The translations under genes were made by a program, and so were the position numbers. The notes beneath the pieces are model-generated. The model ran no database searches. It was given only the letters and a program-made list of their open reading frames with translations, and had not been told where the DNA came from. Shown here piece by piece: positions 1-10,257 of a stretch of 10,257 nucleotides of DNA. The stretch is from a virus, in the UHGV virus genome UHGV-0185894. One strand, 5' to 3'. Positions within the stretch are counted from its first letter, which is position 1, and every line of letters begins with the position of its first letter.

Positions 1-1
1 G

Positions 2-214
2 CGCGGCGGGATAGAACGAGCGCACGAGCTGGAACACGCCGACACCGAGGCCGGTGGCATCAATACCGATGTATTCGACCCCTAGGGCCCCACCGCCGGG
101 GAGAAAGCCAGCCACGCCGACCTCGCCTGGGCGACCATGCACGCCCTGTTAAATGAGCCACTCACCGCCGGTATCAGCACCCCGCTGACATCCACCATTC
201 TGGAGTTTTACTGA
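2..214 (+). CDS. P: 3' end of the late gene upstream of portal (position of P2 gpP, terminase large/ATPase subunit); partial at window edge; contains an in-frame TAG at 83..85
   Basis: The frame ending in TGA at 212..214 overlaps the Q start ATG (214..216) by 1 nt, as in the P2 P-Q operon. The translation in this frame is protein-like (…AWATMHALLNEPLTAGISTPLTSTILEFY*) but is interrupted by TAG at 83..85. Identity as terminase is inferred from position only. Confidence 0.45.
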
Positions 215-1248
215 TGAGCAAGAAAGAAGGGAAAACACCGCAGCCAGCGGCAAAAACAATCACCGCCAGCGCCCCGAAAATGGAAGCATTCACCTTTGGC
301 GAGCCGGTGCCGGTACTCGACCGCCGTGACATTCTGGATTACGTCGAGTGCATCAGTAACGGCAGATGGTATGAGCCGCCGGTCAGCTTTACCGGTCTGG
401 CAAAAAGCCTGCGTGCTGCCGTGCATCACAGCTCACCGATTTACGTCAAACGCAATATTCTGGCCTCAACATTTATCCCGCATCCGTGGCTTTCCCAGCA
501 GGATTTCAGCCGCTTTGTGCTGGATTTTCTGGTGTTCGGTAATGCGTTTCTGGAAAAGCGTTACAGCACCACCGGTAAGGTCATCAGACTGGAAACCTCA
601 CCGGCAAAATATACCCGCCGTGGTGTGGAAGAGGATGTTTACTGGTGGGTGCCGTCCTTCAACGAGCCGACACCTTTCACGCCCGGTTCCGTGTTTCACC
701 TGCTGGAGCCGGATATTAATCAGGAGCTGTACGGCCTGCCGGAATACCTCAGCGCCCTTAACTCTGCCTGGCTGAATGAGTCGGCCACGCTGTTCCGCCG
801 CAAGTATTACGAAAACGGCGCACATGCCGGATACATCATGTACGTCACCGATGCCGTGCAGGATCGCAACGATATCGAAATGCTTCGCGAAAACATGGTG
901 AAGTCGAAAGGCCGCAACAACTTTAAAAATCTGTTTCTCTATGCCCCACAAGGGAAAGCCGACGGCATTAAAATTATCCCGCTCAGTGAAGTGGCGACGA
1001 AGGACGATTTTTTTAATATCAAAAAAGCCAGTGCCGCAGACCTGCTGGACGCCCACCGCATCCCCTTTCAGTTGATGGGCGGCAAGCCGGAGAACGTCGG
1101 GTCGCTGGGTGATATTGAGAAAGTGGCAAAGGTCTTTGTCCGCAATGAGCTTATCCCGTTACAGGACAGGATCCGAGAGATAAACGGCTGGCTCGGTCAG
1201 GAGGTCATCCGCTTTAAAAACTACTCACTGGACACTGACAACGACTGA
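214..1248 (+). CDS. Q: Phage portal (capsid portal) protein, P2 gpQ-like, 344 aa
   Basis: The supplied 344-aa translation matches the P2 Q portal protein in length and sequence as I recall it. GGAG lies 8 nt upstream of the ATG, and the gene is translationally coupled to the upstream ORF. Confidence 0.9.
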   Translation: MSKKEGKTPQPAAKTITASAPKMEAFTFGEPVPVLDRRDILDYVECISNGRWYEPPVSFTGLAKSLRAAVHHSSPIYVKRNILASTFIPHPWLSQQDFSRFVLDFLVFGNAFLEKRYSTTGKVIRLETSPAKYTRRGVEEDVYWWVPSFNEPTPFTPGSVFHLLEPDINQELYGLPEYLSALNSAWLNESATLFRRKYYENGAHAGYIMYVTDAVQDRNDIEMLRENMVKSKGRNNFKNLFLYAPQGKADGIKIIPLSEVATKDDFFNIKKASAADLLDAHRIPFQLMGGKPENVGSLGDIEKVAKVFVRNELIPLQDRIREINGWLGQEVIRFKNYSLDTDND

Positions 1249-1252
1249 ACAT

Positions 1253-1276
1253 CGCCGCCTGCGGGCGGCTTTTTTA
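1253..1276 (+). terminator. Rho-independent terminator after Q (end of the P-Q late operon)
   Basis: GCCGCC (1254..1259), loop TGCG, GGCGGC (1264..1269) form a perfect 6-bp GC stem, followed directly by TTTTTT (1270..1275), 5 nt after the Q stop codon. Confidence 0.65.
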
Positions 1277-1417
1277 CATCCCGTCATCACGCCCTCACAC
1301 GCTCACCACCGCACAAAACACCCCTTAGACACACCAACGCCCCGACGCACAATCTAAACGCCATCACGACGCGCTCAGACGCTGAAAAAATAAAATCAGC
1401 ACCACCGCCAGCGCGCA

Positions 1418-1436
1418 GTGCTTTCCCCGCCTCGCC
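1418..1436 (-). other. cos: cos site core (P2-type 19-nt cohesive end sequence)
   Basis: Plus strand GTGCTTTCCCCGCCTCGCC; its reverse complement GGCGAGGCGGGGAAAGCAC is the P2 cohesive-end sequence. It lies ~170 bp beyond the Q stop, as expected for P2. Confidence 0.8.
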
Positions 1437-1583
1437 CGCCCGCTTCATGCAGGGCTTTAAATGCAGTGCAGCAGTAATGGTTAGAATGCGCCAGCACTGA
1501 TGTTAGATACCAGAACTGGCATTTAAAAATGAATGCAAATAAATGCACCAAACTAATTACTTACTGACAAAAAATAAGTAAAA

Positions 1584-2468
1584 TCAGGCGCAAGTTGGCA
1601 TTGAGACCCCTTTCAGGGTATTAGGAATAATTATTTCAGGAGAAAAAATCATCACTTCCTCTCCAGATTTTTTGAGATGCGCTGTATATTGCAATGAATA
1701 CTCAACTTGCGGAAATTCATTATAAATATCTTTAATTTCCTTAGCGTTATCATAAGAAACAAGCCAATTTGGGAAATTAATTTCTGTGAGTTTCTTCATA
1801 ACCAATACATGGTCATCATGCTCATAAAAATTCCTGTAAAGCCCTTGCCCTTTAATATAGTAAGGAGGATCCAAATACAAAAGAATTTTATTTTTATCCA
1901 CCTTTCCCATATTATCCATAAAATTCAAAGCATCAAGAAAATCCAAAGCATCCAGATTAGTTACTACTATTCTTTGATTATAATTTGCTATCTTCTCAAT
2001 TCTTGAAATTAAATCCGCCCTGTTAAAGCGAACATCCATTTTCCATTTTCCATTTTGTGATTTCCCGCCTATAACCCCCGCCTTGAGAATACCTGAACGA
2101 TTTGTTCTATTTAAGAAAAACGCAGCAAAGCCAACCTCAAGCTTAGTAAACTCAGAAGGATTCGAAATAACATAGCGATGAAAAGACCATTCATCCATAT
2201 CTATCTTTGCTCGGCTAATAAGTCGGCAAAGCTCATCAGTATCACTAACAACAGATGACCAAAAAGAATAAACAGCAAAATCTGCATCATTTATATAGAC
2301 TTTACGGACATACTCTTCCAATAATAATTCTAAAGCCACCCCTGCACCACCAGCGTAAGGTTCTGCATATGCTCCATCATTCAACGAGTTTTTTTCAATA
2401 ACATCTTTTAAAAAGTAAGATAACTTACCTTTCCCGCCGGGGTATCTTAATGGAGTATAAAATTTCAT
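1584..2468 (-). CDS. Dam-family (D12 class, alpha-type) N6-adenine DNA methyltransferase, 294 aa
   Basis: N-terminal RYPGGKGKL (compare Dam LKWAGGK), SAM-binding motif I AEPYAGGAGV (FxGxG), and catalytic motif IV DPPY at aa 200..203 (nt 1871..1860, checked against the DNA). The motif order I-then-IV is that of Dam-like alpha-class enzymes. RBS GAGAGGG lies upstream of the ATG. Confidence 0.85.
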   Translation of the reverse strand: MKFYTPLRYPGGKGKLSYFLKDVIEKNSLNDGAYAEPYAGGAGVALELLLEEYVRKVYINDADFAVYSFWSSVVSDTDELCRLISRAKIDMDEWSFHRYVISNPSEFTKLEVGFAAFFLNRTNRSGILKAGVIGGKSQNGKWKMDVRFNRADLISRIEKIANYNQRIVVTNLDALDFLDALNFMDNMGKVDKNKILLYLDPPYYIKGQGLYRNFYEHDDHVLVMKKLTEINFPNWLVSYDNAKEIKDIYNEFPQVEYSLQYTAHLKKSGEEVMIFSPEIIIPNTLKGVSMPTCA

Positions 2469-2537
2469 AAATCCCTCTCATTCCTGATTTTGTAGTTTAT
2501 CAGTTTCTGGACATCCATGTCCAGATGTAGACAAATC

Positions 2538-4043
2538 TCACTCACTCCAAATAAGGCTTAATAACAACTCAAAGTTATCCCACTCAGTGTTGACAGCCTC
2601 TTTTGAGGGAATTAAGTGTGGGTTATGTACATACTGCTGCAATGAACCATCATGTTTAGTTATTTGGCTCGAGAAAGTTATTACAGCCGTACATTGACTC
2701 CCCGTCATCTTTTTATTTTCCCGAAGGAAATTAGCACACATTTTAACCTTATCATGAAGCCCTGGAGTTCTATGCGGTTCCTTAAATTGTAACTTGTTTT
2801 CTTCAACAAAAGTGCTTACAGAGAGATCTATAAATATTCTCAACAATATTGAGATAGCATTAGGGGTGTTATCAAATGTCAGATGCGACTTAAGCTCATT
2901 AAATATTCTAGAGCATTTCTTATGCCCTCTAAAATTAAATTTCACATAAGATGGCACCAACACATTACGATCTACTTTAGGAGGAGTTTTTCCCTTGTTT
3001 TTATTCTGTTCCGTACCCGAAACTTTAGATTTACTCTCTTCTGTGCCTACATGTCTAGAATAATCATCTTCCTGTTTATCCACACCTGTATTCTTTAAGG
3101 CATCACCTTCTGAAAGACCTACTTTCTTTACACTCACAGATGCATCATTTTTGTCAATAGAATCATGTTTTTTCTCTGTAAGAAAAGATTTAGGCTCCAG
3201 TAAACTCCACGGCTTATCTAAAAGAGAGTCTGAAGGTTTTATTTTTTGTTCAATAATAAATGTAACCCTGTCATCTTGGCTACGAATCCTATTAACAGTA
3301 AAACAAGCCTTACCTTTATCATCCTCTTCAATCATTACATCTAAAATATTTTTTAATTGTGCACAAAAACGTTCATAAGGCTGATATGAGTATAGAACTC
3401 CATTAATGCTTTTTAAATTAAAATAATCCCTCACCTTTAAATCACCAAAAAGACGCGTGATGTTTGTGATTTTTAAAAGTCTTTTTTTAGCAATTATCTC
3501 TTTATATAAATCAGTATTGAACTCTATAAATGTAAGTATTTGATTACCAAATGACTGCTTACCCATCCTAGCCAGATGTCGTGCTTTTTCTGTTGCAGTC
3601 CATTCAACTCTTCCAACTCCAGCATTTTGACCAGTATGCTTTAAATTGACCCAATGCTCATATTCATCATCGTCAAAAAGAACGCAGTTATCTATAACAT
3701 TAATATCTTTAAGCTGAGTAATCTTAAGTTTTTCAAAAGCTTTCCGTGCTTTTTCTGTTGGTGCAAGTCTAGGAGAGTGTAAAAGTTTAAGGGCTGTAAC
3801 TCGACGATTACCTTCAGCAACGACGAAAAAGCCAGATTCCTCTTCACTAGGATAAACTAATATGTTTTCAGACGGATCTAAACCTTTCGAAGCAATATCT
3901 TTAGCCAAGCGATAAATGCGGTCGTACTGCAAGTCAAGCATCTTGGCAATAGCATCACGCTGATTTTCTGCTGACGTCGGGAAACGAGGGTTATCAACAT
4001 CCAAAAGTAACTTATTGATATTCATTGATTTTAGTTGATTCAT
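2538..4043 (-). CDS. ParB/Srx-like N-terminal domain protein with low-complexity linker and uncharacterised C-terminal domain (candidate nuclease/NTP-binding effector), ~501 aa; longest ORF extends to 4112 (524 aa)
   Basis: The N-terminal region INKLLLDVDNPRF…GLDPSENILVYPSEEESGFFVVAEGNRRVTALKLL has the ParB N-terminal pattern (…NPR… then a G-x-R-R motif like ParB GERRxRA). NPR (3992..3984) and GNRR (3812..3801) were checked against the DNA. AGAGGA (4056..4051) sits 7 nt upstream of the ATG at 4043, so 4043 or 4049 is a more likely start than 4112. The C-terminal ~140 aa has no motif I recognise. Confidence 0.6.
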   Translation of the reverse strand: MNQLKSMNINKLLLDVDNPRFPTSAENQRDAIAKMLDLQYDRIYRLAKDIASKGLDPSENILVYPSEEESGFFVVAEGNRRVTALKLLHSPRLAPTEKARKAFEKLKITQLKDINVIDNCVLFDDDEYEHWVNLKHTGQNAGVGRVEWTATEKARHLARMGKQSFGNQILTFIEFNTDLYKEIIAKKRLLKITNITRLFGDLKVRDYFNLKSINGVLYSYQPYERFCAQLKNILDVMIEEDDKGKACFTVNRIRSQDDRVTFIIEQKIKPSDSLLDKPWSLLEPKSFLTEKKHDSIDKNDASVSVKKVGLSEGDALKNTGVDKQEDDYSRHVGTEESKSKVSGTEQNKNKGKTPPKVDRNVLVPSYVKFNFRGHKKCSRIFNELKSHLTFDNTPNAISILLRIFIDLSVSTFVEENKLQFKEPHRTPGLHDKVKMCANFLRENKKMTGSQCTAVITFSSQITKHDGSLQQYVHNPHLIPSKEAVNTEWDNFELLLSLIWSE

Positions 4044-4399
4044 CAACATATCCTCTGTTGAATCTTTATGATAAAAATTAATTATTTTTATCATAAATGA
4101 TAGCGTAAACATAGTATTATGAACGACATCAGCCCTGAAGCTTCAAAACTATCATTTACGTTTGCGAGGCACCATCTATCACATTGATTTATAATAAGTA
4201 TCTTTATCTTCACTGCATTGCTCTCAAAAAATCACATAGATGGAAATTCCCCGTTGACACACTCCCAAGTGATGCAGATACATTTCAAGTGCTTCATACA
4301 CATGATAACGGCTATCCCCCTAAATTCTGTGCGTTTCTTTTCCCTCCAGCACAAGGTTGAAATATCTTGCGTGCAGCTTTACTTTGTGAATCTTTGTCA

Positions 4400-6685
4400 T
4401 TATATCCGCGCCATTACTGTTGAGAATCCCGGCCACTCATCAGCGACCGGATACGTGAATTTTTTCCCGTCATAATTTACGGTCGCGCCACGCGCCAGCG
4501 CCTCAAGCTCCCATCGCTGCGGCCTGATACCGTTCTGAGCAAGGTCAACGCGGATACGGGTAATTTGCATTCTTTCCGACCGGGTCAGTCTGGCCGATGG
4601 TGCAATTTCATGTGGTTTTAACGGGCTTCCGTTTCTCTGCTGACGATTTGGTGTTCTCAGCCCGTATTTTAATGCGCCCCTGAGCGCCCTCACGACCTCC
4701 GGGTCATTCCATTCGATAACACCGTCATCAACCAGATTAAGCACTGCTGCGGCGTGCTCAGAAGGCGTGGGAGCCGGTAACGAAGTATTACCGCCGGTGA
4801 GCTTTCCACAGTTATTGACAGGACTCCGAGGCGCGGCGATGCCGCTTTTTAAAGTCAGAGGCTCAACGACCGGAACTTTCGGCACAATGCGCCAGTCCGT
4901 CGTTCTGGTGATATGAATATGACGCGCGCCGAGATGCGGCGCGTAAATGCCGACCACTCTCTCGACTTCTTCCTCGTACTCGTTAACTTCATCCGACGGA
5001 CTACGGGCGACCCTGACAGTCTGACAATCGCGCGGGACATTTGCCCCACCCTGCGCGCTGATATACAACGCAAAATCACCACTGTCTGCGGCGGCGCGTG
5101 CAGCCTCGACGCGCTCGTCAAACTCATCAGCAATGCTGACGCCGCGAGGCAATTTGCGTAGTTCACGGTAAGCCCCCATTGTCGGCAAACCAACCGTTTT
5201 AAATTGTGGGATGCGCCACGTTGACGCCCATGCGGTAACAGCCGCAGCAGTGTCTTTCAGCGGTCTGCCGGTATCGTTATCGAGCTGACCATCCAGTGCA
5301 TAGCCATCGATGTTTTTTGAGATGTATTTCGCGATATACCCCGCAGCACCGCCCTGGTTAAGGTGTTTTGCCTGAAAACGGTTTCGCGCGGCTCCTCTTT
5401 CGTCGCCATCCTCTTTGAGCGCATAGCGACGCATGATTTCGATAATCTGGTTACGCTGGCGTGGATTACAAAAAAGCATCATATGCCAGTGCGGCGTTCC
5501 GTCGTGGTGTGGCTCGACGACACGCAAACCGTAGACCTGTAAATCATTATCTTTGAATGCCGTGCGCATCAGGCTCCAGATATGGCAGAGATAACGCTGC
5601 GCATCCTTTGGATTAAATGCCTCATCGTTCCAGCCGTGATTTAGCTGGACGGTTTTACTTTCGCCTTTTCCGACCTGACGTGTCGGGTGATACTTTGAAG
5701 GCGCGGTAAGCGTGATAAACATCCCCACATCACCCTCTGCGGCGGCGTAACGCTCAATACCGGCAATGGTGTTCATCAGCTCCATCCGGCGAATTTCAGG
5801 ATTAGAAATACTGCCCATCACCTTACTGATAAGGTCGATGCGCTCGCCGGTTTCCCTGTTTTCAAGGTCACACGATTTAAGAAATTCCAGATTTGCCTGG
5901 CGGCGTGCACGCACATCACGAATGGCATGTTTACTGGCATAAGGAGAACGGTCTTTATTCACCTCCCCGACAGCAATCAGTAACGCCTCATGCCAGCGCA
6001 TACGCTGGCCTTTGAGCTGATGAGTCCACCACTCATCGTTAAACAGACGGGCAATGGCAGAATATGCCTGCCTCGTGGTCATCTGTCCTTTACGGTATTT
6101 TTTCCAGTAAAGCGGGGAAATATTGAAAGCACGTGCAGCGCCAGCAACATGACCATAGAGGTGAGCCTGCGCCTCATCCGTAAACAGCGATTCTTTTTCG
6201 CCATGTGCATCCACCCAGGCATCGCTGAGTTCCTCATACATCATGAAAAGCTGCGATGAGATACGGGCGGCAAACTTTTTCAGCTCCTTGTCATTCATTC
6301 CCGGCAGGCGCGCATAGTGGTCACGCTCTGCCAGAAACAGCAACGACGCGTCGGTGTTCATTTCATGGCGCTGATTCACACGCTCAATGCGCGGCCATAA
6401 ACGACGCTGAAAAGTGGATGTGAGGAAATAAAACCCGTGCACCGGGCTTTTATTGCGCCGGATGTAGTCATAGCGTGAAGTAAACAGCGAGCGCAAAAAG
6501 TAAGGCAGGCGGTTAATCGTGGATAAAACACCTTGCATCTGACGCATCTCGTCACGTGTAAGGGGTCTTTCGCGCCCGACGGCCTCGCGTGGCGCGTTCC
6601 ATGCATAAGCACCGGTAAACATCTTACCGGTGCCTGCGGCAAATGCTGACGGAGGGACAAAACGCCCGGAGGCTTTAACGGCCAT
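4400..6685 (-). CDS. A: Replication initiation protein / rolling-circle endonuclease, P2 gpA-like, 761 aa
   Basis: The long ORF matches P2 A in size and position (downstream of B and the small ORFs). Start set at Met15 of the listed 775-aa ORF (MAVKASGRF…, ATG at 6685..6683 checked in the DNA), which gives 761 aa, the length I recall for P2 A. Confidence 0.88.
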   Translation of the reverse strand: MAVKASGRFVPPSAFAAGTGKMFTGAYAWNAPREAVGRERPLTRDEMRQMQGVLSTINRLPYFLRSLFTSRYDYIRRNKSPVHGFYFLTSTFQRRLWPRIERVNQRHEMNTDASLLFLAERDHYARLPGMNDKELKKFAARISSQLFMMYEELSDAWVDAHGEKESLFTDEAQAHLYGHVAGAARAFNISPLYWKKYRKGQMTTRQAYSAIARLFNDEWWTHQLKGQRMRWHEALLIAVGEVNKDRSPYASKHAIRDVRARRQANLEFLKSCDLENRETGERIDLISKVMGSISNPEIRRMELMNTIAGIERYAAAEGDVGMFITLTAPSKYHPTRQVGKGESKTVQLNHGWNDEAFNPKDAQRYLCHIWSLMRTAFKDNDLQVYGLRVVEPHHDGTPHWHMMLFCNPRQRNQIIEIMRRYALKEDGDERGAARNRFQAKHLNQGGAAGYIAKYISKNIDGYALDGQLDNDTGRPLKDTAAAVTAWASTWRIPQFKTVGLPTMGAYRELRKLPRGVSIADEFDERVEAARAAADSGDFALYISAQGGANVPRDCQTVRVARSPSDEVNEYEEEVERVVGIYAPHLGARHIHITRTTDWRIVPKVPVVEPLTLKSGIAAPRSPVNNCGKLTGGNTSLPAPTPSEHAAAVLNLVDDGVIEWNDPEVVRALRGALKYGLRTPNRQQRNGSPLKPHEIAPSARLTRSERMQITRIRVDLAQNGIRPQRWELEALARGATVNYDGKKFTYPVADEWPGFSTVMARI

Positions 6686-6950
6686 ATGAGCCAAAAGCCT
6701 CTGAACAACGCTTGCTGAGTTGCTCAACCTGCACGTTTAAATCAGCAAAAGACTTTGCGCTTCCGGTCAGAATATCGTGATGCATCAGGCCTGAAACGAG
6801 CTGGCTTAATTTCGGGTAATAACCAACCACCGCCAGCCATTCCTGACCGGCGTTTTTACCGCTTTCCGCTCTCTTTTTCTCGTGGAGAATAAACTGAAAG
6901 CTGTCACTGGTAACGACATAACGTTCGCCAATTTCAATACGAATACTCAT
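6675..6950 (-). CDS. Small early-operon protein at the P2 orf83 position, 91 aa, function unknown
   Basis: Intact ORF in the same orientation as A, overlapping the A start by 11 nt and the preceding ORF by 4 nt (operon-style coupling). Assigned by position only. Confidence 0.65.
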   Translation of the reverse strand: MSIRIEIGERYVVTSDSFQFILHEKKRAESGKNAGQEWLAVVGYYPKLSQLVSGLMHHDILTGSAKSFADLNVQVEQLSKRCSEAFGSYGR

Positions 6951-7171
6951 GCCGTTCTCCGGTAATGTTTGTTTTTTGCTTCAAAGACTGACTGACAGGA
7001 AACACAACGCGTGGCTGACGGGTAAGCCGCACGACGGGCAGCAGGTATTGGCGCGTCACACTCTTCGCAAACCAGCGCAGAAGCACCGCAATGTTTTACC
7101 CTTGCCGCGTTAATCTGGCGCTCCAGTAATTCAGCCTGTTGTTCCTGAATAAAATCTACGTTGTCCGGCAT
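6947..7171 (-). CDS. TraR/DksA-type C4 zinc-finger protein at the P2 orf82 position, 74 aa
   Basis: CEEC…17 aa…CVSC four-cysteine arrangement typical of TraR/DksA C4 zinc fingers; coupled to flanking ORFs (1-nt overlap with the next ORF). Confidence 0.75.
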   Translation of the reverse strand: MPDNVDFIQEQQAELLERQINAARVKHCGASALVCEECDAPIPAARRAAYPSATRCVSCQSVFEAKNKHYRRTA

Positions 7172-7476
7172 TACCAGTTCCTTTTGTCGTTCAGTTTTTT
7201 AAATTCATCAGCGCAATAGCTGGCGATTTCTGTCGTTAATTTCGTCAGTTCATCCACGGAGGAAATTTGCTTGTGAAATACAGCGCGTTTAACAAGTAAA
7301 TTGACCACATCAGACAGGAGGTTTAATTCACTCTGATAAATCGCGATAACAGATTCAGTTATTTCGCGTTTTTCTTTATCAAGACCAAGTTGAATAAGAG
7401 ACAAATCGCCATTTTTCATAACGGCGATTTTTAAGGCGTTATTCAGTAATACAACTGAACGAGAACAGAACATCAA
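7171..7476 (-). CDS. Small early-operon protein at the P2 orf81 position, 101 aa, function unknown
   Basis: Intact ORF tightly packed between neighbours (4-nt overlap with the upstream ORF) in the conserved orientation. Confidence 0.65.
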
Positions 7477-7697
7477 AGCACCTCCCCGCGAGACAATCCG
7501 ATATTGTGAAATTTTTCCGACTCCTGACTGAGCAGCTCGACTATCTCCACGCGGGATAACTCCGCCTTTGTGATGTGGCGAATCATGGCATCAAGATGAG
7601 AAGAAAAGCGCGTCGCAGCGTCGGCCTGTGCTTCGGTTCTGGCCTGTTGCAGCAGTAATGCGTATATACCGCACTGATTTTCAGAAACTGTATGCAT
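7473..7697 (-). CDS. Small early-operon protein at the P2 orf80 position, ~74 aa, function unknown
   Basis: ORF listed as 7473..7730; a start at Met12 (ATG 7697..7695) is preferred because GGAG (7707..7704) lies ~6 nt upstream. Confidence 0.6.
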
Positions 7698-7760
7698 AAC
7701 TTTCTCCAGGCAAAAAGAAGCCCCGCACAATTAAGTGCGTTAAAAACTCTGGTTAATTAC

Positions 7761-8261
7761 TTAATGCAGATATTGCTCCGGTTTTACCGACGTCAGAATT
7801 GTCGGTGCATACTCAAACAGACTGAATAATTCACGTAATGCACGGAATAAAGCATCACGCCAGTAACATGACTCTTCATTAATTCGCCAGTATGGCTGGT
7901 TGAATTCTTTTTCAGTCAATCCGGCATGCATAAATAAAGTACGACGCTGACTGACTGTTAAAAAACTAATATATGCATACTCACTTGCGCCAACCTGACG
8001 GCGTTTTGAGAATGCACCACGCAATTCATCAATTGCACATACCAGTCGTTCACGTTCGACGTCGTTCATTTCTTCAAAACACATCGTTGCGTGACGCTGT
8101 TTTAACTGAGCATGGAAGCAAACCGTTAACCGTTCGCGCTCCATCATCTGATTATAATAATCACATGTATCCTGCCAGCGAGGAACGGCAAGATGCTTAC
8201 CAATTATCCGGCGCATAGCTGCTGGCTGTTTTTCAACGAGATTGAGCGTCATCACTGTCAT
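7761..8261 (-). CDS. B: Replication protein B, P2 gpB-like (helicase-loader function reported for P2 B), ~166 aa
   Basis: Position between the orf78-like ORF and the orf80-83 cluster, with size as in P2. Start preferred at Met3 (MTVMTLN…, ATG 8261..8259) because GGAGGG (8277..8272) is 7 nt upstream of it but only 1 nt from Met1. Confidence 0.8.
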   Translation of the reverse strand: MTVMTLNLVEKQPAAMRRIIGKHLAVPRWQDTCDYYNQMMERERLTVCFHAQLKQRHATMCFEEMNDVERERLVCAIDELRGAFSKRRQVGASEYAYISFLTVSQRRTLFMHAGLTEKEFNQPYWRINEESCYWRDALFRALRELFSLFEYAPTILTSVKPEQYLH

Positions 8262-8452
8262 TTCCATACCCTCCGGCTTTTCAGAAAGGTCAGAGCCTTT
8301 TTTAACGGACTCTGTTTTTTGGTGCGGATAATGATTCCCTTACGCCCCTTACCGTGGGTGATGGTGAAGTCAATCGCCCTGGGGCTTTCGTTACGCAGTA
8401 ACTGAGCAATACAACGAGGCTCATTCATACGGTTCTCCTTAACGTGGTTCAC
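8258..8452 (-). CDS. Small basic protein at the P2 orf78 position, 64 aa
   Basis: Intact ORF between cox and B, overlapping cox by 14 nt and B by 4 nt (using the 8261 start). Lys/Arg-rich. Assigned by position. Confidence 0.55.
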   Translation of the reverse strand: MNHVKENRMNEPRCIAQLLRNESPRAIDFTITHGKGRKGIIIRTKKQSPLKKALTFLKSRRVWK

Positions 8453-8714
8453 CGAGACCTAACCACATCAACCAGCCGTCACGAATCTCTTTAGGGCGGC
8501 TTTCATAAGCCAGTTTTAGTCCGTTATTCCATGCCGGAAGGTATACCCAATATTCACCTGCACGACCTGAAGCTGATTGTGGATCGGTCATATCAATTAC
8601 AGGCAGCTTTCCTTTATCGATCATCCGACGAACCGCTCCTGTCGATTTTCCTATTAGTTTTGCGAACTCCTGATAAGGAATCGCATCAGTCATGAGTGTT
8701 ACTTGCTTGCTCAT
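8439..8714 (-). CDS. cox: Cox protein (excisionase / Pc repressor / directionality factor), P2-like, 91 aa
   Basis: 91-aa protein MSKQVTLMTDAIPYQEFAKLIGKSTGAVRRMIDKGKLPV… matches P2 Cox as I recall it; divergent from C across the switch region. Confidence 0.9.
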   Translation of the reverse strand: MSKQVTLMTDAIPYQEFAKLIGKSTGAVRRMIDKGKLPVIDMTDPQSASGRAGEYWVYLPAWNNGLKLAYESRPKEIRDGWLMWLGLGEPR

Positions 8715-8828
8715 GTCGTCCTCTAGCCCTCATGAATTGCGTTTAATGTCTTATAATGCCTTTTAGTGCCCACATCCAAGCACTAAACAATCTACATCTA
8801 AACTAAATACTATTGAGATCTAAACACC
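8715..8828. promoter_or_regulatory. Pe/Pc divergent promoter-operator switch region with C-repressor operator direct repeats
   Basis: ATCTAAAC occurs twice as a direct repeat (8796..8803 and 8818..8825) with a 14-bp spacer (22 bp centre to centre), which matches my recollection of the P2 C operator half-sites flanking the Pe -10. There is also an inverted repeat TAGTGC…GCACTA (8764..8769 / 8780..8785). Confidence 0.55.
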
Positions 8829-9128
8829 ATGTCAAACACGATAAGCGAGAAGATAGTCTTAATGCGAAAATCAGAGTATTTGAGCAGACAACAACTTGCT
8901 GATTTAACAGGGGTTCCGTATGGCACGCTGAGTTACTATGAAAGTGGTCGTTCAACACCTCCAACAGATGTCATGATGAACATCCTGCAGACCCCACAAT
9001 TCACCAAATACACTTTATGGTTCATGACCAATCAGATCGCTCCTGAGTCCGGGCAAATTGCGCCCGCTCTCGCACACTTTGGGCAAAACGAAACAACGTC
9101 GCCCCACTCCGGTCAAAAGACTGGTTAA
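8829..9128 (+). CDS. C: Immunity repressor C, P2-like, 99 aa
   Basis: 99-aa protein MSNTISEKIVLMRKSEYLSRQQLADLTGVPYGTLSYYESGRSTP… contains a helix-turn-helix-like segment and has the size and position of P2 C, divergent from cox. Confidence 0.9.
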   Translation: MSNTISEKIVLMRKSEYLSRQQLADLTGVPYGTLSYYESGRSTPPTDVMMNILQTPQFTKYTLWFMTNQIAPESGQIAPALAHFGQNETTSPHSGQKTG

Positions 9129-9243
9129 CAATTCATCGTGAATATATTCATCACAAGTGCCTACTATTGGTGGCTAAATTTCAGCCACCACGAAAAAAGC
9201 GATTAGTAGTCGCAAAAAAACACACCACTCGGAGGGTTTTCTG

Positions 9244-10257
9244 ATGGCAATCAAAAAACTCGATGATGGTCGATATGAAGTGGACATCCGCCCTACTGGA
9301 CGTAATGGAAAACGCATCCGTAGGAAGTTTGATAAGAAAAGCGAAGCTGTCGCTTTCGAGAAATACACGTTGTACAACCACCACAATAAAGAATGGCTAT
9401 CAAAACCAACAGACAAGCGACGTCTGTCGGAGCTGACACAGATCTGGTGGGATTTAAAGGGTAAACACGAAGAGCATGGGAAATCTAATCTTGGAAAAAT
9501 TGAAATCTTCACAAAAATAACGAATGACCCATGCGCATTTCAAATTACGAAATCGCTTATCAGCCAGTACTGCGCCACCCGAAGAAGTCAGGGTATTAAA
9601 CCTTCGAGTATCAATCGTGATTTAACATGTATTAGCGGCATGTTTACAGCCCTGATTGAAGCGGAGTTATTCTTTGGTGAGCACCCTATCAGAGGGACAA
9701 AAAGGCTTAAGGAGGAAAAACCAGAAACAGGCTATCTAACACAGGAAGAAATTGCCTTACTGCTTGCAGCACTTGACGGCGACAATAAAAAGATTGCGAT
9801 TCTTTGCCTGAGTACAGGAGCACGTTGGGGAGAAGCAGCTCGTTTGAAAGCAGAAAATATCATCCATAACCGCGTCACGTTTGTTAAAACGAAAACAAAC
9901 AAACCACGCACCGTCCCGATCTCAGAGGCTGTTGCCAAAATGATCGCGGATAACAAACGAGGTTTTTTATTCCCTGATGCTGATTACCCTCGCTTCAGAC
10001 GAACAATGAAAGCAATAAAACCGGATTTGCCAATGGGGCAAGCCACACATGCACTAAGGCACAGCTTTGCCACTCATTTCATGATTAATGGAGGAAGTAT
10101 TATCACGCTACAACGGATACTAGGTCACACGCGGATTGAGCAAACTATGGTTTACGCTCATTTTGCGCCAGAGTACCTTCAGGACGCCATTTCTCTTAAT
10201 CCGCTAAGAGGTGGTACTGAGGCCGAGAGTGTCCACACAGTGTCCACAGTAGAGTAA
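9244..10257 (+). CDS. int: Tyrosine integrase, P2 Int-like, 337 aa
   Basis: Size and position downstream of C; C-terminal catalytic region contains HxLRHSFATH and the Y of MVYAHF (R-H-R-Y tyrosine recombinase signature); GGAGGG RBS at 9231..9236; stop codon TAA is the last 3 nt of the window. Confidence 0.9.
   Translation: MAIKKLDDGRYEVDIRPTGRNGKRIRRKFDKKSEAVAFEKYTLYNHHNKEWLSKPTDKRRLSELTQIWWDLKGKHEEHGKSNLGKIEIFTKITNDPCAFQITKSLISQYCATRRSQGIKPSSINRDLTCISGMFTALIEAELFFGEHPIRGTKRLKEEKPETGYLTQEEIALLLAALDGDNKKIAILCLSTGARWGEAARLKAENIIHNRVTFVKTKTNKPRTVPISEAVAKMIADNKRGFLFPDADYPRFRRTMKAIKPDLPMGQATHALRHSFATHFMINGGSIITLQRILGHTRIEQTMVYAHFAPEYLQDAISLNPLRGGTEAESVHTVSTVE

Follow-up and report, generated by a model that had tools for sequence, protein, structure and literature searches.

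An in-frame TAG beside the portal gene of a P2-like prophage probably belongs to a chimeric contig tip

The DNA analyzed here (the window; 10,257 nt of virus genome UHGV-0185894) starts inside the 3′ end of a late operon of the P2 type, and its first 214 nt raise the question of whether the terminase gene of this prophage is broken, ends early, or has been misrepresented in the assembly. Frame 2 (2–214) contains a TAG at 83–85 and a TGA at 212–214, exactly with the translation that was first quoted, and the TGA has base 214 in common with the ATG of the portal gene Q (214–216). Both points had been made in a preliminary description of this DNA, and both are confirmed. That description also considered the frame to read as plausible protein on either side of the TAG and offered two readings: either position 85 is the true end of the terminase gene and the coding look of the following ∼125 nt is accidental, or the gene carries a nonsense codon, a frameshift, or a sequencing error. 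Alignment to phage P2 and to its intact relatives leads to a different reading, in which most of the sequence upstream of the TAG is the opposite strand of the terminase gene itself.

Composition of the left edge of the window

The segments and genes on which the argument turns are as follows.

1–79, minus strand: reverse-complement copy of gene P nt 1402–1480 (gpP codons 468–494, ...VEYIGIDATGLGVGVFQLVRSFYPAA), with 100% identity over 79 nt to P2.
80–104, plus strand: junction patch of 80% G+C, a noisy copy of normal P nt 1639–1663 as judged by in-register and gapped similarity to the intact twin; it holds the TAG.
83–85, plus strand: in-frame TAG, which in register replaces TAT (Tyr548) of gpP, as read directly from the alignment to normal sequence.
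105–214, plus strand: authentic 3′ end of the terminase large-subunit gene P, codons 555–590 plus the TGA at 212–214, identical to P2 and to the intact twin L003.
214–1248, plus strand: portal gene Q (344 aa; PF04860, Phage_portal), the ATG of which overlaps the P stop by one base.

The right-hand part of this region is ordinary P2. With gene P of bacteriophage P2 (gpP, 590 aa; Terminase_6N/6C) and the adjoining Q, the window shares the last 36 codons of P (...SHADLAWATMHALLNEPLTAGISTPLTSTILEFY and the stop), the TGA/ATG overlap, and Q itself; over these 36 codons it is identical to P2 in both DNA and protein, and the Q DNA is ∼97% identical to that of P2 and its relatives. The Terminase_6C match at this end of P is weak (E 0.0035); it misses the Pfam cut-off owing to the short length scanned (42 aa). 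P as annotated in P2 (590 aa) stops at the same one-base overlap with Q, and in all of the ten other contexts with identical copies of the Q protein an intact P of 590–593 aa lies upstream. A natural end of the terminase at position 85 is refuted by these comparisons: intact homologues, annotated P2 gpP included, run through to the TGA at the Q ATG, and 105–214 encodes their exact last 36 residues.

Upstream of codon 555 the resemblance takes another form. P2 and all intact relatives continue collinearly in the sense orientation, whereas the window passes into the noisy patch and then into antisense codons 494–468. Near-identity matches to P2-like phages and E. coli prophages all begin at window 101 and none at 1, and the match of 1–79 was recovered by a more sensitive search with 1–105 as the query. 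This segment corresponds at 100% to P2 (AF063097) 1514–1592, on the strand opposite to the Q match, and at 100% to more than 1,700 E. coli genomes, again on the opposite strand, where it is annotated as ‘terminase ATPase subunit’. In the intact gene, P nt 1402–1480 lies on the same strand as, and 158–183 nt upstream of, the sequence that follows 1–79 here. The window therefore joins two parts of a single locus in opposite orientation, P nt 1402–1480 antisense to P nt ∼1639 onward sense, with a separation of 158 nt. A divergent P allele from another P2-like phage, which would make 1–100 a product of mosaicism, is ruled out by the perfect identity of 1–79 to P2 and by its strand.

The coding appearance of the upstream frame can be understood in the same terms. 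The antisense frame of gene P that is used by 1–82 contains only five stops in 591 codons and has a longest open run of 258 codons; because it is nearly stop-free, its openness is uninformative. The peptide first read from 1–82, RGGIERAHELEHADTEAGGINTDVFDP, is the antisense read-out of gene P. The suggestion of plausible protein on both sides of the TAG consequently holds downstream, where 105–214 is genuine gpP 555–590, and fails upstream, where 1–79 is antisense to gpP codons 468–494. In translated alignment to P2 gpP, 105–214 matches as the sense C-terminus and 1–79 matches gene P only in antisense; the homology of 1–79 is thus in a different frame, and the premise of one terminase frame running through the region fails with it. 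An uninterrupted sense frame through Terminase_6C upstream of codon 555 is absent from the window, in which that region is occupied by the TAG, the noisy patch, and the reversed segment. The N-terminal ATPase domain of gpP (Terminase_6N) would fall to the left of window position 1.

The patch between these two segments behaves as a degraded copy of the normal sequence and as neither foreign DNA nor a clean mutation. Compared in register with the intact twin, 14 of its 25 bases agree (shuffle p 0.007), and a gapped alignment from register 76 onward requires a string of 1–2-nt indels (∼8) plus three substitutions within 29 nt. When 76–109 is aligned ungapped, 10 of 12 mismatches repeat, as read on the minus strand, the reference base that comes just before (p about 0.003; plus-strand control 4 of 12), a lag-1 test that was post hoc. 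No exact match to the patch was found in IMG/VR or in GTDB species-representative genomes, BLAST of window 74–108 against 28 Gb of complete E. coli genomes returned no match, and the rest of the prophage contains no template for the patch. An origin from foreign, linker, or IS DNA was considered and rejected, given the lack of database matches and the resemblance to normal P sequence, which argues for derivation from P. Adenine-specific mutagenesis of the kind produced by diversity-generating retroelements was likewise rejected, the changes not being A-specific.

The TAG sits inside this patch. It does differ from TAT (Tyr548) by a single T-to-G change in register, but the collinearity of flanking sequence with wild type that an amber mutant would have is missing, as 12 of the 29 bases in 76–104 differ and the sequence farther upstream is on the opposite strand. 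The proposal of a nonsense codon, frameshift, or sequencing error was accordingly correct in the loose sense that the sequence is wrong here, and incorrect insofar as it implied a point mutation in a collinear gene.

The intact twin and recurrent assembly breaks

An identical prophage with an undamaged terminase gene exists in another sample. Between positions 105 and 10257 (10,153 nt) L003, a 48.8-kb contig, matches the window without a single difference (100.000% identity). In L003 an intact 590-aa P (12,255–14,027, reverse strand) immediately precedes Q, and the 70 differences that separate the two sequences are all in 1–104. The junction itself is absent from 5,426 complete E. coli genomes, none of which covers at least 80% of window 1–214, and its exact sequence has no match in IMG/VR or in GTDB species-representative genomes. 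A gapped fold-back pattern of this junction type was found in none of the IMG/VR or JGI metagenome contigs, and the inverted piece occurs at 0 of 80 Q loci in IMG/VR. The junction is thus absent from every collection searched, the only similar case being a contig (L004) with different breakpoints; the same difference in breakpoints rejects a programmed invertible segment.

L004 is one of several assemblies that fail at this place. Within ∼40 nt of gene P (register 65–105, P nt ∼1624–1664) four assemblies end, break, or become scrambled: the window, two assemblies of the identical prophage (L004 and L092), and one of a close relative (L098). L004, a contig named in the SPAdes NODE style, agrees fully with the window from 105 onward and stops at this spot; its last 25 nt are anomalous in a like manner but have other breakpoints, with 10 nt of antisense P nt 1380–1389 and a garbled CCCCCCTGAGGGG before the normal sequence. 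It might share a source sample with the window, and the two are therefore possibly non-independent. In L092 a scaffold gap of ten Ns replaces exactly one base, at register 86, and both flanks are 100% identical to the intact twin. L098, which has the same Q-start sequence as the window, appears to end cleanly at register 65.

There is reason to think that this clustering is related to sequence conservation. Among 71 P2-like loci no common SNP occurs in register 95–225, the flanking common SNPs being at 37 and 226, and the breaks lie within a near-invariant stretch of 131–188 nt among P2-like phages. Terminase genes of this type are found at 2,087 places in 1,790 E. coli genomes, with up to four per genome. 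Since sequence common to co-resident P2-like elements would collapse in a de Bruijn graph, contigs should be expected to stop in the invariant stretch. A stricter version, in which breaks fall at exactly 226 minus k, accounts for the window (k = 127 gives 99) and approximately for L092 (k = 141 gives 86) but fails for L004 and for the left contig of L092, and so could be a partial explanation only. The normal sequence of the window begins at about 226 minus 127, and 127 is a common maximal k among assembler defaults.

The two edges of the window differ in character. On the right, the window stops on the int stop codon, 80 nt inside the prophage, and that edge was therefore cut at a gene boundary. 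Position 1 is the boundary of no complete ORF, which fits a contig end, and the anomaly fills the first 104 nt.

Origin of the junction

We consider it probable that 1–104 forms a chimeric tip on an assembled contig and is no part of the prophage as present in the cell, which most likely carries an intact P2-type terminase gene. The status of position 1 as the contig end and the exact route by which the chimera formed are what we infer from these comparisons. Starting at int, the true contig would extend back across Q to the final ∼110 nt of P, where it enters the near-invariant stretch of 131–188 nt. In samples with more than one P2-like element the assembly graph would branch at this stretch and contigs would stop, and the assembler may have retained a dead-end extension derived from a fold-back chimeric molecule or read. 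Such an extension would begin with the next ∼25 nt of P in noisy form and go on into the opposite strand of this gene from ∼160 nt further upstream, and the TAG would be one error within the noisy patch, TAT (Tyr548) having been read as TAG.

Molecules of the required kind are known. Fold-back chimeras that arise during library preparation and join inverted sequence, typically 50–200 bp apart, have been described from short-read libraries, and the PDSM model attributes such artefact fragments to short reverse-complementary pairing of nearby single strands (PMC8458033; PMC10908179). The window likewise joins one locus to itself in inverted orientation with breakpoints ∼160 nt apart, and the join is not reproduced elsewhere. 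The published artefacts usually have a clean junction at inverted-repeat microhomology, however, whereas the window has ∼25 nt of indel-rich noise and a weak CG–C overlap; they also concern reads, while the window is an assembled contig (PMC8458033; PMC10908179).

Several observations sit uneasily with a chimeric tip. For the contig to continue unbroken through the patch, the assembler must have discarded the true path there, an outcome not expected of ordinary graph cleaning. The succession of perfect, noisy, and perfect sequence is unlike the usual quality decay of a single short read, and the origin of the patch is not fully explained. Nor does the junction offer a convincing microhomology or hairpin: the CG–C overlap is the only microhomology, folding energies at the junction are ordinary (z-scores 0.2–1.1), and the inverted repeats there are weak and imperfect, the best of them (13 nt at 77%) failing to predict the observed junction.

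A real and very recent rearrangement in the lysogen is one alternative. It might be a ∼237-bp inversion of P nt ∼1402–1638, or a fold-back inverted duplication that arose when replication switched template and synthesis at the junction was error-prone. The geometry is that of one junction of a simple 237-bp inversion, the other junction of which would lie ∼160 nt to the left of the window, and if the event were very recent, the complete lack of divergence elsewhere would be no surprise. P2-like prophages that are truly defective, with a damaged P, are also known, in L085, in E. coli H5 and H6, and in the E. coli B lineage. In L085 (1–870; IMG/VR UViG_2718217868_000002), a genuinely defective prophage, P retains its final ∼280 nt, to which tail-tube and late-control-D gene sequence has become fused; the fusion is found at 100% in the complete genomes of E. 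coli H5 and H6, with related matches in genomes of the E. coli B and C lineages. As in the window, only the 3′ part of P remains beside an intact Q in these elements, but in them a clean deletion has joined P to unrelated prophage genes and, unlike the window, they contain no inverted or scrambled segment.

Other evidence makes a rearrangement unlikely. Its junction would be unique across all collections searched, and ∼8 indels and three substitutions in 29 nt against no change in 10,153 nt looks like noise rather than mutation. The similar but non-identical junction of L004 stands at a genuine contig end, which points to a cause at the level of assembly, and L092 and L098 break at the same spot with their retained sides normal (both sides in L092). 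Were the rearrangement real, the Terminase_6C nuclease domain of gpP would be destroyed and the element would be a packaging-dead prophage that keeps its immunity genes and its PD-Lambda-5 cargo.

The recurrence of breaks might instead have a physical basis, with a nick, lesion, or secondary structure at P nt ∼1640–1660 that stops polymerases or gives rise to fold-back molecules. Four assemblies do fail within register 65–105, L092 at exactly one base with perfect flanks, and GGC motifs, which are known triggers of Illumina sequence-specific errors, are abundant on the minus strand just before the site, the strand on which the lag-1 mismatch pattern was seen. Against this stand the unexceptional folding energy of the site, the other assemblies (L003, L093, L099, and L100) and about 80 IMG/VR loci that pass cleanly through it, the post hoc nature of the lag test, and an invariant stretch in co-resident P2-like prophages that already accounts for clustered contig ends; we regard such a hotspot as highly improbable. 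There is a similarly slender chance that the break cluster reflects a physical property of the DNA and not graph tangling alone, and that this property yielded a real terminase-inactivating fold-back inversion in an otherwise pristine, defense-carrying prophage.

A collinear terminase gene with a simple amber mutation or frameshift at codon 548, or with a natural end at nt 85, is almost certainly not what is present: one T-to-G change does yield the TAG and the frame is open on both sides, but 11 further bases in 76–104 differ, the sequence upstream of 80 is the opposite strand, the openness there is a property of the antisense P frame, and intact homologues all end at the TGA by the Q ATG.

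The remainder of the prophage and its interpretation

To the right of the tip, the P 3′ end, Q, cos, the cargo, A, and int are those of an ordinary P2-like prophage. The 19-mer of P2 cos, GGCGAGGCGGGGAAAGCAC, is present exactly at window 1418–1436 (minus strand). L005 and L006, two contigs from Logan with 100% identity to the window, end at window 1411 and 1420, at or beside cos; this phage could have been present in those samples as linear packaged DNA, or the ends could be coincidence.

The cargo slot between cos and the replication gene A is occupied by a two-gene PD-Lambda-5 anti-phage system (window 1584–4112, minus strand). PD-Lambda-5_A is a 524-aa ORF (501 aa in other calls) that is recognized by PADLOC at E 7e-168 and is without a Pfam domain, and PD-Lambda-5_B is a 294-aa D12-class adenine methyltransferase. 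The gpA replication endonuclease follows at window 4400–6727 (minus strand). Its mechanical ORF is 775 aa from a TTG, and the true start is probably an internal ATG, since relatives are called at 761 aa.

In E. coli A7 (NZ_CP028767), the closest complete-genome relative at 99.3% over 101–10257, Q is annotated as a frameshifted pseudogene (L087 3114–4147) and the terminase gene is intact. Two short proteins (P0001 and P0002) start like gpP ∼450–495 and continue into frameshifted tails, and are further damaged or error-containing P fragments in public assemblies.

Taken at face value, the TAG would have this prophage scored as packaging-dead and ‘domesticated’, with its PD-Lambda-5 cargo kept. 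That inference requires a physically real junction, and the evidence favors an artefact; the scoring would most likely be founded on ∼100 bases of assembly error, while an identical phage elsewhere has an intact terminase gene. The anomaly is most likely no real biological feature, and what it mainly offers is a warning to anyone calling pseudogenes at contig ends. Within 100–150 bases of either contig end, an ORF can be a real gene read in antisense, and a pseudogene call made there should be compared with a close relative, to look for strand switches, before it is given a biological reading.

Follow-up and report, generated by a model that had tools for sequence, protein, structure and literature searches.

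The AT-rich block of the window (the whole 10,257-nt stretch of DNA that was analysed) can be identified with high confidence as the two-gene anti-phage system PD-λ-5, carried as cargo in a P2 accessory locus, delivered by recombination between phages, and AT-rich as a long-maintained property. The present analysis establishes what the block is, where it lies and where it ends, together with its mosaic structure and composition. The finding confirms published knowledge, as both the P2 accessory locus and the PD-λ-5 system were already known.

PD-λ-5 was described by Vassallo et al. 2022 (PMC9519451) as a “ParB/HEPN, methyltransferase” system of 2461 bp from ECOR7, in which the two genes together were defined and validated as the system. 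The gene pair in the window spans 2460 bp, and both products match the corresponding PADLOC profiles end to end, the 501-aa protein with PD-Lambda-5_A (E=7e-168) and the 294-aa methyltransferase with PD-Lambda-5_B (PDLC04018, E=1e-121). Gene content, gene order and the P2-like prophage setting are those of the ECOR7 system, from which the cassette shows essentially no difference. Among complete E. coli genomes, strain A7, an orangutan isolate, gives the best match to the whole window (99.3%), and no match is exact. ECOR7 is likewise an orangutan isolate. In the ECOR7-like strain A7 the cassette differs from the window at 12 positions within 1500-4300, and the flanking Q by 3-4%. The evidence for anti-phage activity comes from the literature on the ECOR7 system, which acted on ten tested phages with a single exception, with the strongest protection against T-even phages, which are resistant to most classical restriction-modification (R-M) systems (PMC9519451). 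Its authors termed it a “compacted prophage version of an RM+Abi system”, and on one reading of the coordinates the 272 bp that they cloned upstream of the system's gene A correspond to 4044-4318 here (PMC9519451).

Table 1. Features of the window, with positions counted from its first letter.
Feature	Position	Strand	Evidence or remark
Gene Q (portal protein), P2 backbone	214..1248	+	Pfam Phage_portal, E=5e-14
tQ, terminator of the P-Q operon	1252..1269	+	GC-rich hairpin, then T-run
Terminator-like hairpin	1399..1414	-	Consensus scan only; in conserved backbone sequence
Exchange module	1409..4756	.	Near-identical in lysogens with backbones 2-4% divergent
cos, 19-nt cohesive-end sequence	1418..1436	.	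Reverse complement of GGCGAGGCGGGGAAAGCAC, read from the letters
Conserved cos-flanking backbone, left limit of P2-like homology	1437..1474	.	Alignments
Variable AT-rich cargo, P2 hotspot 1 (moron position 1 / tin-old locus)	1475..4318	.	G+C 0.35
PD-λ-5_B, D12-class N6-adenine DNA methyltransferase, 294 aa	1584..2468	-	PADLOC, Pfam
Perfect palindrome TGGACA-N4-TGTCCA	2508..2523	.	In the 69-nt intergenic spacer
PD-λ-5_A, ParB/Srx-HEPN protein, 501 aa	2538..4043	-	PADLOC profile, fold search
Cassette upstream region with promoter-like site	4044..4318	-	Consensus scan
orf91 (DUF3850) remnant, right limit of P2 homology	4320..4400	-	Alignment, translation compared with P2 Orf91
Gene A (replication endonuclease)	4400..6685	-	Pfam Phage_GPA, 2e-124

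The elements follow each other in the order Q, cos, cargo, orf91′ and A, with flanks that are 97-100% identical to P2. The locus between gene A/orf91 and cos/Q is the cos-proximal variable locus of P2-like phages (hotspot 1, or tin-old), which has been described as a defence hotspot (PMC9122126, PMC9519451) and as “moron position 1” by Wiles et al. 2013 (PMC3573123). The gpQ of the window shares 98.5% amino acid identity with P2 gpQ (about 97% at the nucleotide level), tQ has its counterpart in the annotated P2 terminator at 160-181, and the cos sequence is identical to P2 cosR in the alignment; the end of phage records deposited as linear genomes falls exactly at window position 1436. The hairpin next to cos is a putative stop for leftward transcripts past cos. 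The first 100 bases of the window resemble an assembly artefact, and an Rfam scan of the whole window returned no RNA family.

Homology to P2 and other peduoviruses stops at 1449-1474 on the left, where the backbone boundary lies at 1468-1475, and at 4319 on the right, inside a frameshifted and truncated orf91. The orf91 remnant (81 bp) comprises 26 codons followed by a frameshift and a stop, and RefSeq annotates this stretch as a frameshifted, incomplete DUF3850 pseudogene. An extension of the remnant to about 4232 in a shifted frame was rejected, as the similarity past KKRxEFR is too weak. Between these limits, two intact open reading frames occupy 84% of the cargo (1475-4318), for which no homology to the cargo of P2, 720R8 or 12474III was found. 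The P2 tin-old locus itself occupies the same slot, has the same G+C (tin 0.33, old 0.35) and, like the cargo here, is dispensable, acts against phages and varies among phages that are nearly identical elsewhere. It differs from the window in that its proteins are unrelated, in that orf91 is truncated only in the window, and in the direction of transcription: P2 old and tin are read from a cos-side promoter toward A, whereas the genes of the window are read from the A side toward cos.

The methyltransferase also matches PADLOC MTase_II (3e-103) and Pfam MethyltransfD12 (1e-16), and its translation shows the motifs DPPY and AGGAG. Against the Dam equivalog TIGR00571 it scores 47.3 bits, below the cutoff of 114.85; it belongs to the D12 class but is not a Dam orthologue. 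It lies downstream of the ParB/HEPN gene on the same strand, and the palindrome in the spacer shares positions with a promoter-like site that precedes the methyltransferase gene, the two together covering 2494-2523. This palindrome is kept in orthologues of at least 74% identity, with a symmetric variant in Edaphovirga; a hairpin or operator between the two genes was found in a subset of loci only and is not family-wide. A second promoter-like site was located by consensus scan upstream of the whole cassette (-35 at 4109, -10 ending at 4081), in a region (4044-4318) of which the proximal 60 bp or so alone are conserved among orthologues.

On a rival reading the two genes do not form one self/non-self system. 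The methyltransferase could instead be an orphan or an anti-restriction enzyme, shielding P2 DNA against the R-M systems of the host, next to a ParB/HEPN protein acting independently as an Abi toxin or regulator. Orphan Dam-like methyltransferases are common in phages, and PADLOC also gives the methyltransferase weaker “orphan methyltransferase” matches; the promoter-like site and palindrome in front of the gene suggest its own control, and HEPN domains are characteristic components of Abi and toxin modules. This reading is nevertheless judged unlikely, though it keeps some weight. The methyltransferase gene lies directly downstream of the ParB/HEPN gene in 79 of 80 homologous loci (on the same strand in 78 of the 80), and these include Proteobacteria, Bacillota, Bacteroidota and even Micrarchaeota. 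Such constant adjacency in a fixed order across phyla suggests that the two genes are functionally coupled, and it was as a two-gene unit that PD-λ-5 was defined and validated. The cloning of PD-λ-5 needed an mrr-deleted host (PMC9519451), and the methyltransferase is therefore active; this requirement does not discriminate between coupled and separate genes.

The composition of the window changes sharply at both ends of the block. G+C is 0.556 for 1-1436, 0.354 for 1437-4399 and 0.482 for 4400-10257, with 300-bp windows of 0.30-0.39 inside the block and 0.50-0.61 in Q and A. A maximum-likelihood fit with two change points places the breaks at 1455 and 4405, improves on a single composition by 106 nats, and departs from the limits given in the initial annotation by at most 18 bp and 6 bp, respectively. 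The comparatively defined cargo (1468-4318) has a G+C of 0.351, and the remainder of the window one of 0.496 (chi-square 175, p=7e-40). At third codon positions, GC3 is 0.29 in the methyltransferase gene and 0.28 in the ParB/HEPN gene compared with 0.66 in Q (overall G+C 0.53) and 0.55 in A; the share of codons ending in A or T is 71-72% in the cargo genes, compared with 34% in Q and 45% in A. The sharp discontinuity and the A/T-dominated third positions that the initial annotation had seen by eye are thus borne out by the sliding-window and codon-usage calculations that it had proposed, in which the profile drops strongly over the cargo instead of staying flat. Its description of the backbone as GC-balanced does not hold throughout, given the early region (6728-10257), which reaches only 0.448 overall and as little as 0.40 in 300-bp windows; the G+C balance of the P2-type backbone is not uniform across the window. 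Likewise, the boundary that it had set at the stop codon of A (4400-4402) is where the compositional break at 4405 falls, but P2 homology runs on to 4319, inside orf91.

The block is accessory cargo that is horizontally exchanged within a conserved P2 backbone, as had also been proposed. Different cargo occupies the same site between flanks of 96-99% identity in P2 (tin/old), 720R8, 12474III, pro147, STYP1 and a cdt-carrying phage, and comparison with P2 shows tin, old and most of orf91 to be replaced between the two boundaries. Of 5426 complete E. coli genomes, 22 contain the cassette itself at an identity of at least 99% (99.4-99.8%), in backbones that are 2-4% apart, and the window differs from each of five independent genomes at 7-17 positions over about 2.8 kb. 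Mismatch profiles delimit the near-identical block at 1409-4756 in the lysogens A7, LR-24 and IAL7250, at 1354-4756 in NCTC9008 and at 1349-4515 in KL53. Relative to P2, the window shows about 100% identity over roughly 4850-10257, whereas it diverges by 8% in 4319-4793 (39 mismatches) and by about 3% in Q. A crossover is visible within gene A at about 4757-4988, and the last 355-400 bp or so of gene A (4400-4793) move together with the cassette.

Beyond E. coli, orthologous cassettes occupy the gpA-Q slot of P2-like prophages in Enterobacter, Serratia and Iodobacter and on metagenomic contigs; in Cronobacter the slot contains a degraded remnant. For Enterobacter and for one metagenomic phage, the nucleotide alignment with the window is unbroken from Q through cos into both cargo genes, at 76%. 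Among 50,697 phage records searched by tblastn no close orthologue was found, the best full-length match being 27%, and no deposited phage genome carries the cassette.

The low G+C had been taken as a sign of recent acquisition from a low-GC donor. Of this claim, horizontal exchange stands, and it is the recency and the low-GC donor organism that low G+C does not support. A recent and direct transfer whose composition is still un-ameliorated would fit a block with G+C of 0.35 and GC3 of 0.28 beside 0.50-0.56 in Q and A; the identity of the cassette among the 22 E. coli genomes fits a recent spread within that species, and the P2-type flanks are 97-100% identical to those of a phage with other cargo. 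Such a transfer is nonetheless improbable. The orthologues in the gpA-Q slot, at 60-77% amino acid identity, have an equally low cargo GC3 (0.29-0.32) beside a backbone GC3 of 0.57-0.75, and the alignment of the Enterobacter and metagenomic phages continues from Q through the cargo. In 66 of 70 loci, spread over many phyla, the homologous gene pair has a lower G+C than the DNA around it, with a mean difference of 9.5 points, and hosts of 55-77% GC are among them. The other accessory loci of P2 share the composition, as tin/old, orf30 and fun(Z) of P2 itself have a G+C of 0.33-0.35. In addition, as the crossover lies inside gene A, the proximate donor must have had a P2-like gene A.

In the P2-like prophage orthologues, cargo GC3 stays within 0.24-0.33, and divergence of the cargo (60-77% amino acid identity) tracks that of the backbone (A 57-76%, Q 62-83%), a comparison based on five to six loci that could also reflect repeated exchange inside host-restricted phage pools. 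Low G+C is a long-standing, maintained trait of the cassette and of P2 accessory loci and not a timestamp of acquisition, and the cassette most probably came directly from another P2-like phage. A parallel exists in neaT, at moron position 2 of a P2-like prophage of CFT073, which is also a very AT-rich accessory gene whose homologues are AT-rich compared with their host genomes and have been described as “maintained in an un-ameliorated state” (PMC3573123); it differs in locus (G to FI) and in function (acyltransferase).

The ParB/HEPN protein, PD-λ-5_A, consists of a ParB/Srx domain, a helical middle domain, a disordered linker (residues 291-354) and a C-terminal HEPN-fold domain, and full-length homologues of both cargo proteins occur across phyla. 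Fold search independently recovers the ParB/Srx and HEPN folds. The ParB/Srx domain has KorB as its top structural match, followed by sulfiredoxin, PadC and pNOB8 ParB-N, and contains a box-II-like GxRRxxA motif (G78-N79-R80-R81-V-T-A84) in which, together with E77, residues G78 to R81 are invariant in 36 homologues of 30-78% identity. The C-terminal domain has the four-helix HEPN fold with invariant His473 and Asn474 in a conserved motif [Q/H]-x-Y-V-H-N. The canonical HEPN motif Rx4-6H is absent, as none of the 36 homologues supports a conserved arginine 4-6 residues before His473 (residues 467-469 are L, Q and Q), and the missing arginine makes RNase activity of this domain uncertain. Neither the whole protein nor its separate domains gave anything meaningful in Pfam and NCBIfam scans at E<=10, and a profile search of PDB sequences gave chance matches alone (E>0.05). 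No PD-(D/E)XK, HNH, GIY-YIG, PLD or other classical restriction nuclease fold was detected by Pfam, NCBIfam or fold search.

The ParB/Srx fold with its KorB match and GxRRxxA motif could also denote plasmid-type partition, carried as cargo for prophage maintenance, and Rousset et al. 2022 (PMC9122126) report putative partition systems from roughly one in four P2-like hotspots. This is very improbable: the cargo has no gene for ParA or another ATPase, a methyltransferase is the sole partner here and the partner in 79 of 80 loci, the C-terminal part adopts a HEPN fold in place of the ParB dimerisation domain, neither Pfam ParBc nor any partition family is matched at sequence level, and the homologous system gave phage resistance experimentally (PMC9519451). 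There is hardly any room for the view that the block has no function and is in decay, for instance as pseudogenes or as an artefact of assembly, with a composition due to relaxed selection, to which the frameshifted neighbour orf91 and the artefact-like first 100 bases could point, given two long intact reading frames over 84% of 1475-4318 with full-length homologues across phyla, 7-17 differences from each of five genomes over about 2.8 kb, invariant motif residues that are kept, and natural copies in which no premature stops or frameshifts were seen.

The mosaic structure indicates that PD-λ-5 was installed by homologous recombination between related P2-like phages, as a module of about 3.3 kb, from cos to the last 355 bp or so of gene A, in place of tin, old and the 3′ three-quarters of the orf91 of P2. 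In the proposed mode of action, transcription of the two genes probably starts at a promoter of their own and runs toward cos, in the same direction as that of A. The methyltransferase may mark the DNA of the lysogen and prophage with N6-methyladenine, and the ParB/Srx-HEPN protein would be the effector, its ParB-like NTP-binding and helical middle domains engaging unmarked incoming DNA. Execution could be through nicking by the ParB/Srx domain, through the HEPN-fold domain, or both, and the whole would resemble restriction-modification in compact form, possibly with an arm for abortive infection. A plain logic of cutting unmethylated DNA may fail here, given that protection is best against T-even phages. 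Searches of the literature turned up neither a biochemical mechanism for PD-λ-5 nor a mechanistic study of the system.

Comparison with known systems gives partial parallels. Classical Type II R-M systems similarly pair an adjacent, co-oriented N6-adenine methyltransferase with a second phage-resistance protein, but PD-λ-5 has no recognisable restriction-endonuclease fold, is active on T-even phages and was not classed as R-M by its authors. Type IV enzymes of the GmrSD/BrxU type combine an N-terminal nucleotide-binding domain of the ParB/Srx superfamily (DUF262 NTPase) with a C-terminal effector in a defence context; here the effector is of HEPN fold and not HNH/DUF1524, no sequence-level similarity was detected, and the constant methyltransferase partner suggests that modified DNA is spared and not attacked. 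A tentative extension, which we hold to be possible but rather less than even, is that PD-λ-5 represents a distinct modification-dependent immunity, in which a ParB/Srx switch and a non-canonical HEPN domain replace the endonuclease, and that its AT bias is at the same time selectively maintained, possibly for expression from a repressed prophage or through xenogeneic silencing. Both points are general to PD-λ-5, and no published work that settles ParB/Srx-HEPN immunity or a maintained AT bias was found.

For the scanning of genomes, these findings carry a caution: a sharp drop in G+C within a prophage marks accessory cargo, but it neither dates the acquisition nor names a low-GC donor. They also refine the boundaries at this locus, where the variable DNA covers 1475-4318 and the moving unit extends over about 1409-4756 and contains both cos and the 3′ part of gene A. 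The cassette has long been tied to the gpA-Q slot of P2-like phages in Enterobacterales and beyond, and this association bears on how the cargo of such hotspots is shuffled by homologous recombination between phages.

An AT-rich block at 1437-4399 in a GC-balanced P2 backbone was read in the initial annotation as a recent acquisition from a low-GC donor. The compositional drop and its coordinates are correct, with sliding-window G+C, codon usage and change-point analysis in agreement: G+C is 0.50-0.61 over 1-1500, 0.30-0.39 from about 1500 to 4350 and 0.50-0.58 over gene A, segment values are 0.556 (1-1436), 0.354 (1437-4399) and 0.482 (4400-10257), and a two-change-point likelihood fit places the breaks at 1455 and 4405, 106 nats better than a uniform model. 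GC3 is 0.28-0.29 in both cargo genes versus 0.66 in Q and 0.55 in A, and codons ending in A or T make up 71-72% of the cargo genes, 34% of Q and 45% of A. The backbone is indeed GC-balanced over Q and A (0.50-0.61), but not in the early region right of A, where G+C is just 0.45 overall with local minima near 0.40. Equivalent compositional islands are found in P2 itself (orf30 0.34, fun(Z) 0.33, tin 0.33, old 0.35; genome 0.50).

The window is a segment of a P2-like prophage, reversed relative to the P2 map. Homology to P2 and other peduoviruses ends on the left at 1449-1474, 13-38 bp past the cohesive end, and homology to P2 and the P2-like phage 12474III restarts on the right at 4319, within orf91, so that the variable DNA is 1475-4318. 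For phage 720R8, which is without orf91, right-side homology restarts at 4423, within the last codons of A. Relative to P2, the genes tin and old, the promoter region of both and the 3' three-quarters of orf91 have been replaced. The A stop codon, initially taken as the right boundary, thus matches the compositional break (4405) but not the limit of P2 homology. That match arises only from the AT-richness of the orf91 remnant; in P2 the G+C of orf91 is 0.445.

Features of the prophage segment and its cargo
Feature	Position	Strand	Remarks
Q (portal)	214-1248	plus	
tQ terminator	1252-1269		
Cohesive-end sequence	1418-1436		19 nt; linear-genome phage records terminate exactly at 1436
D12-class N6-adenine DNA methyltransferase	1584-2468	minus	294 aa; Pfam MethyltransfD12 1e-16
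ParB/HEPN protein	2538-4043	minus	501 aa; PADLOC PD-Lambda-5_A 7e-168
orf91 (DUF3850) remnant	4320-4400		26 codons, frameshifted; pseudogene per RefSeq in sister genomes
Gene A	4400-6685	minus	
Early genes, then C and int	right of A		

Just past cos on the Q side lies a terminator-like hairpin with a T-rich tail (1399-1414, minus strand; consensus match only), a candidate that would be placed to halt leftward transcripts of the cassette or early operon before antisense entry into Q. The cos-proximal sequence (1460-1549) is unrelated to that of P2, 720R8 and 12474III except for short islands common to all (TGCA at 1462-1465, ATGCA at 1533-1537 and 1543-1547), which may be part of the packaging signal. 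Window Q is intact (344 aa); it is annotated as frameshifted in the cassette-bearing prophages of the E. coli lysogens A7 and IAL7250 (loci L096 414-1447 and L001 1781-2814). Positions 1-79 reproduce, in inverted orientation, a gene-P stretch that in intact prophages is found some 180 nt farther upstream; they show 100% identity to L001 1410-1488, reverse-complemented, and to P2 1514-1592. The next 21 nt (80-100) are unrelated, and normal P/Q sequence runs from 101 on, so that positions 1-100 look like a contig-end or assembly artefact.

The block is filled by two intact genes and is almost certainly the PD-λ-5 cassette; the pair reproduces the "ParB/HEPN, methyltransferase" annotation of Vassallo et al. 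(PMC9519451). PD-λ-5 was cloned from ECOR7 contig QOWS01000001, 264599-267059, a stretch of 2461 bp (PMC9519451), and the window pair measures 2460 bp. Among complete genomes the best whole-window match is A7, an orangutan isolate (99.3%); ECOR7 likewise came from an orangutan. The cassette is present at 99.4-99.8% identity in 22 of 5426 complete E. coli genomes, 2257 of which carry some P2-like backbone. The gpA-Q interval of P2-like phages is a defence hotspot (Rousset et al., PMC9122126), known as "moron position 1" (Wiles et al., PMC3573123), and hosts four of the new systems of Vassallo et al. (PMC9519451). Both the defence cassette and the phage hotspot that holds it had been described before.

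In other P2-like phages, namely comparison locus L005 (2023-5059), Wphi (gp98), L-413C and 12474II-V, this hotspot holds different proteins with a ParB N-terminal domain (26-30% identity over 160-300 aa), accompanied in 12474III by a different DNA methyltransferase; ParB/Srx-domain proteins thus seem to recur in the slot. At least nine "complete" E. coli chromosome records (e.g. NZ_CP095856.1, NZ_CM130729.1) open precisely with gene A of this prophage and hold the cassette at positions 2287-5249; presumably start-fixing software took the phage replication gene for the replicon start gene.

The ParB/HEPN protein starts at Met24 of a mechanical ORF 23 codons longer, as the profile, all homologues, a conserved GAGG ribosome-binding site and RefSeq concur. 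Pfam and NCBIfam scans gave no match for it. In an AlphaFold model (36 homologues, pLDDT 77) the middle region is helical, and residues 291-354 form a disordered linker of low complexity. Retained in the ParB domain are the box-II pattern GxRRxxA (G78-N79-R80-R81-V-T-A84; E77-R81 invariant) and the invariant motifs NPRF, W..LKHTGxNxGxG and TNxxRLxxD, which argue for a functional nucleotide- and DNA-binding module. R402, Y471, H473 and N474 are invariant in the HEPN-fold domain, whose catalytic competence is uncertain because no arginine lies 4-6 residues ahead of the histidine.

The methyltransferase has DPPY and AGGAG motifs and matches the PADLOC profiles PD-Lambda-5_B (1e-121) and MTase_II (3e-103); it does not score as a Dam equivalog. 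The 69-nt spacer between the genes (2469-2537) contains a perfect palindrome, TGGACA-N4-TGTCCA (2508-2523), overlapping a promoter-like site (TGGACA, 18 nt, TG-TAAACT). It is kept in orthologues of at least 74% identity, with a symmetric variant (AGACA-AGGA-TGTCT) in Edaphovirga; some distant loci instead have 9-11-bp hairpins directly behind the stop codon of the effector gene, and neither element occurs in many others. The palindrome may be an operator or attenuator for methyltransferase expression.

PD-λ-5 affected plating of all but one of ten phages tested, most strongly T-even phages, its cloning needed an mrr-deleted host, and its authors read it as combining R-M and Abi in compact form (PMC9519451). 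Literature searches returned no mechanistic follow-up. In a working model that we consider possible but slightly short of probable, the methyltransferase would mark self DNA, and the ParB/Srx-HEPN protein would sense and attack unmarked invading nucleic acid. Among 80 loci with ParB/HEPN homologues, drawn from one-genome-per-species collections, the methyltransferase gene directly follows in 79 and lies on the same strand in 78, and paired loci range over Proteobacteria, Bacillota, Bacteroidota and Micrarchaeota; a toxin/self-marker dependency would predict pairing as strict as this. The cassette genes run toward cos, co-directional with A, whereas P2 old and tin run the opposite way. The cassette genes probably have a promoter of their own, with a promoter-like site at 4109-4081; of the sequence upstream of the cassette, just the proximal ~60 bp show conservation among orthologues.

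From about 4850 to 10257 (5.4 kb: most of A, orf83-80, B, cox, C and int) the window is essentially identical to both reference P2 and the A7 prophage, while the Q side is ~3% divergent from both, which makes the prophage a mosaic; 39 mismatches to P2 fall in 4319-4793. Compared with five natural lysogens carrying the cassette, a near-identical block starts at 1409 (or about 1350) and ends at 4756 (or 4515), with flanks 2-4% different. The moving unit is therefore ~3.3 kb and takes in cos, the cassette and the orf91 remnant together with the last ~355 bp of A. P2-like genomes swap it by homologous recombination, and the crossovers fall at two or more different points on each side. The proposed import holds insofar as the cassette has been exchanged horizontally, and recently on the time scale of the E. 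coli P2 backbone, but it most probably came directly from another P2-like phage.

In 66 of the 70 loci that could be assessed, the G+C of the gene pair is below that of DNA lying over 3 kb away (mean difference 9.5 points), and this holds in hosts whose flanks have 55-77% G+C too. Other P2-like prophages hold orthologues, 60-77% identical, at this gpA-[ParB/HEPN][methyltransferase]-Q position; two more lie outside it, one in an integrase island of Salmonella and one in a lambdoid prophage of Morganella.

Orthologues in or beside the gpA-Q slot, with amino acid identity to the window
Locus	Source	Setting	A	Q	ParB/HEPN
L086, L090	metagenomic contig; Enterobacter asburiae	gpA-Q slot	75-76%	80%	74-77%
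L091	Cronobacter	degraded remnant in slot			
L092	second metagenomic contig	gpA-Q slot	57%	65%	64%
L093	Serratia fonticola	gpA-Q slot	60%	78%	60%
L008	Iodobacter	adjoining P2-type portal gene	no hit	62%	45%

In these prophages the divergence of the cargo follows that of the backbone, and for L086 and L090 one 76% nucleotide alignment spans Q, cos and both cargo genes; GC3 stays at 0.24-0.33 in the cargo and 0.57-0.75 in the backbone. The compositional discontinuity is thus old and maintained, and these results argue against taking the low G+C as evidence of recent import from a low-GC donor. The main value of the analysis lies in the exact boundaries, in the mosaic evidence for phage-to-phage exchange of the cassette, and in showing that AT-richness is no clock of acquisition here.

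Follow-up and report, generated by a model that had tools for sequence, protein, structure and literature searches.

Functional selection in E. coli ECOR7 led to the discovery of PD-lambda-5, a two-gene defence system (Vassallo et al. 2022, Nat Microbiol, PMC9519451). Its genes, RCQ13837.1 and RCQ13838.1, span 2,461 bp (Supplementary Table 2, PMC9519451) and, when expressed from their native promoter, protect E. coli K-12 against nearly all of a ten-phage panel, with the strongest protection against the T-even phages, whose cytosines are all glucosyl-hydroxymethylated (PMC9519451). The ECOR7 genes were cloned into a promoterless vector together with only ∼272 bp of the DNA preceding the A gene, and this native promoter sufficed for activity (PMC9519451). 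Escape plaques are recorded as "No" for the original clone, lambda-51, which gave no high-frequency escape (Table S1, PMC9519451), and the assays required an MG1655 host deleted for the mrr region (PMC9519451). Vassallo et al. called PD-lambda-5 a compacted "RM+Abi" system and gave the A protein a weak HHpred label, "ParB/HEPN" (PMC9519451). Anantharaman et al. proposed PrrC-like roles for HEPN domains linked to restriction−modification (R-M) systems and listed ParB-HEPN fusions as well as operons that combine HEPN, a ParB nuclease, and a DNA methylase. We found no mechanistic study of PD-lambda-5 in the literature searched. The second body of prior knowledge concerns a genomic niche: the gpA−gpQ interval is a documented defence hotspot of P2-like phages (Rousset et al. 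2022; PMC9519451), and it carries lysogenic-conversion defence genes (PMC9519451; Rousset et al. 2022). In P2, the genes in question are tin and old, which share with the other hotspot cargo the role of excluding other phages (Rousset et al. 2022; Odegrip et al. 2006).

We analysed a stretch of 10,257 nt from the virus genome UHGV-0185894, referred to below as the window, with attention to the open reading frame at 1584−2468. Our analysis indicates that this gene very probably encodes the B subunit of PD-lambda-5 and that it is lysogenic-conversion cargo in the gpA−cos−gpQ hotspot of a P2-like prophage of E. coli. In the window, which is part of such a prophage, gpQ (+), cos, a low-GC island, gpA (−), the early genes, and the integrase (+) follow one another in this order (Table 1). 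The P2 cos 19-mer, GGCGAGGCGGGGAAAGCAC, occurs once in the window, at 1418−1436 with 0 mismatches, and the cosR annotation of P2 aligns onto the same region. P2 homology ends at window position 4319, 81 nt inside orf91, and picks up again at 1465; the 2,853 bp (∼2.85 kb) island between these points has 31−38% GC as opposed to 50−58% in the flanks. A preliminary description of this DNA had placed the methyltransferase as the last gene before cos, in the position of tin and old. Both statements are borne out, the first by the exact P2 cos at 1418−1436 and the second by the gap in P2 homology at 1466−4318 and its low GC. The cargo boundaries of P2 tin/old and of the window cassette coincide, lying within orf91 and just before cos, and the locus is the one used by the other hotspot cargo; however, the tin and old proteins are unrelated to the PD-lambda-5 proteins, and transcription of old-tin starts at a promoter adjacent to cos and runs towards gpA, whereas the window cassette is co-directional with gpA.

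Table 1. Features of the window with their coordinates, strand, and the basis of each assignment
Feature	Coordinates	Strand	Basis
gpQ portal protein, conserved right flank of the hotspot	214..1248	+	Pfam, annotation
cos, 19-nt cohesive end with the P2 sequence	1418..1436	-	exact match
Low-GC cargo island replacing P2 positions 30400-33545 (rest of orf91, tin, old)	1466..4318	.	GC, P2 alignment
PD-lambda-5 B, alpha-class D12-family DNA methyltransferase, 294 aa	1584..2468	-	Pfam, PADLOC, ECOR7 identity, fold model
A-B intergenic spacer, 69 nt	2469..2537	-	repeat and RNA-structure predictions
PD-lambda-5 A, 501-aa effector candidate	2538..4043	-	PADLOC, homologues, structure model
Upstream non-coding part of the cargo	4044..4318	-	promoter-like site, inverted repeat
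P2 orf91 (DUF3850) remnant: 26 codons then stop; right-hand recombination boundary of the cargo	4319..4400	-	PGAP pseudogene, P2 alignment
gpA replication endonuclease, conserved left flank of the hotspot	4400..6727	-	PF05840 E=2e-124
Integrase	9244..10257	+	

The limits of the methyltransferase gene are exact, with ATG at 2468 and TGA at 1586−1584 on the − strand enclosing 294 codons for amino acids, and a ribosome-binding site, GAGAGGGA, lies 4 nt 5′ of the start. The encoded N-terminus, MKFYTPLRYPGGK, is conserved among homologues. The motifs PLRYPGGK (residues 6−13, with GGK at 11−13), EPYAGGAG (36−43), and YLDPPYY (198−204, with DPPY at 200−203) are arranged in the order of the alpha class, namely, motif X, motif I, target-recognition region, and motif IV. 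When 20 homologues of 56−87% identity are aligned, the residues of these three motifs are invariant or nearly so, and the SAM-binding glycine loop EPYAGGAG (motif I) and DPPY (motif IV) are invariant. The GGK and DPPY motifs and their alpha-class order, which had been noticed in the preliminary description, are therefore confirmed in the translation and the homologues, and the check proposed there for catalytic residues lost on alignment reveals no such loss. The glycine loop that it gave as FxGxG is present as well, but the spelling is not correct, the actual residues being Y-A-G-G-A-G. Pfam PF02086 (D12-class) matches with 61.7 bits (E=1.1e-16; gathering cutoff 22 bits), and residues 9−256 cover profile positions 1−246 of 253. 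In a Foldseek search, an AlphaFold model of the protein (pLDDT 76.6, pTM 0.79) matched M.CbeI, E. coli Dam, DpnM, and T4 Dam with E-values from 5e-10 to 2e-6. Judged by its motifs and its modelled fold, the open reading frame is an intact alpha-class D12-fold DNA methyltransferase, and the resemblance is far beyond chance.

The assignment to PD-lambda-5 comes from both genes of the cassette. With PADLOC, the methyltransferase is identified as PD-Lambda-5_B (E=1.3e-121; residues 1−286 on model positions 1−280 of 291), and the protein encoded upstream is identified as PD-Lambda-5_A (E=7.4e-168; residues 24−523 on model positions 1−465 of 466); the two genes are on the same strand and are separated by 69 nt. 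The methyltransferase is identical to ECOR7 RCQ13838.1 at 290 of 294 positions, the substitutions being V57I, A180V, E251G, and V288G, and the A protein is identical at 499 of 501 positions to the neighbour of the ECOR7 B allele, with D272E and V308A as the differences. All six substitutions fall outside the conserved motifs. Contigs that contain the exact ECOR7 B allele have the layout of the window (cox through gpA, A of 501 aa, B of 294 aa, and portal), and across 8.4 kb, one of these contigs matches the window with 99.2% identity. The span that is equivalent to the published one, 1584−4043, measures 2,460 bp. The window shares with the ECOR7 system the two-gene architecture, the protein lengths (501 + 294 aa), the gene spacing and orientation, and the location between gpA and cos/portal. 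It thus contains an allele of a defence system that is already published and experimentally validated, in its known genomic niche. In annotation, the "DNA adenine methylase" and the adjoining "hypothetical protein" are to be taken jointly as a PD-lambda-5 cassette and not as Dam or an orphan phage methylase. We note that the methyltransferase also matches the generic Type II methyltransferase model of PADLOC (E=3e-103). A literature search found no paper citing WP_000675356.

The partner protein required a correction of its start. The mechanically defined open reading frame reaches 4112, but the homologues, PGAP, and the PADLOC model all place the start at M24 (4043). A structure model of the A protein, built from 37 homologues (pLDDT 79), begins with a ParB/Srx domain, continues with a helical/winged-helix middle, and ends in a HEPN fold; residues 1−290 are well folded, residues 291−353 form a disordered charged linker, and the C-terminal domain is helical. 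In the model, the N-terminal ParB/sulfiredoxin fold carries a GxxR(R) nucleotide-binding box, and the corresponding residues, E77-G-N-R-R81, are invariant among A homologues. The C-terminal part is modelled as a four-helix up-and-down HEPN fold with R402, H473, and N474 as invariant residues. The canonical HEPN motif Rx4-6H is absent from this domain: QQYV precedes H473, there is no Arg within 4−6 residues, and R402 is on another helix. A Pfam scan of the A protein gave no match, and scans of the 37 homologues gave no match to a ParBc or HEPN family at E≤0.1, so the ParB and HEPN calls derive from the structure model. As such, the model agrees with the label given by Vassallo et al. and strengthens it. 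Folds of the classical restriction nucleases (PD-(D/E)xK, HNH, GIY-YIG, and PLD) were not found in the A protein.

We next consider how far the two genes travel together. A scan of one genome per species yielded 80 loci with methyltransferase orthologues of 45−59% identity, distributed over Proteobacteria, Bacteroidota, Firmicutes, Actinobacteria, Saccharibacteria, and others. Three of these loci came without upstream sequence and were left out; in 61 of the 77 usable ones, the methyltransferase gene is immediately preceded by a co-oriented gene for an A homologue, in many cases 0−10 nt away, and most of these 61 are not P2-like. In ∼11 of the remaining loci, the upstream gene encodes an ABC-ATPase/Toprim protein of 530−610 aa, of the OLD/GajA/AriA kind. 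The pairing with A, when taken with the pairing with OLD-like proteins, marks the methyltransferase as a modification module that accompanies a partner which targets nucleic acids. The pairing of A with the methyltransferase is conserved across phyla. The same cassette is found in the P2 hotspot of Salmonella and Serratia, in a degraded P2-like element of Pantoea, and in a Mu-like prophage of Shewanella; the same pair is also present on an A. baumannii chromosome (methyltransferase 57% identical), with no recognisable phage genes within 3−4 kb. The full-length cassette occurs in 22 of 5,426 complete E. coli genomes and in 0 of 50,697 phage records, and the methyltransferase is widespread in Salmonella assemblies. 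One of the options in the preliminary description, that the enzyme supplies the modification in an R-M-like pair formed with the upstream gene, is supported by these results together with the PADLOC assignment of A and B and the ∼99% identity to ECOR7.

The sequences upstream of the cassette bear on a different option, namely, that the enzyme is an orphan made early by the phage, from the last gene of its early operon, to shield phage DNA from host restriction. There is precedent for anti-restriction roles among phage-borne D12 methyltransferases, T4 Dam being an example. In the window, the gene is co-directional with gpA, and intrinsic terminators were predicted neither between gpA and the cassette nor after the methyltransferase gene, so read-through from gpA during lytic growth is possible. 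However, the 272 bp upstream in the ECOR7 clone correspond to 4044−4315 of the window, a region that contains a promoter-like site, TTTACG-17-AATAAT, at 4109..4081 and a perfect 14-nt inverted repeat at 4065−4078 / 4084−4097 (z=-4.2). Because the clone is active with only this much upstream DNA, promoter-like site included, we think it more likely that the cassette is expressed autonomously in the lysogen, like other cargo of the hotspot. The earlier expectation that the gene, as the final one of the early transcript, is expressed early to protect phage DNA is not supported by the native-promoter clone or by the defence-hotspot context. The anti-restriction option is further weakened by the tight linkage to PD-lambda-5 A, here and in the 61 paired loci, by the ability of the plasmid-borne pair to defend cells that are not lysogens under its own promoter, by its presence as low-GC cargo in a hotspot dedicated to prophage-encoded defence, and by the chromosomal pair of A. 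baumannii described above. We rejected orphan status on account of the conserved upstream partner, and we regard this option as very unlikely. The same evidence weighs on the last option of the preliminary description, an epigenetic regulator of lysogen expression in which a solitary methyltransferase acts like Dam or CcrM. Orphan D12 enzymes can regulate genes, a generic precedent; obligate pairing, a defence phenotype, and the hotspot context argue against such a role here, and the patchy occurrence of the cassette in E. coli fits accessory defence cargo. We therefore consider regulation of the lysogen extremely improbable.

With a PD-lambda-5 cassette as the preferred reading, a working mechanism can be set beside classical Type II R-M. 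In both cases, a methyltransferase adjoins a presumed nucleic-acid-targeting partner. The PD-lambda-5 partner differs in that it combines ParB/Srx with HEPN and has no PD-(D/E)xK, HNH, GIY-YIG, or PLD nuclease, and the published PD-lambda-5 phenotype differs in that epigenetic escape plaques are missing and T-even phages are the ones most strongly inhibited. In a lysogen, the methyltransferase would methylate a short sequence motif on the chromosome and the prophage. This mark would keep the ParB/Srx-HEPN protein off self DNA, whereas unmarked DNA of an incoming phage would be engaged, with the ParB-like nucleotide- and DNA-binding module serving as the sensor and the HEPN and/or the ParB-like domain serving as the nuclease. 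The outcome would be restriction, possibly with an abortive component. Progeny of the prophage would be marked incidentally, and guarding phage DNA would not be the main role of the gene.

The preferred reading has to reckon with an A protein that is without a classical nuclease fold or Rx4-6H. Two published observations also suit simple self-marking restriction poorly: no escape plaques are recorded, and T-even phages are the best restrained. Because of these two, an abortive or toxin−antitoxin-like variant has to be weighed, in which the continuous activity of the methyltransferase, or the protein itself, silences the ParB-HEPN protein; loss of methylation or of synthesis caused by infection, or a flood of unmethylated replicating DNA, would then free a HEPN RNase that stops the cell. 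Such logic would suit the original clone, with no escape plaques on record, and a broad protection that is strongest on phages whose DNA resists most restriction enzymes. It would also suit the modelled HEPN fold at the C-terminus of A, the "RM+Abi" label (PMC9519451), and the proposals of Anantharaman et al. on PrrC-like HEPN roles and on HEPN/ParB nuclease/methylase operons. The HEPN domain, however, is without the canonical catalytic Rx4-6H, and the methyltransferase family also pairs with OLD-like ATPase-Toprim nucleases, which makes it look like an interchangeable module for DNA-targeting effectors. On balance, we consider the abortive variant unlikely. For the preferred reading, the points of entry to the mechanism are the ParB/KorB-like module and the non-canonical HEPN domain of the partner, the OLD-like ATPase-Toprim nucleases that are the other partners of the methyltransferase family, and a candidate recognition site, TGGCCA (m4C), to which we now turn; the interest that remains lies in this mechanism and in the possible N4-cytosine nature of an "adenine methylase".

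The enzyme was called a Dam-family adenine methyltransferase in the preliminary description, and only a part of that name stands. The D12 fold is confirmed, but membership in the Dam family is not: the score against TIGR00571 (dam) is 47.3 bits, while the curated cutoff is 114.85, and in a search of PDB sequences the sole match was 7M6B (M.CbeI; E=3e-12 with the single protein and E=4e-21 with a family profile). Dam, T4 Dam, and DpnM went undetected by the family profile among PDB sequences at E≤0.01, and on these two grounds Dam orthology was rejected. In comparison with these three GATC N6-adenine enzymes, the fold, the motif order, and PF02086 are shared (Foldseek E=4e-9 to 2e-6, TM-score ∼0.55−0.65), with 13−18% identity. 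The host used in the defence assays points the same way. GATC methylation is native to K-12, and a deletion of the mrr region is unneeded for GATC methylation in a Dam+ host, so the mark is probably not GATC; the requirement for the mrr-deleted host further implies in vivo activity of the methyltransferase, which leaves a mark that K-12 itself does not have. The top Foldseek match, M.CbeI (∼23% identity), has DPPY as motif IV and the motif order of the alpha class in common with the window enzyme. M.CbeI (DmtB, PDB 7M6B) is annotated as a D12 adenine methylase and contains DPPY, yet it makes N4-methylcytosine at GG(m4C)C; its partner is a HaeIII-like restriction enzyme, whereas the window enzyme is paired with a ParB-HEPN protein. 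Judged from these sequence relationships, the modified base may be N4-cytosine rather than N6-adenine, and the motif is probably not GATC. An m4C in a G-C context would be a target of the methylation-dependent restriction of K-12 (McrBC and Mrr), so an m4C mark would fit the need for an mrr-deleted host.

The DNA upstream of the methyltransferase gene suggests which motif this might be. Among 79 loci, TGGCCA is the most enriched palindromic hexamer upstream of the methyltransferase: 19 of the 79 have it in the 120 nt that precede the N-terminal motif, as compared with ∼3 expected, and the maximum in 2,000 random draws was 11 loci. Its occurrences are either non-coding or within the upstream gene, where two different reading frames are represented, and the loci that bear it diverge from one another as much as from the E. 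coli enzyme. In the window, there are 0 TGGCCA sites against ∼2.5 expected, an avoidance that is not significant. Three published lines connect this hexamer with m4C. The A. baumannii A118 enzyme MT2 (H0N27_12600), an alpha-class enzyme annotated as an "adenine methylase", was shown by heterologous expression and SMRT sequencing to make m4C at TGG(m4C)CA and is described as having no obvious restriction partner; E1N14_009720 of S. algae, with the same class and annotation, also makes m4C at TGGCCA; and REBASE holds a large family of orphan alpha-class enzymes with predicted TGGCCA recognition. Orthology of MT2 and of E1N14_009720 to the window enzyme was not established: cluster and contig look-ups found an A. 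baumannii PD-lambda-5 pair but did not show strain A118, and no S. algae protein was among the best 120 matches of a search seeded with the Shewanella homologue. Two occurrences of TGGCCA (m6A) were judged unrelated: the one in Fukatsuia is attributed to a fused Type IIG enzyme, and the one in Photorhabdus has no gene assigned to it in the gene table.

In the window, the spacer between A and B contains a perfect 9+9 inverted repeat, TCTGGACAT-gg-ATGTCCAGA, at 2506−2525. The core of this palindrome, ACATGGATGT, does not vary among the cassettes of Salmonella, Pantoea, and Serratia, and the changes in its arms preserve pairing. We tentatively suggest, as a possibility to which we would assign somewhat less than even chances, that the PD-lambda-5 B family consists of alpha-class N4-cytosine enzymes for TGG(m4C)CA or a related GGCC-containing palindrome; that the conserved palindrome shortly before the methyltransferase gene (TGGCCA in the 19 loci and, at the equivalent place here, the inverted repeat) is the recognition or autoregulatory site of the system itself; and that PD-lambda-5 is a non-canonical restriction system whose HEPN-fused ParB-CTPase-like clamp or sensor recognises DNA without the N4-methyl mark. 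If the N4-methyl reading is true, it could explain the targeting of the C5-modified DNA of T-even phages. The spacer repeat also overlaps a promoter-like TGGACA-18-TAAACT, and in the predicted RNA structure, the region just 3′ of the A stop codon pairs with the ribosome-binding site of the methyltransferase (z=-2.8).

Part of the family of methyltransferase genes to which the second gene of the PD-lambda-5 cassette (B) belongs has a candidate recognition or regulatory site on the 5' side of the gene. Among palindromic hexamers upstream of the methyltransferase gene in loci L002-L081, which come from a scan of one genome per species, the most enriched is TGGCCA, found in 19 of 79 loci against approximately 3 expected. 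The hexamer precedes the N-terminal motif of the methyltransferase by 40-90 nt and is situated either in a non-coding spacer or in the 3' end of the upstream gene, where it occurs in two different reading frames, and the loci that contain it are highly divergent from one another. In independent papers, alpha-class enzymes that carry the annotation "adenine methylases" are reported to make m4C at TGGCCA. TGGCCA may be a recognition or autoregulatory site of the family.

The window counterpart of this position is nucleotides 2506-2525 in the A-B spacer, a perfect inverted repeat that overlaps a promoter-like site. Its ACATGGATGT core is invariant in the cassettes of Salmonella, Pantoea, and Serratia, where substitutions in the arms preserve base pairing (G-U pairs included, if the element is read as RNA). 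The spacer is predicted to fold as RNA (z = -2.8), with the ribosome-binding site of the methyltransferase gene paired to the region 3' of the A stop codon; because of this predicted pairing, the fold suggests translational coupling or attenuation of the methyltransferase gene. A second perfect inverted repeat, with a 5-nt loop (RNA fold z = -4.2), is situated directly upstream of the A-gene ribosome-binding site, where it overlaps the predicted -10 element. Of its two arms, the cassettes of Salmonella and Pantoea conserve only the left one, and the repeat could serve as an operator or form a hairpin in the 5' UTR.

Features of the cassette, its relatives, and its settings
Feature	Locus or record	Position	Remark
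9+9 inverted repeat TCTGGACAT-gg-ATGTCCAGA	Window	2506-2525	A-B spacer
14-nt inverted repeat TTTATGATAAAAAT / ATTTTTATCATAAA	Window	4065-4078 / 4084-4097	Upstream of A gene
Relative of ParB-like part, Wphi gp98	AY135739.1	31504-32451	Cos-proximal hotspot equivalent
Relative of ParB-like part, phage L-413C	AY251033.1	30058-30513	Cos-proximal hotspot equivalent
ABC-ATPase/Toprim gene	L011, L015, L020, L023, L031, L042, L053, L057, L061, L071, L072		Directly upstream of methyltransferase
HicAB pair, Serratia	L093	6226-6821	Inserted between cassette and portal gene
Cassette, Shewanella	L101	2450-4876	After mor in Mu-like prophage
Cassette, A. baumannii	L097	1448-3870	Chromosomal; flanked by aconitase and DUF4126 genes

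The partner of the methyltransferase is not constant. At about 11 loci, in Neisseria, Haemophilus, Acinetobacter, Nitrosospira, and others, the ParB-HEPN protein is replaced by an ABC-ATPase/Toprim protein of 530-610 aa (Pfam AAA_15/AAA_21; PADLOC ATPase-Toprim, GajA, AriA) that resembles OLD, GajA, and AriA, and this methyltransferase plus OLD-like pair looks like an undescribed combination. In the A protein, the ParB-like half is joined to the HEPN domain by a 63-residue segment (aa 291-353, window 2985-3173) that is rich in Lys, Glu, Ser, and Asp, predicted to be disordered (pLDDT below 50), and variable in sequence and length among homologues. The ParB-like part shares 26-30% identity with the N-terminal 160-308 aa encoded by genes that other P2-like phages have in this same cos-proximal hotspot; our methyltransferase search of the phage collection gave no match in the Wphi or L-413C records.

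A comparison of window 1584-4400 with P2 record positions 30684-33426 shows that the cassette and P2 old-tin have opposite orientations: the cassette is co-directional with gpA, whereas old-tin is transcribed towards gpA from a promoter beside cos; cargo of this hotspot is thus inserted in either orientation. The cassette also moves among element types, with the settings in Serratia, Shewanella, and A. baumannii listed in the table. At the start of the window, nucleotides 1-79 match 8547-8625 of L082, a related prophage contig, in the orientation opposite to that of the remaining match (window 101-8468). This stretch repeats, inverted, part of the terminase gene situated immediately outside the window, and it probably arose as an artefact of fold-back or assembly at a contig end.
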